Shown: positions 1 through 64,000 of the stretch, in pieces
How positions within the stretch are numbered: position 1 is the first letter of the stretch
How the letters are laid out: every line of letters starts with the position of its first letter
Source: Tortispora ganteri
Lineage: Eukaryota
Assembly (NCBI GenBank): GCA_003707115.1
Contig: PPNB01000004.1
Coordinates: forward strand, 310,001 to 374,000
Direction of reading: 5' to 3'
DNA length: 64,000 nucleotides
Notes under the pieces: generated by a model
Told to the model about the DNA's origin: nothing
Databases searched by the model: none
Seen by the model: the letters and a program-made list of their open reading frames with translations, nothing else
Program-made: the position numbers and the translations under genes

Positions 1-1
1 T

Positions 2-697
2 GACATTAAAGACTACCAAAGCGTTGTCGTGCCTGAAATAATATCAAACTATAACAATGCAGTTTTGTCGACCTTCCAGCAGCATGAAAAGCATAAATAC
101 TTGATTTATGATTATGGTGCAACTAGATGTGTGCTGTCGTATTATCAGGGTGAAAACGAATACGAACTTGTCGTTACCGGATTTCAGGCTCTTATTATCT
201 TGCAGTTTACCTCAACTAAGGAAAATACTACCTTGAGCGTGACTGCTCTTCAGGAAAATACCGGGATACCTCTGGGTGTTTTACGTCGAAACCTTCGATC
301 CTTGGTATCAAAGGAACATCCCTTGCTTTTAAGAATCACAGGTACTGATGAGCACGACAAAAACTCACATGAATTATTCCAATTGCATTCTTCATGGACC
401 CCAACTAAATCGCGAATCGTATTCAGCATTCCTTCACGTTCAAGTGCAGAGATTGCGCGCATAGAAGACAACGATGCAAATCATTGTTCGGAAGACAGAA
501 GAATGGAGATCGAAGCGGCAATTACACGCACATTAAAAGGTGTGCAAGAATTTGAGCATAAAGATTTAGTCGATACTGTGCAGAAATTACTTCCCAATGG
601 ACCAACTGATGTCGCCAACATCAAAATTGCTATTGATTCATTGCTTGATCGAGGATTTATCGAGAGAAAAGAACCCAATATATATCGCTATAGATAG
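2..697 (+). CDS. Cullin, C-terminal part (5' end outside window)
   Basis: The frame is open back to the window start. It has cullin-homology text (FQALIILQF...LRRNLRSL) and a neddylation domain (DRRMEIEAAITRTLK...IDSLLDRGFIER...YRY). The subfamily is not resolved. Confidence 0.85.
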   Translation, partial: DIKDYQSVVVPEIISNYNNAVLSTFQQHEKHKYLIYDYGATRCVLSYYQGENEYELVVTGFQALIILQFTSTKENTTLSVTALQENTGIPLGVLRRNLRSLVSKEHPLLLRITGTDEHDKNSHELFQLHSSWTPTKSRIVFSIPSRSSAEIARIEDNDANHCSEDRRMEIEAAITRTLKGVQEFEHKDLVDTVQKLLPNGPTDVANIKIAIDSLLDRGFIERKEPNIYRYR

Positions 698-732
698 AGG
701 TTTTCTATGCGTCTGTAATTCTCAAAGGTGGT

Positions 733-2610
733 TTAAGACTTTGTGGATAAAGATTTGATAATCCTTTTGCGTTCAGCTTCCATATCATGGTCCAAGTAAC
801 GAACCATGTTCGTATCGGTTGTATCATTAGGACTTGATGGATTTTGTGGAGATGATCCTTTATAGCTTGTATCTTCTTGAGCATGATCAGCTTCTCCCGT
901 CTCACGTTTTCGTTTGCCAGCAACAACGCTATGTTTGTATCCCGAACTATCGTTCTTTTTAGCTTCTTGAATTAAGTTGGCAAGTTGATAGACCTCATCT
1001 ACCGCTATTTTATCAACATTATAGGTAGCATGCTCATTATATGAATTCAGATCATCTTTGACAGTTGGGGTAATGGCTCTTTCGGCGACTGTCTCGTTGA
1101 GTAACCCTTCATTGTATCCGAGAGGAAGTGTTCTTGAGTGTTTTAAGATACTTTTTTTCCCACTATCAATTTTCTTTTTGCTATCTAAATTCGCACGATT
1201 TTTTATTAGCTCATGAAGCCGGAGATCGAGGCGCCAAGAGTAATCAGCATTTGTGTCATATGAAATGTATTTATCAGACATAGCACAATTCCATAGCCAT
1301 TGCTCTGTGACAATGGGTATCTTGGCCCTCATTGCAAGTAAGAATTTAGAACTTCTCTTTGTAAGAGCGGGAATATTAGCAGAGTTAACAATCAGCAATT
1401 TGGTGACGCCTACTTTCAATGATTGTTGCATGTCTGCGCCTATTATTTTGGCCAATTTAGTGATGTGCATGAACTCCACACCCTCGAACCCGGAAATGCA
1501 CACGGGCAGGTTCAGGAGTTCGGGTATATTCCTTGACGGGAAGAAAGAACCCCAAAAATCATATACTAAAGATTTGCAATGTAGACTTCTTTCTATCATC
1601 CATTCCGTCACTAAAACTGAAGGTTTTGAGTGGTCTTTAACACGTCCAAGATAGGGATCACCATCAGCTGGAACAACAATATACTGAGGATAAGGGGTAG
1701 AGTCAATATCCACTATTTGTCCTCCCTGAGATCTGATAGTTTTTTCGAGTATTCTTCGGTGTTTTTGGGAGAACCCGTGAATAGCAAAAGTTGTCTTTGC
1801 GAATATAAGGTCTGTAGTTGCTATTGATTCTAGTTCTGTCATACTAGTACCCATAATTTTTTTTATATCATCACTCTGCGCTTTATCAGCGTTTGGTTGT
1901 CCTTCTGGTTTAACGAGGCTGGACCAGAGCTTATCTGTAGATTGTTGACGTTTAGCCTTGACTATGTGTGAATCATGACGTTGGAGTGCTCTATTTTGTG
2001 GCGAATTGGCAAGGGGTTCAATTGCACCCTTTCCAACATCGCATTCCGGAATGTCTAGAGAGAAACATGACTCGTCAAGAACGGCATTACGTTCCAGAGA
2101 TTGATATATCCAGGCAGCTTGTACAATAGGAATATTCCATTTAGTGGCGTATGAATACTTTGTAGAGGTAGTATCTGAAGCAACAAGATGAGTTACCGAA
2201 TGTGACAAATCCGGATGATAGTTTCCGCCATTTTGTTTAATCTCTTCTATGAGCTGAGCGCGTTGGTTGTTGGCCGAAAAACCAGTGATACAAATGTTAA
2301 GGCCTTGAAAGACGGGAGTTTGGTGTTTGACGAATAGATATTCGAGATCGACATCGTCACCTTTTAGCCACAATGTGTGAGCCTCGGAAACAAAATCTGG
2401 CTGTAACATCTTAACTTCAGGACGGTGTTTGGCAACAAATCGATATTTCTCCGATAACAGTTTACCGACAATCATACAAGTGACGTCGCTGGTAAGGTCA
2501 CGTCTTACAGTTGCGCCCATAGACGACAATTGCGCAACTATTCGCGACAAATCAATCTCATCTATAGAAGTAGTAGAGAATATATGCCCTGTTAATATGT
2601 CTTTTAGCAT
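733..2610 (-). CDS. DPB11: Multi-BRCT replication initiation/checkpoint protein (Dpb11/Cut5/TopBP1 family)
   Basis: 625 aa with four BRCT-like repeats, e.g. FQGLNICITGF...GGNYHPDLSHSVTHLV...KYSYATKWNIPIVQAAWIYQS, followed by a low-complexity tail. Confidence 0.8.
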   Translation of the reverse strand: MLKDILTGHIFSTTSIDEIDLSRIVAQLSSMGATVRRDLTSDVTCMIVGKLLSEKYRFVAKHRPEVKMLQPDFVSEAHTLWLKGDDVDLEYLFVKHQTPVFQGLNICITGFSANNQRAQLIEEIKQNGGNYHPDLSHSVTHLVASDTTSTKYSYATKWNIPIVQAAWIYQSLERNAVLDESCFSLDIPECDVGKGAIEPLANSPQNRALQRHDSHIVKAKRQQSTDKLWSSLVKPEGQPNADKAQSDDIKKIMGTSMTELESIATTDLIFAKTTFAIHGFSQKHRRILEKTIRSQGGQIVDIDSTPYPQYIVVPADGDPYLGRVKDHSKPSVLVTEWMIERSLHCKSLVYDFWGSFFPSRNIPELLNLPVCISGFEGVEFMHITKLAKIIGADMQQSLKVGVTKLLIVNSANIPALTKRSSKFLLAMRAKIPIVTEQWLWNCAMSDKYISYDTNADYSWRLDLRLHELIKNRANLDSKKKIDSGKKSILKHSRTLPLGYNEGLLNETVAERAITPTVKDDLNSYNEHATYNVDKIAVDEVYQLANLIQEAKKNDSSGYKHSVVAGKRKRETGEADHAQEDTSYKGSSPQNPSSPNDTTDTNMVRYLDHDMEAERKRIIKSLSTKS

Positions 2611-2926
2611 GAGACTAACCGTATAGAAGATATAATGTCCGCAAAATATACAAAAAGAAAGTTGGTGTTGTTTAATCTAAGGTATGTGAGTAAAGTACTA
2701 TTGGGAGTTACTACATTAGGTACACATAGTTAACATTTAACAGCGTACAACTGTGCTAGTATTCTACAACAAGAAAGTATATCGATATATGTCATAATAT
2801 GAGCATAGTTAGCTAATTATTAATGATTTATTTGAGCCGCTTGTTTATGCTCTGACTTATTCAATTTATAACTATGACTGCTCGGCATTTCGAATCTTGT
2901 CATGTCCTCTTTCATCGGCACCTCTG

Positions 2927-3076
2927 CCTCGGCCTGAAGCATTGATGAACTAACAACCAATTATATGGTTTCATATCCTACAAAAACCTTTATAAGATGG
3001 TTCCGAGAAAACTATAGTTTGCCGTACAGACAGAATATACCAAGAAGAATGGCAATACAGTCTGTAATTGCCGAGG
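2927..3076. promoter_or_regulatory. Two CCTCGG/CCGAGG motifs (FarA/Ctf1/Por1-type fatty-acid response element) upstream of the racemase gene
   Basis: CCTCGG at 2927-2932 and CCGAGG at 3071-3076. Function is inferred from the known motif and the downstream gene's role. Confidence 0.45.
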
Positions 3077-3199
3077 AGTTTGCCATCTGGTGCTACCCCG
3101 CAAAACTCTAATTATCCCCCCTAATAGGCTGGTAGTATAAAGCTAAAACCTCCAAACAAAGACACCTATCAATTCCTGTCTCTAGTATACGCGATTCTA

Positions 3200-4321
3200 A
3201 TGGCTCTTAACGGTATAAAGGTAGCTGAATTTGCAGGACTAGCGCCAGCACCAATGTGTGGTCTAATGCTTGCTGATTATGGTGCAGACGTAATCCGTAT
3301 CGATAGGGCTAGCCAGCAGAACACAGGAACGCCCCGCGACCATTTGGTCAGAGGTAAACGCTCTATTGCAATTGATCTCAAATCAAAAGAAGGTATAGAG
3401 ATTGCTAAGGCTATAGTGAATAAATCTGACGTGTTGCTAGATCCATACAGACCAGGCGTGTTGGAAAGGCTTGGTCTAGGTCCTGATGTCTTCCTTGGCT
3501 CAAACGGATCAAACCCGAATCTTATCTACTGTCGTCTCACTGGATTTGGTCAAACCGGCAAGTATTCATCCTTCGCTGGTCATGATATAAACTATATTGG
3601 TGCTTCCGGTGTAGTCAGTCTTTTTGGCCCTGCTGGACAGCCGCCTTCTTTTCCATCAAACATCCTCGGCGATTTCGCGGGCTTAGCACTGCCCGCTTTT
3701 GCTAACATTGTGCTACAATTGTACTACGGCAAGTCAAATCCTAGCATTCCTCGCGGTAAAGTTCTTGACGTTAACATTGTTGATTCTGTTCGCTATTTAG
3801 CCTTATCCTCTAGCATCGCTAAGTCCATGAAGCCTCGTCCTTACGGATTCGATCAACCAAGGGGCTTGAACATGCTCGAAGGTGGAGCTCCTTATTATCG
3901 CAACTACGCTACAGCTACCCCAGACAGGTACATGTCCGTTGGTGCCATTGAGCCACAGTTCTATGCCCTGCTTTTGAAAGGTCTGGACTTGGATCCTAAT
4001 GCCCTTCCTAGCCGCGAAAACGTCAAGAACTGGCCTATACTCATGGATATCTTTGAACGCAAATTTCGAAGCAAACCAATCGAATACTGGACTAAATTAT
4101 TTACCGAAAAGTACCCAGACGCCTGCTGTATACCCGTGGAAGAAATTTATAGTCCAGAAAACATCAAGCCTATCTTTGCTTTGGGTGACAATGATCCTAA
4201 ACCCGACCATTCGCACACTGTTCTTTATCCTGGAGAAAATACCACTGAAATATTAAAAGAAATATTGGGGAAATCCGGCCCCGTTAAAGGAACTCAACAG
4301 TATAAGAAAAGTCGTATCTAA
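3200..4321 (+). CDS. CoA-transferase family III (CaiB/BaiF), alpha-methylacyl-CoA racemase-like, probably peroxisomal
   Basis: Motifs EFAGLAPAP, LADYGADVIRID, RGKRSIAIDLK, DPYRPGVLERLGLG, GHDINY and GAIEPQFY. The C-terminal SRI resembles a PTS1 variant. Confidence 0.9.
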   Translation: MALNGIKVAEFAGLAPAPMCGLMLADYGADVIRIDRASQQNTGTPRDHLVRGKRSIAIDLKSKEGIEIAKAIVNKSDVLLDPYRPGVLERLGLGPDVFLGSNGSNPNLIYCRLTGFGQTGKYSSFAGHDINYIGASGVVSLFGPAGQPPSFPSNILGDFAGLALPAFANIVLQLYYGKSNPSIPRGKVLDVNIVDSVRYLALSSSIAKSMKPRPYGFDQPRGLNMLEGGAPYYRNYATATPDRYMSVGAIEPQFYALLLKGLDLDPNALPSRENVKNWPILMDIFERKFRSKPIEYWTKLFTEKYPDACCIPVEEIYSPENIKPIFALGDNDPKPDHSHTVLYPGENTTEILKEILGKSGPVKGTQQYKKSRI

Positions 4322-4394
4322 TCTCATCGGTATTCTATTTCGATCCCTAAGGTAGACTCATTAGTATCCGTTGTTAATGTTTAGGTAAGCAAAC

Positions 4395-6617
4395 TCATCG
4401 AACAACACTAGGTGCTACATCTTCAGCAGCCAGTTCTCTGGATCTGTTCGACTCTCGGAATGCAAATCGATCCCCTTGCCCAGGAAACATTGAATTAGAA
4501 TTATCGTCACTCGGCTCACTGATAGATGAGAGACTAGCATCGCCTCGAAGAAATTGTGTATACGTCGATCTTCTGGAAGCATTGGTAATATCAACACTCC
4601 CAGGAGGGTTGACCGATATATCCTGTATTTCACTACCATTGGTCGAGCGTTCATCAGATGATGAACTTTCAGCGTAAGGAACACTACTTGCCTCAGTATA
4701 ACGAACTCTGCCCAACTCTGTTTCGTGACTCACTTCATATTCTTCGTCGGAATTGACTTCCGCTGGTACGACACGTTGCCTTTGACTCTCCTCGTATCCA
4801 GGAGGAGGCGTAGAGCCAGGAAGTGCAAATGGGCTTGGATATAAGGACGAAAAGCTTGGCGGTCCTGCGCTTTCATCAAATGACGGCGGATTCACTGATG
4901 GCCGACGAATCAAATGAATTGGTCGAGACATACCAAAAAATGCCGAAGGTCTTCTACTATATGACCCTCTACCGGATGAAGTGGAAGAAGAAGGAGGTAG
5001 ATATGCGGGCAACGATAAATTGGCATCAGCGCATTCCGCAGCAAGAATCTGAAAGGGTGAGTCAACAGAGATCTCATAATGTTTCGTCTTTTTTCCTGGA
5101 ACATCATTAAGCGTAGCTTTAGACACCCTCATTTGAACCTTGAGCCAGTGCGATACAGGTATATTCTTGTACGCTGTATCAGCGTGTATGCGCATGCGTC
5201 CCAAATTATCAGTCTCCTGGTTAACTGAGACGTTGAATTCAAATTCTGTACTATCCGCAGAGTGTAACGTATTTCTGAGATCTCCAAAAAAAGAGCCTTG
5301 TATCCCTTCTGCAGGTTTGTGTTCATAGAGGACAATCTTTTTGGCAGCTTCAACTCTGTGGACTTTACGTTTATGACAGTAATACTCACAATGCTCGGTT
5401 AAAATCACTCTAATGCGATGGCAGTTTATCTTAGCAAGAGGAGTGAGTTTTACTGCCACAGGGAAGCTTTCCCCAATAGCAATTGATCTGGTGCCAACGG
5501 CAACATCGTAATGCAGTTGATCTTCCCACAATTTAGAGATTGCAATGGGGGCAGGTGGTTCTAATGAGTTCAAGTTGATATATCGAACAATTCTGACAGG
5601 AATAGAGCCCATGAGGTTTGATCGAAAGGCGCCAGGCCTTTCCACTGTGGCTTCAAGCATATATCTTACAGAGCCTAATAAACAGAATATAGACTCGGGC
5701 GTCGAAGGTGGTAAAGGCAATTCAAAGTGGTAAATATAATCACCTGGCTTAAATTGGCGATAACCCTTAGAGCTCACAAATCTCTCGTGGTCTTCTTTCT
5801 GAGAATAGGATCGTTGAGGCCCTAACGAAAGATCGGGCTCTATTTCAGAAAATGAATCCCTGTAGCTCCTAGGAGCAGGTGATGCGGCTCGTCTAGCAGA
5901 GGTATGTACGGCGTCCGGTAACTTGTTAAGGATTTTATCCGCGCCAGATGTAACTTCAGCTTGCGGGAACGTGTGATTGAAGAAAGTCCAGGTGTGATTT
6001 ATAATAGTTAGGTCTTCCACAGTCTGTTGCCGCTTAGGAGGGATACCTTCTGGCCAATGTGTGACACTGTGGCCTGAGAAATTAAGCGAAATGGCTTTGA
6101 TCTTAGTGGGCCGAGTGACGGAAACCACCAGGGTTCCGCGAAGCATTTGAGCGGGCTGGTCAGCCCATTCGGATTCATGGAATCCATGCATATATATTAC
6201 AGGCTCAGCCAAGTTGATAGCGACAGATAATCCGGATGACGGTTGAGAAGCAGTCGGCTTAAAAGCCGAAGCCTGTGATGACCGGCGGTGATCGGAGGTG
6301 AGTGATAGCGCACTGAGCTCTTTAGTGAGACGAGACGGCTTCGGGGATTCGGCTGAATTGAAGGTATTGGATCTAGAAGGCCGGGATGAAGTTGTGATTG
6401 AATTCCTTGCAGTAGAAAATGTTGCCGAAGAAGGCGAGGGTGGTGATTGCGAGGCCGGGCGGACAGTAGCAGTGGCAGCATGAATGATCTCGGCGGCTGT
6501 AGATAAGGTTCTTGAATCTGCTCTACCGATTCTATGATCGGGCTCGTCGTGGTGGTTATTTAGGGACGCTGAATCAGCAGAGCTAGCGCTATCATCGCTA
6601 TGCAAAGATACGGGCAT
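4395..6617 (-). CDS. Alpha-arrestin / Rsp5 adaptor, Aly1/Aly2-like
   Basis: LRGTLVV...PTKIKAISL...WPEGIPP, YHFELPLP...PESI and ISKLWEDQLHYDV. PY-type motifs LPAY and PPGY lie in the C-terminal tail. Confidence 0.8.
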   Translation of the reverse strand: MPVSLHSDDSASSADSASLNNHHDEPDHRIGRADSRTLSTAAEIIHAATATVRPASQSPPSPSSATFSTARNSITTSSRPSRSNTFNSAESPKPSRLTKELSALSLTSDHRRSSQASAFKPTASQPSSGLSVAINLAEPVIYMHGFHESEWADQPAQMLRGTLVVSVTRPTKIKAISLNFSGHSVTHWPEGIPPKRQQTVEDLTIINHTWTFFNHTFPQAEVTSGADKILNKLPDAVHTSARRAASPAPRSYRDSFSEIEPDLSLGPQRSYSQKEDHERFVSSKGYRQFKPGDYIYHFELPLPPSTPESIFCLLGSVRYMLEATVERPGAFRSNLMGSIPVRIVRYINLNSLEPPAPIAISKLWEDQLHYDVAVGTRSIAIGESFPVAVKLTPLAKINCHRIRVILTEHCEYYCHKRKVHRVEAAKKIVLYEHKPAEGIQGSFFGDLRNTLHSADSTEFEFNVSVNQETDNLGRMRIHADTAYKNIPVSHWLKVQMRVSKATLNDVPGKKTKHYEISVDSPFQILAAECADANLSLPAYLPPSSSTSSGRGSYSRRPSAFFGMSRPIHLIRRPSVNPPSFDESAGPPSFSSLYPSPFALPGSTPPPGYEESQRQRVVPAEVNSDEEYEVSHETELGRVRYTEASSVPYAESSSSDERSTNGSEIQDISVNPPGSVDITNASRRSTYTQFLRGDASLSSISEPSDDNSNSMFPGQGDRFAFRESNRSRELAAEDVAPSVVR

Positions 6618-7619
6618 ATATGACGAGTTAAATAGGTGAGGAAATTACGGGGGTACGAGGCCAACAAGTTGAGAGGTGGAGATAAGAATGAAGATCGCGG
6701 GGGAAGTGTGTGAGTAGGATGTCAGATTAGCGAAGATAATGCAGTCGTAGCATTCAGTAAGGGAATAGAAATCCAGACTTTATTAAACTGTGTTGAGACA
6801 CTTTAATATTAAAAATTATGTGGATAAAAAGCAGATTGTACAAAGTCAGCTAAGCAAAAATGATGAAGTTTGAAGGGAAGATAAAAAAGTAACAGTACTC
6901 TTCTGTATGGGGAAGGGGGAGAGGGGGGAGGTTCGTCAGTAGGTTTAGCCACCCGTAGGCATCTCCCAATCACCGCTCAATAAGAGGGTCAGAATAACCC
7001 AATTATGATCACAAGACCTCCAGCTAATATTTATACACATTGCTAATCCGATCACACTTACTTTTTCATTTACCGGAACTTCCGGATTTTGTCTTTTTTT
7101 ACAAATAAATTCTGAAACAAACTAACTACATAATCACTTTCTCTTTGTTTAGGCCGTTAAATGTAATTATAGGCATTTTAGCCCTGGCTTTACACGCTTC
7201 AATTAACATATCTTAAGATAGATAAGTGTGTTGGCATGGTAACTTCTACTTTTTTACCTCCGCAAGTACCAAGCAAGTAATATTGAAACCGTACATGTGG
7301 TTGATTGCTTTTTAGTCTCCCTCCTTTTCCATCCCACTTTTCTCTCTTTCACTCCTTTATTCGCTATCCATTACGTTAAAATATACGTCATTTTGGCATT
7401 TCTGGCTAGTTCTCTAGAACATTCGTCAATATACCGCTCCATTTTTCCCTTGATCTGTACAATTCCTGGTCTTTCCCGCCTCCCTCCCCGCGCGTCAGAC
7501 TTATCAAACCGTTCCTATCCTCACGCACACACGCTTAGCTCAAGCTCCTCTTTTTTTCTATTTGCTTTCATATCCACTAGCGGCTCATATTTTACGGCAT
7601 TCAAACCTCATATTCTGGC

Positions 7620-9308
7620 ATGAAGCAAAAGCTCCCTCAACTTTTTAAGCACAACAAGTCTGCTTCTAATGGAACGATTAGTGTATCAGCGACCGCAACT
7701 GACTTGAACGACAATGAGTTTGGACCATTGACTTCGAAGGAATATCTCTATCACTGCCCCCCGTCGCATGCTGAACTTGATATTGAAGAAAAATGTGAAC
7801 CGCAATACTATATCCTAGTTTGTACCTACCTGAGTTACTTAATACTCATTATTCTTGGCCATATAGAAGACTTTTTTGGAAAACGTCTTTATCCTGCCAA
7901 ATACAGACATCTGACTGAATTTGATGGCTATGCGCCGTTGAACTCAGGCTTTGATAATTTCTACATTCGTAGACTCAAACGTCGACTTGATACCGCGTTC
8001 TCCCGTCCCACTACTGGCGTCCCTGGTCGATATATCAGAGTGCTTGAACGCAGATCAATCGATGACAACGAAAGTTTTGAATTTACAGGAGAAACTCGTG
8101 ATTGTCTAAATCTTTCTAGTTATAACTACCTTGGTTTTGCTCAATCGCAAGGTCATTGTGCAGATGCAGTCGAGCAAGCTATCAAGACGCACGGTATTAC
8201 TACCAGCGCACCCCGCTCAATGTACGGCTCGTCTGTTCTACATGACGAAACAGAAAAGCTTGTAGCGCGATATTTTAATCGCGAGTCTGCTCTAGTCTTT
8301 TCTATGGGATTCGCTACCAATGCCGCTCTTTTTATGCCATTGGCTCAAAAAGGTTGCCTGATTATTTCTGATGAGCTAAATCACTCCTCCATTCGCTTTG
8401 GAACGCGTTTATCCGGTGCTGTAATTAAGATATTCAAGCATAACGATATGCAGGAACTGGAAGCTGTACTCAGAGAACAGATTTCTCAAGGTCAACCACG
8501 TACGCATCGCCCTTGGCGCAAAATATTTGTCGCCGTAGAAGGGTTGTATTCTATGGAAGGCACAATGTGTGATCTTCCGAGGCTTATTGAATTACGTCGG
8601 CGTTATAAATTTTATCTTTTTGTTGATGAAGCGCATTCTGTTGGTGCGATTGGATCGCATAGTGGAGGTGTTACCGATTTTTTTAATATTCCCACTAATG
8701 AGATCGACATATTAATGGGAACGTTCACGAAAAGTTTTGGAGCATCAGGTGGATATGTATGCGGAGATGCTTCATTAATTAATTATTTGAAATTAACGAA
8801 CTCGAATTATGTTTATGGAGAGCCTGTTGCACCTGCAGTGCTGACACAGATATCTGTTTCATTGAGAATTATGCTTAATGAAATTGCTCCAGGCCAAGGC
8901 AGTGAGCGCTTGGAACGACTAGGATTTAATAGCCGATATCTCCGACTCGGTTTGCGACGACTCGGTTTTATTGAATGTGGTCATCAAGACTCGCCTATTC
9001 TGCCGGTGATGATATATTTGCCGTCACGGTTTTTCATGGTGTCGAAGTTGATTCTTGAAAGATATAATATAGCGGTGGTACTTGCTGGGTATCCCGCAAC
9101 ACCTCTATCTGAAGCGCGAGTGCGTCTTTGCATGTCTGCTGCGTTAACTAAAGAAGATTTGGATTACTTGCTTCGAGCCCTCGACAAGGTTGGGGACGAA
9201 CTGGATATTAAGTACTGTTATGGCAGGAGTCCTGAAACCAGCTGGAATATCGACAACGTGTTTGATACACTGGTTGAAGATTGCAAGAAAGACGAATTTT
9301 TCAAATAA
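7620..9308 (+). CDS. LCB2: Serine palmitoyltransferase catalytic subunit
   Basis: LNLSSYNYLGFAQ, SDELNHSSI, EGLYSMEG, DEAHSVGA and the PLP lysine motif GTFTKSFG. Confidence 0.95.
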   Translation: MKQKLPQLFKHNKSASNGTISVSATATDLNDNEFGPLTSKEYLYHCPPSHAELDIEEKCEPQYYILVCTYLSYLILIILGHIEDFFGKRLYPAKYRHLTEFDGYAPLNSGFDNFYIRRLKRRLDTAFSRPTTGVPGRYIRVLERRSIDDNESFEFTGETRDCLNLSSYNYLGFAQSQGHCADAVEQAIKTHGITTSAPRSMYGSSVLHDETEKLVARYFNRESALVFSMGFATNAALFMPLAQKGCLIISDELNHSSIRFGTRLSGAVIKIFKHNDMQELEAVLREQISQGQPRTHRPWRKIFVAVEGLYSMEGTMCDLPRLIELRRRYKFYLFVDEAHSVGAIGSHSGGVTDFFNIPTNEIDILMGTFTKSFGASGGYVCGDASLINYLKLTNSNYVYGEPVAPAVLTQISVSLRIMLNEIAPGQGSERLERLGFNSRYLRLGLRRLGFIECGHQDSPILPVMIYLPSRFFMVSKLILERYNIAVVLAGYPATPLSEARVRLCMSAALTKEDLDYLLRALDKVGDELDIKYCYGRSPETSWNIDNVFDTLVEDCKKDEFFK

Positions 9309-9369
9309 TAATAAATAATGATTAGTTAGTACAATTCAATTAGTGGCCGAGCACTTATAAAGAAATCAA

Positions 9370-10017
9370 ATGGCCTCATCTTTACGCAGTGTAACTCCTA
9401 CTCCCAAAAGTCGCCTTGAGATTAATTTATCTACTACCAAACTCCTCTCTAAGTACACGAAACCAATGAAATCTATTGATCAAGGCACAATAGTGCTTCC
9501 TGGACAATGTATATGTGATGGAACAGCTGAAAATGCCGGTAAAGGAACATACTCAGCTATAGATAGCCATGGAATGGGTGTAGTTATGGCAGCACAGAAA
9601 GGAAAAGTTATGTATAGAGATCGAAAAGCGATTGTCGAATATGAACAGAAGATTCAGCGCATTTCAGTTAACGATATAGTTATATGTACAGTTACAAGAC
9701 TCTCGTCAAAAGCTGGTAATATATGTGAGGTAAAACTCGGAGAGTATACCGGAATTATACGAAGTTTAGATGTAAGAGCTACGGAAAGAGATACCGTCGT
9801 GCTAGAAGATTGTTTTCGACCAGGTGATGTAGTTAGGGCGAAAGTACTTTCACTAGGTGACGGTCGCAATTTTTATCTTACGACTAACGAAAATGAACTT
9901 GGCGTTATCTTCGGCACCTCAAAGGCTGGAGGCGTCCTAACTCCTGTTGACTGGCAACACATGAAATGCTCTGTAACTGGAGATATAGAGAAGCGCAAAG
10001 TTGCGAAACCTTTATAG
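9370..10017 (+). CDS. CSL4: Exosome complex S1-domain component (true start could be the internal ATG at 9466)
   Basis: [38 protein letters not shown]...LGVI and EKRKVAKP. Confidence 0.9.
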
Positions 10018-10145
10018 TTACAATTATTGCTAGTTAACACATTATTTCAGTCACATTAGACTATGGAAAATAGGACCGATATTGAACCTATTTCTAAATC
10101 TTTTTTCTCTCTTTCTTTTTTCTTATCATTTCCTGCATGTCTAGT

Positions 10146-11156
10146 TCAAGAAGAATCAGATATAGCGAGGTCATCAGCTTTGCTCGCCAGATCAGCGACT
10201 TCGTCCTTCTCATCAGAAACTTTATCTAATTCATCAGAAGTTTCTTTTATAGGAGTATCGGATCTCAGAATATATTCTGATGTACCAATAACAGAGCCTA
10301 ATGCTTTCCACCTTTGTAGGTACTGTTCACGTTTTTTCTTCGCCATTTCAAGCAGCGCCGGCCAATATTCCTCATGAACATATTCAAAATCCAAATCACC
10401 ACCGAAATTGCGGTCTAGTAAATTTGGATCAACATAGTTTCGTAACGGTTCCGAAAACACTAGCTTCTCCCTCGTCAAAGGATCTATGAAAGGCCAGATG
10501 ATTTTCAAAAAAGTCCACACAAACCACGGAATGTTGACTACCATTGCCTTTCCCAATCTTTCCGGATAATGAGTTTGTAAGATATGCAGGACCTGTCTAC
10601 CTTGCCCCACGCTGGGATTCTTGCTAGTGCTCGAATTTTTAAATTCTATCAGAAGAGCAAGAGCATCTTGACCTGGTGGCATGAAATCTATAACCCTTTC
10701 AAGCATAAACACAAGATGTTGAATTTGACGCTCGCTCTTAGGCGTGTTCTGTCTTCCAGGAACTAGATAAAGACATGGTCTTGCATCAACATCGTAGCCT
10801 AGAATGACTTCCTTGCCGGTCTCGTTCTCAAATCCCATCTCCTTCTCATTTAACGTTTCTACATTGAATTCGCGGCGCCATGCCAAAGTCAATACAATTC
10901 GACTTTCAGCTTCCTCCACCTTCCATTTTGTAGCTCTGAGATATCTGAGTATACATTCACGCGTTATCCACGCTTTCTCGGAATCTGTCAAAGGCGCTTT
11001 ATCTGCATGCTTGCTGGTATTCACAGGCACTTCGCGAAGTTTCTGGCAGTATGCAAGAACAGTCTCATATTTCGATTCTTGTTCCTTAGTGAGAGGCGCG
11101 GGTTCTGGCGCTTTCAACCCTTCAGGAGGGAATTCTATTGGTGTTGACAGTGGCAT
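10146..11156 (-). CDS. PDR16: Sec14-family CRAL-TRIO phosphatidylinositol transfer protein, Pdr16/Pdr17-like
   Basis: WITRECILRYLRATKW, ENETGKEVILGYD, QIQHLVFMLER and LQTHYPERLG. The first ATG is at 11156 (MPLSTP). Confidence 0.85.
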   Translation of the reverse strand: MPLSTPIEFPPEGLKAPEPAPLTKEQESKYETVLAYCQKLREVPVNTSKHADKAPLTDSEKAWITRECILRYLRATKWKVEEAESRIVLTLAWRREFNVETLNEKEMGFENETGKEVILGYDVDARPCLYLVPGRQNTPKSERQIQHLVFMLERVIDFMPPGQDALALLIEFKNSSTSKNPSVGQGRQVLHILQTHYPERLGKAMVVNIPWFVWTFLKIIWPFIDPLTREKLVFSEPLRNYVDPNLLDRNFGGDLDFEYVHEEYWPALLEMAKKKREQYLQRWKALGSVIGTSEYILRSDTPIKETSDELDKVSDEKDEVADLASKADDLAISDSS

Positions 11157-11759
11157 TTTTTTTGGGACGGAGCGTGGAAGAACCACTAGAATAAAACAAC
11201 AATGAAACGCAAAATTGACTTGTTTATAGCTCACTTACACTTTCTATTATAAATATAAGAGAGCAATAACTTGACGTGAGATCCAGCGCCAACTACACAA
11301 CACTTTTATTAGCTTGGATGAGTAAGATATTCCAATCGGAATTCACTTGGCGCGGTTGTTGGCGAGAGGAAATTGCCGGTGCGATCTAACTTTAATTTTC
11401 AGGAATAGATCCCTGTGATTGGTCCATTAATGGCCTTTGAGTTTAGTTCTACGTTAAACGCCTATGACTACATTATAGATCTGACTGAATTACCAATAAG
11501 TCGATGTTTGATGCAATAATATTATTAAAACGCTATACCCATAGTATAGCGACGCAATAGCAAAAGAAAGTAAGCAAAAAGTGCAAAAAAAAAAAAGGGG
11601 GTATAACCAGCAATTATGTGTTCGTTAAATTCGTCAATCTCGTTAGATGTTAGAGAGTAGATGTTAGCTCATCGTTCTTCAGCAGGAGAAATATGGAACA
11701 GTGAGAAATGCTTAAATCAATGAATCGTCTTCACACTGCTTTTATTCGCATGGAACCCA

Positions 11760-13016
11760 TTATGTTGACACTTCATGCATAATAGGTCTCTCGAATTGCG
11801 TGTTTTCAATGATGTGATTCATGTCCCATTCACTGTTTATCTGACGAGGAACCGCGGCTCCAGGCAAGGCTAAAGATGGAACGGTTTCCTCGAACGGCGG
11901 AGGTGAAATAAAATCAGGGCAATTATCAGAGTCCAGAGCATATGGTGGAGGAGAAATAGGAACATTCTCATACGTAGGTGGTACTTCCTCGAGCCAACTG
12001 ATGCCCAAGCCAGGCATCTCCGACACCACTGCTTTAAATTGCATACGTAGAATGCGGGCAGCACCAGTAAGCACAGTTGTACGCGAATTGACTTGCGGAA
12101 GTTCTTCAACAACTACCAGTTCGATAACCAGAGAATGGTTTACTGATAATCCAATTTTTGACTCTACCACGTCTGAGGCGTGTGCACCAAGCATTAGAGT
12201 TCGGAGATCGCCGCTAAATTCAATGCGCCCATCTTCACAGTCTTTATCGACTTTCCAGCCGTCTTTGAATTCACCGGCACAAACCGTAGACGATTCCTTA
12301 ATTAAAACGCCTTTTCCATAGCCGCCTACTCTAGGGGCGTGTGCGGAGCATGCAGGAGAGATAAACTGAGAGTGTTCCTCGAGAGACCAGATGATCTTCT
12401 TGAGTTTCCAATTAGAATTTCTCGGTTTGTCTTTCGTACCGTCAATCCTAAGCCCCAGGTTGAATTGTGACTGAGGGAATATGATAGTAGGGATGGTTAC
12501 ATCTGCAATGAGAGATGTAGAGGGAAAAACACGTCTCGCTGTGCGTGTAGTTCCTCCAATCATAGCTCGACTAATGGATACTTCACGAGCAAATCTTAGC
12601 GGGCTATACGTTGTAGAAGCTGGTACGACGACTGCTTCTAAAATATAGCTGATTGAGCATAGAGCTACATTGCAGGTGGCGGGAGTATTACCTGCAATGA
12701 GGTACGAGAAAGGGTATTCATGACGACCTACTCTGATATTGCTCCGCGATCCAATAAGGTCCCATGATTTAATAACGGTACTTCTGCAGCGGCAATTTTC
12801 GCAGCTTGCGACAACAGACCGCTTGGTTTTAATCTTCTGAACAAGTTGCAGTCGTACAGAAGTCATGTCTATACCCTTAGGCTCGTTGACTTTAAGGTTG
12901 AGTAAACCTGAAAGAATTGATCCAGAAGAATCTTTAGGATCTCCATAGAGAACCAAAGGCGGTGATTCAATGACCACTGAAAGTTCGAAAGGAGGTTGCT
13001 TGTTAATTGATGGCAT
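11760..13016 (-). CDS. LDB19: Alpha-arrestin, Ldb19/Art1-like
   Basis: IESPPLVLYG...SSGSILSG, YPFSYLI.G..PAT and TGAARILRMQF...GLGISWLEEVPPTY, plus PPPY. Confidence 0.85.
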   Translation of the reverse strand: MPSINKQPPFELSVVIESPPLVLYGDPKDSSGSILSGLLNLKVNEPKGIDMTSVRLQLVQKIKTKRSVVASCENCRCRSTVIKSWDLIGSRSNIRVGRHEYPFSYLIAGNTPATCNVALCSISYILEAVVVPASTTYSPLRFAREVSISRAMIGGTTRTARRVFPSTSLIADVTIPTIIFPQSQFNLGLRIDGTKDKPRNSNWKLKKIIWSLEEHSQFISPACSAHAPRVGGYGKGVLIKESSTVCAGEFKDGWKVDKDCEDGRIEFSGDLRTLMLGAHASDVVESKIGLSVNHSLVIELVVVEELPQVNSRTTVLTGAARILRMQFKAVVSEMPGLGISWLEEVPPTYENVPISPPPYALDSDNCPDFISPPPFEETVPSLALPGAAVPRQINSEWDMNHIIENTQFERPIMHEVST

Positions 13017-14333
13017 TATGTAAAGTATGCATGCAAATTTTGAGATGAAAAGGATATGAAAGATGTGGTTTCAATAGGGTGTAGAGAGTTTCGTATATAT
13101 GTTCTTTGCGCGGAAAGAAAAAAAATGTGAAAAAGCTCTGCTTGAAGAGGTTCAATCTAGCTCGAAAGAATTCTTTCTTTACTGCTAACTTCTAAGAGAT
13201 GTTCAATTCACTTGATATATTTGGAAAAATGAAACTAATACTTAAGGGGAAAAAAAGAGGGCGGAACAGGGAATGAGGGACTATATATAGTTCAAGGAAA
13301 TTGTCCCCCGTGGATGCCCTAATTCAATATAAAAAGCTTAAAATAACGACTTAGACACGTTTTTGAAGCCTTATTGGGCTAGGCCTTGAGTCATTTGCTA
13401 TAATAAGGTTTTGTCGGTCGAGAAGGTAAAACATGTTAGCTCTGACAATATCTATTAAATCTCTTTTTAAATCAGGCTGATAGAGCTCTAATAAACACAT
13501 GTATGCTCTGAAAAAACCCTGAAATAACCGTAATTTAACTATTACAGTATAAATAATGAAAATGTGATGGTGAAATCAATAAGCCTGCAGTCGGCTTATA
13601 AAAATGACATTGACATAATTAGCAAGGTGGGAAGTTTCAAAAGTTAAAAAATTGCAGGACTCATATGACTCAGCCGTTTTATGTTTATTGGGCGTCCGTT
13701 AGCTTAGCATCTCTGCTCTTTAAAGTTATTGTTAGCTGACGTGAAGAGGGGTGGGGGGTATTTTTCATAACCCCGGGTATCTCCGAAGAGTTCATTGTTC
13801 CTACTCTACGGCCTCTATCAGGCGTTATTCGGCTAAACTGCTTAGCTATAAGATTTAGCGATCAGTCGATTATTATCGCGTAATCTTCATTGCGCATTCT
13901 CAACCGCATAAACTCCCGCAACTAGAACCTTGCTGGTACAAATGTCAAAGACCCGGATTACGACCCCATGTGCCGCATCCCACAGTTTCCCATCCCACCT
14001 TCACTAACATCTTTCAAGCACGCAACTTTTACAGTTCTTCCCTCCCCTCTACATCTTCCCCCCATAAAATAAACACTTTCTGAGCTGAATCGATCGCGTG
14101 CCAATTTCTTTTTTGCCAAGATACTTTACCAGTATATTTCTTTGCCGCCGTTTCGCTTGGCGTACCCCTCATTGTTTCCTCGGTGCAGAATCTCCCGCTT
14201 CTATTCATCATCAATTCCGGTTAAGGGTTAAGGGTTCCATGGATTTCGTTCACTTTCGTTTGTGAAAGTCCTACTTCCACCATTATAGGCTACAGCTCAC
14301 AGTCGAAATCTAATATTGACATATAACAAACTA

Positions 14334-15320
14334 ATGGTAAGCATATTTGCTCAAAGAAAGCGGTTTTTTATAGGCGGTATCTAATTAATTTTGTTTCGCA
14401 TTGTATTTTCCTAGGATGCTTTCGGTAATGCGTCAATGAAGACCTAATCCTCTGAACACACTGTCGATCGTACTCCGCGGAATCTCCATTACCACTTCCC
14501 CGCTCAAGCGCAGTTTTTCGTGCAGTTTAACCTTCTGCTCGCACACTAATTATCTGCAATACTAACTTTATTAACGCAGGCTCGTAAATTCTTTGTCGGA
14601 GGAAACTTCAAATGCAATGGCTCTTTGGCCTCTATCAAGACCATAGTCGACGGTCTGAACCAAGCTACTCTCCCTAGCGATGTTGATGTCGTGATTGCTC
14701 CTCCTGCTCCTTATCTCCATTGGGCTAAGGAGCACGTCACTGGCAATATTGCGATTGCTGCGCAGAATATCTATGATAAAGAATCTGGCGCCTACACGGG
14801 TGAAATATCTGTAGGCCAAATTAAAGATGTTGGTGCGACATGGGTTATCCTCGGACACAGCGAACGTCGCACGCTCCTCTCTGAAAGCGACGAATTCGTT
14901 GCTTCTAAGACCAAGTTCGCTTTAGACAACGGTGTTTCCGTAATTTTGTGCATTGGCGAGACCAAGGAAGAGCGCGAAGCCGGTAAAACTCTTGAAGTTT
15001 GCAATCGCGAGCTCGACGCAGTAGTGGCAGTCGTTAAGGATTGGTCTAACATTGTAATTGCTTATGAACCAATCTGGGCCATTGGCACTGGTCTTGCTTC
15101 TACTCCTGAAGACGCTCAGGAGACACACAAAGGCATTCGTGAACACCTTGCTAAGGTTCTCTCTCCTGAACAGAGCGAGGCCATCCGCATCCTCTATGGC
15201 GGATCAGTGAATGGCAAAAACGCTACTTCTTTTAAGGATTGCCCCGATATTGACGGATTCCTTGTAGGTGGAGCCTCTTTGAAACCCGAGTTTGTTGATA
15301 TTATCAAATCCAGGTCTTAA
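14334..15320 (+). CDS. TPI1: Triosephosphate isomerase, 247 aa; exons 14334-14336 (ATG) and 14580-15320
   Basis: ATG|GTAAGC donor, TACTAAC branch point and GCAG acceptor. Splicing gives [12 protein letters not shown]. Also [24 protein letters not shown] and [10 protein letters not shown]. Confidence 0.97.
14337..14579 (+). other. Spliceosomal intron of TPI1 (243 nt, directly after ATG)
   Basis: GTAAGC...TACTAAC...CAG. Removal restores the conserved N-terminus in frame. Confidence 0.93.
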
Positions 15321-15451
15321 ACGCACTATTCTAAGCTAATTTATCAAAATGAGATAAATGTGTGTGTGTGTACTAAGATCCACACTAAAAACATACATAC
15401 AAATATCATTAGACTAGAACCTCCATCGTAGTTTTAGTATATACAGACTGT

Positions 15452-16870
15452 TTAGCGACCAACACCATAACGTTTCAATGTAGCCATAACATTTCCGAAT
15501 CTGTCAGGATTGTCGGACTGAATGACAACTGTAGGTTTACCTGAATTTTTCGAAGCATTACCCTGTAGAACACGCTGAGCAACTCGTCTAACATCAGCAG
15601 TTGTCACAGATTGGATCCTGTCTGACATTTCAGCGTCACCTATCTGCGTTCCATAAACCTGTACTTGTCTTCCAAGGTCCTCCAAGGTGACCATACGAGA
15701 CTCCAAGTTCATGAGGACACTACTGCGGAGCTGATTCTTGGCTCTATTAACCTCGACGTCGGTTAAAGCGCCTCTGGCTCTAGACATTGTAAGAAATAGT
15801 TCTCTTCCAAGGACTTCAGCCATGTATGGAGCGGCCTTGGGTATACATGAGGATGCTATACCAAAGAGGCCGGTATCTGAGTACGAGTGGTTAAAAGACT
15901 GGCACGACTCGATAAATCCATATTGATTTAGCACATGGGTATACATCCGAGAGTACATTCCTTTTCCTGGTCCGCCGGCGGAAAAAGAGCCGCCGCCTCC
16001 GAGGAGCGTTTGCAAAACAGCGAGAGCGTACATATCAGGATCGCCTGCAGGAAGGCCTTCGACGGCAATATGAAGATGATCAAAGACAGGAAGACCACCA
16101 ATTGGAGGAGTGGCAGGTAGGTTTATAAGACCACCAGTATATATAGCGGGGTCTCTATGAACTTGAGTAGAAGCTGGCTTCATTTGACCAAAGTGTTTCT
16201 GGGCCAGTTCCAGCGCATGCTGTTTGGGCACACCAATGATTCCGACAACAATGCGGTCGGACGTGTAAAACTTTCTTCGAAATTCTAATGCCTTTTTAAC
16301 GGACATTCCTGCAAGCGCATCAGGTGGACATAGTAAAGGATAGCCTAATGTATTGTCCTTGTAAGCAGTCATATGAACCCATTCGGGCAGAATGAGTTCA
16401 GGTTTTAAACTTATCTCAGACACTTCGTACTCTATAGTCGATTTTTGTGTTTCTATTTCTTCTTGTGTTATTCTTGGATCAACGATGGTATCTGCAAGTA
16501 AGCTGAACATTTCGTCTGTTCCTGGTCCAAATACGGCAGCTTGATACATGATAGATTCGCGAGCGGCAGCACACATGTAATTACCACCAAGAGAATCAAG
16601 TTGCTCCTGCATTTGAATGGCATCAATTTTGCTAGATCCTTTAAAGGCTAGTCTATCCATCATGTGCGACATGCCAGTGAATCCTAAGTCTGGTTTCTCG
16701 TAGCGCGACCCGGCATCGACGAAAACTCCAAGAGCAGAGAAGTGTGCAGATGACGATTCGTCAATAGCAACCCTCACACCATTTTGTAACTTTTCCAGAG
16801 AGAACGTAGGATTACTTAAAGACTTTGCTGAGTATTTTCTAATATTCAATAACCGATTAAATCTCTTCAT
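15452..16870 (-). CDS. MAS2: Mitochondrial processing peptidase alpha subunit
   Basis: M16 fold with HMMDRLAFK and the glycine loop LLGGGGSFSAGGPGKGMYSR. The likely ATG at 16870 begins an Arg-rich presequence (MKRFNRLLNIRKYS). Confidence 0.95.
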   Translation of the reverse strand: MKRFNRLLNIRKYSAKSLSNPTFSLEKLQNGVRVAIDESSSAHFSALGVFVDAGSRYEKPDLGFTGMSHMMDRLAFKGSSKIDAIQMQEQLDSLGGNYMCAAARESIMYQAAVFGPGTDEMFSLLADTIVDPRITQEEIETQKSTIEYEVSEISLKPELILPEWVHMTAYKDNTLGYPLLCPPDALAGMSVKKALEFRRKFYTSDRIVVGIIGVPKQHALELAQKHFGQMKPASTQVHRDPAIYTGGLINLPATPPIGGLPVFDHLHIAVEGLPAGDPDMYALAVLQTLLGGGGSFSAGGPGKGMYSRMYTHVLNQYGFIESCQSFNHSYSDTGLFGIASSCIPKAAPYMAEVLGRELFLTMSRARGALTDVEVNRAKNQLRSSVLMNLESRMVTLEDLGRQVQVYGTQIGDAEMSDRIQSVTTADVRRVAQRVLQGNASKNSGKPTVVIQSDNPDRFGNVMATLKRYGVGR

Positions 16871-17087
16871 CGCCGATCTGAACGTTCTCTGCGGTTCCAG
16901 ATGGTTTGTTCGTCCGGGCTCCGGGGAAATATCTGCAAAAATCATCAGACAAACCCTATTAATCAAGTTAGGGTAATACCAACGCGCTACTACAATAAAG
17001 TAACCTGAAGACAAACTTCAACCAAACTGTTCAACAAGATTTGGTCTTTGGTAGAGATAATCATTACTGTTTTACACAAGCAGAAAT

Positions 17088-17351
17088 ATGAATATCGCCG
17101 CAGATATAGTGGTCGATGTCGATGAAGATGAGCCAGAAGACTTGCCACCTCCTAGTCAGCAGATCGAGAAACCTACCTATACGTGTGCTATATGTCTTGA
17201 ACCTTACAATGATGCGATTTCAACGATTTGTGGTCATGTATTCTGTCGTGAATGTTTAGTTCCAGCATTAGCAAGCAAACTCAACTGTCCCATATGCAGA
17301 AAGAAGGTTGTGCCATCGTCCTGCATTCCACTTCAGTTCAAGTACAAATGA
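17088..17351 (+). CDS. Small C3HC4 RING-finger protein (87 aa), possible Slx8/RNF4-type E3
   Basis: CAIC...CGHVFCREC...CPIC RING motif. The N-terminal IVVDVDEDE resembles a SIM followed by an acidic patch. Confidence 0.8.
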   Translation: MNIAADIVVDVDEDEPEDLPPPSQQIEKPTYTCAICLEPYNDAISTICGHVFCRECLVPALASKLNCPICRKKVVPSSCIPLQFKYK

Positions 17352-17355
17352 ATGA

Positions 17356-18642
17356 TTAGTCCGAGAAGCCTTGCCATTCAGGTTCCGCACTGATATTTTT
17401 TCTAATAAATTTAGCTGCAAAGAATCCAATACCACCATCTGTTCCTCGTTCAACTCGGATCAACGATTCCGCCAAGGTGGGGTCCATATTGAATTCTTCA
17501 AATAGCTCTTTATTGCCCCTTCGACGCCATTCAGGCAGCGCTTCGTCTCTATTTGCCAGCGTCCAATTTTCTGCTATTTCCTCGTCTTTAAGGACTTCGC
17601 ATACCACTCCTTCGTTCTCCACGTCGTGATACGAGCAAGTCGAGTATACAACGCATTCAGCTTCCGGAAATGTTGTCAATGCATGCTTCAGAATTTTGCT
17701 TTGAAACGCTGCAAGTCTTATGAGTCGTTCTGGATCAAGCTCTGCTTTGTTTCCCCGTCCATAAATTCCGCTTCCACTGCATGAAGGGTCGACAATCAGT
17801 CCCTTGACATCGCGGTCTTCTTTTTGAGTAAGAAAGTCTTGAACTCGTGTCTCCACTAGTTGATCTGCACCGTGATGTTTCAGGTTATTCTGTAATATTT
17901 TAGCTCTATGCGAATCTTTTTCAAACGCTATAACCCTTCCTCCTAAATGAGCTAATTTGGAGGCAACGTGCGTAGTTTTATTACCTGGCGCTGCGCACGC
18001 ATCTACAACACACCAGCCGCTTTTGGGGTTTAGTAGTTCAGCTGGAAAACAACTAGCCCGGTCTTGTAAAATGATGTCTCCGTCTATGTAATGTTTGTTT
18101 TTTTTCAACACACTACCGTACTCCGGATTGACCCCATACAATCCATCAATATACTTATCCTTCATGATCTGTTTCGGTCCAGGAAAATGTTCAACTAACT
18201 CCAAGTTAGGAAACCATTTTAGTACTAGGTCACCCTGCACTTTGAGACGATTCAGTCTAAACCAACGCACCGGTGACATATCAGCTTCTGTATTGGAATT
18301 TTCGCCTACAACTTTGTCGTAGACATTTCGCAAACGAGTTTCGCACTTCAGAATCTCCTTTATGAAAAGCGGTGGCCGATTCTTGCTTGCCGATATACCT
18401 TTTCGATTAAATAACAAATCATACACAACAAGAACTGCAGCATCATTGTCCCCTTTGAATTTTAAAGATCCTACTTCTTTCAAAATAGCCTTCACTTGTT
18501 CCTCATGGTCCTTGTAACCTGCAAGTAACGCGTATAGTCGTCCGGGGCTAGATCGCAATGGCTTTTTCCTATTGTATACTTTCTGTTTAAGGCTAACGCC
18601 GGGTTCTTTTAGCACTCTAGCGGCCTCGACGTAGAGACTCAT
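17356..18642 (-). CDS. RCM1: 25S rRNA m5C methyltransferase (NSUN5 family)
   Basis: ILQDRASCFPA, DACAAPGNKTTH, VDPSCSGSG, VYSTCS...ENE.VV and GGIGFFA. Confidence 0.92.
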   Translation of the reverse strand: MSLYVEAARVLKEPGVSLKQKVYNRKKPLRSSPGRLYALLAGYKDHEEQVKAILKEVGSLKFKGDNDAAVLVVYDLLFNRKGISASKNRPPLFIKEILKCETRLRNVYDKVVGENSNTEADMSPVRWFRLNRLKVQGDLVLKWFPNLELVEHFPGPKQIMKDKYIDGLYGVNPEYGSVLKKNKHYIDGDIILQDRASCFPAELLNPKSGWCVVDACAAPGNKTTHVASKLAHLGGRVIAFEKDSHRAKILQNNLKHHGADQLVETRVQDFLTQKEDRDVKGLIVDPSCSGSGIYGRGNKAELDPERLIRLAAFQSKILKHALTTFPEAECVVYSTCSYHDVENEGVVCEVLKDEEIAENWTLANRDEALPEWRRRGNKELFEEFNMDPTLAESLIRVERGTDGGIGFFAAKFIRKNISAEPEWQGFSD

Positions 18643-19244
18643 TACAAGGTCATGGAGACGTCTTGTCGTTAAAGAAAATTCCGGTATATGCCTTTTTTTT
18701 AAGCTTTCTCGATGACTTTGTCTCGCAACCAGGGCTCAATTGCAGATATACTAGCACCAATGAGCCATAAATGTATTTCAAGAAATTCCGGTTAGCTTTT
18801 TAGCCGCATCTCTGGTAATATATGCGATACAGTATTTGCGGAGTATGGAAAGGGGTACGATAGGCCTTACGGTTCGAAGGGACCACCAGTTGAACGAGCA
18901 ACTGAATATAACAGCGATGAATAGAATTACACAGCATACAATACTCAGCGTATTTCCTAATAATGACTATTCTTCTGTATAAGACGTGCAGATCTGTTAT
19001 ATCAGCTATAATGACATTAAACAGCCTTTGAGAAGGGAAGCAAGTACTACGGCTGCTAGCATCAGCAGCTACAACGCTTACGCTTGCACCTGCAATTATA
19101 AAACATTGCAATATTCAGTCAGCTAATAATAATTAAATTATGTAGTCTACTACGCGCTATGAAATAATTGGTATGTTTTTCTAGCCAGACGATCTAGGCA
19201 TCATAGCCACTAACACAACCATTGGGAACTCAACGTTTGATCAG

Positions 19245-19943
19245 ATGTACCATCTCGCGAAGAGTGTGTACCTGAATTTGACGAAAACGGATGGTTAGTT
19301 GTTTTCTGAATGGGGGGTAGGGGTTTACGAATACTTAGCTAACAGCTAGAATACACAATATTGATATTAGGGCTCGACAATGCAGGAAAAACGGTAAGTG
19401 TTCTATAATCGGCATATACGCACTAGGCTAACTAACACGTAGACACTACTAGAACGTATTAAATCTGATTTTGGGAATAGCAGGATGCCGTCGGCTACTA
19501 TCCCTACTATTGGACAAAATGTGGCAAAGGTTACTGTGGACGGTATCAAATTAAAGCTGAGGGATGTGGGTGGCCAGGAAGCATTGCGGTCGATGTGGAT
19601 AAATCATTACTCTACATGTCACGGCATGGTTTTTGTTGTTGACTCTACTGATCAGGAAAGGATCCAAGAATGCATAAATGAGCTCATTTCTATAGCCGAT
19701 CATGAAGATCTAGAAGGCGTTCCAATTCTAATGCTGGCAAACAAGCAAGATCTCGACTCAAGTCTTGAAATCGAGCAGATAAAAGAGATTTTCAACCCCG
19801 TCGCTGCCCACCTCTCAGCGAGAGACTCAAGAGTTCTCCCGATCTCGGCCCTGACAGGCGAAGGCGTCACTGGTGCAGCTCAATGGATAGCCACTCGCGT
19901 TTTCAGAAACCGCGAATACAGACTTCCTAATAGAGTCAATTAA
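19245..19943 (+). CDS. ARL3: Arf-like GTPase Arl3/ARFRP1, 197 aa; exons 19245-19293, 19350-19393, 19443-19943
   Basis: Splicing out GTTAGT...GCTAAC...TAG (56 nt) and GTAAGT...ACTAAC...TAG (49 nt) gives MYHLAKSVYLNLTKTDEYTILILGLDNAGKTTLLERIK. Also PTIGQN, DVGGQ and NKQD. Confidence 0.92.
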
Positions 19944-20234
19944 TGGCATTTATTCTCCTTAACTTTCAGATCCTCTTCGTTTATTGTTTGTTTATAGCCT
20001 CTCGGCATTGTCCTTCTTAATACCGATAAACCGACCCGGGCCGATGCTAGCTTTGCCCGCTCCCAGTGCTCGGCAAAAAGTCTATGGTGTCCCACTTCCC
20101 CTTTTACTTACTATTTTTGCGGGGTATCTACTATTTAATATATTCAGCAGGTCTGAATCCTTATTCACGTTGTGTTTTTTGTGTTTGACTAAAAGACCGC
20201 TACTCGCTTTTAGAATTTCTATCACTCTTTGACA

Positions 20235-21449
20235 ATGTCGTTAGCCAGCTCCGTCAACGAACTTGTTCGGGATTGTGTCTCTTCAGACGGCGACAAGATC
20301 GCGGGATGCGCAGCCATGGTAGTTACCGTCGACAAAGTCCTTGCTTCTTCCTCTGCTGGAACTGCTGACACTGTTGGCTCAGAAAATAAACCTTTCACCG
20401 TTGATACGCCTGTGCGACTATTCTCCTGCTCTAAGCCGCTCACATGCTTTGCAGCGTTACAGCTTGTCGAACAAAGGAAACTTGAACTTCACACGCCTGC
20501 GAAGAAATATTTACCTGAAATCGGTGACATTCAGGTGCTGGAAGGCTTCGATAATTCAAGAAACCCGATATTACGTCCTCCTAAGACAGATATCACTTTG
20601 CACCATCTACTAACCCACACGTCTGGCTTCACTTACGGATTCAGCAACACTTATACTAACATGTACATGTTTGATGAAAAAGGAAAGTCTCGCTTCAAAA
20701 ATGGAACCAAGGCCTCTTATTGCACTCCACTTGCTGATGATCCAGGAAGCTCCTGGCAGTATGGCATCTCCATCGATTGGGTCGGTTTCATGATCGAACG
20801 TGTTACCGGTGAATCATTGGAAGTGTTCATCCGGGATAATATAACTGGCCCATTGGGTATGGACAGAACAACATTTTACCCCAATGGACAAATTCTAGCT
20901 GAGCAAGCTAAGCAGCATGTACGCAAACCTGACGGTTCTTTGTTTCCCCTTCCGCGGGACATAATTCCTGTGAAGCCTGAAGTGGTATCAGGTGGTGGAG
21001 GGTTGCTGAGCACAGTATCTGACTATATGAAGTTCTGCCGCATGCTTCTGAACAACGGAGTTGGGCCCAATGGGAAACGATTACTTGGAGAAACCCTGTT
21101 GAAGGAAGCTCTAAGCAATCAACTGCCATTGGGATGCTCTGCCATGGGTCTGGATGACATTGTGCCCGGTAAATACGTCAAGTTTACCAGACTGTCACCC
21201 GAATCGGTTAACCGATGGAGCTATCTGGGCATGTACAACCAAAACAAACTACTTACCGGTCGACCTGCTAAATCACTTTACTGGACAGGACTCCAAAATC
21301 TGTACTTCTGGGTCGATTTCGAAAATGGCCTTGCGGGAATGTGGGCTACTCAAATTCTTCCTATAAATGATCCAAAGTGTGCTAAAGCCTTTGAACGATT
21401 GGAAACAATGGTGTACAACAGCATCAAACAAACCAAATCTAATCTCTAA
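20235..21449 (+). CDS. Beta-lactamase-fold serine hydrolase/acyltransferase (class C, EstB/LovD-like)
   Basis: SxxK motif (SCSK), LLTHTSG, PGSSWQYG and GGGGLLST. The first ATG is at 20235. The protein ends SNL. Confidence 0.85.
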   Translation: MSLASSVNELVRDCVSSDGDKIAGCAAMVVTVDKVLASSSAGTADTVGSENKPFTVDTPVRLFSCSKPLTCFAALQLVEQRKLELHTPAKKYLPEIGDIQVLEGFDNSRNPILRPPKTDITLHHLLTHTSGFTYGFSNTYTNMYMFDEKGKSRFKNGTKASYCTPLADDPGSSWQYGISIDWVGFMIERVTGESLEVFIRDNITGPLGMDRTTFYPNGQILAEQAKQHVRKPDGSLFPLPRDIIPVKPEVVSGGGGLLSTVSDYMKFCRMLLNNGVGPNGKRLLGETLLKEALSNQLPLGCSAMGLDDIVPGKYVKFTRLSPESVNRWSYLGMYNQNKLLTGRPAKSLYWTGLQNLYFWVDFENGLAGMWATQILPINDPKCAKAFERLETMVYNSIKQTKSNL

Positions 21450-21537
21450 CTAGAAACGTAGGGAGGAAATACATTTTTCAATCAACAACCGTATGTATAT
21501 CTAATGATTTTATAGAATTCCAATTCGAGAAACAGGA

Positions 21538-23346
21538 TTACGCTTTAGCCTGGTGGGTCGCTATGTATTCTTTGATCAAGTTCATGTTGTATCCTCTCAT
21601 ACGAGTCACGATATTGTTCAAGCGCCAGGGGTAGTCTAACATAGGAAGAATGACTTCAGAAAACTCTACCTTTTGAGGCACCCTGAGACTATCTCTGCTG
21701 AGGTATTTCTGTAGATCAGTAGGATCATCAACGAGGATCGTTTCTATGTCCGAATCCTTGCATCCAAAGACAGAAAAGAGGTTTCTCCACTTCCAAGAGG
21801 GGCAAATATCATTATATCCCTGTTCAGGTCCATGAATGGCTCTTTCAATAGAATACCCTTCGTTGTTCAACAACATGACTACAGGCTTGAGTCCAAGACG
21901 AGCCATAGTACCGAACTCCTGTATAGTCATCTGAGCCGAACCGTCACCCTCGAGGAGAACAACACGGCCAGGAGTGACAGATCCTTCCGCCATAGGCAGA
22001 CCCAACTCGTTGACTTCACGTGCTGCAATTAAGGCTCCAAGGGCTGCAGGCAAGGCCATGCCAATCGAGGAATAAAAAATTTGCGAAATGAAACTAGTGT
22101 CCTTCGCAAACGGAGCATCAAGAATACTAAACTGAATGGTTCCAACTTCAGCAACAACGATATCATTGGGCTGGAAGAATTTCGCGTCAATAAAAGACTG
22201 GATTAAAGTCTGATGGTTGAGTTTGGTAGATTCGGCCTTGGTAGAAGGCAAGAAAGAGCCAACTTTAATGTCAGAGGCTTTCCTGGTAGCTGAGAGCTTA
22301 GATTTTTCCAGGGATTTCACAAGTTTTTTTAGTAAGGGTAGCATATGAAGGCCTTCGTACTTCTTACCACATACATCGATGAATTCAGGACGGAAAGAGA
22401 TGACTTTAGAGTCATCCAGTCCACGCGAAAAACCACCTAGATTAGTGTCGCTTCTAAGCGGGCCGAGTTCAAGTACGAGGTCAGAAGACTCTAAGGACTG
22501 ATGTACGCCGTCGATCGAAGCATTATAGCCTTGGTAAACGCCGACAAAGTTAGGTCCGGATTCATCGAGAATTCCGTGGCCGAGTGCAGAATTGTAGGCG
22601 GGGAATTGTGTAATATCAACCAATTCGTTTGCCAAAACTCTAGAGTGCGCTCTATCTGTGACAATATCAGCCAAAATGGCGGGTGTCTTAGCCTTATATA
22701 TGAGATCGAGGATTTCTTTCACGGCGGCGTCTTCCTGGGTAGTATCGTTTCGGAATTCAAAGTCCAGGGGTTTCAAGAGGGGAGCAGATGAAATTGGCAT
22801 CATAGCAAGATCCAGAGGAACATAGATGTATGTGGGGAGGTTCTGCTTGTATGCCTGGAGGATAGCATTGTCGATCTGCTCAGCAGCCTTTGACTCTTCC
22901 CAGAGAAGTTCCTGACAGCAGGAGACATTCTGAGAGAGCGGTATATAGCTCTTGTAGTCAGGAGCATTACGTCCAGGACTGGGCAAAGCATGGTGGACCA
23001 TGAGACGTTTCTCCTGTACGGGGCGAATGGGCATTCCGACGATATGAATGAGGGGCACGTTTTCAGCGTATGCGCCGGATACACCATTGAGCGCAGAAGA
23101 TTCTCCTACACCGTAAGTAGTTACTAAAGCGCCAGGTATACGCCTTACACGGGCATAGCCATCAGCTGCGTATGCCGCGTTCAATTCGTTGCAGCAGCCT
23201 ACCCAGACCATTTCCGGGACGGTATAGATGAAGTCAAGGAGTTGGAGCTGGAAATCACCAGGAACACCGAAAACATGTCGAATGCCGATGTCCTTCAACC
23301 GGCTGAAAAGGTATTGGCCTACGGTTACTTGTGAATCGTGGGTCAT
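21538..23346 (-). CDS. ARO10: ThDP-dependent 2-oxo-acid decarboxylase, Aro10-like
   Basis: FGVPGDF, CCNELNAAYAADGYAR, TTYGVGE, AENVP and GDGSAQMTIQE...NNEGYSIERAIHG. TYGVGE and AENV resemble Aro10 more than Pdc1; the family is secure but orthology is inferred. Confidence 0.75.
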   Translation of the reverse strand: MTHDSQVTVGQYLFSRLKDIGIRHVFGVPGDFQLQLLDFIYTVPEMVWVGCCNELNAAYAADGYARVRRIPGALVTTYGVGESSALNGVSGAYAENVPLIHIVGMPIRPVQEKRLMVHHALPSPGRNAPDYKSYIPLSQNVSCCQELLWEESKAAEQIDNAILQAYKQNLPTYIYVPLDLAMMPISSAPLLKPLDFEFRNDTTQEDAAVKEILDLIYKAKTPAILADIVTDRAHSRVLANELVDITQFPAYNSALGHGILDESGPNFVGVYQGYNASIDGVHQSLESSDLVLELGPLRSDTNLGGFSRGLDDSKVISFRPEFIDVCGKKYEGLHMLPLLKKLVKSLEKSKLSATRKASDIKVGSFLPSTKAESTKLNHQTLIQSFIDAKFFQPNDIVVAEVGTIQFSILDAPFAKDTSFISQIFYSSIGMALPAALGALIAAREVNELGLPMAEGSVTPGRVVLLEGDGSAQMTIQEFGTMARLGLKPVVMLLNNEGYSIERAIHGPEQGYNDICPSWKWRNLFSVFGCKDSDIETILVDDPTDLQKYLSRDSLRVPQKVEFSEVILPMLDYPWRLNNIVTRMRGYNMNLIKEYIATHQAKA

Positions 23347-24042
23347 TATTTCTGAAAACTATTAGATATTACGAAACCCCGCAAATAAACAGATTGACGA
23401 GTAACTGGCGAGAAGATGCCTTTAAATAAAGCTTGAAAAGGGTTGCGTGTGAAAACTATGATAAAAGCTCATACTTAAATTTCCCCCGCGTTACTATAAT
23501 TTAGAGTTTAAAACCGAGGTTTCGCCATAGTAAATCATTGGAGATGAGTCAATAACTGTGGGGGGATTTTCAACATTTACCCCATTTTTTATTAACTCTC
23601 ACGGCTAATTTGTCTTTATACGGTAAATTTAGCTGGAATGAGATAGCCGGGATGCGATCGCAGGGGATCTAGTGAAATATTAATATTGCGGAATGATGCG
23701 CTGCACCCTTGTCACAAATGGAGCCGTTTAAATACTGATGTTTATGTGGCATACCCTTTTAACGCGACCAATGAACAGTATTAAAGTTTTTCCGCTCTGG
23801 TTGTTTTCATACCTTTTTTTAAATAAAATCTAATTCGATATTCAAGGTCTGCAAGGCATTATTTAGTTGATGTCAATAAGATTAATTTTACAATTCTAAT
23901 ATTAGCGATCTCTTGGCGGCGATGAGGGTCGCAGGAATCAGCTAGCGAACACCAATTGGGGGGGCCAAAACAAAATAATCAGTAAGCTTAACCACCACAA
24001 CGGGCGGTTATTGACGGTAGTAATATACGCGCTTATCGCACT

Positions 24043-25518
24043 TTAAATAGCATTTAAACTTTTCTCGAAAACTTCGCGTCCTTGGTTATATCCGTGTTCA
24101 AACTCCCATAAATATTTCGAAGAGCCGCATTCTCGAACATGACGGCTCAGTCGATCAAGCCTATAGCGTCTTCGATTGCCTATAACAGATTTGTTAAACT
24201 CCCAGTATCTCGCAGCATCTCTCCATCCTCGCATAAAGCCCTTCTCAAACCGCCAATGTTCCATTGACTCGCCTGGTGAAGTTAAATTCCAGTAGTTTAT
24301 GTGCGCTGCGAGTATTTCTTGGCATTTGGCAGCTCCCGCAGAGTCGGTAACCTTGGAATCAGGCTGACATGCAGATCGGATCGCGCCCTGCATGACCATT
24401 TGCTTAATCCCCCATTCTCCACCGGGCATCCAGTCCATTCGGTACGTCCAGAAGTATGATCCAGCAGTCGACCGTCTAAAAGTGTCAAACTGTTTTTGTC
24501 CAAATGCGTTAACCAAACTCGGCCTCTGACCTGCATCAACTCGCTTCCAGGTACTATTCTCGTCCATGACACATGAGTACTCGCCCACAATTACATCCGT
24601 ATCGGCAACTATACCAGTGGAATCAATAATTTCCTGTGGAGACAGTTTGCGGTCGTCGTCAGAAAATGTTCGATAATAATGCGTGTCCACTGTTACGTTG
24701 GCCCTGTTCTGAGCAAACTCGCGGTATCGCTGCAGATCCCAGCTATCGGCGATCACCATCTGCAATGTGCTGTCTATACCGTGGATCCGTTGCAGACACT
24801 GGTCATAAAAACTTTCTAAACTTTTGCCGTACTGCGGTTCATTGATAACTTGTAACCCGGCGACGTATCCTCGCGAGACGTACGGCTTGAGTTCTTCAGC
24901 AATGAACCCCAATGCCTCTATGGTTCGACACATGGAACTGTGCGAATAGAAATCAGCAGTGCCAGAGCTTGTCCCTGAATGTATGTCACCGTTGGCGCCT
25001 CCATATACACCGTGGAGATCGATTAGAACAGAAATACCATACTCCGCTGCACGCTCAATTACACAGCTTTTATATATGTTCCATGCATTCGCGTACACTT
25101 CTTTATATGGCTCGAACGGCGTGGCAGATAGGTAATCGCCACCAAGTGTCCAGTATCCTAATGGAACTCGTACAGAATTGAATCCATTATCTGCGAGCCA
25201 CTGCCAGTCTTCGCCACTCATGAAATTGCGCCAATGATCTTCAAACTTCTTCTTGGCTTTGTCGGTTCCCAATATATGTACAGCGCCGCTGACAGCATCC
25301 AATTCAGAGTCACCGTTGCCTACATACATCGATCCACAGAGCCAACGTTCTAAGCAAAACCAAGTACCGATATTTGTACCAAACTGGTACCTGTTGGCCA
25401 CTATCTCTGATGCTGGAATGTTATCGGGATCTGCAAGCTGCACATTTACAGAAGATGCAGTACTGGCATGCACTATTTCGTTTTCCGCTTTTTTCAGTAT
25501 CTTCTTAAGGAATTTCAT
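24043..25518 (-). CDS. Glycoside hydrolase family 5, intracellular (YBR056W-like)
   Basis: GTNIGTWFCLERW, NSVRVPLGYW, LIDLHG, acid/base INEP, DTHYY, nucleophile VGEYS and FWTY. No signal peptide. Confidence 0.88.
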   Translation of the reverse strand: MKFLKKILKKAENEIVHASTASSVNVQLADPDNIPASEIVANRYQFGTNIGTWFCLERWLCGSMYVGNGDSELDAVSGAVHILGTDKAKKKFEDHWRNFMSGEDWQWLADNGFNSVRVPLGYWTLGGDYLSATPFEPYKEVYANAWNIYKSCVIERAAEYGISVLIDLHGVYGGANGDIHSGTSSGTADFYSHSSMCRTIEALGFIAEELKPYVSRGYVAGLQVINEPQYGKSLESFYDQCLQRIHGIDSTLQMVIADSWDLQRYREFAQNRANVTVDTHYYRTFSDDDRKLSPQEIIDSTGIVADTDVIVGEYSCVMDENSTWKRVDAGQRPSLVNAFGQKQFDTFRRSTAGSYFWTYRMDWMPGGEWGIKQMVMQGAIRSACQPDSKVTDSAGAAKCQEILAAHINYWNLTSPGESMEHWRFEKGFMRGWRDAARYWEFNKSVIGNRRRYRLDRLSRHVRECGSSKYLWEFEHGYNQGREVFEKSLNAI

Positions 25519-26146
25519 GCTGGTCTTGACGCTAGAAAATATTGTCGCTCATTATATGTAAAGGCGGTATTCGCACAGGTCCCTTCTCACAGGGGAAAGC
25601 CTCGAGACAAATTTAGGCTCTGCTAACTATAAGCAAGGTCGATCGCTTGCCAACAAGAGTGGGGGCATACCCAGCAAATATGACGTCGATGCGAAATATT
25701 TATTCTATACGAGTGTTAAGACAATTACATATATAAGCTCACAGGGACCTCCGCGATTTTCAACTACTGACCGACAACCGGCGGCACTACGTTCTATTAA
25801 CCTTCGAAAGTTGCGAAGAGAGAATGGGTCATATCGAATAAAAAAAAATCAATCTAAGTTTTAGTAACAATCATGCCGTGCGTTTATGATAAGATCGCGG
25901 AATCTTACAGATTTAATAAGATATGATAGAGTAATGTCAAAACCCTTGACCCTGTAATTGCGTGATCGAGGGCAAGCGATATACCCATATCCGATTCAGC
26001 GCTGTAACCGCGCTTCATTAAATAAGTGGTCTGATCAGGTTAACCCGCTTCATTAGCAAATATATTCAAGACAACTCGCAGGTATTTAATTGCTTTCACA
26101 GTTATATCAAACAGAATATACTTAATTTGAAAATTGGTCATCAGTT

Positions 26147-27253
26147 ATGATCAGCTCGCTTCCAGTGATTGATCTGAGTCGGGACACACCAGAGGAAAGA
26201 GATGCACTGCTAGCCGATCTGAAAGACGCTCTGTTCCGTATAGGATTTATATATTTGAAAGGACATGGTGTAGAAGATCTCGCGCGAAAGATTGCCGATA
26301 TAACACCCAAGGCCTTTGACATTCCGCAAGAGAAGAAGGATGAGATCTCTATGGCGAATTCCCCGCATTTCGTAGGATACACCAGATTGGGGGCCGAGAC
26401 CACGGCTTTACACACCGACAGAAGGGAGCAGTACGATTTTGGATCTATACGATCATCTGTTGATTATGGGGATAATTCACCCGCATGGAACCGCGTGAGA
26501 GGTCCCTCGCAGTTTCCTGATTCGAAGTACGCGCCCGTTGGGTTCAGAGAGACTGTCGAAGCGTACATATCGGCTATGGATAACCTTGCCCAGCGGTTTA
26601 TACACTTGGTTAGTGAATCTCTAGGTCTGCCTGCAGACGGACTGGACAAGTTTGTCGGTGACATGCATAGGTTGAAGCTTGTGAAGTATCCGCCGTTGAA
26701 CGAAGATGTTAGTCTTGAGAAAACGGCCTATGGCGTTAACCCAAGAGATACAGCGCTGCATTCAGGACAGTCGGTGCAAGGAGTTGGTCCTCACAAGGAT
26801 TCGAGCAACTTGTTCACGTTTGTGCTTCAGGACAAAGTAGGCGGGCTCGAAGTACTCGGGCCGGATGGTAACTGGATTCCTGCAACTCCAATTGACGATA
26901 CTTTTGTAGTGAATATCGCACAGGGATTTGAGGCTTTAACTGGAGGGAAATGCGGAGCAACAACGCACCAAGTTATAGCACCAGCTGGTGTGACAAGGTA
27001 CTCTATTCCATATTTCTATGGTGTGCGACTTGATCTTACACGCGATGAGATTGACGCGCAGACTGAATTAGCTGAGCGTATACCTGAACCTACTGATTTT
27101 GTAAAGCGATCAGTAGACGTTCCGAGCGAGTTTATTCAGCCTGAATTCAAATGCTTTGGTGAGGCACACTTACGCAACAGGATCGTATCGCACAAAGATG
27201 TAGGCAAGCGATGGTATCCTGAGTTGTATTTGAAGTATGTTGGTGCCAATTGA
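26147..27253 (+). CDS. 2-oxoglutarate/Fe(II) dioxygenase (DIOX_N plus 2OG-FeII_Oxy; IPNS-like fold)
   Basis: LPVIDLS, GFIYLKGHG, HxD (PHKDS), LQD.VGGLEV, a distal His (TTHQV) and RxS (RYS). Confidence 0.9.
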   Translation: MISSLPVIDLSRDTPEERDALLADLKDALFRIGFIYLKGHGVEDLARKIADITPKAFDIPQEKKDEISMANSPHFVGYTRLGAETTALHTDRREQYDFGSIRSSVDYGDNSPAWNRVRGPSQFPDSKYAPVGFRETVEAYISAMDNLAQRFIHLVSESLGLPADGLDKFVGDMHRLKLVKYPPLNEDVSLEKTAYGVNPRDTALHSGQSVQGVGPHKDSSNLFTFVLQDKVGGLEVLGPDGNWIPATPIDDTFVVNIAQGFEALTGGKCGATTHQVIAPAGVTRYSIPYFYGVRLDLTRDEIDAQTELAERIPEPTDFVKRSVDVPSEFIQPEFKCFGEAHLRNRIVSHKDVGKRWYPELYLKYVGAN

Positions 27254-28427
27254 GTTTGATTAGGTGAAAAAAAAAAAGTCAACGAACGCTAACTGATCGG
27301 TGCCTGAATGCCAGCGGCTGTAACGATTACGTTTACCCACCACATTCTTGCTTGGATTTGAGTTGAGTGGTTTCTTTTTTTTTTGTCTTTCAAATTACAC
27401 ACGCGACACTATAACTAACCAATCATAACCAATAGCATCAACATTGCGTAGCGATAGAAAATAACGGAAAAGGTACCGTCACTAAGGCAGCCCCACCCAA
27501 ATTAACCCTAGACCGGGCTGTACGGCGTTTCCTAATGAAGCGATTAATCGGAATTCTCAAGGTGAAATGTTAATTCATTTATTTAGGAACGTACGCGCCA
27601 GTTGTATTTGTGTGATGTTCCCACTGTGTAGCGAAGATATACATTGAATTAACTGATCGTCATGCGCAGCTTTAGACATACCAAAATAAGGGTAACTAGA
27701 TTCGTAAATTAAATAAAAATTTCCTAAATGAAGACACATACAAATCTTTTTTTGATATAAAAAACGCTAGAATAGAGTTATTGTTAATACGTCACATTCT
27801 CCTACAACTGGGATTTAATTAGAGTTCGACACATGAAATTTCTTCTTAGTAAGATCCTATCCACTATGAAACCTGTTACGTTATGTGCAGTACAAGTACC
27901 ACGCAAACAGTCTTGCTTTTACTAATAAATATTTGCGTGCTTGATGTAATGCGTATCTTCCATTCAAATCAGCCTGATTCCTCAACTAACATCCTAAAAG
28001 TCTGCATAGAATTCCGAAAAGGAGACAACTTTAGAGTTTAGTAGTTAAGACCAGCAATTGGCTAAATGTTTTCTTCCATAAGCTTTTCGGCCTTCGGTTT
28101 TCCAATAGATTATTGATTAGGCTTTCTCCTACTCATTTCTTTACTTTGTTACTACTCACTTATATAATACCAACATCCTGCCGATCCCGATCCAGTATTC
28201 ATCTCATCTAACTTTCTCCAAAACCGCCCGTGGTTGAGAATCTGATCCAGTAAATCTCGAATCTGTTGTCTTCTACATCATTGGCCCTCCTAAACGATCA
28301 GCATATACACACGCCATTACTAATATTGTAACTGATCGATAAACATCAGCCTTACGAACGCGCCTCAAAACAGAAAGAAAGTAGCACATACCGTAAAGTG
28401 CTACTCAGTCGCTAATATACTTAAATA

Positions 28428-30932
28428 ATGGATTCTAGCTCTGATCCAGGCTCTTCTCTTTCCGCTTTCGTCTCCGCGTTGGTCTTCAATGGTGTTATCT
28501 TCGCCATCTTCGTTAGCATCTTCTTGGTCGTAAGAAATAAGTTCAAAACCTTCTATCAGAAACGCGCCTACTCAAATGCCATACCAGAAAAACTGCGAGT
28601 TGAACCGCTGTCTTCAAATCCCTTTGCGTGGATCAAGACTATTTATTCTCTTCCGGACAAGTATCTTCTTAACAAACTCGGTCTAGACGCGTACTTTTTT
28701 CTCCGATACCTCAGATTCACCGCAATGGTCGCCATCGCTGGCTGTATATTACTCTACCCTATTCTTTTCCCTGTCAACGCTACTGGCGGAGCAGGAGAAA
28801 AAGGTCTTGATATCCTTTCGTTCTCCAACATCTCAGAATCTAATCGCGACAGATACTACGCTCACATATTCCTCGGTTGGATCTTCTATTGGGGCTTCCT
28901 GTTCCTCATTTACCGCGAATTGACTTTCTATGTCTCGTTGCGCCAAGCTGTCCTCTCTTCGCCCTTCTATTCTACGCGTCTTTCCCAGCGTGTTGTCCTT
29001 TTCCAGTCTGTTCCTGAGAAGTATATTTCGGTTGAAGCTTTATCTAGGATGTTCAGAGGTGTCCGTCACGTCTGGATCAACCGCGACGTTTCGGAGCTTG
29101 AGGACGATGTCAAAGAGCGCGAAAAACTTGCCTACAAGTTAGAAGCTGCAGAAACTAAGCTTCTAAAAACTGCCATGAAAAAAGCTCGCAAATCTGACGT
29201 CGCCGGTACCAACATTGACGACTACGTCCCGCCTAACAAACGTCCCAAACACCGCCTGAAGTTCTTAATTGGAGAGAAAGTTGATACTATCAACTATACA
29301 CGAGACACACTAGCGGAACTGGACGAAAAGATTAACCTTGAACAGCTCCAGTACAATGAATCGCCTACGTTGAATTCTGTCTTTGTTGAGTTTGAGTCTC
29401 AAGATTACGCGCAATCAGCCTTTCAGAGCTTAAGCTGTGAGAAACCTCGATTCATGACTCCTCGTTATACTGGGATTGTTCCAAGTACAATAATCTGGAA
29501 GAATCTCAAGACAAGATGGTATCAAATGTTCGTTCAAAATATCGTTACTAATGCTATTATTGTCTTCCTGGTCATTTTCTGGGCTATTCCTGTGGCTTTT
29601 GTCGGTGCTTTATCTAACTTGACTTACCTTACAGACAAAGTTACTTTCTTGCGCTTCATCTTAAACATGCCTCAATTCCTTTACGGACTTGTGACCGCTT
29701 TGCTTCCTACTATTCTTTTATCTGTTCTCATGATGCTGTTGCCCATCATTCTCAGAAAGTGCGCGATATATCAAGGAGCACCAACTACAGCGTTGGTAGA
29801 GTATAAAGTACAGGGATCTTACTTCGCGTTCCAAGTAGTACAAGTCTTTATCGTCGTGACTCTTACGTCGTCTGCGGCCTCGGTGGTTACTCAAATTATT
29901 TCTGACCCTGCTTCAGCGACTTCTTTACTGGCTAACAATCTTCCTAAAGCCTCTAATTTCTTTATTGCCTACATTATTTTACAGGGTCTCACTGTTGCTG
30001 GTGGTTCATTGTTGAGCTATGTCGGGCTTATTCTATACAAGGTACTCGGCTTTATCCTTGATTCCACCCCAAGAAAGAAATGGTCTAGAATTAACGTTGT
30101 TGGATCTACAGCATGGGGTACTGTTTTCCCTATTTACACTAACTTGTTCGTTATTACTATGAGTTACGCTCTTATTTCACCCTTGATTCTTATATTCCTT
30201 GCCGGAGCATTTGTCATTCTTTATATGGCGTATTGCTACAATCTCGTTTACAATTCTATTCCTGGGTTAGACTTACAAGGATTACACTATCCTCGTGCTC
30301 TTTACCAGTCTTTGACTGGTGTATACCTTGGAAATGTCTGTATGATTGGACTTGTTGCTGTTGGTAAGAACTGGGGATGTATTGTTCTTCAGGTTGTGAA
30401 CCTTGTCGTCGTTATCTTTGTTCATATTTATATGAAGAATTCATTTGCTCCGCTCCTTGAGGCTGTTCCTAAGTCGTTTAACCTCAGCAAGAAAGGCATC
30501 TCTTCGAAGACTACTGCTGAGATGTCTCCACTTAAAGGTGCTGATTCAGAGAGCGAGCATACCGACATGATGCAAGGGTACAAGACTGAAACTGGATCAG
30601 AAACAAATGGTGATACCATGACACTTTTTAGGAAATTCATTAGACCTGACCTAGCTTATAATGTCGATAGGCTTCGCGGTTTAATGCCTCAACTTCTTGA
30701 ACCTGTTTCTATCACACCGGATCAGGCTGAAGGTGCTTACCAGAACCCTGCTATAACATCACAAGCTCCTTTTCTATGGATACCCCGTGATCCTCGCGGA
30801 CTTTCAGCCATCGAAGTTCAGAAATCTTCAGCTGTTATTGGAATCAGTGATGAAGGTGCTGAAATTGATGAAAAGGGTAAGATCGTCTCTTATGGCTTGC
30901 CGCCTGAGTATGCCGAACCACCAGTCTTTTAA
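28428..30932 (+). CDS. OSCA/TMEM63-family calcium-permeable channel (Rsn1/Phm7/Csc1-like)
   Basis: GLDAYFFLRYL, PILFPVNATGG, KVDTINY, FWAIPVAFVG, LANNLPKASNFF and many transmembrane segments. Confidence 0.92.
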   Translation: MDSSSDPGSSLSAFVSALVFNGVIFAIFVSIFLVVRNKFKTFYQKRAYSNAIPEKLRVEPLSSNPFAWIKTIYSLPDKYLLNKLGLDAYFFLRYLRFTAMVAIAGCILLYPILFPVNATGGAGEKGLDILSFSNISESNRDRYYAHIFLGWIFYWGFLFLIYRELTFYVSLRQAVLSSPFYSTRLSQRVVLFQSVPEKYISVEALSRMFRGVRHVWINRDVSELEDDVKEREKLAYKLEAAETKLLKTAMKKARKSDVAGTNIDDYVPPNKRPKHRLKFLIGEKVDTINYTRDTLAELDEKINLEQLQYNESPTLNSVFVEFESQDYAQSAFQSLSCEKPRFMTPRYTGIVPSTIIWKNLKTRWYQMFVQNIVTNAIIVFLVIFWAIPVAFVGALSNLTYLTDKVTFLRFILNMPQFLYGLVTALLPTILLSVLMMLLPIILRKCAIYQGAPTTALVEYKVQGSYFAFQVVQVFIVVTLTSSAASVVTQIISDPASATSLLANNLPKASNFFIAYIILQGLTVAGGSLLSYVGLILYKVLGFILDSTPRKKWSRINVVGSTAWGTVFPIYTNLFVITMSYALISPLILIFLAGAFVILYMAYCYNLVYNSIPGLDLQGLHYPRALYQSLTGVYLGNVCMIGLVAVGKNWGCIVLQVVNLVVVIFVHIYMKNSFAPLLEAVPKSFNLSKKGISSKTTAEMSPLKGADSESEHTDMMQGYKTETGSETNGDTMTLFRKFIRPDLAYNVDRLRGLMPQLLEPVSITPDQAEGAYQNPAITSQAPFLWIPRDPRGLSAIEVQKSSAVIGISDEGAEIDEKGKIVSYGLPPEYAEPPVF

Positions 30933-31101
30933 AGTAAACGAGATTGCTGTTCTCAGTTGAGTATGTTTTTATGTGTTTAGTAATTCAATTTTTAGTTTGT
31001 TTTTACCGTCTGAAATGAAAATACCTATTCTTAAACATATAAGGATATCGCATTTAAGTGATTATTCCGGGAATGATAAAGTGTAATATTATGCTATTGA
31101 T

Positions 31102-34017
31102 TTACTTCTGTGTAAGAATCAGCTTTTCGAACCTGTCAATATGCTCAATTGTAGGTACGATCTTCGGATCGGAGAAAATTTCTGATAATAATTGAATTTC
31201 TTCGTCTTCATCAGTACTGTTGATATCAACTAATAGCAAGGCACAGAGATCTGAAGCTGTTCTCTTTAGCTTGATGTTCTTGCTCCTAGATCTCAGCGCA
31301 AGCTGACGTACAAGGATACCAGGAGCCAAAAGGCTTAAATGATAAGCAATCGGTAATGCGTTTATATGAACCGCAATCGGGTATATAGAAGAGTTCAAGA
31401 TCTTGTGAATTAGGGCTTCTAGCTTGCTGGAGTATATAGAAATATCATGATCTAAATCTAGCAGATAACACCAGCATTTCAGAGCCAAAAGACAAGCATG
31501 ACTGTCATGGGAGGACATTATTGCAATTAGGGCATCGTAAAAATCGTTTTTGTGTTCTTTGAGGTATATTTCAATACCACTTATGGCGGTACGGCGCACA
31601 GTTGTAGAACCTTCAAATGCAGAAGAGAGGCATCCGATCAGAATCTCCTGTATGTTAACGGGAGTACATTTAGCAAGAATATACGCATAATGTTCTGCAG
31701 TATCAGTCCCATATCCATCCTCAATACCAAATGTAGCAAGCAGCTCTACAGCTATCTCACGCAGTTTATCAAGTTTTTCAACAGATATTCTCAGTGATTT
31801 GGTTTTAATTTCTTCGTGGAACACAGCAGGAGCAGGGTATGTAATTAAGGCATTCATTGAGGCTAGTCTTACCCAGGAACCAACATCGCCTCTATGGTCA
31901 GTTGAGTAATCATCTAAGCAAGATATTACAAGCGAGTATACCTCGTTGTTAACATGATTTGATCTTAGGATTCCGTTAACAGCTTCTGCGCGGCATTTCA
32001 CTGTTTCGCTATCTAAAGATGCGATGAGATCTTTAAGTAACTGAAAAGAAGTGCTACTATCTTCAAAGCAAAGAGCTTTTATGTACCCGGCAGAGTCGTT
32101 CTGTCTAGCAGCTGTATACCATACCTTCAAACTAAGTGTAGGCAAAGGTTTCAGCTTAGTAACAATAACGCAAGAATCGTTTATGCATTCTGATATAGAG
32201 TCATCTGATAACTTGGAAAGTGACAAGTAAAGGAATCTCAAAATATCTTCTGACGGTAAAAATGGGCAGCACTTCATATAGTGGGCGAGGGCCTCGCAAA
32301 ACAGAGCAGAGTTGAAAAGTCCTGGCCTTAAAACAGATGGCAATATTGATGTAAGATAGTCAACCATTTTATCTTTTATGAGATCGGACAAATTGGAAAA
32401 CTGTGATATGATTTCACCGATACAGTATAATACTCCATGAAATTGAGCAGCAGAAGTCATTGGATCTATGGCAGCCAAGTTAGATGATAAGTCAATCAAT
32501 ACACGTTCTGGTATTCCATATCCCTTTTTCAAGAGCGTTGTGAGAGTATGCGATGACAACTTTCGTATATCCGGATCCCAGCTGTTAATTCCTCTATTTC
32601 TTTGGTTAATCAAAGCGTCGAATAAAGCATCTGATAGACCGACTTCTGATAATCCTAAGGCTACCGCACCGTATGAATTTGATCTTCTGCCTAAAACAAA
32701 ATAATCAATCGTCTGAATAATTTTCAGTGATTTTTCAGGTGAAAGAAGTAACAATTCGCCATTAGAGCAAATAATTTCAACAGACCCGGAATTTCTGCCG
32801 ATGTATTCTTGCAAGCAGGCAGCGGCGGCGCGACGAACATTGATTTCTCTGTCGAAGCACGTTATACCTAATAAGTTCTTTATAATCTCGGAAACCGTGT
32901 TTATATTTAGATTTGGTGACTTTCGTGCTGAGAAAAGGGCCCAAACAACATAGCATGCAGCATCACGGACGTTAATTCCGAGAGGTTTATTAAGCGGCTT
33001 CTGGTCAAAAAGCAGACCGAATGTTAGAGTAGTTAGAAATTCAGGATAAGCGGTAAAAGCATTAAATCCATTCGAAGCTAGATGAGCAAATGTGAGAAGA
33101 GATCCGTGCCAGAATTCCTCGCTTGGTCTATTTTGGTCAAGGTTATTGTATATCCACTGTATAATTTGATCTGAAGCATCGACAGGGAGAAGTTGAATTA
33201 ATTGTGCGAGCGATTTCGCAGCAGCTTCTCTGACAATAGTTTCTTTAGCTTCAAGTAGCTCGAATAATGGGTCAATTCCGAGAGAGATAGTATCTGAGTC
33301 TATCTGATTAAGAGATATTAGTCCACGTAGAAGATAGTAGATACAGCGTGCTGCTAGCTTTGCAATCTTAGATGCCGCAGGGTGTTCTAAGAATTTGTTG
33401 ATTTGATACAAGAACTTGTGGTATGGTGCTGAATTAGAAGATGGCGCAGATTTGAGGTAGCTTTTCAAAGCGATGAACGAACCAACAGTAGACGTTTGTG
33501 GATCAAGATGGATTGCGCTTGTGATCGACACTGGGGAATCGACGCGTGCAAGCAGACGGCCAAAAAGACATGCAGCCGGTTCTTGCGGTTTACCATATGA
33601 GTTTATATATTTATTTGCCAGATTTAGTAATCTCTGAGGGGCATCTTCTGCTACTTTCACTAGAGGAAAAGGGATCAGCACAAGTAGAGAAAGCCACGAC
33701 AGACCACAGTATATTTGCTGCCATTCTAGATTTGAAGACTCTGACCAGACAAGAACTGGCATAAGATCACTATGCGCATGAGGAAACAGCTGTACTACGG
33801 ATGAACCTCTAAGACGAATGAAAGCAGCGAGTATTTGGGCTGCATATGCGTCATTGTGGAGAAGTAGCTGAAGCAGTTTAGGCGTGTATTCGATTATGAC
33901 AGGGTCTAGACATTGAGGATCTTCATTGAATTGCTCTATTATAACAAGAGCGCCTTTCAAAGACGTATTCATGGAAGTTCTAATATCATTTATTAATACA
34001 GATGAAGATTTGCTCAT
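31102..34017 (-). CDS. CIN1: Tubulin-folding cofactor D (Cin1/TBCD)
   Basis: WLSLLVLIPF, WHGSLL, VRDAACYVVWA, FDREINVRRAAAACLQEYIGR and LDDYSTDHRGDVGSWVR. Confidence 0.9.
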   Translation of the reverse strand: MSKSSSVLINDIRTSMNTSLKGALVIIEQFNEDPQCLDPVIIEYTPKLLQLLLHNDAYAAQILAAFIRLRGSSVVQLFPHAHSDLMPVLVWSESSNLEWQQIYCGLSWLSLLVLIPFPLVKVAEDAPQRLLNLANKYINSYGKPQEPAACLFGRLLARVDSPVSITSAIHLDPQTSTVGSFIALKSYLKSAPSSNSAPYHKFLYQINKFLEHPAASKIAKLAARCIYYLLRGLISLNQIDSDTISLGIDPLFELLEAKETIVREAAAKSLAQLIQLLPVDASDQIIQWIYNNLDQNRPSEEFWHGSLLTFAHLASNGFNAFTAYPEFLTTLTFGLLFDQKPLNKPLGINVRDAACYVVWALFSARKSPNLNINTVSEIIKNLLGITCFDREINVRRAAAACLQEYIGRNSGSVEIICSNGELLLLSPEKSLKIIQTIDYFVLGRRSNSYGAVALGLSEVGLSDALFDALINQRNRGINSWDPDIRKLSSHTLTTLLKKGYGIPERVLIDLSSNLAAIDPMTSAAQFHGVLYCIGEIISQFSNLSDLIKDKMVDYLTSILPSVLRPGLFNSALFCEALAHYMKCCPFLPSEDILRFLYLSLSKLSDDSISECINDSCVIVTKLKPLPTLSLKVWYTAARQNDSAGYIKALCFEDSSTSFQLLKDLIASLDSETVKCRAEAVNGILRSNHVNNEVYSLVISCLDDYSTDHRGDVGSWVRLASMNALITYPAPAVFHEEIKTKSLRISVEKLDKLREIAVELLATFGIEDGYGTDTAEHYAYILAKCTPVNIQEILIGCLSSAFEGSTTVRRTAISGIEIYLKEHKNDFYDALIAIMSSHDSHACLLALKCWCYLLDLDHDISIYSSKLEALIHKILNSSIYPIAVHINALPIAYHLSLLAPGILVRQLALRSRSKNIKLKRTASDLCALLLVDINSTDEDEEIQLLSEIFSDPKIVPTIEHIDRFEKLILTQK

Positions 34018-34157
34018 TGTCTAGAACCATTTGAAGGATAAAATTATGGGAGAAGAACGATAATGTCGAATGCTAGCTACAATGTAGAAATCAAAGCAAA
34101 CACATGTACAAGTATAAGCTAAAATATATATAATGTTAAATACATATATTTTATTCA

Positions 34158-35083
34158 TTAGATATTCTGATTAAGTGACTGGCGGTTATCATTTCGTCTA
34201 GGGCCACCTCTGTTTCCTCTACCTCTATAATTACCCCGGCCTCTGCCTCTGTGGCCACCCCGGTTATATTTATTATTCTTAAAGCCAGATTCACCAAATG
34301 TTTCCATGTTTAGTTCTCTTTCTTGATTTCTAGCCATCTTATCTTCACTAGTGGAAGTATTGTCGAAGAAGCTCGACGACTTATTATAAACAGGGGCTAT
34401 TGAGTTATCGGTAATAGAACCCTTTTCTTCTTCGAATTTGGCATTGTGCGATTGAAAATCAAATTCGCCAGTAGTCTTAGTAGATTTTGGCTGTTTTACT
34501 GGCTTCGAACGGTTTTTTGGTTCTTCTTTCGGTTGTTCTTTAGGCTGTGTGGGTTGCGCCGGCTCAGCGGTCTATAAAATTAGTTAGTGGTCTGATCAAT
34601 GTAGATTAGAGCAAACAATTTATTGTTTTCAGAAGGAAGGCAACGGGAAATCCGCATGGTTTTGCGCAACTTAGATATTTAAATAAAAACATCCGTCAAA
34701 TTTTCATCATTAAAACAACAATTGTGATTGTGATTGTGATAGATAGATAGATACTTACCTGCAGAATAGCAGGATCTCGAAAAGGCTGCTCTGGTTCACT
34801 GATAATCTTTAAGTCCTTTACATCAGACCCTCTAAATACTATGTATTCGTATACTTTGTCTGATGGAGGAATTTCTTTAGCAGGATTCTCTGCTCGTCCT
34901 TCCGTTCCATATGATTTCACATTTCCTAACGATACTGTACCGTTGTTTGAGTCCACGTCATTGAGTACTCCAACGTACCTGGATTCGGTTAATCTTCTGT
35001 CAATTTCATTTACTCAGTAAATTCACTTACCTAATATTACTACACGACGTTAAGGCGATTTTTCGTCCAATAAAATCCGCCAT
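34158..35083 (-). CDS. SCD6: Scd6/Lsm14 decapping activator, 228 aa; exons 35083-35031, 34978-34759, 34571-34158
   Basis: The spliced product reads MADFIGRKIALTSCSNIRYVGVL...VKSYGTEGR...YEYIVFRGSDVKDL (Lsm14 domain), then FDF, FFD and TFG motifs and an RGG tail. Both introns are GTAAGT...AG with branch points. Confidence 0.95.
34623..34718 (-). ncRNA. Intronic box C/D snoRNA, predicted guide for 18S rRNA Am420 (snR52-like)
   Basis: Box C ATGATGA (34710-34704), box D CTGA (34632-34629) and a terminal stem TTGTTT/AAACAA. The D guide GTTGCCTTCCTT is complementary to conserved 18S AAGGAAGGCAGC, recalled from S. cerevisiae. Confidence 0.88.
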
Positions 35084-35326
35084 ATTTCTCAATTATTATT
35101 TGTTTGTCGTAAGTGAAGTATTTTGCTCTTGGGAATACACTTCTTTCTCATATTACTATTTAGCATTCACTTTAACCCTAGTAGTTTGCTGGAATTTGGG
35201 ACTATTCCCTTGTCTTTATATATTAATAATTCTATACAATCTCTCTATACACATACATACATCTACATATATCTATATCTTTATATTTAAACAATTCATT
35301 TCTTTTGCCTCTTTTATTTCAATGCA

Positions 35327-38300
35327 TCACGACGACCGGTGCGTTTTACAAATCCCAGATATAACTCGCCGCACACTAGCATATACTTCAGGCCCCAGTC
35401 CTCGGCTTTGAGCTGCCTCTTCAACTTTCTTCTCTACGACTCCCAGTACTTGCAAAACCATGTCCTGGATTGTGGGATCATTGGCTTCAATCCTGCGTAA
35501 CGCACAATCAAGCCATTCAACTCTGACATGGAACTGACTGTTCTCCGAAAAGGATCCCAGCCCAGCAACAACTGCAAGCAACAGCAGCTGGTTATCGGTA
35601 GTAAGTACATATCCCGGACGATACGCCGATAGTACAGAAAACAACACCTCCTGCTGATCTCGAGGTGCTTCTATCCACGCAGAAAGTGCCTCGTCATTCT
35701 CACCTTTGCGAAGAAGTCCGTCTACTCTAATTACATTATCTGCAAGCACCGAGCTAGCCTCTTTCTTAATTTCTGCAGCGGTAGCAGCAGGAGAAGAAGG
35801 AGAATGAGGAGCCGGAGCAGAGACAAGTGCGGTAGCGACATTGGGTGCAACACCCGCTGAAGGGGCCTGCATCGGCTCGTCGTATCCTCGAACATTCTGT
35901 GCAACAGGCACAGGCACAGACACAGGCCCAGACCCAGGCCCAGGCCCAGCACCAGAAAGAAGAGGCACATTGTAAGACACATTCTGTCCTTGGTGCTGCA
36001 CTGGCAGAGCGGGAGCGTTGGAGTGGTAGATATCCTGACCGTTATATCCATAACCCTGACTAGACTGTCGCTGACCAGAGCTGTAGGACTCTGGCAAGTT
36101 TCCGTTACCTGGAGTCTGATAACCACCTCCCATTCTCTGAGATGCAGTAAGGCTCTGTGCAGGGTAAGTACCAACGTATCCAGGCGTATGGGCCGTACCA
36201 GGAACTCCAGAAATAGGAGCACGCGTAGGGCCAGCAGGAGGTGAAGCTATTGACGGCCCAACAGCATGCGGACTTTGTCCCCAAGGACTGCTAGGTGGTG
36301 GAGTCCCAGAAAGAGGCTCATTACCATTCAAATTCGACAGTATACTCCTTGAATTAGGTAGAGAGGGTTGGCGCTGTCCTTCAGTTGATCCAGGTACAGA
36401 TGCAGACGCAGATCCCATTTCAGCAGTGACACCACGAGCTCGGTTGTCAGCCCAAAAATTCGACGGAGCTCCAGAATAAGGCTGATTCGTTCCGTTAACA
36501 GATAAGCGAGACACCGTGTCAGTGAGCTGAGAAATTAGAGTCTTGAGCTCATCAATATCGCGATCTCGCCTTGCAATTTCTCCTTTAAGTTCTTGTATCA
36601 GACTTCTAGTTTCTGAAGAGTAATCCTTCAGCATTAAGTTAATGGAATCAACACTTTTGGATACACGATTCAGCTCAGCGCCTCGTAATTTCGATATCTC
36701 AGCGGGAACCACCTCTCGAATATTCGAAATACCAGTTTGTATAGACTCCATAGATGGTTTTACCATTTCTCCCATTACAGCATGAACAGATCCATGAACC
36801 AATTTTGCAATGCTCGGGAGCAGTACTTGCTTGACTTCTTTCCCTAATGAGCTTCGGATAATCTTAGAGAGCTCATCAGAATTGGAAACACTAGAATCAT
36901 TGGAAAGAACAGACGATGGCATTTGGGTTTTCATTTCAGATGACTTGACTTGCAGTAAAGAAGCATGAGTCGAGACCGAAGCAGGAGAAGATATATCAGT
37001 GCTTGCTGAGTGTAAACCATTTTGCTCATCAGCTTTAGTAGTAACAGACGAACTAGAGGCAGCTGACCTGTGCAAATTAATCGAGGAGTCATAAGTAGAA
37101 GGTAGGCTGTCAACCGAAATATCCTTGTCAACTTTACCAACTTGTCCTCCCCCAAGTAGTTTCTGAGATACCGGAAGAATCCTGACTTCGGCATTATCAG
37201 CAATGAACAAATCAAAAAGCGAGTAAGCGTCAGAAGTTATTCTGGATGAACACATGCTGATTATTTTGGCATCAGAGACGTATTGTAATTCAGTTATCTT
37301 GTCAAATCGCGAATGCTTCTCAGGGCGGCCTGGGGATGCCCTTTCAATATACTGCGCTTGAGTAAATCTTACTTTGGCAGACTCATCCTCATTAGAATCC
37401 TCACCGAGAACTAAAAATATCAAAGAGTTGCGTACTTTGTTCACCACCACAGCTATGCGATTCGCAGAGCTTACAACAAGAGGGGATAAAAATTCAGAAA
37501 GAGGGGTAGCAATTTCAGAAACCTCAGGAAGAGCTACTTCTTGGACGAGACTAAGAGATCCAAGGTGATAAAGCTGTAAAACCGAATTATTGGCAAAGCC
37601 AGCTAAAATACATCTAGCAGGAAAGGCAGGGTCAGGCTGATCAAAGAATTGCACAGAAGATGGAGGATAAGAGGCCTTTGAGGCCAAAGAGGCAATAGCG
37701 TTAGTTAGAGGTTTTTTAGCTGAGGATGAGCGAAAATCAGAAGATGACCACACTTCAATAGTGCCAGCAGAATTAATAGTAACGACAGCCGAACCATCTG
37801 AGGAGATATCAAAGTCAACAATAGGGTTTGCAGACCGGCAGACGTAACTGCTGTAGGATAGACCCGAAGGAGTACGCTCGATCTGTATAGGGTCTTTAGT
37901 GTCTTCTAAAGTGTCCAAATTATAAACATACAGAATATCTTCAACCGATACTACCAATAAGCCCAGGTTTCCAAGCTTAGCGAGAGTTTTAGCGTTAGGA
38001 TCGGGCATTATACGTAGTATCTGACGAAAATCAGGGCTAGTGAGCACGCCGTCATCTGATTCATTTTTATCAGGAACAGGAATTACGTGCCAAAAAATAA
38101 CTTCGTTATCAGCAGTTGTTGATACCAATCTTGAAGGAGGGGGTGTCATAATTGACTCGGTAGTCGATTGGTCGTCTTCGTCAAAGTCGTCATCTGAATC
38201 GATCATAGACAAGTTCACTATAGGCGATTTTGAGTGGCCTTTAAGAGCGACGTTGGCAACATTGTCGAGTTCTATTACTCTGATGTCTCCAGGCTTGGAG

Positions 38301-38602
38301 AGCGAATATGAGAGATATCTGTCATTCACTGCGATTACATTGCGAGCTCCGGCGATGGGCGTCCTTTTCAGGCGAGAGACGCTTTCCAGGTCAGACACGT
38401 TCAGGCTACCGTCAAAAAGCCGATCTGCATGAATTGTAACTTTTTCGGAAGCACTTGATGCCTTTGAGGGAATTGAACGAGTTTGAATACCAGAAGTGGC
38501 CAAAATGGCCGGGTCCATAGGCTTGTCGACAACCGGGGATTCTGATGCATCCCGACTAGGCGTACCTTTGTTAAGGAGCGCTAATAGTCCTGAAGCATCC
38601 AT
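35327..38602 (-). CDS. EDC4/Ge-1/Pdc1-like mRNA decapping scaffold
   Basis: N-terminal beta-propeller-like region (IAVNDRYLSYSL...IRVI; DFDISSDGSAVVT), a Ser-rich linker and a coiled coil. The C-terminal domain LLLLAVV...VEWLDCALRRIEANDPTIQD resembles the EDC4 C-terminus. The likely ATG is at 38602. Confidence 0.7.
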   Translation of the reverse strand: MDASGLLALLNKGTPSRDASESPVVDKPMDPAILATSGIQTRSIPSKASSASEKVTIHADRLFDGSLNVSDLESVSRLKRTPIAGARNVIAVNDRYLSYSLSKPGDIRVIELDNVANVALKGHSKSPIVNLSMIDSDDDFDEDDQSTTESIMTPPPSRLVSTTADNEVIFWHVIPVPDKNESDDGVLTSPDFRQILRIMPDPNAKTLAKLGNLGLLVVSVEDILYVYNLDTLEDTKDPIQIERTPSGLSYSSYVCRSANPIVDFDISSDGSAVVTINSAGTIEVWSSSDFRSSSAKKPLTNAIASLASKASYPPSSVQFFDQPDPAFPARCILAGFANNSVLQLYHLGSLSLVQEVALPEVSEIATPLSEFLSPLVVSSANRIAVVVNKVRNSLIFLVLGEDSNEDESAKVRFTQAQYIERASPGRPEKHSRFDKITELQYVSDAKIISMCSSRITSDAYSLFDLFIADNAEVRILPVSQKLLGGGQVGKVDKDISVDSLPSTYDSSINLHRSAASSSSVTTKADEQNGLHSASTDISSPASVSTHASLLQVKSSEMKTQMPSSVLSNDSSVSNSDELSKIIRSSLGKEVKQVLLPSIAKLVHGSVHAVMGEMVKPSMESIQTGISNIREVVPAEISKLRGAELNRVSKSVDSINLMLKDYSSETRSLIQELKGEIARRDRDIDELKTLISQLTDTVSRLSVNGTNQPYSGAPSNFWADNRARGVTAEMGSASASVPGSTEGQRQPSLPNSRSILSNLNGNEPLSGTPPPSSPWGQSPHAVGPSIASPPAGPTRAPISGVPGTAHTPGYVGTYPAQSLTASQRMGGGYQTPGNGNLPESYSSGQRQSSQGYGYNGQDIYHSNAPALPVQHQGQNVSYNVPLLSGAGPGPGSGPVSVPVPVAQNVRGYDEPMQAPSAGVAPNVATALVSAPAPHSPSSPAATAAEIKKEASSVLADNVIRVDGLLRKGENDEALSAWIEAPRDQQEVLFSVLSAYRPGYVLTTDNQLLLLAVVAGLGSFSENSQFHVRVEWLDCALRRIEANDPTIQDMVLQVLGVVEKKVEEAAQSRGLGPEVYASVRRVISGICKTHRSS
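35905..35950. repeat. Imperfect hexanucleotide coding repeat (CAGGCA/CAGGCC), encoding GAGPGPGSGPVSVPVPV
   Basis: The plus strand reads acaggcacaggcacagacacaggcccagacccaggcccaggcccagc. Confidence 0.7.
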
Positions 38603-38821
38603 TCTGAAACAGTAGAGCCAAAAAAGAAAGCAAAATAAACGATCTAAAATAATCGCGCACAAAATTTGCGTGATTGCAGCTTCTCAGTTGTCACAATGTG
38701 GCTTTCACTTGGTTTTTCCTGGTGTTTTTGCAAATTGTAAAATCACAGGGTCAAGGGTTATATATTACATCGACTTCGACTATAACTAGATAGAGTGTGA
38801 TATATATATATATTTAAAGAT

Positions 38822-39232
38822 ATGTTTTGCGCTCAATTCTTTTTGTGCTTATTTATTCTTACACCTATTTCGCCTGCTCCAACTGGATTTGTATTTATTC
38901 TGGCGGCATGCATGATGCTGTATTTCCGTCCTTGTGTATCCTGTTCCATCATCCTTCTCACATTAACGGTGTGCAGTACGTCGAGTTTCTGGGATACTGT
39001 CTTTGATGTTAACTTTTTCTCCCCTAGAGTCGTTCAGAATGCACCTGTGATATTTCAACAGTTTATGAAAAATGGCACTGTACCTATGGACGCCGGCGTC
39101 GGTACAGAGACCCTTCTAGAAGAACTAAGGAAGACGGCAGTACTCACTGATCCTATAGCGGCGTTCTTACATCTACTACGCGTTCCCGAAAAGTTCACAA
39201 TTCCTCAAATTGGCCTAAAATGTTATGTCTGA
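38822..39232 (+). CDS. Small membrane protein, BC10/BLCAP-like
   Basis: MFCAQFFLCLFILTP...RPCVSCSII parallels BLCAP MYCLQWLLPVLLIP...KPCTICAL, recalled from memory. The N-terminal half is hydrophobic. Confidence 0.6.
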   Translation: MFCAQFFLCLFILTPISPAPTGFVFILAACMMLYFRPCVSCSIILLTLTVCSTSSFWDTVFDVNFFSPRVVQNAPVIFQQFMKNGTVPMDAGVGTETLLEELRKTAVLTDPIAAFLHLLRVPEKFTIPQIGLKCYV

Positions 39233-39245
39233 TGATTTAATACCC

Positions 39246-41534
39246 TCAATAATCTATGAGCTTCAACTTGCGTCCAATGTTCTTAGCCCTGTACTTTGCT
39301 GCTCCACTTCGCGGTGTAGTCGCACCCGACGGAGGCCTTGACCTTTCTGATTCGTGCGAACCATTGGTTATCGGTCCTAATCCTACACCCATGGCGGTAC
39401 TCATACTAGATGGTGTGCCATTCACTGGAGCCTTTGAAAACTCTTTCAGTAAGGCTTCCATTTCGCCCATATCAAAGTATCCGTAACCACCCATCACGTC
39501 ACCTGCTTCATCCTCTTCCTCTTCTTCGACAACTGCGGTAGTTTTAAGCTTGCGTCCAAGACGATCATCGGATACTTCACTGTTCAGGCCTGAAATAGAT
39601 GCCGCTTTAGCTCTAGAATTCTGTCTAAGAATATTGCGCATCTCAAGCAAATAGTTCTGTAACGTTTCAAGGAAACGTTTAGTTTGCCTATGTTTGGACG
39701 AAGCACAAATCGAAATCGAATTATTGGTCAAGATATAGCCAATTCCGAACCCATCAGGTGATGTTGGACCAAATCCAAACAGACGCAAAGAAGGGTTACC
39801 GCAATTCGAAGTCGACAAGATAGTATTGCCTAACTTATCCCATCCTTGATCTGCAAATATTGCAGGAAGCGGAGGCACGCTACCAGATGCCGCGCTATCT
39901 GTATCCCAACTAGATGAACCTTTATCGTCATCCAAAAACTCTCTCTGCCACATGCAAAGCAGTGCATACAAGTGCCTATCTTGACCAAGTCCTTGCGAGC
40001 ATTGCTTTGTTAGCTGTGAATGTCTATCGCATGCTCGTCTGAGCGATTCAATTTTGTCGATAGCTGGCGCGTCTTCACAAAATTTTCTTACAAATGCTAA
40101 ACATTCATCCGTTACCGTTCTTATAGCTTCTGTACGACCATGAAGGAAGTACTTGGTCATGGCTGGCTCGTAAGTGGACTCGCACCGTCCATACAGAGCG
40201 TAATAGGCGGCTTGGAAAGCCAACTGAACATATGCATCCGGAGAAAATCCTGAATTCTTTATAAAGTTTGTTCCATAAGCTTTGAATTCCAGAGTTTCAA
40301 CCTCCGTCTGATGGATGAGATCGGACAATCTGGACTCTGCAAAACGGAGAGCAATGGACAACTCAGGGACCAAAGTCCACTCTAACCTTCGGGGTACGAT
40401 TGAGATAAATGGTTTTGAGTTTCTCAAAGACACCGGGTCAGGACTTTGTGAAGGCCAGATTGACGGAGAAGAGCCAGTAATACTTTTAGCATATCTCAAG
40501 ATTGAATCTGTAAAGATATCTGAAACAAACCTCAGCACAGTGTGGCCGTCTACACCGGTGTGCTCAAAATTAACACCTGCTGATCCATTTTTGGTGACAA
40601 TGATCTGTAGTTTATCGTACCAGCGGTTAGTACATGATCCAACCTGAATGCCTTTTTCAACCGATGAGGTTCCGCATAAAATATTACGACTCAAATCTGC
40701 CAAGGTTTCGGGGCTGACATGATCTAAGCATAGCATAAATAGAGCGCTGTCAATGATACTGAGAATTTCTCTATTATTGGCATCATCACCATTAGCCAAA
40801 ACCTCTCTCAGATTAGCCCAGTCCCTGCGGTTCTCGGTAGTCAGTACACCGACAGCTCGTTTAGCAGCTTCTGTAATAGATATATCTTGTGCATCTGAAA
40901 CAATTGTTTCAAGATTTCTGCTCAGTTCAGCTTCCGAGATGATAATGTCACTGTTTTCATCGAGAACGTCGAACCAATAGAATTGCGAACGAGCCACCAC
41001 CACAATGTGGCGCGATGTAGTATCAGTTTGCATAATGCAGCAATCCTGGTTAGGAATGCGAGAGGTACCAAATAGTCGAGTATATTGATACATACACAAA
41101 GGCTTTCCACGAACGTTATCGTAGGGAAGTTCTTCGCGGCGAAGGGCGCGGATGAAGTTAAGCGAGGATATCACTAGCGATGCTGCACGATTTACCTGAG
41201 AGCCCGAAGCAGAAGGGCTAGGATCTTCCTCCAAAAGAAAAAATGGATTTAAGTTCAAAACCACAGGATTGTCGTAGTTTAGGTAAGAATCGTACCAGAA
41301 CTGTTCGATATACGAGCTGCGGTCCTTTGAGTACTCCTTTAGCATATTATTTAGTCTAGGACCTTCGTTTGCAAGGAATTCTGCTGTAGCAGCCTTAGTG
41401 CGTTGATGTTCAGCATAAGTCTGAAGAGGACGAACGGCATCCAGGTATTTCTTGCAAGTTTCCTCTAGATCAGGAATAGGCAGCTTAGATAGCAAATGTT
41501 GCTTGGAGAAAGTGACGGAACCGTTTACTGTCAT
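39246..41534 (-). CDS. YAT1: Carnitine O-acetyltransferase, Yat1-like
   Basis: KLPIPDLEETC, SYIEQFW, VVLNLNPFFLLE, NRWYDKLQ, catalytic FEHTGVDGHTVLR, SPDAYVQ and STSNCGNP. The first ATG is at 41534. Confidence 0.92.
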   Translation of the reverse strand: MTVNGSVTFSKQHLLSKLPIPDLEETCKKYLDAVRPLQTYAEHQRTKAATAEFLANEGPRLNNMLKEYSKDRSSYIEQFWYDSYLNYDNPVVLNLNPFFLLEEDPSPSASGSQVNRAASLVISSLNFIRALRREELPYDNVRGKPLCMYQYTRLFGTSRIPNQDCCIMQTDTTSRHIVVVARSQFYWFDVLDENSDIIISEAELSRNLETIVSDAQDISITEAAKRAVGVLTTENRRDWANLREVLANGDDANNREILSIIDSALFMLCLDHVSPETLADLSRNILCGTSSVEKGIQVGSCTNRWYDKLQIIVTKNGSAGVNFEHTGVDGHTVLRFVSDIFTDSILRYAKSITGSSPSIWPSQSPDPVSLRNSKPFISIVPRRLEWTLVPELSIALRFAESRLSDLIHQTEVETLEFKAYGTNFIKNSGFSPDAYVQLAFQAAYYALYGRCESTYEPAMTKYFLHGRTEAIRTVTDECLAFVRKFCEDAPAIDKIESLRRACDRHSQLTKQCSQGLGQDRHLYALLCMWQREFLDDDKGSSSWDTDSAASGSVPPLPAIFADQGWDKLGNTILSTSNCGNPSLRLFGFGPTSPDGFGIGYILTNNSISICASSKHRQTKRFLETLQNYLLEMRNILRQNSRAKAASISGLNSEVSDDRLGRKLKTTAVVEEEEEDEAGDVMGGYGYFDMGEMEALLKEFSKAPVNGTPSSMSTAMGVGLGPITNGSHESERSRPPSGATTPRSGAAKYRAKNIGRKLKLIDY

Positions 41535-42431
41535 TTTACCGGCGTTTGAACACAAAAATTATCTAATTCAAAGGCTAAGTGTATGAGTATGGTATAAAGG
41601 GATCCAATTTGAAAAGCAAGAAACTTATATAATGGAAAACCAGGACACCAGTAAAATCCGGAGATCGGAGGTTGTGCAAGTCGGTGAAGCGGAGGACTGG
41701 ATAAAGTTGAAGATAATCCGGGGTCATGATCTCTGATTGGTAGAAATTTTGCCGGGAGGCCGAATCTGGCAATATCAAGCGTTCCAACTCACACGCAAGC
41801 TGACCAATCATAATTATAGTATACCGCGAAGGATATATAAGTTTTAATTTCGATGTGCCCTTTTTGTAGTACTTTTTGGCAGTCAGTGCACTGGCTGGCT
41901 GCGATATAGGCGTCAAAACTCACTGTTGCTGTGTTTCTGTGCATTAATGACAATGGGATATCTTCATCCACTTTGTATCACACAGAAAACTCATTGGCTA
42001 CTATATCACAGCATATCTGTACAGCAAAATGAAGTAAATCAAAGGATATTGCTCCTATTTAGAATATATGTCAACGACGTACGCGCTCTCGTTAGGCATT
42101 CTCGTTTGCTACTAACTGAGCCCACCTTTCGATCAAGTTAAAAGAAAGAAAGGTAGTAGTAACCTTATGACATGAGGTACAGCCCTACATCAACCCTATT
42201 GCTTAATTTTCATATAAGTTACCCGGACGAGATGTTAACTACGCGTGTCCCTTTTAATACCAAAGGGGGTTTTCGAAGCTTCGTTGTTAATTACAGATTT
42301 CACAATATACCTGGAACCGTGCTTGCTCGGCTTTTACTTAGCATACTGCGGTGATACCTGCATATACAATTGACATTTACAAGTGCGTAAATTTTGTGGA
42401 GTATCGGATTCTGTAGTCACAATATCTAAGC

Positions 42432-44681
42432 ATGGCTAAGTCTACAGCTGTTGCGTCCGGAACCGCTTCACCAAAACCGCGGCGCCGAACTAATAGAAGC
42501 TCTGCCGCTGACTCAAACGCAAATGCAAGCGATGTCAAAGAAGATAAATACGATAAGCTTGATAAGCCGGAGAAAGCCGTAAAAAGCAAGCTTGAAGTTG
42601 TCGGAGAAATGTTCGATGCCTTTGCGCCATTCTTTTTCATCATCGCTGGCTTTATATCAAGAATGTATAAAATTGGAATTTCCAACAAAGTCGTATGGGA
42701 TGAAGCTCATTTTGGTAAATTTGCCTCCTATTATATTCGCAGGACTTTCTACTTCGATGTTCATCCTCCCCTAGGTAAGATGCTGAATGGTCTTGCCGGA
42801 TATCTTGCAAATTTCAATGGCTCCTTTGAGTTCCCATCAGGTGAAGTGTACCCCGATTACGTCAGGTACATACCTATGCGCGTTTTTAATGCGCTGTTTG
42901 GTGCACTTTGCGTGCCCTTAGCGTACTATACCGGCAAAGAGCTTCGCTTCTCTCGATGGGGATCTTGGATGCTTGGCCTATTGGTTCTGTGTGAATCCTC
43001 CTATATAACAATTTCCAGATTTATTCTTCTCGATTCTATGCTCATGTTTTTTACATTTACTACTGTATATGCACTGGCGAAATTTAAGAATTTATCGGAT
43101 GTCCCATTCTCTCGCAAATGGTGGTTCTGGATCACCGCGCTAGGCGTCTCTCTCGGCTGTGTTTGCTCTGTGAAGTGGGTTGGTGCTTTCGCTACCGCAC
43201 TTGTTGGTCTTTTCACAATCCATCAACTGTGGGATATGTTTGGAGATTCTAATATGCCAATTCGAACTTATGTCAAACACTGGGCTGCTCGAATCTACTG
43301 CCTGATAGTGATCCCCTTCTTGGTATATGCTCTGACTTTCAAGATTCATTTTACTATCTTGAACCACAGTGGTCCTGGTGATGCGCAAATGCCCTCTCTC
43401 TTCCAAGCCAACTTGATAGGAACGGGCGTAGGCGGTGGACCGTCGTATGTGGCTCTTGGAACAAAAGCCACAATTAAAAATGCCGGCTATGGCGGTGGAT
43501 TGCTCCACTCTCACGTTCAAACGTATCCAGAAGGGTCAGGACAACAGCAAGTCACTTGTTACCATCACAAGGATGGAAACAATGACTGGATATTCTCTTT
43601 GCCATTTGGAGAAAGCTCTGACGAAGAACTTAAGTTTGTTCACGGTAACGATCGTATCAGCCTTGTTCACGCCATGACGAGGCGCAAGCTTCATTCACAT
43701 AACATATTCGCTCCTATTTCTACGAGTGATTGGGAAGTGTCTGGATACGGTAATGATACCGTGGGAGACAATAAGGATAACTGGATTGTAGAGATTGTGG
43801 ACGATGCAGTCAATGATTACAAGCGAGGATCATCCGATGTTTTGCGATCGCTCTCTACGTTTTTCCGGCTTCGTCATGCTGAACTTGGATGTTACCTCCG
43901 CGCCGCCAACGTGAACCTGCCGCAATGGGGTTTCAAGCAGATCGAAGTTACTTGCCAAAAGAATCCCAGCAAAAATGATAAACACACTTGGTGGAATGTT
44001 GAAGATAGCTGGGATGAACGTGTCGATGAATGGGAACGGACTAACTTAGCGGCAAAGAAAGGATTACCAGAAAGCCCGTTTTGGAGAGACTTTTTCCATC
44101 TTAATGTCGCTATGATGACCAGTAACAACGCACTAGTCCCTGATCCAGACAAAAGGGACGACCTTGCTTCCAAGCCATGGCAATGGCCTACGAATAATGT
44201 TGGTCTACGGATGTGTTCTTGGGATGACAACACGATAAAATACTACTTGCTGTTTAGTCCTGTTGGTGTATGGGCCTCTACTTCTGCTCTTGGCATATTT
44301 GTAATTATGACCATTATATACGCCTTGAGATGGCAGCGCTCATACAACGATTTCGATAGAGAATCTATTGACAAAGTGGTATTTGCTGGTGTGTACATGT
44401 GGATTGGGTGGTTGTTACATTTCATCCCTTTTGTGATTATGGCACGTGTTACATATGTGCACCACTATATTCCTGCGCTGTACTTTGCGTTTATCGTTTT
44501 GTGCTGCATTGTGGAGTTTGTTACGGAGCGATGGCTTCCTCGTTTCAGGCCAGTTGTTTATGGTATATGGTATGGAGCTATTATAACATGCTTTGTTGTG
44601 TATGCTCCAATTTCTTACGGCATGCATGGATCACATTCCAACTATAACTACCTGAATCTTTTAAAAACCTGGACTATCTGA
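42432..44681 (+). CDS. PMT2: Dolichyl-phosphate-mannose:protein O-mannosyltransferase, PMT2 subfamily
   Basis: VVWDEAHFGKF, FDVHPPLGKML, MIR region LLHSHVQTYPEGS.QQQVTCY, LPQWGFKQIEV and RVTYVHHY. Confidence 0.93.
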   Translation: MAKSTAVASGTASPKPRRRTNRSSAADSNANASDVKEDKYDKLDKPEKAVKSKLEVVGEMFDAFAPFFFIIAGFISRMYKIGISNKVVWDEAHFGKFASYYIRRTFYFDVHPPLGKMLNGLAGYLANFNGSFEFPSGEVYPDYVRYIPMRVFNALFGALCVPLAYYTGKELRFSRWGSWMLGLLVLCESSYITISRFILLDSMLMFFTFTTVYALAKFKNLSDVPFSRKWWFWITALGVSLGCVCSVKWVGAFATALVGLFTIHQLWDMFGDSNMPIRTYVKHWAARIYCLIVIPFLVYALTFKIHFTILNHSGPGDAQMPSLFQANLIGTGVGGGPSYVALGTKATIKNAGYGGGLLHSHVQTYPEGSGQQQVTCYHHKDGNNDWIFSLPFGESSDEELKFVHGNDRISLVHAMTRRKLHSHNIFAPISTSDWEVSGYGNDTVGDNKDNWIVEIVDDAVNDYKRGSSDVLRSLSTFFRLRHAELGCYLRAANVNLPQWGFKQIEVTCQKNPSKNDKHTWWNVEDSWDERVDEWERTNLAAKKGLPESPFWRDFFHLNVAMMTSNNALVPDPDKRDDLASKPWQWPTNNVGLRMCSWDDNTIKYYLLFSPVGVWASTSALGIFVIMTIIYALRWQRSYNDFDRESIDKVVFAGVYMWIGWLLHFIPFVIMARVTYVHHYIPALYFAFIVLCCIVEFVTERWLPRFRPVVYGIWYGAIITCFVVYAPISYGMHGSHSNYNYLNLLKTWTI

Positions 44682-45999
44682 AGAGGCTATGCTTTTCTCG
44701 CGTATATATTAGCAGAAGACGAATCCTTCAACATTTTCTGTTCGGCTCGATCTCATCACTATTCCCCTTCTAGGGAATTCCCGTTATCGTTTTTGGTCTA
44801 TTACTGATATTGACGACTTCTATATTTTACGTCTGTGAACACGATAATAGGGATAACAATCCAATATAATTGTGCACATGCCAAAATCAATGATGTACAT
44901 TTTCTAGTATTTGTAGAGGCGTTTTTTGGCCCGATCGCTGTACCTGGAATGTTGGCCGCGAGGGATGCATTAAAGCCTAATACTGAAACTACGCGTGCTG
45001 CCAGAACCTCATTTCGTCAGGCGGTTGAGATACGTTCAGCTAGACAGACATAGATGAGTCTACGAAGATACACGTAGGAAGTGAAATATGTACGAACCTG
45101 GTGTATACTACAGATCTGGATCGCACATGAAGTTATCCTATCTTCGTATAACCTGATGAACCCCCTTGTTACACAATACTGACCATGTCACACCTTATTG
45201 GGAATAAGGTTTATATACACGAAAATAGAAAAGCGCTAGTTGAAGGGTTTTGTACATAAGAGGCAGGACGTAGAGAAAAGGAGCGCAGAGCTAGCAAATT
45301 CTTCGTCCTTGCGAGGAGACAAGGTTTAAAAAAGTAGCATTAATTGAGTGAGATTCATCTATTACTTCTGCTTAAGCTCCAGGAATAGCAGAAAGTGATT
45401 CATCTGTACAAGTCTGCACTTCCTTTTCCAGCAAACCAAGACTGTCACTCATCACTAGACACAATGACAATAATAAAATATCATTTAGCATAATGAACGA
45501 CTACTTGCTGCGTCTGATTTTCAATCACATTGTTGGATGAGCCAAGGGGCAGGCAGGTGAATAGCCCTTACGTGCAAACCGGCTCCCCCTTTGACTTTTT
45601 ACCAGCCTTTGAGAAGAAGAAACAAACTTTAAAATTGAAATAAGTGATTTTATTGGACATATACTCCCATTTTGACAGTTTTTAAAACGCGTTTTAAACC
45701 TTATATTCAATTAAATTATCCCTTGACTTCGCGTAAAAGAACTAAAATCGGCTTTCCGAATAAGGCTGGTTCTTTGTATAATTCCTTAAGTACAAACGCT
45801 ACACCTAAAATACCTCCTTTCTTTTACTTCAACATCGATTTGCTTCTAAAACTGCATTGTTCTGTTGTCTGTAGCATCTCCTTGCCTCATACACTCCCTT
45901 TGCCGATTTCCTTAAGTACCGTCTTACATTCCATTCCTTTATAGTTATTCTGAAAGACCGCTATTTATTGCTGAATCGCTCCTTAAGAATCGTTTCATA

Positions 46000-46797
46000 A
46001 TGCATGCTCAATACCTTCTCTTTCTTTTAGGCGCAGTGAATGCCATTCCAATCGTTAAGACCATCACTGTTCCTGTCACCACCACTCTACCGCTTATCAA
46101 GACCGTATATGTTACGGAGACGGTAGGTGAGGGTGTCTTGACAGTCACGGAAGGCGCTTCTCCTACAACACAGGAGTATTACCTTAGCGAATCATCTAAG
46201 CAAGATGAAACTACGCCTGATGCTTCTGCTGCCATTACTACTCCTATCGTTATTGTTGCTGACACCACTACAACTACACCAGCAGCCGCTGAAACTTTTG
46301 TTACAACGACACCAGCAACTGCCAATACCGAGTATTATGCACCTGAGACCACAACAACTCAGGCTGCCGCCACGACGGCAGTCGTCGATGATTCAAGTGA
46401 TGATTCTAGTCTCAGCTCAGATGCTCAACAATGGCTCTCTGCCCACAATACTTTCAGAGCGCAATACGGTGCTCAGCCTCTTACCTGGGATAGTACCCTT
46501 GCGGCGTTTGCCAGCAACTATGCTAACAATTGCGTTTTCCAACATTCTGGTGGACCATATGGCGAGAACCTTGCTATGGGATACTCTTCGATTGATGCTG
46601 CAGTCAAAGGCTGGACTGACGAAGCTAGTTTGTACACAGGAGGATACAGCTCAGCTTCAGGTCATTTCACACAGGTAGTATGGAAGAGTACCACTAAGCT
46701 TGGATGCGGTGTTGCATCTTGTTCAAGTGGTAAGATTTACGTGTGTGAATATGATCCTGCCGGAAACGTGCTTGGTCAATTCGCCCAAAATGTCTAA
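46000..46797 (+). CDS. Secreted CAP/SCP (PR-1) protein, Pry1-like
   Basis: Signal peptide, Thr-rich linker, then HNTFRAQY...HSGGPYGENLA...GHFTQVVWKSTTKLGCG...CEYDPAGN. Confidence 0.92.
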   Translation: MHAQYLLFLLGAVNAIPIVKTITVPVTTTLPLIKTVYVTETVGEGVLTVTEGASPTTQEYYLSESSKQDETTPDASAAITTPIVIVADTTTTTPAAAETFVTTTPATANTEYYAPETTTTQAAATTAVVDDSSDDSSLSSDAQQWLSAHNTFRAQYGAQPLTWDSTLAAFASNYANNCVFQHSGGPYGENLAMGYSSIDAAVKGWTDEASLYTGGYSSASGHFTQVVWKSTTKLGCGVASCSSGKIYVCEYDPAGNVLGQFAQNV

Positions 46798-47698
46798 CAT
46801 TGACGGGGTCAATGGGGACAAAGCTAATAGTTATGTGATTTTTCTGTTCATTAACATCAAAGCTGTAGTATAAATGAACGCCTAGAGTAGTTAATCCTTG
46901 ATATTCCTTTTTCATCAATGGCGCCTAGCATAATAGCTGGTGTATAGTGTAAAGAGGGGAAATGTAACCATATTTTAGATTGCAACCCATGCTGGAATTG
47001 TTGCAGGCTATATTTCAGCTAGTTAAGACGCAGTGATTAAAACCTCATAATTTAATATTCACAGTGACACAATTTAGTACACCTTGCATTAAAAGAATTA
47101 GTGCAACTAGGTTTCTGAGTCAATCATGATCTCTATTAAGCTATATTCCTTGTAAGTTTTACAAGGTAGCAATTTAAACCGCTGAAAACCAAATAAAGGC
47201 AACACCTCTACCATTCATTATAAAAGTTGTAACAGAATGATTAGAGGTATGCTTTCCTAGATATTCAATTTTCTGGATCGCAGTTATGAGTACATGATTC
47301 TATCACTAAAAGAGAAACTTTCTTTCGCCGGGCGATCAGATAGAACAAATAGTAATCAAGCTTATCGCATTAGCACATATCCCTGGATTCTCGTATTAGC
47401 CGTATGCATACTGTAACCGAGACCAAAATATATCCATGTGAGCCTGCGGTATAAACGACAATCATTTTTTGGTGGGCTCATTTTGCAGCTATTGCTCATT
47501 GGATATACTGCTGTATTATGCCACATATATTCATTAACAATAGTCATTAATTGTGATTTACTAGTAATAGAAAATCTTGGAAATCAAATTAGGTCATCTT
47601 GCAATTCGTATTTCTATTGCTTCATGCCTTTATAGATAAAGTCGCAGTAAAAGTTCATCTTTTTTGATAAGGTGGTCAACTCTCCCAGTGATACAAAC

Positions 47699-48094
47699 AT
47701 GCATGATGATGATACACTTGCACAAGAGATTGCGATTTTAGAATGTATAGCATATAGATGCCATAATCAACATAGAAGATCATATTGGTGGTCATATTTC
47801 TCTACAGTACGACGAAAACTTAAGAAATATATCTCTAATAAAGATGTTAAGCTCTCTAGAGTGCGAAAAGACATAGAACGAGCATACATTGCAGTTTCTC
47901 GAACACTTATAGCGCAAGGGCAGTTTTTAAATATAGGTCTAATTCTAATAGCTGCTTATTCTAGGATATATTCAATTTTAATATCTTCTGATCCAAATGC
48001 CACAAAATCAAATTCATCTGTGATCGATGTTCCTGATTTGGGCGAAGTAGTACATTCCAGTACTGAACGTTGCTTCGATTTACAAGATTTATGA
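47699..48094 (+). CDS. RMP1: RNase MRP subunit Rmp1-like
   Basis: YRCHNQHRRSYWW and GQFLNIGLILIAAYSRI match the recalled Rmp1 pattern (RNxNQHR..xWW; GQF..LGL.L...RI). The first ATG is at 47699. Confidence 0.7.
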   Translation: MHDDDTLAQEIAILECIAYRCHNQHRRSYWWSYFSTVRRKLKKYISNKDVKLSRVRKDIERAYIAVSRTLIAQGQFLNIGLILIAAYSRIYSILISSDPNATKSNSSVIDVPDLGEVVHSSTERCFDLQDL

Positions 48095-48492
48095 CAGAAT
48101 ACTCCCCCCTTGTCTCTCATTGAATTCTAATACACACACTCACAGTAATAATACCACATTCATTTACATTCAGCTAATATTTTATAATTTTCATTTCATA
48201 ATACGGAATCTTCAAAATAAATTTATCAAAAGTAAAACGGTCTTGTTCTCAAAATTGTCAATATCTGTATAACATGAATGACCTTCGATGCCCATCCTTA
48301 TTAAAAAAAAATTTGATTTCAAAAGGTGGCGCCACATTAAATATCAAATCTTAATAACGCATCAAAGTCGCCTTTCATCTTCCTTCAATGACCAAAAAAA
48401 AAACAAGAAAACAGTAACAAATTATAGCAATATCAATTCAAGAAGTGAAAATATTCATGATAACAGTAATCAGCCCGCACCTCTCTGACCAC

Positions 48493-51400
48493 TTATGCCT
48501 TAGCTTCCAACATATCGTAACTGCGTTTAACAATGCCTCCATCTGCAGGAAGATCTGTATTGTGTTCAAGAAATAGATCAACATTGCGTGCACACTGTCG
48601 TCCTTCTTGAATACCCCATACAATCAGCGATTGTCCCCGTCGGCAGTCACCGCAGGCAAATAGATTGTCATCAACGTGATAGTTAACATGTCCTGGAGCA
48701 GCACCCTTGGTCTTGATATTGCCGCGGCCATCACGGTCAACTTCTAGTTTCTGGGCATCAGGTCCCACAAATCCCATAGACAACAAAACTAAGTCAGCCG
48801 GGAAAAATTCTTCAGAGCCAGGAACTTCAGACATCTGCCAGCCTCCACTGGTAGTCCTCTTCCATTCAACTCTAACGGTCTTGATACCTTTGACATTGCC
48901 TTCTCCATCATCAACAAACTCTTTAGATAAAATGCAGTATTCACGAGGATCCTTGCCATAATGGGCTTGCACTTCGGTGTGTCCATAATCAACGCGGAAA
49001 ATACGAGGCCACTGAGGCCATGGATTGTCGCTAGCACGATCGGAAGGTGGATGAGGAAGCAACTCAAAGTTGACAACAGATTTGGCTCCATGACGAACTG
49101 AAGTACCAATACAATCGTTACCGGTATCACCACCACCAATTACAACAACATCTTTACCGCGAATCATCTCAGCAATGGGCTCAAGATTGTCGGCCAAAAG
49201 TGCTTGAGTATTGGCAGTAAGCAGCTGCATAGCAAACATAACATTGTTCAAGCTTCTTCCAGGAATGGGCAAATCACGAGGAATAGTAGAACCAGCTGCA
49301 AGGACAACAGCTGAATGATCAGAACGCAACTGCTCAACAGTGATGTCTTCACCAATAGTGGTGTTAGCAACAAATTCAATACCTTCAGCTGCAAGCAAAT
49401 CAATACGTCGCTGCACAACTCGCTTGTCGAGCTTCATGTTAGGGATACCGTACATCAACAAACCACCAAATCTGTCTGCACGTTCATACACGGTGACTTT
49501 GTGTCCACTGCGGTTCAATTGATCGGCACAAGCCAATCCGGAAGGACCAGATCCAACAATGGCAATCGTCTTACCAGTACGCTGGGGAGGGGGACGAGGA
49601 ACAATCCATCCCATCTCAAAGCCACGATCAATAATAGCACATTCGACGCTTTTAATTCCAACAGGATCCTCTATAATTCCAAGCACACATGCACCTTCGC
49701 AAGGCGCAGGACAAACACGACCAGTGAATTCAGGGAAGTTATTCGTCATCAAAAGTCGGTTCAGAGCATCTTGCCAACGGTCTTTGAAAATCAATTCATT
49801 CCATTTAGGGATAATATTGGAAATCGGGCAACCAGTGTCAGATTGACAGAAGGGTACGCCGCAGTCCATGCAGCGAGCAGTTTGGTACTTAAGATCTTCG
49901 TCGGTGACACGGCTAGACAATTCTTGCCAATCACGAGTACGGGACTTAACAGCGCGATATTTCTCTGAGCGACGAGCATACTTCATAAAGCCTTTAGTCT
50001 TATCCAGTAAAACAACTTTCTTTTCTTCGGCAGCAGTGTCAACAATCGCATCTTCTAAATCTTGAACCTTAGGCTCGACCTCAGTGTCTTCTTCTTCAGA
50101 AGCCTTCTTTTCGGCCAGTTTTTTAGCCTCCTCTTCCGCCTTTTGGAACTGAGAGCGCAGGTTTTCAGGCAGAGTACGCTTAGCCGCAGCTTTCTTAGCT
50201 TCCTCAGCTTCCAGTACTTTCTTATAATCAGTTGGCATGACGCGAACAAATCGAGGCAAAACATGATTGAAGTCTTGAAGAATACGGTCAGCAAGTTCAG
50301 ATTCTGTGTAATGACGATGATCTTCAATAAGTCCACGCAAGAATGCAATTTCTTTGGGGTCAGTAACAGGACCTAGTTCAACCATTTCAACGTTAACTTT
50401 AGTGTGAAAGTCTTGAGCCATATCCAGAACGTAGGCAATACCACCAGACATACCAGCGGCAAAGTTTCTTCCTGTAGCACCAAGAACAACAACACGACCA
50501 CCAGTCATATACTCGCATCCGTGGTCACCCACACCTTCAACGACAGCTGTCGCACCAGAGTTACGAACAGCAAAGCGCTCAGCAGCAACACCACGGAAGA
50601 AGCAAGTACCTTTGATAGCACCATAAAGACATACATTACCAATGATGATGTTCTCTTCAGGTTTAAAGGAGGAGTTCTTGTGAGGGTAAATAATGATTCG
50701 TCCACCAGAAAGACTCTTACCCACATAATCATTAGCATCACCTTCAAGTTCGAGAGTGATACCAGGGGCCAAGAATGCACCAAATGATTGACCAGCAGAA
50801 CCGTATATATTAACATGAATAGTGTCGTTAGGAAGTCCATCTTCGCCGAAACGCTTGGATACGCGATACGACAAAGTCGTTCCAAGAGCACGATCAGTGT
50901 TAACAATATCAGCGTCAATTTGGACAGGCAAACCTTTATCGAGAGTGATCTCAGATTCATCGATGAGTTTGTTATCCAAACGAACGTGCAAACGATGATC
51001 CTGTTTACGAACACGATGAGTAGCAACACCAGGACGCAAAGTGTGAGCAGGTGTAAGAATTGGCGTCAAGTCAATATTAGCAGTCTTAGTGTTGCGAAGG
51101 TCTTCACGAACACGAAGCTTTTCAGCATGTCCAACCATCTCGTTGATAGTTCTAAATCCAAGTTTAGCCATGATTTCACGGAGTTCATTGGCCAGGTAGT
51201 AGAAGAAGTTAATCACATGTTCAGGCGTACCAGCAAACTTCTTTCTCAGGTAAGGATCCTGTGTAGCAATACCGACTGGGCAAGTACCAAGATGACATTT
51301 ACGCATCATGATACATCCCATGGCAATCAAAGGAGAGGTAGCAAAACCCCATTCTTCAGCACCCAACAAACAAGCAATAGCAATATCACGCCCAGTTCTA

Positions 51401-54400
51401 ATCTGACCATCAGTCTGGACAGTTACACGTCCACGCAAATCGTTAAGAACCAAGGTTTGATGAGTCTCAGCAAGACCCAGTTCCCAAGGCAGGCCAGCGT
51501 ATTTGATACCAGTCCAGCGAGAAGCACCAGTGCCACCATCGTGACCAGAAATCAAAATGTGATCGGCCTTAGCTTTAGCAACACCAGACGCAACGATACC
51601 AACACCAACTTCAGACACAAGCTTAACAGAGACGCGAGCGCGGGGATTGGCACATTTCAAGTCGTAGATAAGCTGTTTTAAATCTTCAATAGAATAAATA
51701 TCATGATGAGGTGGAGGAGAGATCAGACCGACACCAGGAGTAGAGTGACGAGTTTTAGCAATTTGGTCAGTAACCTTGTAACCGGGGAGTTCACCACCTT
51801 CACCAGGTTTGGCTCCTTGTGCCATTTTAATCTGAAGCTCGTCAGAATCAGCAAGATAATAGGAAGTAACACCAAACCTACCAGATGCGACTTGTTTAAT
51901 GGCAGAGCGCATGGTGTCACCGTTAGCCATTCTCAAAGACCTTTCCGGATCTTCACCACCTTCACCCGTGTTACTCTTTCCTCCAAGCCTGTTCATAGCA
52001 ATAGCAAGGGTAGAGTGAGATTCCATGGAAATAGAACCATAAGACATTGCACCGGTGACAAAGCGACGAACAATTTCAGTCCAAGGTTCAACTTGTTCAA
52101 CAGGGACAGGAGTACAACTGTCAAAATCAAAATCCAGCAAACCACGGAGTGTACAGTTCTTAATGGCCTCATACTCAGCCTTGCTGTACGTTTCCCATGC
52201 CTTGTCATTCTTGTTGCGAACAGCATCCTGCATATTGGCAACAGCTACTGGAGTATTGACATGAGCTTCGCCACCATCACGGTAATGATACTCACCAGAT
52301 TCAGGAAGACCAAGAGGCTTTACAATTTGACGATTGGGCCAACCGCGTTCATGGAGAGAGAATGCATCCTGCGCAATATAGTCAAATGTGATACCTTTTA
52401 TTCTAGAAGCAGTGCCAGCAAAGCAACGGTCAACCACGGTGTTATCAATACCCAAAATCTCAAATATTTGAGCGCCCTTGTAAGAAGCTAAAGTGGAGAT
52501 ACCCATCTTAGACATAACTTTCAATATACCACCATCAACGGCGTGTCTGTAGTTATCAATAACTTGATGATCGGAAAGAGGTTCAGTATTTTTAGGAGCA
52601 ATGAGGTTCTCGCGGTTCATTTTGAGTAGCAGCTCCAAGCCGAGATAAGGGCATACAGCATCAGCACCATATCCCACAAGAACACAAAGGTGGTGGACCT
52701 CTCTCGCCTCACCGGTGTCGACTACCAAAGCAACTTGAGAACGCTGTTTGTTGCGGACCAAGTGATGGTGAACAGCACCAACAGCAATCAAAGCAGAAAC
52801 AGGTACGCGCGAAGGACCAGTGTTTCGGTCAGAAATAATGATAATCTTGCAGGAATCATCTATGGCTTTCATAGCTTCAGCACAAATGCGATCAAGAGCA
52901 GCAGTGTATCCGTTAAGCCCTTCTTCTTTATTGAAGGTAATATCAATGGTGCAAACTTTCCAGCTAGGATATACTTTGCTCATATTACTGATAGCTTTGA
53001 ACTCCTCTAAGGTAAGAAGAGGAGATTTCACGAGCAGACGGTTGCATTGCTTAGGAGACATTTCAAGAACATTACCTTGTGGGCCCACATAACATTCCAA
53101 CGACATGACAACTGACTCACGAATAGGGTCAATAGGAGGGTTGGTAACCTGAGCAAAGAGCTGACGGAAGTATTCATAAAGAAGGCGAGGTTGAGGAGCC
53201 AAACAAGCAAGAGGGCCGTCGTTACCCATGGAGCCGAGAGCTTCCTTTCCTTCAGCGGCCATAGGGGCCAAAAGAAGGGATATTTGTTCAAATGTATAAC
53301 CGAATGCAAGGAGACGGGGGTCGCGCTGAACTGTTGTGTCATCCAATTGATAAGTTTCAAGGGAACATTCTATACCAGCATTGGCAGCAAGACGATCCAA
53401 AACATTAGGAAGGGTGATGATGTTACCGGAAGTCCAAGAACGGAAGTCAAAGCGATTAGCAACTTTTCCCTTCAGTTCGCGATCGTCGACTATGCGTCCT
53501 TCCTTAGTATCAACCAAAAGCATACGACCAGGTTTAAGGCGGCCTTTCTGGACGACAATAGTAGGATCAATATTGATAACACCAACTTCAGAAGCACAAA
53601 TCATTCTATCATCAGAAGTAACGTAGAAACGGCAAGGACGCAGACCGTTACGGTCGAGATTGGCACCACAGTATCGGCCATCGGCGAAAGTGAACAAAGC
53701 AGGACCATCCCATGGCTCCATGAGACAGGCAGCCCACTCGTAAAACGCCTTTTTGTTAGGCTCCATGAGATTGTTGTCTTGCCATGCTTCAGGAACCATT
53801 AACATAACAGCTTCAGGGAGAGACAATACGCCGTTGATAGTGAGTAATTCAAGAACGTTATCAAAAGCAGCAGAGTCAGAGCCGCCTTCTTCAATGATAG
53901 GGTAGAGAGAGTCCAGATCTTCGCCAAACAAAGAGGATTGCATAACACCTTCACGGGCACGCATCCAATTCTTGTTACCACGAAGGGTGTTAATTTCACC
54001 ATTGTGGGCAGCCCAGCGAAGAGGTTGCGCGCGATCCCAAGAGGGGAAAGTGTTAGTGGAGAAACGAGAATGCACAAGAGCAAAATGAACTTCGAAATCA
54101 ACATTTACTAGATCATAATAATAGTTATAAACTTGAACGGGAGCCAGTTGACCTTTGTAGACAATGTTGCGGTTGCTGAGGGAGCAAATGTAAAACCAGT
54201 TATGGAGACCAATAGTATGTGTAGCAATTTTTCGAAGAACATAGAGTTCAATTTCAAATTTCTTTTCATCAAAAGTTTCGTTATCATAGACAACGAGAGG
54301 TTGAAGAATAGCAGGTTCGCGAGAGAGAGCAGCGGGTCCAAGGATGGAGGAGTCACGAGGCACTTTGCGCCAGCCCAATACTTTCAAACCGCGGGAGTTA

Positions 54401-54837
54401 GCAAGACGTTCAAAAGTAGCGATGCTATCCTGAAGCACTTGTTCATCAGGTTTAAAAAAGAGGTTACCAACGGCATACTGGCCGAGAGGAGGTACAGATA
54501 TTCCGCACTCACGAGCAAATTCCTTTTCGATAAATTTATGAGGGATAGCGGACATGACACCAGCGCCATCACCATCTCTAGCATCTGAACCCACAGCGCC
54601 ACGATGGGTCATGTTGCAGAGGAGGTTTTTAGCATCCGAGATCAATTTATGGGAGGCCTGACCTTTAATATTACAGACGAAACCTACACCGCAAGCATCC
54701 TTCTCATACTCTGGATCATACAGACCCTGTTTGAGAGGGAGAGCTGATGCCCAAGACTGATTCTCAGGGGTTTCCTGATAGTCGAATACCTGGCGACTAT
54801 GATCTTCGTTTTCAGAGTCATAATCCATTTCAGTCAT
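48493..54837 (-). CDS. GLT1: NADH-dependent glutamate synthase (GOGAT)
   Basis: Ntn Cys (DA-CGVGF), HSRFSTNT, GAMSYGSIS, KMAQGAKPGEGG, CIMMRKCHLGTCP and a fused beta subunit (RCMDCGVPFC, GSGPSG, GGGDTG). The first ATG is at 54837. Confidence 0.98.
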   Translation of the reverse strand: MTEMDYDSENEDHSRQVFDYQETPENQSWASALPLKQGLYDPEYEKDACGVGFVCNIKGQASHKLISDAKNLLCNMTHRGAVGSDARDGDGAGVMSAIPHKFIEKEFARECGISVPPLGQYAVGNLFFKPDEQVLQDSIATFERLANSRGLKVLGWRKVPRDSSILGPAALSREPAILQPLVVYDNETFDEKKFEIELYVLRKIATHTIGLHNWFYICSLSNRNIVYKGQLAPVQVYNYYYDLVNVDFEVHFALVHSRFSTNTFPSWDRAQPLRWAAHNGEINTLRGNKNWMRAREGVMQSSLFGEDLDSLYPIIEEGGSDSAAFDNVLELLTINGVLSLPEAVMLMVPEAWQDNNLMEPNKKAFYEWAACLMEPWDGPALFTFADGRYCGANLDRNGLRPCRFYVTSDDRMICASEVGVINIDPTIVVQKGRLKPGRMLLVDTKEGRIVDDRELKGKVANRFDFRSWTSGNIITLPNVLDRLAANAGIECSLETYQLDDTTVQRDPRLLAFGYTFEQISLLLAPMAAEGKEALGSMGNDGPLACLAPQPRLLYEYFRQLFAQVTNPPIDPIRESVVMSLECYVGPQGNVLEMSPKQCNRLLVKSPLLTLEEFKAISNMSKVYPSWKVCTIDITFNKEEGLNGYTAALDRICAEAMKAIDDSCKIIIISDRNTGPSRVPVSALIAVGAVHHHLVRNKQRSQVALVVDTGEAREVHHLCVLVGYGADAVCPYLGLELLLKMNRENLIAPKNTEPLSDHQVIDNYRHAVDGGILKVMSKMGISTLASYKGAQIFEILGIDNTVVDRCFAGTASRIKGITFDYIAQDAFSLHERGWPNRQIVKPLGLPESGEYHYRDGGEAHVNTPVAVANMQDAVRNKNDKAWETYSKAEYEAIKNCTLRGLLDFDFDSCTPVPVEQVEPWTEIVRRFVTGAMSYGSISMESHSTLAIAMNRLGGKSNTGEGGEDPERSLRMANGDTMRSAIKQVASGRFGVTSYYLADSDELQIKMAQGAKPGEGGELPGYKVTDQIAKTRHSTPGVGLISPPPHHDIYSIEDLKQLIYDLKCANPRARVSVKLVSEVGVGIVASGVAKAKADHILISGHDGGTGASRWTGIKYAGLPWELGLAETHQTLVLNDLRGRVTVQTDGQIRTGRDIAIACLLGAEEWGFATSPLIAMGCIMMRKCHLGTCPVGIATQDPYLRKKFAGTPEHVINFFYYLANELREIMAKLGFRTINEMVGHAEKLRVREDLRNTKTANIDLTPILTPAHTLRPGVATHRVRKQDHRLHVRLDNKLIDESEITLDKGLPVQIDADIVNTDRALGTTLSYRVSKRFGEDGLPNDTIHVNIYGSAGQSFGAFLAPGITLELEGDANDYVGKSLSGGRIIIYPHKNSSFKPEENIIIGNVCLYGAIKGTCFFRGVAAERFAVRNSGATAVVEGVGDHGCEYMTGGRVVVLGATGRNFAAGMSGGIAYVLDMAQDFHTKVNVEMVELGPVTDPKEIAFLRGLIEDHRHYTESELADRILQDFNHVLPRFVRVMPTDYKKVLEAEEAKKAAAKRTLPENLRSQFQKAEEEAKKLAEKKASEEEDTEVEPKVQDLEDAIVDTAAEEKKVVLLDKTKGFMKYARRSEKYRAVKSRTRDWQELSSRVTDEDLKYQTARCMDCGVPFCQSDTGCPISNIIPKWNELIFKDRWQDALNRLLMTNNFPEFTGRVCPAPCEGACVLGIIEDPVGIKSVECAIIDRGFEMGWIVPRPPPQRTGKTIAIVGSGPSGLACADQLNRSGHKVTVYERADRFGGLLMYGIPNMKLDKRVVQRRIDLLAAEGIEFVANTTIGEDITVEQLRSDHSAVVLAAGSTIPRDLPIPGRSLNNVMFAMQLLTANTQALLADNLEPIAEMIRGKDVVVIGGGDTGNDCIGTSVRHGAKSVVNFELLPHPPSDRASDNPWPQWPRIFRVDYGHTEVQAHYGKDPREYCILSKEFVDDGEGNVKGIKTVRVEWKRTTSGGWQMSEVPGSEEFFPADLVLLSMGFVGPDAQKLEVDRDGRGNIKTKGAAPGHVNYHVDDNLFACGDCRRGQSLIVWGIQEGRQCARNVDLFLEHNTDLPADGGIVKRSYDMLEAKA

Positions 54838-57032
54838 TTTTGTTCTTTCTCTTTTTTTTGTTCTTTCTCTTTGTATTGTTCCAGTGATTTTCTTATCTTC
54901 AGCTGCGGAGATAAAGCGTGAACGTGGCGGAGACAATTGTTCAGTCTGCGAGCGCTCAAGAATGGAAACAAGGAGAGCAAAAGAGGACGTCGGAGATTTT
55001 TTTTTTTTAGCTGCTGCTTTTTTGACCGGTCGCCTTTGTCTCTATAAGCAAGAGAAAAGATCGATCGACTTCTAGGTAATTAAAACGAGGTTCTGGGGAG
55101 CTTAGTGAATCTATAAGAAGGAGGTCAGATTCAGCAGGAGCTCAAGGGAAAATCGGTCTTGAGATGCAAAAGCTAGAAGTAGAAAGCAAATAGCAGACGA
55201 AACAAATAATGTAAAAGGACGTAGAAGAGAAAAAAAAAAATGAGAGTGGAGGGGAAGGTAAGTGTTTATAAGGTTTTTATAAAGTTTGCAGGTGATTGGA
55301 CGCACGGGCGAGGGCCTTTAAGCTGGTTCGGAAATGTTAGCGAGATGGGACGGGGTGAAGAAAATAATAATAATGTAAGTGGGCCTGGCGAATAACCCCA
55401 CTTACAGCCCACCTCTGTGGATATTTAGCCAATTATAACACATAGTTTACCGATCGCACTGTTAATTTATGCTTTTTACTCTTTTTTTTTACTGATTTAT
55501 GAGTGTCTCTCTACGACTTATGACTGATTCGTTTCGCCGTATCAGTACATTGTGATTGGCTAAATTAAACTAACTTGAAATCTGGCAATGACCAATAAAA
55601 ATATTAGAAAATGCTAAACAACAATCTATAAACCTTGCAATTGGACAATATTTGCTTATTAAGTTCCGGATAAAACCGAGACCTTTGAAAATTACTTGAC
55701 TTTTATCCTTTTAGTACTCTCGGGCGTCGGCCTTATGGATGTACTCAGTGCGATCTATCGATCCAATCTCTCCGTGTTATTCCGAGACCTTGGCTAATGT
55801 TTTCCAGTCAGCGTAATTCTTTAATTTTGATTTGGCATTTAGCTAACATGCAAACTGGATTCTTCTAACATTTTTTTCTAAGTTAGTGTATTTGCACATA
55901 ATCTGGAACATTGACAGTTTATCACTGTAGCCCAAAATCGAATGTTCGCTAGTTCGTATTATTATTGATCGCTCTTTTAGCCGAAGCGTGATTTCTGGCT
56001 ACCCCTTGTAGAAGTCTGTGATATTTTTTTTTTTTTTTTAAGGAATACCTCGTGCGATAAGAAACTCTAATAGACTGAAGTTCATTTCGAACAATTTGCC
56101 ATATTCTGCTCGGTAGTTTGCAGATCTAGTGTCTTTTTAACTCGTATACGTGAACACGCACATATAATTGTGGTACATTCCATCGCTAACTACTCTATTT
56201 GTGCTTTATTCATGACCATGTAGAAGACGGGTGCTAAAATATAGCTATGATAGTAATGGTGATTCTGGGCATACGTAATGCATATTATAAACTCTAATAA
56301 TTACTATCTTTTAAACAGTATACCCAAGCAACTACACCCTACATTCTCTACAGACTAAATGCTATTGAGATACCAAACCTTTCTCTTTTTAAAATTCTGT
56401 TGTCGACACATTTACGATTTTATTTTAGAAGTTTCCTAGTTTATTTATTTCACTTTCGTAGCTGTCGTTATTGCCCTTAAGTTGATTCCACCTTTGTTTG
56501 TGACGTATAACTTTACTCTCATTAAGGTTGCATTCTGTTTCTAAATTGATTGCCATTCGACCATCACGACAATCTCAACATGCAATGATTTGTAGCGCTT
56601 TTCCTGCCGATATGTAGCACTGTATAATTTAATAAGTACACAGTTAAAAAAAATATTGTAACTATTTAGCTATTCTGCTTTTTCGTCCTATCTTTTCCAA
56701 GTTCTTAATAACTCTAGCATACCTCTTCCCAATAACAGAACGCCCGGATACTTTCTTGCCTTTTACCTTTCCGGCACTTAGTCATTGCAAAACATATCTT
56801 TTGCATGTATTAACAAACGTAACGCTCCCCTTCTAGTATAGTTGAGTTGTTATCGTCCTTTAAATATACGTTTTTACACACAGCAAAACATTATCCATTA
56901 ATCATACACGCTGCACCTCTAATCCATTAGTGCACTCGCTTGTATTTGTGTCGTACGACCCCCCCTCCCCCCTACTAAGCTCGTATCCGACTTATCCTAT
57001 TCTTTCTCTTTTGTGGGAAGAAACCTATACCA

Positions 57033-58433
57033 ATGGAAATTATAAACGCCTCGTCGCTTCTCATGTGGAAGAAAGTATCGAAATATCGCAGATTAATCTT
57101 CCTTATTGCATTCTCCCTATTAATTGTCAGACTCTTTAAGGAACACGTCCTACCGGTCATTTCAAACCCGGATCTGTTTTTGGAAGTGCCGGTCCGATAC
57201 GGTCGAAATTTCAAAAAAGAATATAACTACCTTCCTACCTTATTTGTTCCGCCTATTCCTAACTTGATCTATGTCGAAGACCAAGGGGATATCGAACATG
57301 ATAAATCTGCTCTCAACTACAACCTCCCGCCTTCATTGCTTAAATACCACGAATACCTCGCCGATTACAAAATTAGTTCTATGGAGAAAATTTCTCCATC
57401 ATCTTCAACACACCGCATAGCTAATCCTTTAGAGTACCTGGTAAAAGATGAAAATGAGTCGCAAGAATTGATGCAAGTCGTTGAGGACAGGCTTGAGGTC
57501 AATTCCCTTGTTCCTAAAGATTTCCAGTTTATGGATCAATTAGTAGATCAGAAATTCCCTAAATACTTTCGAGAACTTACTCTCAAATTTGACAAACAAC
57601 ATCAGGGCAGACATTATGATGCTAGATTTTTCACTGCCTTGCTGTCATATGCCGAGAGACGCCGCGAAATGAAAAGAATCCTACGCGCATGGCTCGCTTT
57701 TTGTGAACATGAGAATATTGTAACTTGGTTGGCTCATGGAACGTTATTATCTTGGTACTGGAATGCCGAAATGTTTCCATGGGATTGTGACGCAGATGTA
57801 CAAGTCCCTATTTCACAGTTGATTAGATTCGCGAACGACTACAATGCTACCATTGTAGAGTACAAAGAAGGCCAGATCGTCTCAAAATATCTCATAGATG
57901 TGAACCCTTTCCATGTCGAAAGAGTACACGGAAATGGTAACAATGTCATAGATATGCGATTCATCGACCTTGATACTGGTCTGTTCATTGATGTAACTGG
58001 CTTGGCAGTTACCCGAGATACTTCAAAAAGAACTTTAGCTGGACGCAAGCATGCTACTGTGCAATGCAAGGATGACCATCGTTACAAGTTTTCTGAAATA
58101 TTTCCGCTTCACAAAACGATATACGAAGGCGTTAAGGCGTATGTACCATACAACTTTGAGAAAATGCTCGTACAGGAGTACAGTATTGCAGCACTGTGTA
58201 ATCCACAATATTTTTATCACACATTCGACCGAAATTTGCTAGCATGGATTCCTACCAAACGAGATTGGTCACCTGATTATCCAGCTGTATACAAATCCAA
58301 AGCATTGTTCGCTGAGCAACATATACTTCTGCGGTATGCTATGCAGCAATACGTTTCACGCAACCCTAATGGGCCCCCGCAGAAAGTAATAAAACGCTTG
58401 CAAAATGCTCCTTCACAGTTTAATCACGATTAA
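57033..58433 (+). CDS. LicD-family type II membrane protein, Mnn4/Mnn14-like (mannosylphosphorylation)
   Basis: N-terminal anchor, HYDARFF, WLAHGTLLSWYWN...PWDCDADVQ and IDMRFIDLDTGLFIDVTGL. Confidence 0.85.
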   Translation: MEIINASSLLMWKKVSKYRRLIFLIAFSLLIVRLFKEHVLPVISNPDLFLEVPVRYGRNFKKEYNYLPTLFVPPIPNLIYVEDQGDIEHDKSALNYNLPPSLLKYHEYLADYKISSMEKISPSSSTHRIANPLEYLVKDENESQELMQVVEDRLEVNSLVPKDFQFMDQLVDQKFPKYFRELTLKFDKQHQGRHYDARFFTALLSYAERRREMKRILRAWLAFCEHENIVTWLAHGTLLSWYWNAEMFPWDCDADVQVPISQLIRFANDYNATIVEYKEGQIVSKYLIDVNPFHVERVHGNGNNVIDMRFIDLDTGLFIDVTGLAVTRDTSKRTLAGRKHATVQCKDDHRYKFSEIFPLHKTIYEGVKAYVPYNFEKMLVQEYSIAALCNPQYFYHTFDRNLLAWIPTKRDWSPDYPAVYKSKALFAEQHILLRYAMQQYVSRNPNGPPQKVIKRLQNAPSQFNHD

Positions 58434-58471
58434 CGACTTCTGCTCATATAATTGTACCATATTGTTTATAA

Positions 58472-59059
58472 TCACGTAGGCGCTGTATTGTCATGTTTTC
58501 GCAAAATCCAAGAGAGCAGCGAATCAGGATCATGAGGCAATTGTGAGTGCGTTCTCCGTAATGTGTCAACTATGTCTACTATATGCACTGATATTAAACC
58601 TCTTTCATCGAGCTTGAACTCGAAGGTGCCATTGAAATCGACATCAACTCCGTCGACCTGAAGATTCCATTTCACAAAGTAGCTGGTTTCCTTATCGTTC
58701 ATTACAGATCCAGCTACACATAAATATAAAGGACCATCGCCCATGTCAGGTAATAATGCTCGAAGAACAATAGGAAATACCCACCGGCCAATCATCCACG
58801 ATGTTACATATGCTGATCTGCCATTTACGACCGATGGCAACATATTGGGCAACACTTGTAGTTGCACCCTATTAGAAATACAATCACGCACCTCTTGAGG
58901 TATATCATCCTGCATCCAATAGGGTATATAGCTTTGCAATGCTCTGATAGTATGTCCGACTTGTACTTTCCTTGCTTGCGACTCTTTGCTCAGATCAAGA
59001 TTTGAGTATCTTCGCAATCCACGGACCACTGCAGGCCTAGATCGAACCAATCGGATCAT
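58472..59059 (-). CDS. Uncharacterised, probably mitochondrial protein (possibly DUF2358/NTF2-like)
   Basis: ATG-initiated 195-aa ORF with an Arg-rich presequence-like start (MIRLVRSRPAVVRGLRRYS). The segment FNGTFEFKLDERGLISVHIVD gives only a tentative family call. Confidence 0.6.
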   Translation of the reverse strand: MIRLVRSRPAVVRGLRRYSNLDLSKESQARKVQVGHTIRALQSYIPYWMQDDIPQEVRDCISNRVQLQVLPNMLPSVVNGRSAYVTSWMIGRWVFPIVLRALLPDMGDGPLYLCVAGSVMNDKETSYFVKWNLQVDGVDVDFNGTFEFKLDERGLISVHIVDIVDTLRRTHSQLPHDPDSLLSWILRKHDNTAPT

Positions 59060-59882
59060 GATCGGCCTTAATTATAAACTAAGAACGACAAAACAGCTAG
59101 AATTGACAATCTCTGTAAACTTACGACGTCGGTAAAGTGGCTTTTTTTATCCAAGTTTCTAACTTCGTCCTTACTTTCCTCCCTACTCCAAAATCTTTTT
59201 CCTTCCAACGAAGGCGGGCCACTTTTAACTTTATTTAGGTTATAAGGTTAATTAGATCTCTCGCCACTCTGTACTACCAAAAGATCTTCCTTCATTCTGT
59301 GCTGCCATAAGCGGCCAGAGTTCAAGCAAATATTAATGTGGTTTTATTCAGAGCTACAATATTTACGATGGTTAAAAATTTTGCATCTCTGTTATAATAC
59401 ACCGTTACTAACGGGAGAGCTATCATATATCTCCAACGACGTCAAGAACATTCTAGCCCACTTAAAGTTCCTGGATATTCTGAACTGGGAAGTAAAAGAG
59501 TTTATTAGCCAAATTAAACTTTAACCTTCAACTCGTCACGTAGCATGCTTCTTCAGTTTCTCTGCACCATCATCTTCCATATAGACATTTCAGATCCGAC
59601 CCTCGATAACTAAAACCAACAACAACTCATTAATATTTTTGTACTATATCGTTTAATAAATTTTTTACAGATGTACAGCGGGTGCTTTCTCATATTAGCT
59701 GGTCTCGATAAGTGGAGGTGCGGGATTAGTGCGCCCCTTCCTAAAACTCTATTGTAGGTTTAAGGTTAAGTTTATCTTTGGCTTAGACTTCACGACCTGA
59801 ATATAAATATGGCAGCAAAAACGTGTTTTCTTGCCACAGACTTAATACTTTCTGCAATATTTCTCTACACACTTCACAAGCA

Positions 59883-59990
59883 ATGATTAACACCGAAATT
59901 GTCTACTATGTTCAACAAGAATGCACCTGCGGCTCTGACTGCAAATGCGAAGGCTGCGCCAAAGGCAGCGCCTGCTCCTGCTCTAAGTAA
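59883..59990 (+). CDS. Cup1-like copper metallothionein, 35 aa
   Basis: MINTEIVYYVQQECTCGSDCKCEGCAKGSACSCSK has 7 Cys including three CxC pairs. It has a good start context (GCAATG) and TATAAA at 59802-59807. Confidence 0.85.
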   Translation: MINTEIVYYVQQECTCGSDCKCEGCAKGSACSCSK

Positions 59991-60306
59991 GGATCATATG
60001 GAATAGATTCTTCTGTGCTGTAACACATACATTCTAATGTTTCAACAGCACTGACTGAATCTGTTAGATCCTTTTATAGGAGAACTGTTATTTATTTGTA
60101 AATTGCTAGCAATATGCTTATTTCTACATTGTACTCCGGATCTCGTAGTTCACTAGGACCCTTGTATGCCTATAGATAAAGTGAGTTGATTCATTCTTTT
60201 TTGATCTGTTCAAATATCATGATATCCCATTTGAGAAAGTGTACGGCTGACTGAATCGAATAGCAACGGTAACAGTTACGATAATCGCAAACATCTTTCT
60301 GTTTGA

Positions 60307-60326
60307 ATCACGTGACATAGAGTCAT
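60307..60326. promoter_or_regulatory. Cbf1 site (TCACGTGA) with an adjacent Gcn4/Bas1-like GAGTCA upstream of MET14
   Basis: ATCACGTGAC at 60307-60316 and GAGTCAT at 60320-60326, about 100 nt before the ATG. This is typical of yeast MET promoters. Confidence 0.7.
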
Positions 60327-60414
60327 CTACGCTCGTTGGTGGTATATATAGCGATATTAATTGGAGGAACGGGGTTTATACACTCTATCGTTTATCGAGC
60401 ACCACATATCTATA

Positions 60415-61011
60415 ATGGCGACCAACATAACATGGCATTCAGGGTTGACACACGAAGAGCGAGTTTCACTACGTAAGCAAGTAGGCTTAACAGTGTGGTT
60501 CACTGGCCTTAGTGCATCAGGCAAGAGCACCATAGCGGTGGCTTTGGAGCAATATTTGCTTCAACAAGGCCTAGCCGCATACAGATTGGATGGCGATAAC
60601 ATTCGATTTGGACTGAACAAGGACCTTGCATTTGGACCGAAGGACCGAGAAGAAAATATCCGGCGTATTGGAGAAGTGGCAGCACTGTTTGCTGACTCTG
60701 CCACTATTGCGTTGACTGCGTTCATTTCTCCTTACAGAGAGGATCGAGATCGTGCTCGCGAATTGCACCGGGGAAAAGGGCTGCCATTCATAGAAGTTTT
60801 CGTAGACACGCCCCTAGAAGTGGCCGAGCAACGCGATCCTAAAGGTCTATACAAAAAGGCCAGGGCTGGTGAGATCAGCGAGTTCACTGGTATTAGTGCA
60901 CCATATGAGGCACCTAATGACCCAGAAATCAGACTCACTCACGAATTGACTGTAGAACAGTCTGCAGCCAAGGTGTATGAGTATCTGAAACAAAAAGGCT
61001 ATATAGCATAG
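60415..61011 (+). CDS. MET14: Adenylyl-sulfate kinase
   Basis: MATNITWH, P-loop [36 protein letters not shown] and [11 protein letters not shown]. Confidence 0.96.
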
Positions 61012-61056
61012 AAAACAATACAACAGAAAATATGAAACAAATAAAAAGTATGCATA

Positions 61057-61413
61057 TTACGTAGCATCGGACTCCCATGGTTTCTTCTTTGGCGACATAG
61101 AGCTCGAGGAAGCAGCTGCTTCCCCCAGTTCAATCGACGGTACATCTTTAATGCCAGGAACCGGTTTTCCGGATAATATAAGTTCAGCTATATCTTGGAA
61201 AGAGGCAGGATATTTGCCTGAATCGTTGGCATTCGTAGTGTTTTTCCAGTGTGTGTATCCCTCGACCGTTAGCGGTTCAGCTATTTTCTTCGAGTAATAG
61301 AATATCTTAGCTTGGGTAAGAGTATCAGGATCATCTGAATCGAGCAATCGTAATCCATTCTGAAATACTTCATCACTGTCAAAATCGTACTGTTCAAACG
61401 CCTGGTAGCTCAT
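61057..61413 (-). CDS. PEX39: Pex39 (Yjr012c/DUF5572)-like PTS2 import factor
   Basis: YDFDSDEVFQNGL, QAKIFYY, SFQDIAELILSGKPVPGIKDVP and C-terminal KPWE. The first ATG is at 61413. Confidence 0.75.
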   Translation of the reverse strand: MSYQAFEQYDFDSDEVFQNGLRLLDSDDPDTLTQAKIFYYSKKIAEPLTVEGYTHWKNTTNANDSGKYPASFQDIAELILSGKPVPGIKDVPSIELGEAAASSSSMSPKKKPWESDAT

Positions 61414-61929
61414 GATATTGTATGGTCGCAGGTGTAGTGGGGAAAGTTTACATTTCTTTATATTTAGTCGTAAACCGTCATGAGCCAAAACTACAGGCCT
61501 ACTCTAAAACTGCTACCGCTAATAGCGCCTTATCAGCCGCAAATACTCTGTAATAACCAATGCGCTATATATAAATCACAAATATTTACTTTCTATGTGA
61601 CTATATCGACACGTAGTATTGCCTTTCCTAATTAGGCAGGCCCCCCCTTCTCTCCATAATGTGCTGCCAAGATTAGAGTTGGTCTCCCTATGTACCGATA
61701 TATCCCGAACCGAGGCAGCCCACACCATCTCCCCGCGCTAATCGACCCTAATATATACCCTCAGGCAATCTTATCTCCTGGCATAATACTAATATATATT
61801 CACGGTCTAACTGAGACGCGTTCAATTGAGATTGTTTGATTACAAATTTTGCTCGATTCTCATTTCACTTCCTATTCATTAAATACCTACTAATCGCATT
61901 ACTACGCGCGATCAATCCTTTGATATATC

Positions 61930-62850
61930 ATGCCTAGCGATAACGTAGTTCACGCTTTGTCTGGTGCAGCAGCTGGAATATCTGCTACTGTAGTCACTTA
62001 CCCTCTTCAAACTCTTTCCACAAGAGCGCAGATTGAATCTAAGCGCGCTGAAAACGCGGAGAACAAAAAAATATCTCCGTTGGAAGCCGCAAGACAAATT
62101 ATCCAAAGAGAAGGCGCGTCAGGATTGTATTCTGGTATTGATTCCGCTCTTGTGGGAATCTCGGTTACAAACTTCATCTATTATTTCTTCTATGAAGGAA
62201 CAAGAGCTCGTCTCGGCAAAGGTCGCCCCCTTTCTGCTCTCGAGTCTATGGCTGCAGGTGCTGTAGCTGGATCGGCAACTGTCGTACTCACCAACCCTAT
62301 TTGGGTCATCAATACTCGCGCTACTACATCAAAGACCGAAAAAGGACTCCTTCAAGTGCTGAGAAAGGTCTTAAATGAAGGAGGCATCAAGGCTCTGTTT
62401 GCTGGTCTCGGTCCGGCTCTTGTCCTCGTCATAAATCCGATTCTTCAATACACTGTCTTCGAACAACTGCGCAACTTGATTGAGCGCCGTCGCAGAATGA
62501 CTCCTAGAGATGCCTTCCTCTTAGGTGCTCTTGGAAAGCTCATTGCTACTTTTGTTACCTACCCTATCGTCACCTTGAAGACCCGCATGCAGGTCGCAAA
62601 GAAGGGCGAAAACTACAAAGGTCTCATTGGCAGCTTTAGCGACATTATCAAGAACGAAGGCTGGTCTGGTCTCTACAGTGGACTTGAAACCAGACTACTT
62701 CAGTCTGTATTGACAGCCGCTTTTCTTTTTTACTTCAAAGAAGAGTTCTTCTCTATTACTCTTCAGATTTTGGCTTTCTTAGGCGCCAAGAAGGCATCTG
62801 CCCGTGGCGCTCTTACCAAGAATAAGCTTACCGCACGTCTCGTGAGATAA
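61930..62850 (+). CDS. Peroxisomal SLC25 carrier (PMP47/PMP34/Ant1-like)
   Basis: Three carrier repeats (YPLQTLSTR, NPIWVINTR, YPIVTLKTR), MPSDNVVHALSG, NFIYYFFYE and LVINPILQYTVFEQL. Confidence 0.85.
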   Translation: MPSDNVVHALSGAAAGISATVVTYPLQTLSTRAQIESKRAENAENKKISPLEAARQIIQREGASGLYSGIDSALVGISVTNFIYYFFYEGTRARLGKGRPLSALESMAAGAVAGSATVVLTNPIWVINTRATTSKTEKGLLQVLRKVLNEGGIKALFAGLGPALVLVINPILQYTVFEQLRNLIERRRRMTPRDAFLLGALGKLIATFVTYPIVTLKTRMQVAKKGENYKGLIGSFSDIIKNEGWSGLYSGLETRLLQSVLTAAFLFYFKEEFFSITLQILAFLGAKKASARGALTKNKLTARLVR

Positions 62851-63271
62851 AATACTGAGTTGAGCATAAATCAATACTTTGTCTATGCCTGTGCTGTGTG
62901 CCCTTGTCGACGTTAGAAAAGTAGCTACGTAATATATACAGGATGTATTCTAATGCGGTAAGAAAGTATTAATGAAAAGGTTAGAAAAAAGACAAACATA
63001 TGCCGCATGAATAGCTAGAGTAGAACACAACTGTCAAAGGCAAGGTAAACAACAAAAATGAGGATTTGAATAGAAAAATGAACGAAAAATAAGACGCATC
63101 ATCTTGAGGTCTCCGTCTAGCCGACCATTTATCACCACTCACATATGCAAAAACGCAAATGAGAAAATAGGTAGGTAAACAAGAAGAGACTTAGTATACT
63201 ATATATGATTGATGTTATTCCTTCGTTTTATTCAAGTTCCTCTGTAAAGACTTACACAGTCGCTTCCCTCT

Positions 63272-63875
63272 TTAACAGCACCCATTACCAGAACCTTGTT
63301 GAACGTTCTGTCCACGTAGATTGACATTAGGCTTAGCAGATCCACCTCCAGAAACAGAGTCAGATCCTATAGCATCTTTGATTTGACGAGCCATAGTCAA
63401 AAATGCCTGCTCAACATTAGTTGCATCCTTAGCAGATGTCTCTAAGAATGGAATTCCTAGACTATCAGCGAACTCTTTGGCAACAGTATATTCAACAACT
63501 TTCTGGTCCTTCAAATCAGATTTGTTTCCAACAAGAAGCTTGACAACGCTTTCGGCTGCATAACGATCTATCTCTTGAAGCCATTGCTTGACGTTATTGA
63601 AGCTCTCTTGATCAGTAACATCGTACACTACAATAATGCCGTGCGCTCCGCGGTAGTAGCTCGACGTAATAGTGCGGAATCGCTCCTGACCTGCAGTGTC
63701 CCAAATTTGTAACTTCACAGTCTTGCCTTCGAGGTCGATAGTGCGAATCTTGAAGTCAACACCAATAGTCGATATATACGAGTCCGTGTAGGTGTCATCG
63801 GCAAATCGCAATAATAGGCAAGATTTACCGACACCTGAGTCTCCAATGAGCAGAAGCTTAAACAGAAAGTCGTAG
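63272..63875 (-). CDS. YPT1: Rab1 GTPase, last exon (first exon outside window)
   Basis: After TACTAAC (63900-63894) and TAG (63878-63876), the exon reads C-TAC-GAC..., giving [18 protein letters not shown]. Also [25 protein letters not shown] and C-terminal CC. Confidence 0.97.
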
Positions 63876-64000
63876 CTATAGATTGAAATTTCGGTTAGTA
63901 TTCAGTACCATATAGGTTTGCATATATGCAATTTTACTCTGATTGTTGTTAGTATGCTGCAGTGTTGTGAGTGCTATCAGTGGACTATAGATGTATATAT

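Follow-up and report, generated by a model that had tools for sequence, protein, structure and literature searches.

A predicted snR52-family box C/D snoRNA in the second intron of the SCD6 gene of the budding yeast Tortispora ganteri

A 64-kb stretch of the Tortispora ganteri genome (referred to here as the window) contains a predicted box C/D snoRNA of the snR52 family within the second intron of SCD6, and both its anatomy and its family assignment support this prediction with high confidence. Our reading of the locus is that it represents the snR52 orthologue of a Tortispora budding yeast, located in the SCD6 intron just after the LSm exon, and we give this reading a probability of roughly 0.88. 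By its family assignment, the snoRNA is a further member of a known family for which intronic orthologues have already been published, and SCD6 is not named as the host in the searchable papers. Judged from comparison with homologous loci, the arrangement is common among fungi and is not peculiar to the T. ganteri genome.

The identity of the RNA is based on a covariance-model search of the whole window against 4227 Rfam families, for which the E-value was computed. At gathering thresholds, the sole match in the 64-kb window was to RF00335 (snoZ13_snr52), located on the minus strand at 34719–34623, with a score of 61.4 bits as compared to a gathering threshold of 47 and an E-value of 1.5e-9. 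The match covers model positions 1–101 of 101 and is not truncated. An earlier interpretation of this DNA, made from the letters of the window only (the sequence-only reading), had proposed that a snR52-like box C/D snoRNA is hidden in intron 2, with the snR52 family in Rfam as a check, and the full-length match above gathering bears this out. The 16-mer that combines the guide with box D has one occurrence, with 0.06 expected at two or fewer mismatches.

The coordinates of the snoRNA elements and of the host gene are collected in Table 1. The ATGATGA and CTGA boxes and the 6-bp closing stem were found where the sequence-only reading had placed them, and its estimate that the snoRNA ends about 40 nt upstream of the branch point is matched by a distance of 39 nt between the 3′ end of the stem and A34584. 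The distance from the 5′ splice site to the start of the snoRNA is likewise 39 nt. The RNA lies wholly inside a spliceosomal intron, on the sense strand, and at workable distances from the splice signals, which are the features looked for in an intron-encoded snoRNA. The predicted MFE and centroid folds both lengthen the terminal stem from 6 bp to about 14 bp with one bulge, extending it outward through CAATTG... on one side and ...AAATTG on the other. As compared to shuffled sequences, the snoRNA is not more stable (z −0.72). Fold stability near the level of shuffles is usual for box C/D RNAs.

Table 1. Elements of the predicted snoRNA and of its SCD6 host gene, in window positions.
Feature	Position	Strand	Remarks
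Box C/D snoRNA, snR52/Z13 family	34623..34719	-	about 96 nt; RF00335 match
Terminal stem, 5′ half, TTGTTT	34713..34718	-	pairs with AAACAA 34628-34623
Box C, ATGATGA	34704..34710	-	TGATGA invariant in 22/22 aligned homologues
GGATGT element	34689..34694	-	internal-stem partner or accessory pairing to 18S ACATCC
D′-like box, CTAA, degenerate	34671..34674	-	homologues: CCGA, CTGA or CTAA
C′-like box, TGCGGA, degenerate	34651..34656	-	homologues: TGTGGA, TGTTGA or TGCGGA; TG..GA columns invariant
D guide, GTTGCCTTCCTT	34633..34644	-	fifth base before box D is T34637
Box D, CTGA	34629..34632	-	
Terminal stem, 3′ half, AAACAA	34623..34628	-	
SCD6 exon 1	35031..35083	-	53 nt; ATG opens the frame; AG at end, then GTAAGT
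SCD6 intron 1	34979..35030	-	52 nt; GTAAGT ... GATTAAC ... CAG
SCD6 exon 2	34759..34978	-	LSm (Scd6-like Sm) domain; PF12701
SCD6 intron 2, snoRNA host	34572..34758	-	187 nt; 5′ splice site GTAAGT; branch ACTAAC; 3′ TAG
Intron 2 branch motif, ACTAAC	34588-34583	-	branch A 34584; 12 nt before terminal TAG
Intron 2 3′ splice site, TAG	34574-34572	-	
SCD6 exon 3	34161..34571	-	FDF-like, FFD, TFG and RGG motifs; stop TAA 34163-34161

The host is a three-exon SCD6/LSM14 gene on the minus strand, which spans window positions 34161–35083. Joining the three exons produces a 684 nt open frame that encodes 227 amino acids followed by a stop codon, and the excision of intron 1 fuses ...SNIR to YVGVLND..., the start of the LSm domain. 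Exon 2 on its own matches the Pfam LSM14 family (PF12701) with an E-value of 3.3e-23 and a score of 82 bits. The database homologues of this exon carry the names Scd6p, Sum2, and LSM14, and no Tortispora Scd6 was among the matches listed. Inspection of the exon 3 translation by eye revealed EFDF, SFFD, TFG, and RG-rich stretches; no Pfam family, the FDF model included, was assigned to it at E ≤0.01, and a search for protein homologues of near length returned nothing at E ≤1e-5. The layout of Scd6, Sum2, and LSM14 proteins, consisting of an N-terminal Scd6-like Sm domain, then FDF/FFD/TFG motifs and an RGG tail, is present in the host gene. Based on the LSM14 match of exon 2, the named homologues, and the exon 3 motifs, we assign the host gene as the SCD6 orthologue. 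The claim that a 187-nt intron of SCD6 occupies this position is upheld by its canonical splice signals, the open spliced frame, and the LSM14 match. A regular-expression scan for splice motifs over the 64-kb window was very noisy, producing 20 overlapping intron candidates, many of which fall within long ORFs. The ORF neighbouring SCD6 belongs to the tubulin cofactor D family.

The guide of the snoRNA is complementary to 18S rRNA. When judged against a published universal 18S primer, the 12 nt of GTTGCCTTCCTT form 11 Watson-Crick pairs and one G-U pair with AAGGAAGGCAGC, which reproduces the pairing with 18S that the sequence-only reading had proposed. Stated differently, the plus strand at 34633–34644 reads AAGGAAGGCAGC except for a single mismatch, which is the G-U position. 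The fifth guide base, T34637, is opposite an A, which we take to be the residue known as Am420 in S. cerevisiae numbering. The primer concerned is the universal eukaryote 18S primer EUK345F, which contains AAGGAAGGCAGC according to the accessible part of PMC11609201. The sequence-only reading had also held that the D+5 rule points to A420 of 18S; for the Neurospora crassa orthologue CD42, the available text of PMC2780460 gives 18S-Am417 as the site of the D guide. The 12-mer target is not significant by itself, as at least one match with one mismatch or fewer was found in 29 of 100 shuffles. All 12 nt of the guide agree with the consensus of the family, and its assignment as the family's 18S guide is supported.

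Homologous RNAs were sought in metagenome sequences, the query being the 16-mer that covers the guide and box D, in which one base was degenerate. The scan returned at least 118 loci, from which 40 with a box C or family-like upstream sequence were picked by eye and given to Rfam. Among the matches listed, RF00335 was found in 25 of these 40 loci, with scores of 47.6–95.3 bits. The 25 loci account for 26 listed matches because one of them, L070, carries two tandem copies. The animal U83B family, RF00593, was assigned to two loci among the matches listed (L026 and L056), where the guide is fully Watson-Crick (GCTGCC...). We also built our own model from 22 RNAs, the window copy included, and searched the remaining 93 loci listed with it. 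This provided one further fungal-type copy (L015), which is 5′-truncated. Using the same model, L010, L003, L050, L042, L101, L104, and L082 scored 27–44 bits; these are divergent box C/D RNAs that have the same guide and fall short of RF00335. Since the guide sequence served to retrieve the loci, its conservation among them follows from how they were selected. Outside of the search pattern, box C, CGGATG, GCGCA, and the TG..GA C′-like box are conserved across homologues. The score of the window copy, 61 bits, is lower than that of most Pezizomycotina-like loci (78–95 bits).

The genomic context of these RNAs was analyzed by tblastn with the peptides of window exons 2 and 3, which located the Scd6 LSm exon immediately before the snoRNA, in the same orientation, in 18 of the 25 loci listed. 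L019, which is cut at the 5′ end of the snoRNA, retains an exon-3-like part downstream only, and six of the 25 loci listed lack a tblastn match to either window exon. When pairs that are at least 99% identical (L041/L099 and L040/L093) are merged, the SCD6 context is found in 17 of the 23 loci listed. For the better loci, exons downstream of the snoRNA matched exon 3 in tblastn with E-values from 4e-5 to 3e-7. Pfam analysis of same-strand ORF pieces in the six loci lacking a tblastn match detected a weak LSM14 match about 340 nt upstream of the snoRNA in L018 (E 4e-4, below the cut-off) and was empty for L109 and L113, both of which are short. Other surroundings were found as well: the snoRNA of L011 is flanked by pieces of a DUF2408 gene, that of L021 is found some 460 nt downstream of an eRF1 ORF, and the tandem copies of L070 follow a Rot1 ORF.

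The position of the intron is conserved to the codon. The donor comes one codon after DPAIL, DPAIM, or DPAVL at 14 of the 15 placeable loci listed and two codons after it in the remaining one (L062). The window has DPAILQ and then GTAAGT, in phase 0. The spacing between the donor and the snoRNA is 28–62 nt in the 15 loci listed, a range that includes the 39 nt of the window, and the homologous introns among the loci listed measure about 160–230 nt by a rough heuristic. The closest named Scd6 proteins, among the matches listed, are from Sordariomycetes, Leotiomycetes, Lecanoromycetes, and Dothideomycetes, at 50–72% identity. The fungal class of each locus is a rough guess from 40–72% identity to named Scd6 proteins, with L037, L041, L040, and L052 being unplaceable. 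No LSM14 exon was found near the non-fungal copies among the loci listed. The comparison of SCD6 introns in relatives, which had been suggested as a check, places the snoRNA in the same intron at 18–19 of the 25 loci listed, and by this comparison the SCD6 intron is the commonest snR52 context among the fungal loci listed.

In addition to the D guide, the snoRNA was analyzed for a second guide. The stretch before the D′-like box is AT-only in the window, and neither its sequence nor its length is conserved in the 22 aligned homologues. The earlier statement that a guide for 25S Um2921 is not seen agrees with this stretch and with CD42, for which an 18S target only is given. Judged by sequence conservation, no second guide is visible in the snoRNA.

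A different element, GGATGT, is conserved, with the CGGAT(G)T columns of the homologue alignment at 90% or above. GGATGT is complementary to ACATCC, and the 18S primer CGGCTACCACATCCAAGGAA, as printed in the accessible part of PMC10294656, has ACATCC directly 5′ of AAGGAA and of the guide target. GGAUGU may take part in additional, so far unreported pairing with 18S, at the bases immediately before the site targeted for methylation. Such a pairing would resemble the 'extra base-pairing' described by van Nues et al. 2011 (PMC3116282), the available main text of which does not mention snR52. The rival account is that the element belongs to an internal stem, as both Rfam and RNAalifold pair CGGA with UCCG. 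The outer pair of this stem is replaced by a compensatory U..A in L035 and is broken, as U..U, in L046. The element may have either one function or the other.

The expression mode of the window snoRNA was evaluated from its flanks and its body. A scan with A- and B-box consensus sequences found no Pol III A/B-box leader upstream of the snoRNA, and no A box. A single B-box-like 9-mer was rejected as a promoter, as it is located downstream of the snoRNA, in exon 3. The snoRNA has an internal T5 run, which fits poorly with Pol III transcription given the rule by which Pol III terminates. Based on the T5 run, Pol II appears to fit better than Pol III as the polymerase for the window snoRNA.

Several known systems can be compared to the window copy. 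The N. crassa RNA CD42 is given in the available text of Liu et al. 2009 (PMC2780460) as a 92 nt homologue of snR52/U83, with a single D guide, 12/0 pairing, 18S-Am417 as the target, and 'Intron' as the genomic location. CD42 and the window copy are alike in RNA type, guide, intronic mode, and the apparent lack of a second target; they differ in subphylum, and the host gene of CD42 is unnamed in the main text as available. The snR52 RNA of S. cerevisiae shares the RF00335 family with the window copy. It targets one small-subunit rRNA residue (PMC11121408) and also guides 25S Um2921, for which Spb1 acts as a back-up (PMC11121408, PMC9045821), according to the accessible parts of these papers. 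The available text of PMC10557570 describes SNR52 as the only yeast snoRNA made by Pol III, and that of PMC2566860 places its A- and B-box upstream of the mature RNA; the two sources agree with the statement of the sequence-only reading that S. cerevisiae snR52 is an independent Pol III transcript. The window copy is distinguished from S. cerevisiae SNR52, a Pol III gene for a double guide, by being intronic, by having no upstream leader, and by showing no conserved second guide. The SCD6 gene of S. cerevisiae is not known to have an intron.

Pol III genes for snR52 are found in further budding yeasts. The Candida albicans snR52 is occupied in ChIP-chip data by Rpc82, a Pol III subunit (available part of PMC2926782), and is therefore an independent Pol III gene that is non-intronic. 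It is a budding-yeast orthologue like the window copy, from which it differs as a Pol III gene. Native SNR52 Pol III promoters are in use in Scheffersomyces stipitis and Kluyveromyces lactis, as reported in the accessible text of PMC6444819. Outside of the fungi, human U83 is equated with snR52 in the N. crassa table (PMC2780460, as available), and plant Z13 is grouped with snR52 by Rfam. Human SNORD83A/B and plant Z13 differ from the window copy in belonging to other Rfam families or host genes. Human SNORD83 presumably sits in introns of RPL3.

Tortispora is a member of the Trigonopsidales, within the Saccharomycotina. The Trigonopsidales are an early branch among the budding yeasts. The sequence-only reading had interpreted the intronic guide as a switch of expression mode in this organism. 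This part of the claim does not stand, as the intronic CD42 has already been published (PMC2780460, as available) and an SCD6 intron hosts the snoRNA at 18–19 of the 25 loci listed. On the same two grounds, the T. ganteri state is widespread and probably ancestral. The window copy most likely represents the ancestral intronic state surviving in an early-branching budding yeast, and the complementary view, that Pol III expression in the S. cerevisiae/C. albicans lineage is the derived state, is supported. A broader proposal is that the post-LSm intron of SCD6 was the ancestral home of snR52 in the Ascomycota, unchanged in codon position over several hundred million years, kept by Tortispora (Trigonopsidales), and given up for Pol III expression in C. 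albicans and S. cerevisiae; we put the odds of this at about even. If true, snR52 would have passed from a Pol II intron to Pol III within the budding yeasts, after the Trigonopsidales split, and the change would be datable through intermediate lineages. Yarrowia was left out when bracketing this switch, as the SNR52′ promoter part used in Y. lipolytica may or may not be native.

The evidence above also bears on three other explanations of the locus. It could be argued that the resemblance to snR52 is due to chance, in that box-like motifs and a 12-mer with complementarity to 18S rRNA arose by accident in a long AT-rich intron. The ease with which the 12-mer arises in shuffles at one mismatch or fewer (29/100) and the ordinary fold energy would be consistent with this, but a covariance-model E-value of 1.5e-9 over the whole window and homologous RNAs in the same intron of the same gene at 18–19 of the 25 independent loci listed would not, and chance resemblance is effectively refuted. 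A decaying, unused relic has more in its favor, the working snR52 then being a separate Pol III gene elsewhere in the genome. Pol III-type SNR52 genes exist in other budding yeasts (available parts of PMC10557570, PMC2926782, and PMC6444819), the window copy has one of the lower Rfam scores among the fungal loci, and a second copy is possible given that the comparison was confined to the 64-kb window. A neutral copy, however, would be expected to have lost some of its boxes, guide, stem, or intron length. Instead, boxes C and D are perfect, no guide base departs from the family consensus, the terminal stem remains intact, with an extension, and the intron has been kept at 187 nt in a compact gene whose other intron is 52 nt. 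We consider a relic improbable.

It is also improbable, and by a small degree more so than a relic, that the intron acts in cis on SCD6 in addition to encoding the snoRNA, for instance by coupling Scd6 output to snoRNP assembly or to splicing efficiency. Such a role would explain why the snoRNA and its host have been paired for so long, and the depth to which host, intron position, and spacing are conserved is the observation that supports it; the available part of a review (PMC11028025) covers cis roles of snoRNAs in their host loci. Yet copies are found outside SCD6 in L011, L021, and L070, S. cerevisiae manages without the arrangement, and the retention of an intron for the sake of a needed snoRNA is a sufficient explanation. 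Our preferred reading continues to be that the locus is the snR52 orthologue of this yeast, residing in the intron after the LSm exon of SCD6.

Given the observed anatomy, family, host gene, and intron structure, and the conservation of the snoRNA within SCD6 of other fungi, a route from transcription to methylation can be proposed for the window snoRNA. Its steps, which cover transcription, processing, snoRNP assembly, and methylation, follow the pathway known for intron-encoded box C/D snoRNAs. SCD6 would be transcribed by Pol II, and Snu13, Nop58, Nop56, and Nop1/fibrillarin would assemble on the kink-turn of boxes C and D, with the terminal stem holding it together. Intron 2 would be spliced out and then debranched, and exonuclease trimming would stop at a protected RNA of about 96 nt. 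In 18S rRNA, AAGGAAGGCAGC is predicted to pair with the 12 nt that precede box D, upon which Nop1 would methylate the A facing the fifth guide base at its ribose.

A literature search of main texts for SCD6, sum2, or LSM14 as a snoRNA host found no paper, and the host may already be named in supplementary tables or genome databases. As far as the searched main texts go, the earlier remark that SCD6 is unreported as a host gene stands. The immediate gain is one of annotation, as an unannotated yeast genome is provided with one snoRNA that it was expected to have. The snoRNA would also explain why a 187-nt SCD6 intron is kept in a compact, intron-poor yeast. The wider point rests on comparison, which indicates that the pairing of snR52 with an SCD6 intron is deeply conserved in fungi, an early-branching budding yeast included. 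The intronic and Pol III forms may offer a concrete view of the states before and after a rare event, in which a snoRNA exchanges its Pol II intron for a Pol III promoter. CRISPR work in yeasts makes wide use of the SNR52 promoter to drive guide RNAs. To know in which lineages a Pol III SNR52 is absent has a slight practical value for building such tools.

The remainder of the window was surveyed briefly. An exact look-up of 10 window ORFs in a protein collection gave no match, which fits an assembly that lacks annotation. Genes are closely packed in the window, which contains 23 ORFs of 250 aa or longer and has a G+C content of 39–45%. One of the ORFs encodes a carnitine acyltransferase that has 94% identity to a Tortispora caseinolytica protein, the next matches being from Lipomycetaceae at about 60%.

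The snR52-family box C/D snoRNA, hosted in Tortispora ganteri by intron 2 of the Scd6/LSM14 gene SCD6, was also found outside SCD6 in three of the metagenome loci that were retrieved with its guide and box D (L011, L021, and L070). The L011 copy closely resembles the RNA of L080, a locus in which SCD6 is the host. These copies suggest that the snoRNA has occasionally been relocated or duplicated in some fungi. The same guide to 18S also occurs in a divergent RNA at three loci of non-fungal type, where this RNA is clustered beside SNORD36- and SNORD61-type snoRNAs, which is a different genomic organization for this guide.

Features in the window (no locus handle) and in metagenome loci (L-numbers)
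Feature	Locus	Position	Strand	Context or basis
Alignment, LSm exon through intron	L040	1763-2017		public protein alignment
Same	L095	3-317		same
Same	L081	63-317		same
Same	L099	31-327		same
snR52-family copy	L011	1993-2096	minus	flanked by DUF2408 ORF pieces
snR52-family copy	L021	1925-2022		downstream of eRF1 ORF
snR52-family copies, tandem	L070	738-847 and 986-1098	minus	downstream of Rot1 ORF
Region with divergent RNA, same 18S guide, in snoRNA cluster	L050	408-855
Same	L101	133-393
Same	L104	283-394
Tandem-repeat stretch, 5' part of SCD6 intron 2		about 34721-34753	minus	read from sequence
EDC4-like Pdc1 beta-propeller gene		35330-38602	minus	Pfam match, E 1.3e-10
Carnitine acyltransferase ORF		39249-41534	minus	94% identity to Tortispora caseinolytica protein

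Five short public predicted proteins (P0153, P0239, P0194, P0177, and P0150; 131-204 aa) align continuously from the LSm exon across the snoRNA-bearing intron, as if these gene models had left the intron unspliced and translated the snoRNA. No Tortispora Scd6 was among the protein homologs listed for the exon 2 peptide, and the exon 3 peptide gave no match at all among proteins of near length at E up to 1e-5. The sister species T. caseinolytica is represented by a protein 94% identical to the carnitine acyltransferase of the window; its gene model for SCD6 may be absent or wrongly split at these introns.

Within SCD6 intron 2, ∼40 nt separate the 5' splice site from the snoRNA, and nearly all of them belong to a pair of short tandem repeats: ATCT in about four copies, then CACAAT in three. 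Judged from its sequence, this stretch looks like a spacer that is free to vary. Directly upstream of SCD6, and on the same strand, lies the gene with the EDC4-like Pdc1 beta-propeller match; thus, two genes of the mRNA-decapping pathway stand in tandem.

Follow-up and report, generated by a model that had tools for sequence, protein, structure and literature searches.

A candidate [D3,4] spliceosomal twin intron at the 5' end of YPT1 in a Tortispora-like yeast

The first papers on spliceosomal twin introns (stwintrons) reportedly date from 2013 and 2015 and appeared in Fungal Genetics and Biology. The types listed as demonstrated in the accessible part of a Lipomyces study are [D1,2], [D2,3], [D5,6] and [A2,3], to which a reticulon-like gene of Lipomyces adds [D4,5], [D6,7] and [D7,8] (PMC7138796). 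This is the one gene to carry budding-yeast stwintrons in the accessible papers (PMC7138796). Stwintrons are rare and, for the most part, described from filamentous fungi; the accessible part of a 2025 article holds the authors' statement that [D1,2] accounts for almost all known cases (PMC12403724). The main texts of the accessible stwintron literature contain neither a [D3,4] type nor a ypt1 stwintron. The terms ypt, GTPase, rab and GTP-binding are not mentioned in PMC5587772, PMC6616335 and PMC8469720, nor ypt1 and GTPase in PMC5639578 and PMC9024468, nor GTP-binding in PMC9024468; among the matches listed, no paper combines ypt1 with stwintron.

Here we compare with these systems the 5' intervening sequence of a YPT1 gene on the minus strand of a 64,000-nt stretch of DNA (the window). 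In our reading this sequence is probably a donor-split spliceosomal twin intron of the [D3,4] type.

Layout of the intervening sequence and its local intron grammar

Exon 2 of YPT1 opens C TAC GAC TTT CTG (xxC-Y-D-F) and adjoins the outer acceptor (Table 1). From 63874 to 63272 (minus strand) it translates into a 200-residue Ypt1/Rab1 body ending in GCC and a stop codon. The best protein matches are the Ypt1 proteins of Yarrowia and Sugiyamaella (84% identity), and the matches carry Ras-family Pfam domains. Judged by its sequence, the yeast is Tortispora-like and belongs to an early-branching budding-yeast lineage. A Ypt1 of Tortispora caseinolytica was not found in a protein search (110-350 aa; best identity 87%), though the proteome of this species is in the collection, which hints at an absent or faulty YPT1 gene model there. 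Elsewhere in the window, a carnitine acetyltransferase (39246-41534, minus strand) shares 94% identity with the T. caseinolytica protein, the next matches being at about 60%. At 63769-63798, contigs from the same organism break with a 30-nt overlap, and one 54-nt contig enters adapter-like letters, an assembly artefact of the sequencing run that says nothing about the locus. Contigs of this organism and of three relatives show that the YPT1 locus extends past 64000.

Because exon 2 starts in codon position 3, an exon 1 with an ATG is needed. The minus strand of 63876-64000 contains no ATG with a usable donor, so exon 1 lies beyond the window, which bears out the sequence-only reading in placing the deciding sequence there; every element listed in that reading also lies at the minus-strand position it was given. 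Two ways of keeping exon 1 inside the window were rejected. Both ATGs in 63901-63938 would read through into the TAG at 63878-63876, and an exon 1 spliced from GTACTG would leave a 33-nt intron and the wrong frame.

Table 1. Features of the YPT1 5' region and the verified introns of the window. A slash marks a split or splice boundary.
Feature	Position	Strand	Details
Inner intron (proposed), visible 3' part	63939..64000	-	62 nt; donor beyond window
Inner branch box TACTAAC	63948..63954	-	branch A at 63949; 6 nt before CAG
Spacer between inner TACTAAC and CAG		-	AACAAT
Inner acceptor CAG	63939..63941	-	first AG past inner branch box
AGT, proposed 3' half of split outer donor	63936..63938	-	+4..+6 of GTN/AGT
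Single base A, then GTAAAA	63938, then 63937-63932	-	
Outer intron, part downstream of inner intron	63876..63938	-	63 nt
Outer branch box TACTAAC	63894..63900	-	branch A at 63895
Outer acceptor TAG	63876..63878	-	15-nt spacer from outer TACTAAC
YPT1 exon 2	63272..63875	-	last base of split codon, then coding sequence and stop 63274-63272
TPI1 intron	14337-14579	+	243 nt; GTAAGC; TACTAAC-N10-CAG
ARL-like GTPase intron 1	19294-19349	+	56 nt; GTTAGT; GCTAAC-N3-TAG
ARL-like GTPase intron 2	19394-19442	+	49 nt; GTAAGT; AACTAAC-N3-TAG
SCD6/LSm14-like intron	34758-34572	-	187 nt; GTAAGT; CACTAAC-N8-TAG

On the minus strand the inner TACTAAC lies 54 nt upstream of the outer one. The intervening sequence thus holds a complete 3' module of its own, TACTAAC-N6-CAG, with the branch element and acceptor that a [D] stwintron requires of its inner intron. 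The external branch box and acceptor that such an intron also requires are present too, and they would delimit an outer intron of workable size (66 nt, including a GTN beyond the window). The sequence right after the inner CAG is AGTAAAATT, so that AGT, the 3' part of an outer donor, directly follows the inner acceptor; the GTN part would lie beyond 64000. There is little sign of a tandem duplication of both modules, as few flanking bases match outside the heptamer.

As a comparison set we took the four other introns of the window that were verified by reading-frame continuity. G occupies +5 in all four donors, and +4 to +6 read AGT or AGC in each, so that the AGT after CAG matches the second half of donors in this genome and GTAAAA, one base further on, is a poor fit as one. 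The spacers between branch box and acceptor measure 10, 3, 3 and 8 nt; a 6-nt inner spacer is therefore ordinary, and the inner module looks like a normal 3' end in this genome. Since introns of 49 and 56 nt are among the verified ones, an outer intron of 66 nt would be workable. The genes themselves show some peculiarities. Exon 1 of TPI1 (14334-14579, plus strand) is the start codon only, with GTAAGC directly after ATG; the ARL-like small GTPase gene (19245-19990, plus strand) has two very short introns with a gap of just 3 nt between branch box and acceptor; and the SCD6/LSm14-like intron separates the LSm-like part from the FDF-containing part.

Homologous ypt1 loci and the proposed order of removal

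Metagenome contigs were scanned with a pattern that fixed TACTAAC, a gap of 1-30 nt, AG, one base and exon-2 codons from YD[YF], leaving the upstream sequence unconstrained. Seven fungal ypt1 loci (L001-L007) were recovered, and the same nested layout was seen in every one of them; a looser pattern scanned in genome contigs and in viral contigs returned 0 loci each. Four of the loci (L001, L002, L003 and L005) are mutually close and the other three (L004, L006 and L007) are distinct, so the sequences fall into at least four groups. The HGICVVYDVTDMDSF signature shared by named Pezizomycotina Ypt1 proteins is encoded in L004 and L007; the remaining five contigs stop short of it.

In all seven loci an 11-nt homologous exon 1, ATG-NNN-CCN-GA, precedes GTN. 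Directly behind it lies an inner intron, 61-100 nt long and complete, with its own donor (GTGAGT, GTAAGT or GTACGT, that is, GT[AG][AC]GT), a branch element [AG]CTGAC 19-22 nt before its end, and a YAG acceptor. Past this YAG, each locus reads AGT[AT]..., then an outer TACTAAC, YAG and A-TAC-GAC. As long as the inner intron is present, the exon-1 boundary lacks G at +5 (GTCGTG, GTCGTA, GTGGTA or GTAGTA); excision changes it to GTCAGT, GTGAGT or GTAAGT and leaves an outer intron of 90-123 nt. The outer donor GTNAGT is thus formed only by inner excision, which makes the seven loci [D3,4] stwintrons in type, and from this arrangement we infer a two-step order of removal. In L003 and L005, YAGAGT recurs within the outer intron, about 41 nt past the inner acceptor.

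The window aligns with this architecture. The position and phase of the intron (following base 2 of the codon that precedes Y-D-Y/F) are identical in the seven loci and the window, and ...TACTAAC-N6-CAG/AGTAAAA... of the window aligns with ...CTGAC-N13-17-YAG/AGT[AT]... of the loci. By analogy, exon 1 of this YPT1 would supply the first two bases of a split codon, probably GA, which with the C of exon 2 makes GAC (Asp) ahead of YDF. Beyond the window, GTR would come next and, immediately after it, an ordinary donor (GTAAGT, for example). The spliceosome would pair the nearest sites first and remove the inner intron from its own donor to CAG 63939. This excision would join GTR to AGTAAAA and create a consensus donor GTRAGT that was absent before; the intermediate would read GTR/AGTAAAATTG. 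A second ordinary reaction, using the box at 63900-63894 and the TAG at 63876, would then remove the 66-nt outer intron and join exon 1 to C-TAC-GAC. Other split points were tried in turn (G+AGTAAA for [D1,2], GT+AGTA for [D2,3] and GTAA+AGT for [D4,5]) and rejected as poor donors; only GTN+AGT fits.

The sequence-only reading had left two models standing, a single-nucleotide exon and a split donor. The split donor gains from the seven homologous loci and from the match of AGT to positions +4 to +6 of local donors, and the single-nucleotide exon loses ground on both its donor, which lacks G at +5, and the homologues.

Other explanations for the upstream module

The alternative that survives best, which we nevertheless consider unlikely, is a single ordinary intron ending at TAG 63876, with the upstream TACTAAC-N6-CAG as a spare module. 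Such a module could be an alternative 3' site giving a stop-containing, unproductive and possibly regulatory mRNA, a tolerated decoy, or a relic left after loss of the inner donor. Two branch boxes by themselves are weak evidence of nesting, because TACTAAC occurs in the window at chance frequency (9 sites against 7.14 expected; 30 of 100 shuffles reach 9, so the motif is not enriched) and a second close pair falls within a coding ORF. That pair, two perfect TACTAAC boxes 46 nt apart (20608-20660, plus strand) within a 404-aa beta-lactamase-family ORF (20235-21449), serves as a chance control for two close boxes. A branch box with a YAG also turns up in 2.5% of 400,000 random 100-nt sequences of YPT1 intron base composition, and early or distal branch-site use is reported for S. 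pombe and C. neoformans in the accessible part of a preprint (bioRxiv 10.1101/224170). A single intron would nevertheless leave to chance the AGT directly after CAG, for which about 1.2% is expected from composition, and would leave unexplained the YAG/AGT at the same intron in 7/7 homologous loci.

The consequences of using the inner acceptor also weigh against a spare module. One upstream donor spliced to CAG 63939 would read GA/A GTA AAA ... TGA, with a premature stop in frame. We considered whether the inner module might be a structurally masked decoy, for which predicted folds give no support: the fold of 63870-64000 is no more stable than shuffles (z = +0.68) and leaves CAG 63939 unmasked, and that of 63876-63938 is no more stable than shuffles either (z = -0.72). 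With a premature stop and an unmasked site, a perfect decoy would be costly in YPT1 unless a second splice followed.

Related yeasts bear on the same question. Three related genomes (about 95% identical, about 5% diverged) align to the window up to 63997. The differences listed for them within 63876-63960 are at 63881, 63889, 63892, 63917 and 63942, together with an insertion behind 63913 in one of the three and, shared by all three, a 1-nt deletion at 63932 within a run of A; among these, none falls in the two TACTAAC boxes, CAG, AGT or TAG. Given the low divergence and the partial listing of differences, this retention is compatible with the nested arrangement and not probative. The 30 nt beyond 63997 in the three relatives contain no donor-like GTxxGT and no conserved ATG, so the proposed inner intron would be at least about 90 nt long. 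More distant budding yeasts favour a single intron. Gene models that read through the same intron (23 codons in Yarrowia, 54 in Sugiyamaella and 26 in another yeast) lack a convincing YAG-AGT over the final 69-162 nt of the introns, as judged by eye from the protein letters. Hence budding yeasts do not share the nested arrangement as a rule, and in this yeast it may reflect convergence or a relic state.

It is much less probable, to the point of being far-fetched, that the upstream module is a pure chance motif never used by the spliceosome. Many introns were examined in the sequence-only reading, and the relatives are too close to reveal selection, both of which leave some room for chance. 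The full module TACTAAC-N6-CAG-AGT is not chance-like, however. With AGT added, the branch box and YAG occur in 0.035% (3.5e-4) of the same 400,000 random 100-nt sequences; ACTAAC-N1-20-YAG-AGT occurs once in 128 kb (the 64-kb window, both strands), at the YPT1 site; and the YPT1 inner box is the only one of 29 ACTAAC sites at which the first downstream AG lies directly before AGT. A perfect TACTAAC with a YAG at normal distance is also the pattern of the verified introns here, and the homologous architecture recurs in 7/7 loci.

The least credible reading has exon 1 end one base into a codon, followed by a first intron that ends at CAG 63939, a 1-nt exon A (63938) and a 62-nt intron from GTAAAA to TAG 63876: it does give an in-frame xAC codon, and one-nucleotide exons are reported in the accessible parts of papers on Arabidopsis (PMC4674806) and on Fusarium CYP621A genes (PMC12940212), but its donor has no G at +5, a state found in 0/4 verified donors, the 1-nt deletion in the relatives turns it into GTAAAT, again without G at +5, and in the seven homologous loci it is impossible because the sequence after ATGAATCCAG begins AG, not GT, and it cannot yield their known N-terminus MNPEYDY. 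A recursive splice site with a zero-nucleotide exon was rejected as well, since it needs YAG/GTRAGT and the sequence reads CAG/AGTAAA.

Fungal Ypt1 gene models and comparison with known systems

Ypt1 gene models from other fungi appear to carry traces of a complex first intron. Transcript-like, intron-free entries (P0025, P0079 and P0110) read ...MNPEYDYLFK in translations that run from the 5' UTR into the ORF, which indicates that such fungi remove the complex sequence in full. The MNPEYDY start is absent from all 20 full-length named Pezizomycotina Ypt1 models inspected (among P0016-P0112), a set of 90% cluster representatives taken from a ranked list rather than a survey, with the partial entry P0079 excluded. 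The N-termini of these 20 models are aberrant, either unrelated or read-through. In Curvularia, MNPEWYV... fits read-through of GA-GTG-GTACGT, and in Cudoniella, Aureobasidium and Pseudomassariella, MNPEV... fits an intron from the outer donor to the inner acceptor (GA/A GTA ...). Gene predictors thus appear to stumble at the first intron of ypt1, and misannotation appears to be widespread; a complex intron outside the models of the predictors could produce such N-terminal errors.

Tentatively, and with more doubt than confidence, we propose that the first intron of ypt1/YPT1 is a [D3,4] stwintron that dates back to the common ancestor of budding yeasts and filamentous ascomycetes and was retained in the Tortispora-like lineage. 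If so, no older or more widely conserved nested spliceosomal intron would be known; it would reside in a Rab GTPase gene that is essential, and may be one cause of the aberrant N-termini in fungal Ypt1 models. At an ancient position common to a Tortispora-like yeast and diverse filamentous ascomycetes, a donor interrupted between its third and fourth nucleotides would add a new stwintron type, and an essential, highly conserved gene would be seen to house a nested intron. It would also offer a tractable case in which to weigh inheritance over hundreds of millions of years against repeated origin by donor duplication.

Among described systems, the [D] stwintrons of the Lipomyces reticulon-like gene share most with the YPT1 proposal, as far as the accessible text goes (PMC7138796). 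Both belong to the budding-yeast lineage and occupy the most 5' intron. In Lipomyces, as proposed for YPT1, an inner U2 intron lies in or at the outer donor, removal runs from the inside out by two standard reactions, and the donors nearly abut, as expected from a small donor duplication (PMC7138796). The Lipomyces cases differ in gene, yeast order and split point, which in YPT1 would fall between donor nucleotides 3 and 4 (PMC7138796). They are also confirmed by RT-PCR (PMC7138796), whereas the YPT1 case is a proposal from sequence, with its 5' half outside the window.

The [D1,2], [D2,3] (bioDA) and [D5,6] (rtnA) stwintrons of Pezizomycotina, as described in the accessible parts of PMC5639578, PMC6616335 and PMC12403724, are, like the YPT1 proposal, cases in which a complete internal intron interrupts an external donor. 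The intron is old and conserved in position, and splice sites pair by intron definition (PMC5639578, PMC6616335, PMC12403724). These accessible texts differ from the present case in naming no [D3,4] type, no ypt1 and no GTPase gene (PMC5639578, PMC6616335, PMC12403724).

Recursive splicing, described for BOT1 of C. neoformans and for animals in the accessible part of bioRxiv 10.1101/224170, resembles the YPT1 proposal in its two reactions and its regenerated 5' splice site. A recursive site, YAG/GTRAGT, carries the full donor downstream (bioRxiv 10.1101/224170), whereas CAG/AGT of YPT1 needs three donor bases from upstream, so the first cut in YPT1 would have to start from a donor lying 3 nt into the intron. 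Finally, two acceptor modules with one base between them can, on paper, be read as in genes with single-nucleotide exons (accessible parts of PMC4674806 and PMC12940212). Such exons need a working donor after the single base; GTAAAA fits this role poorly, and the homologues exclude the reading for YPT1.
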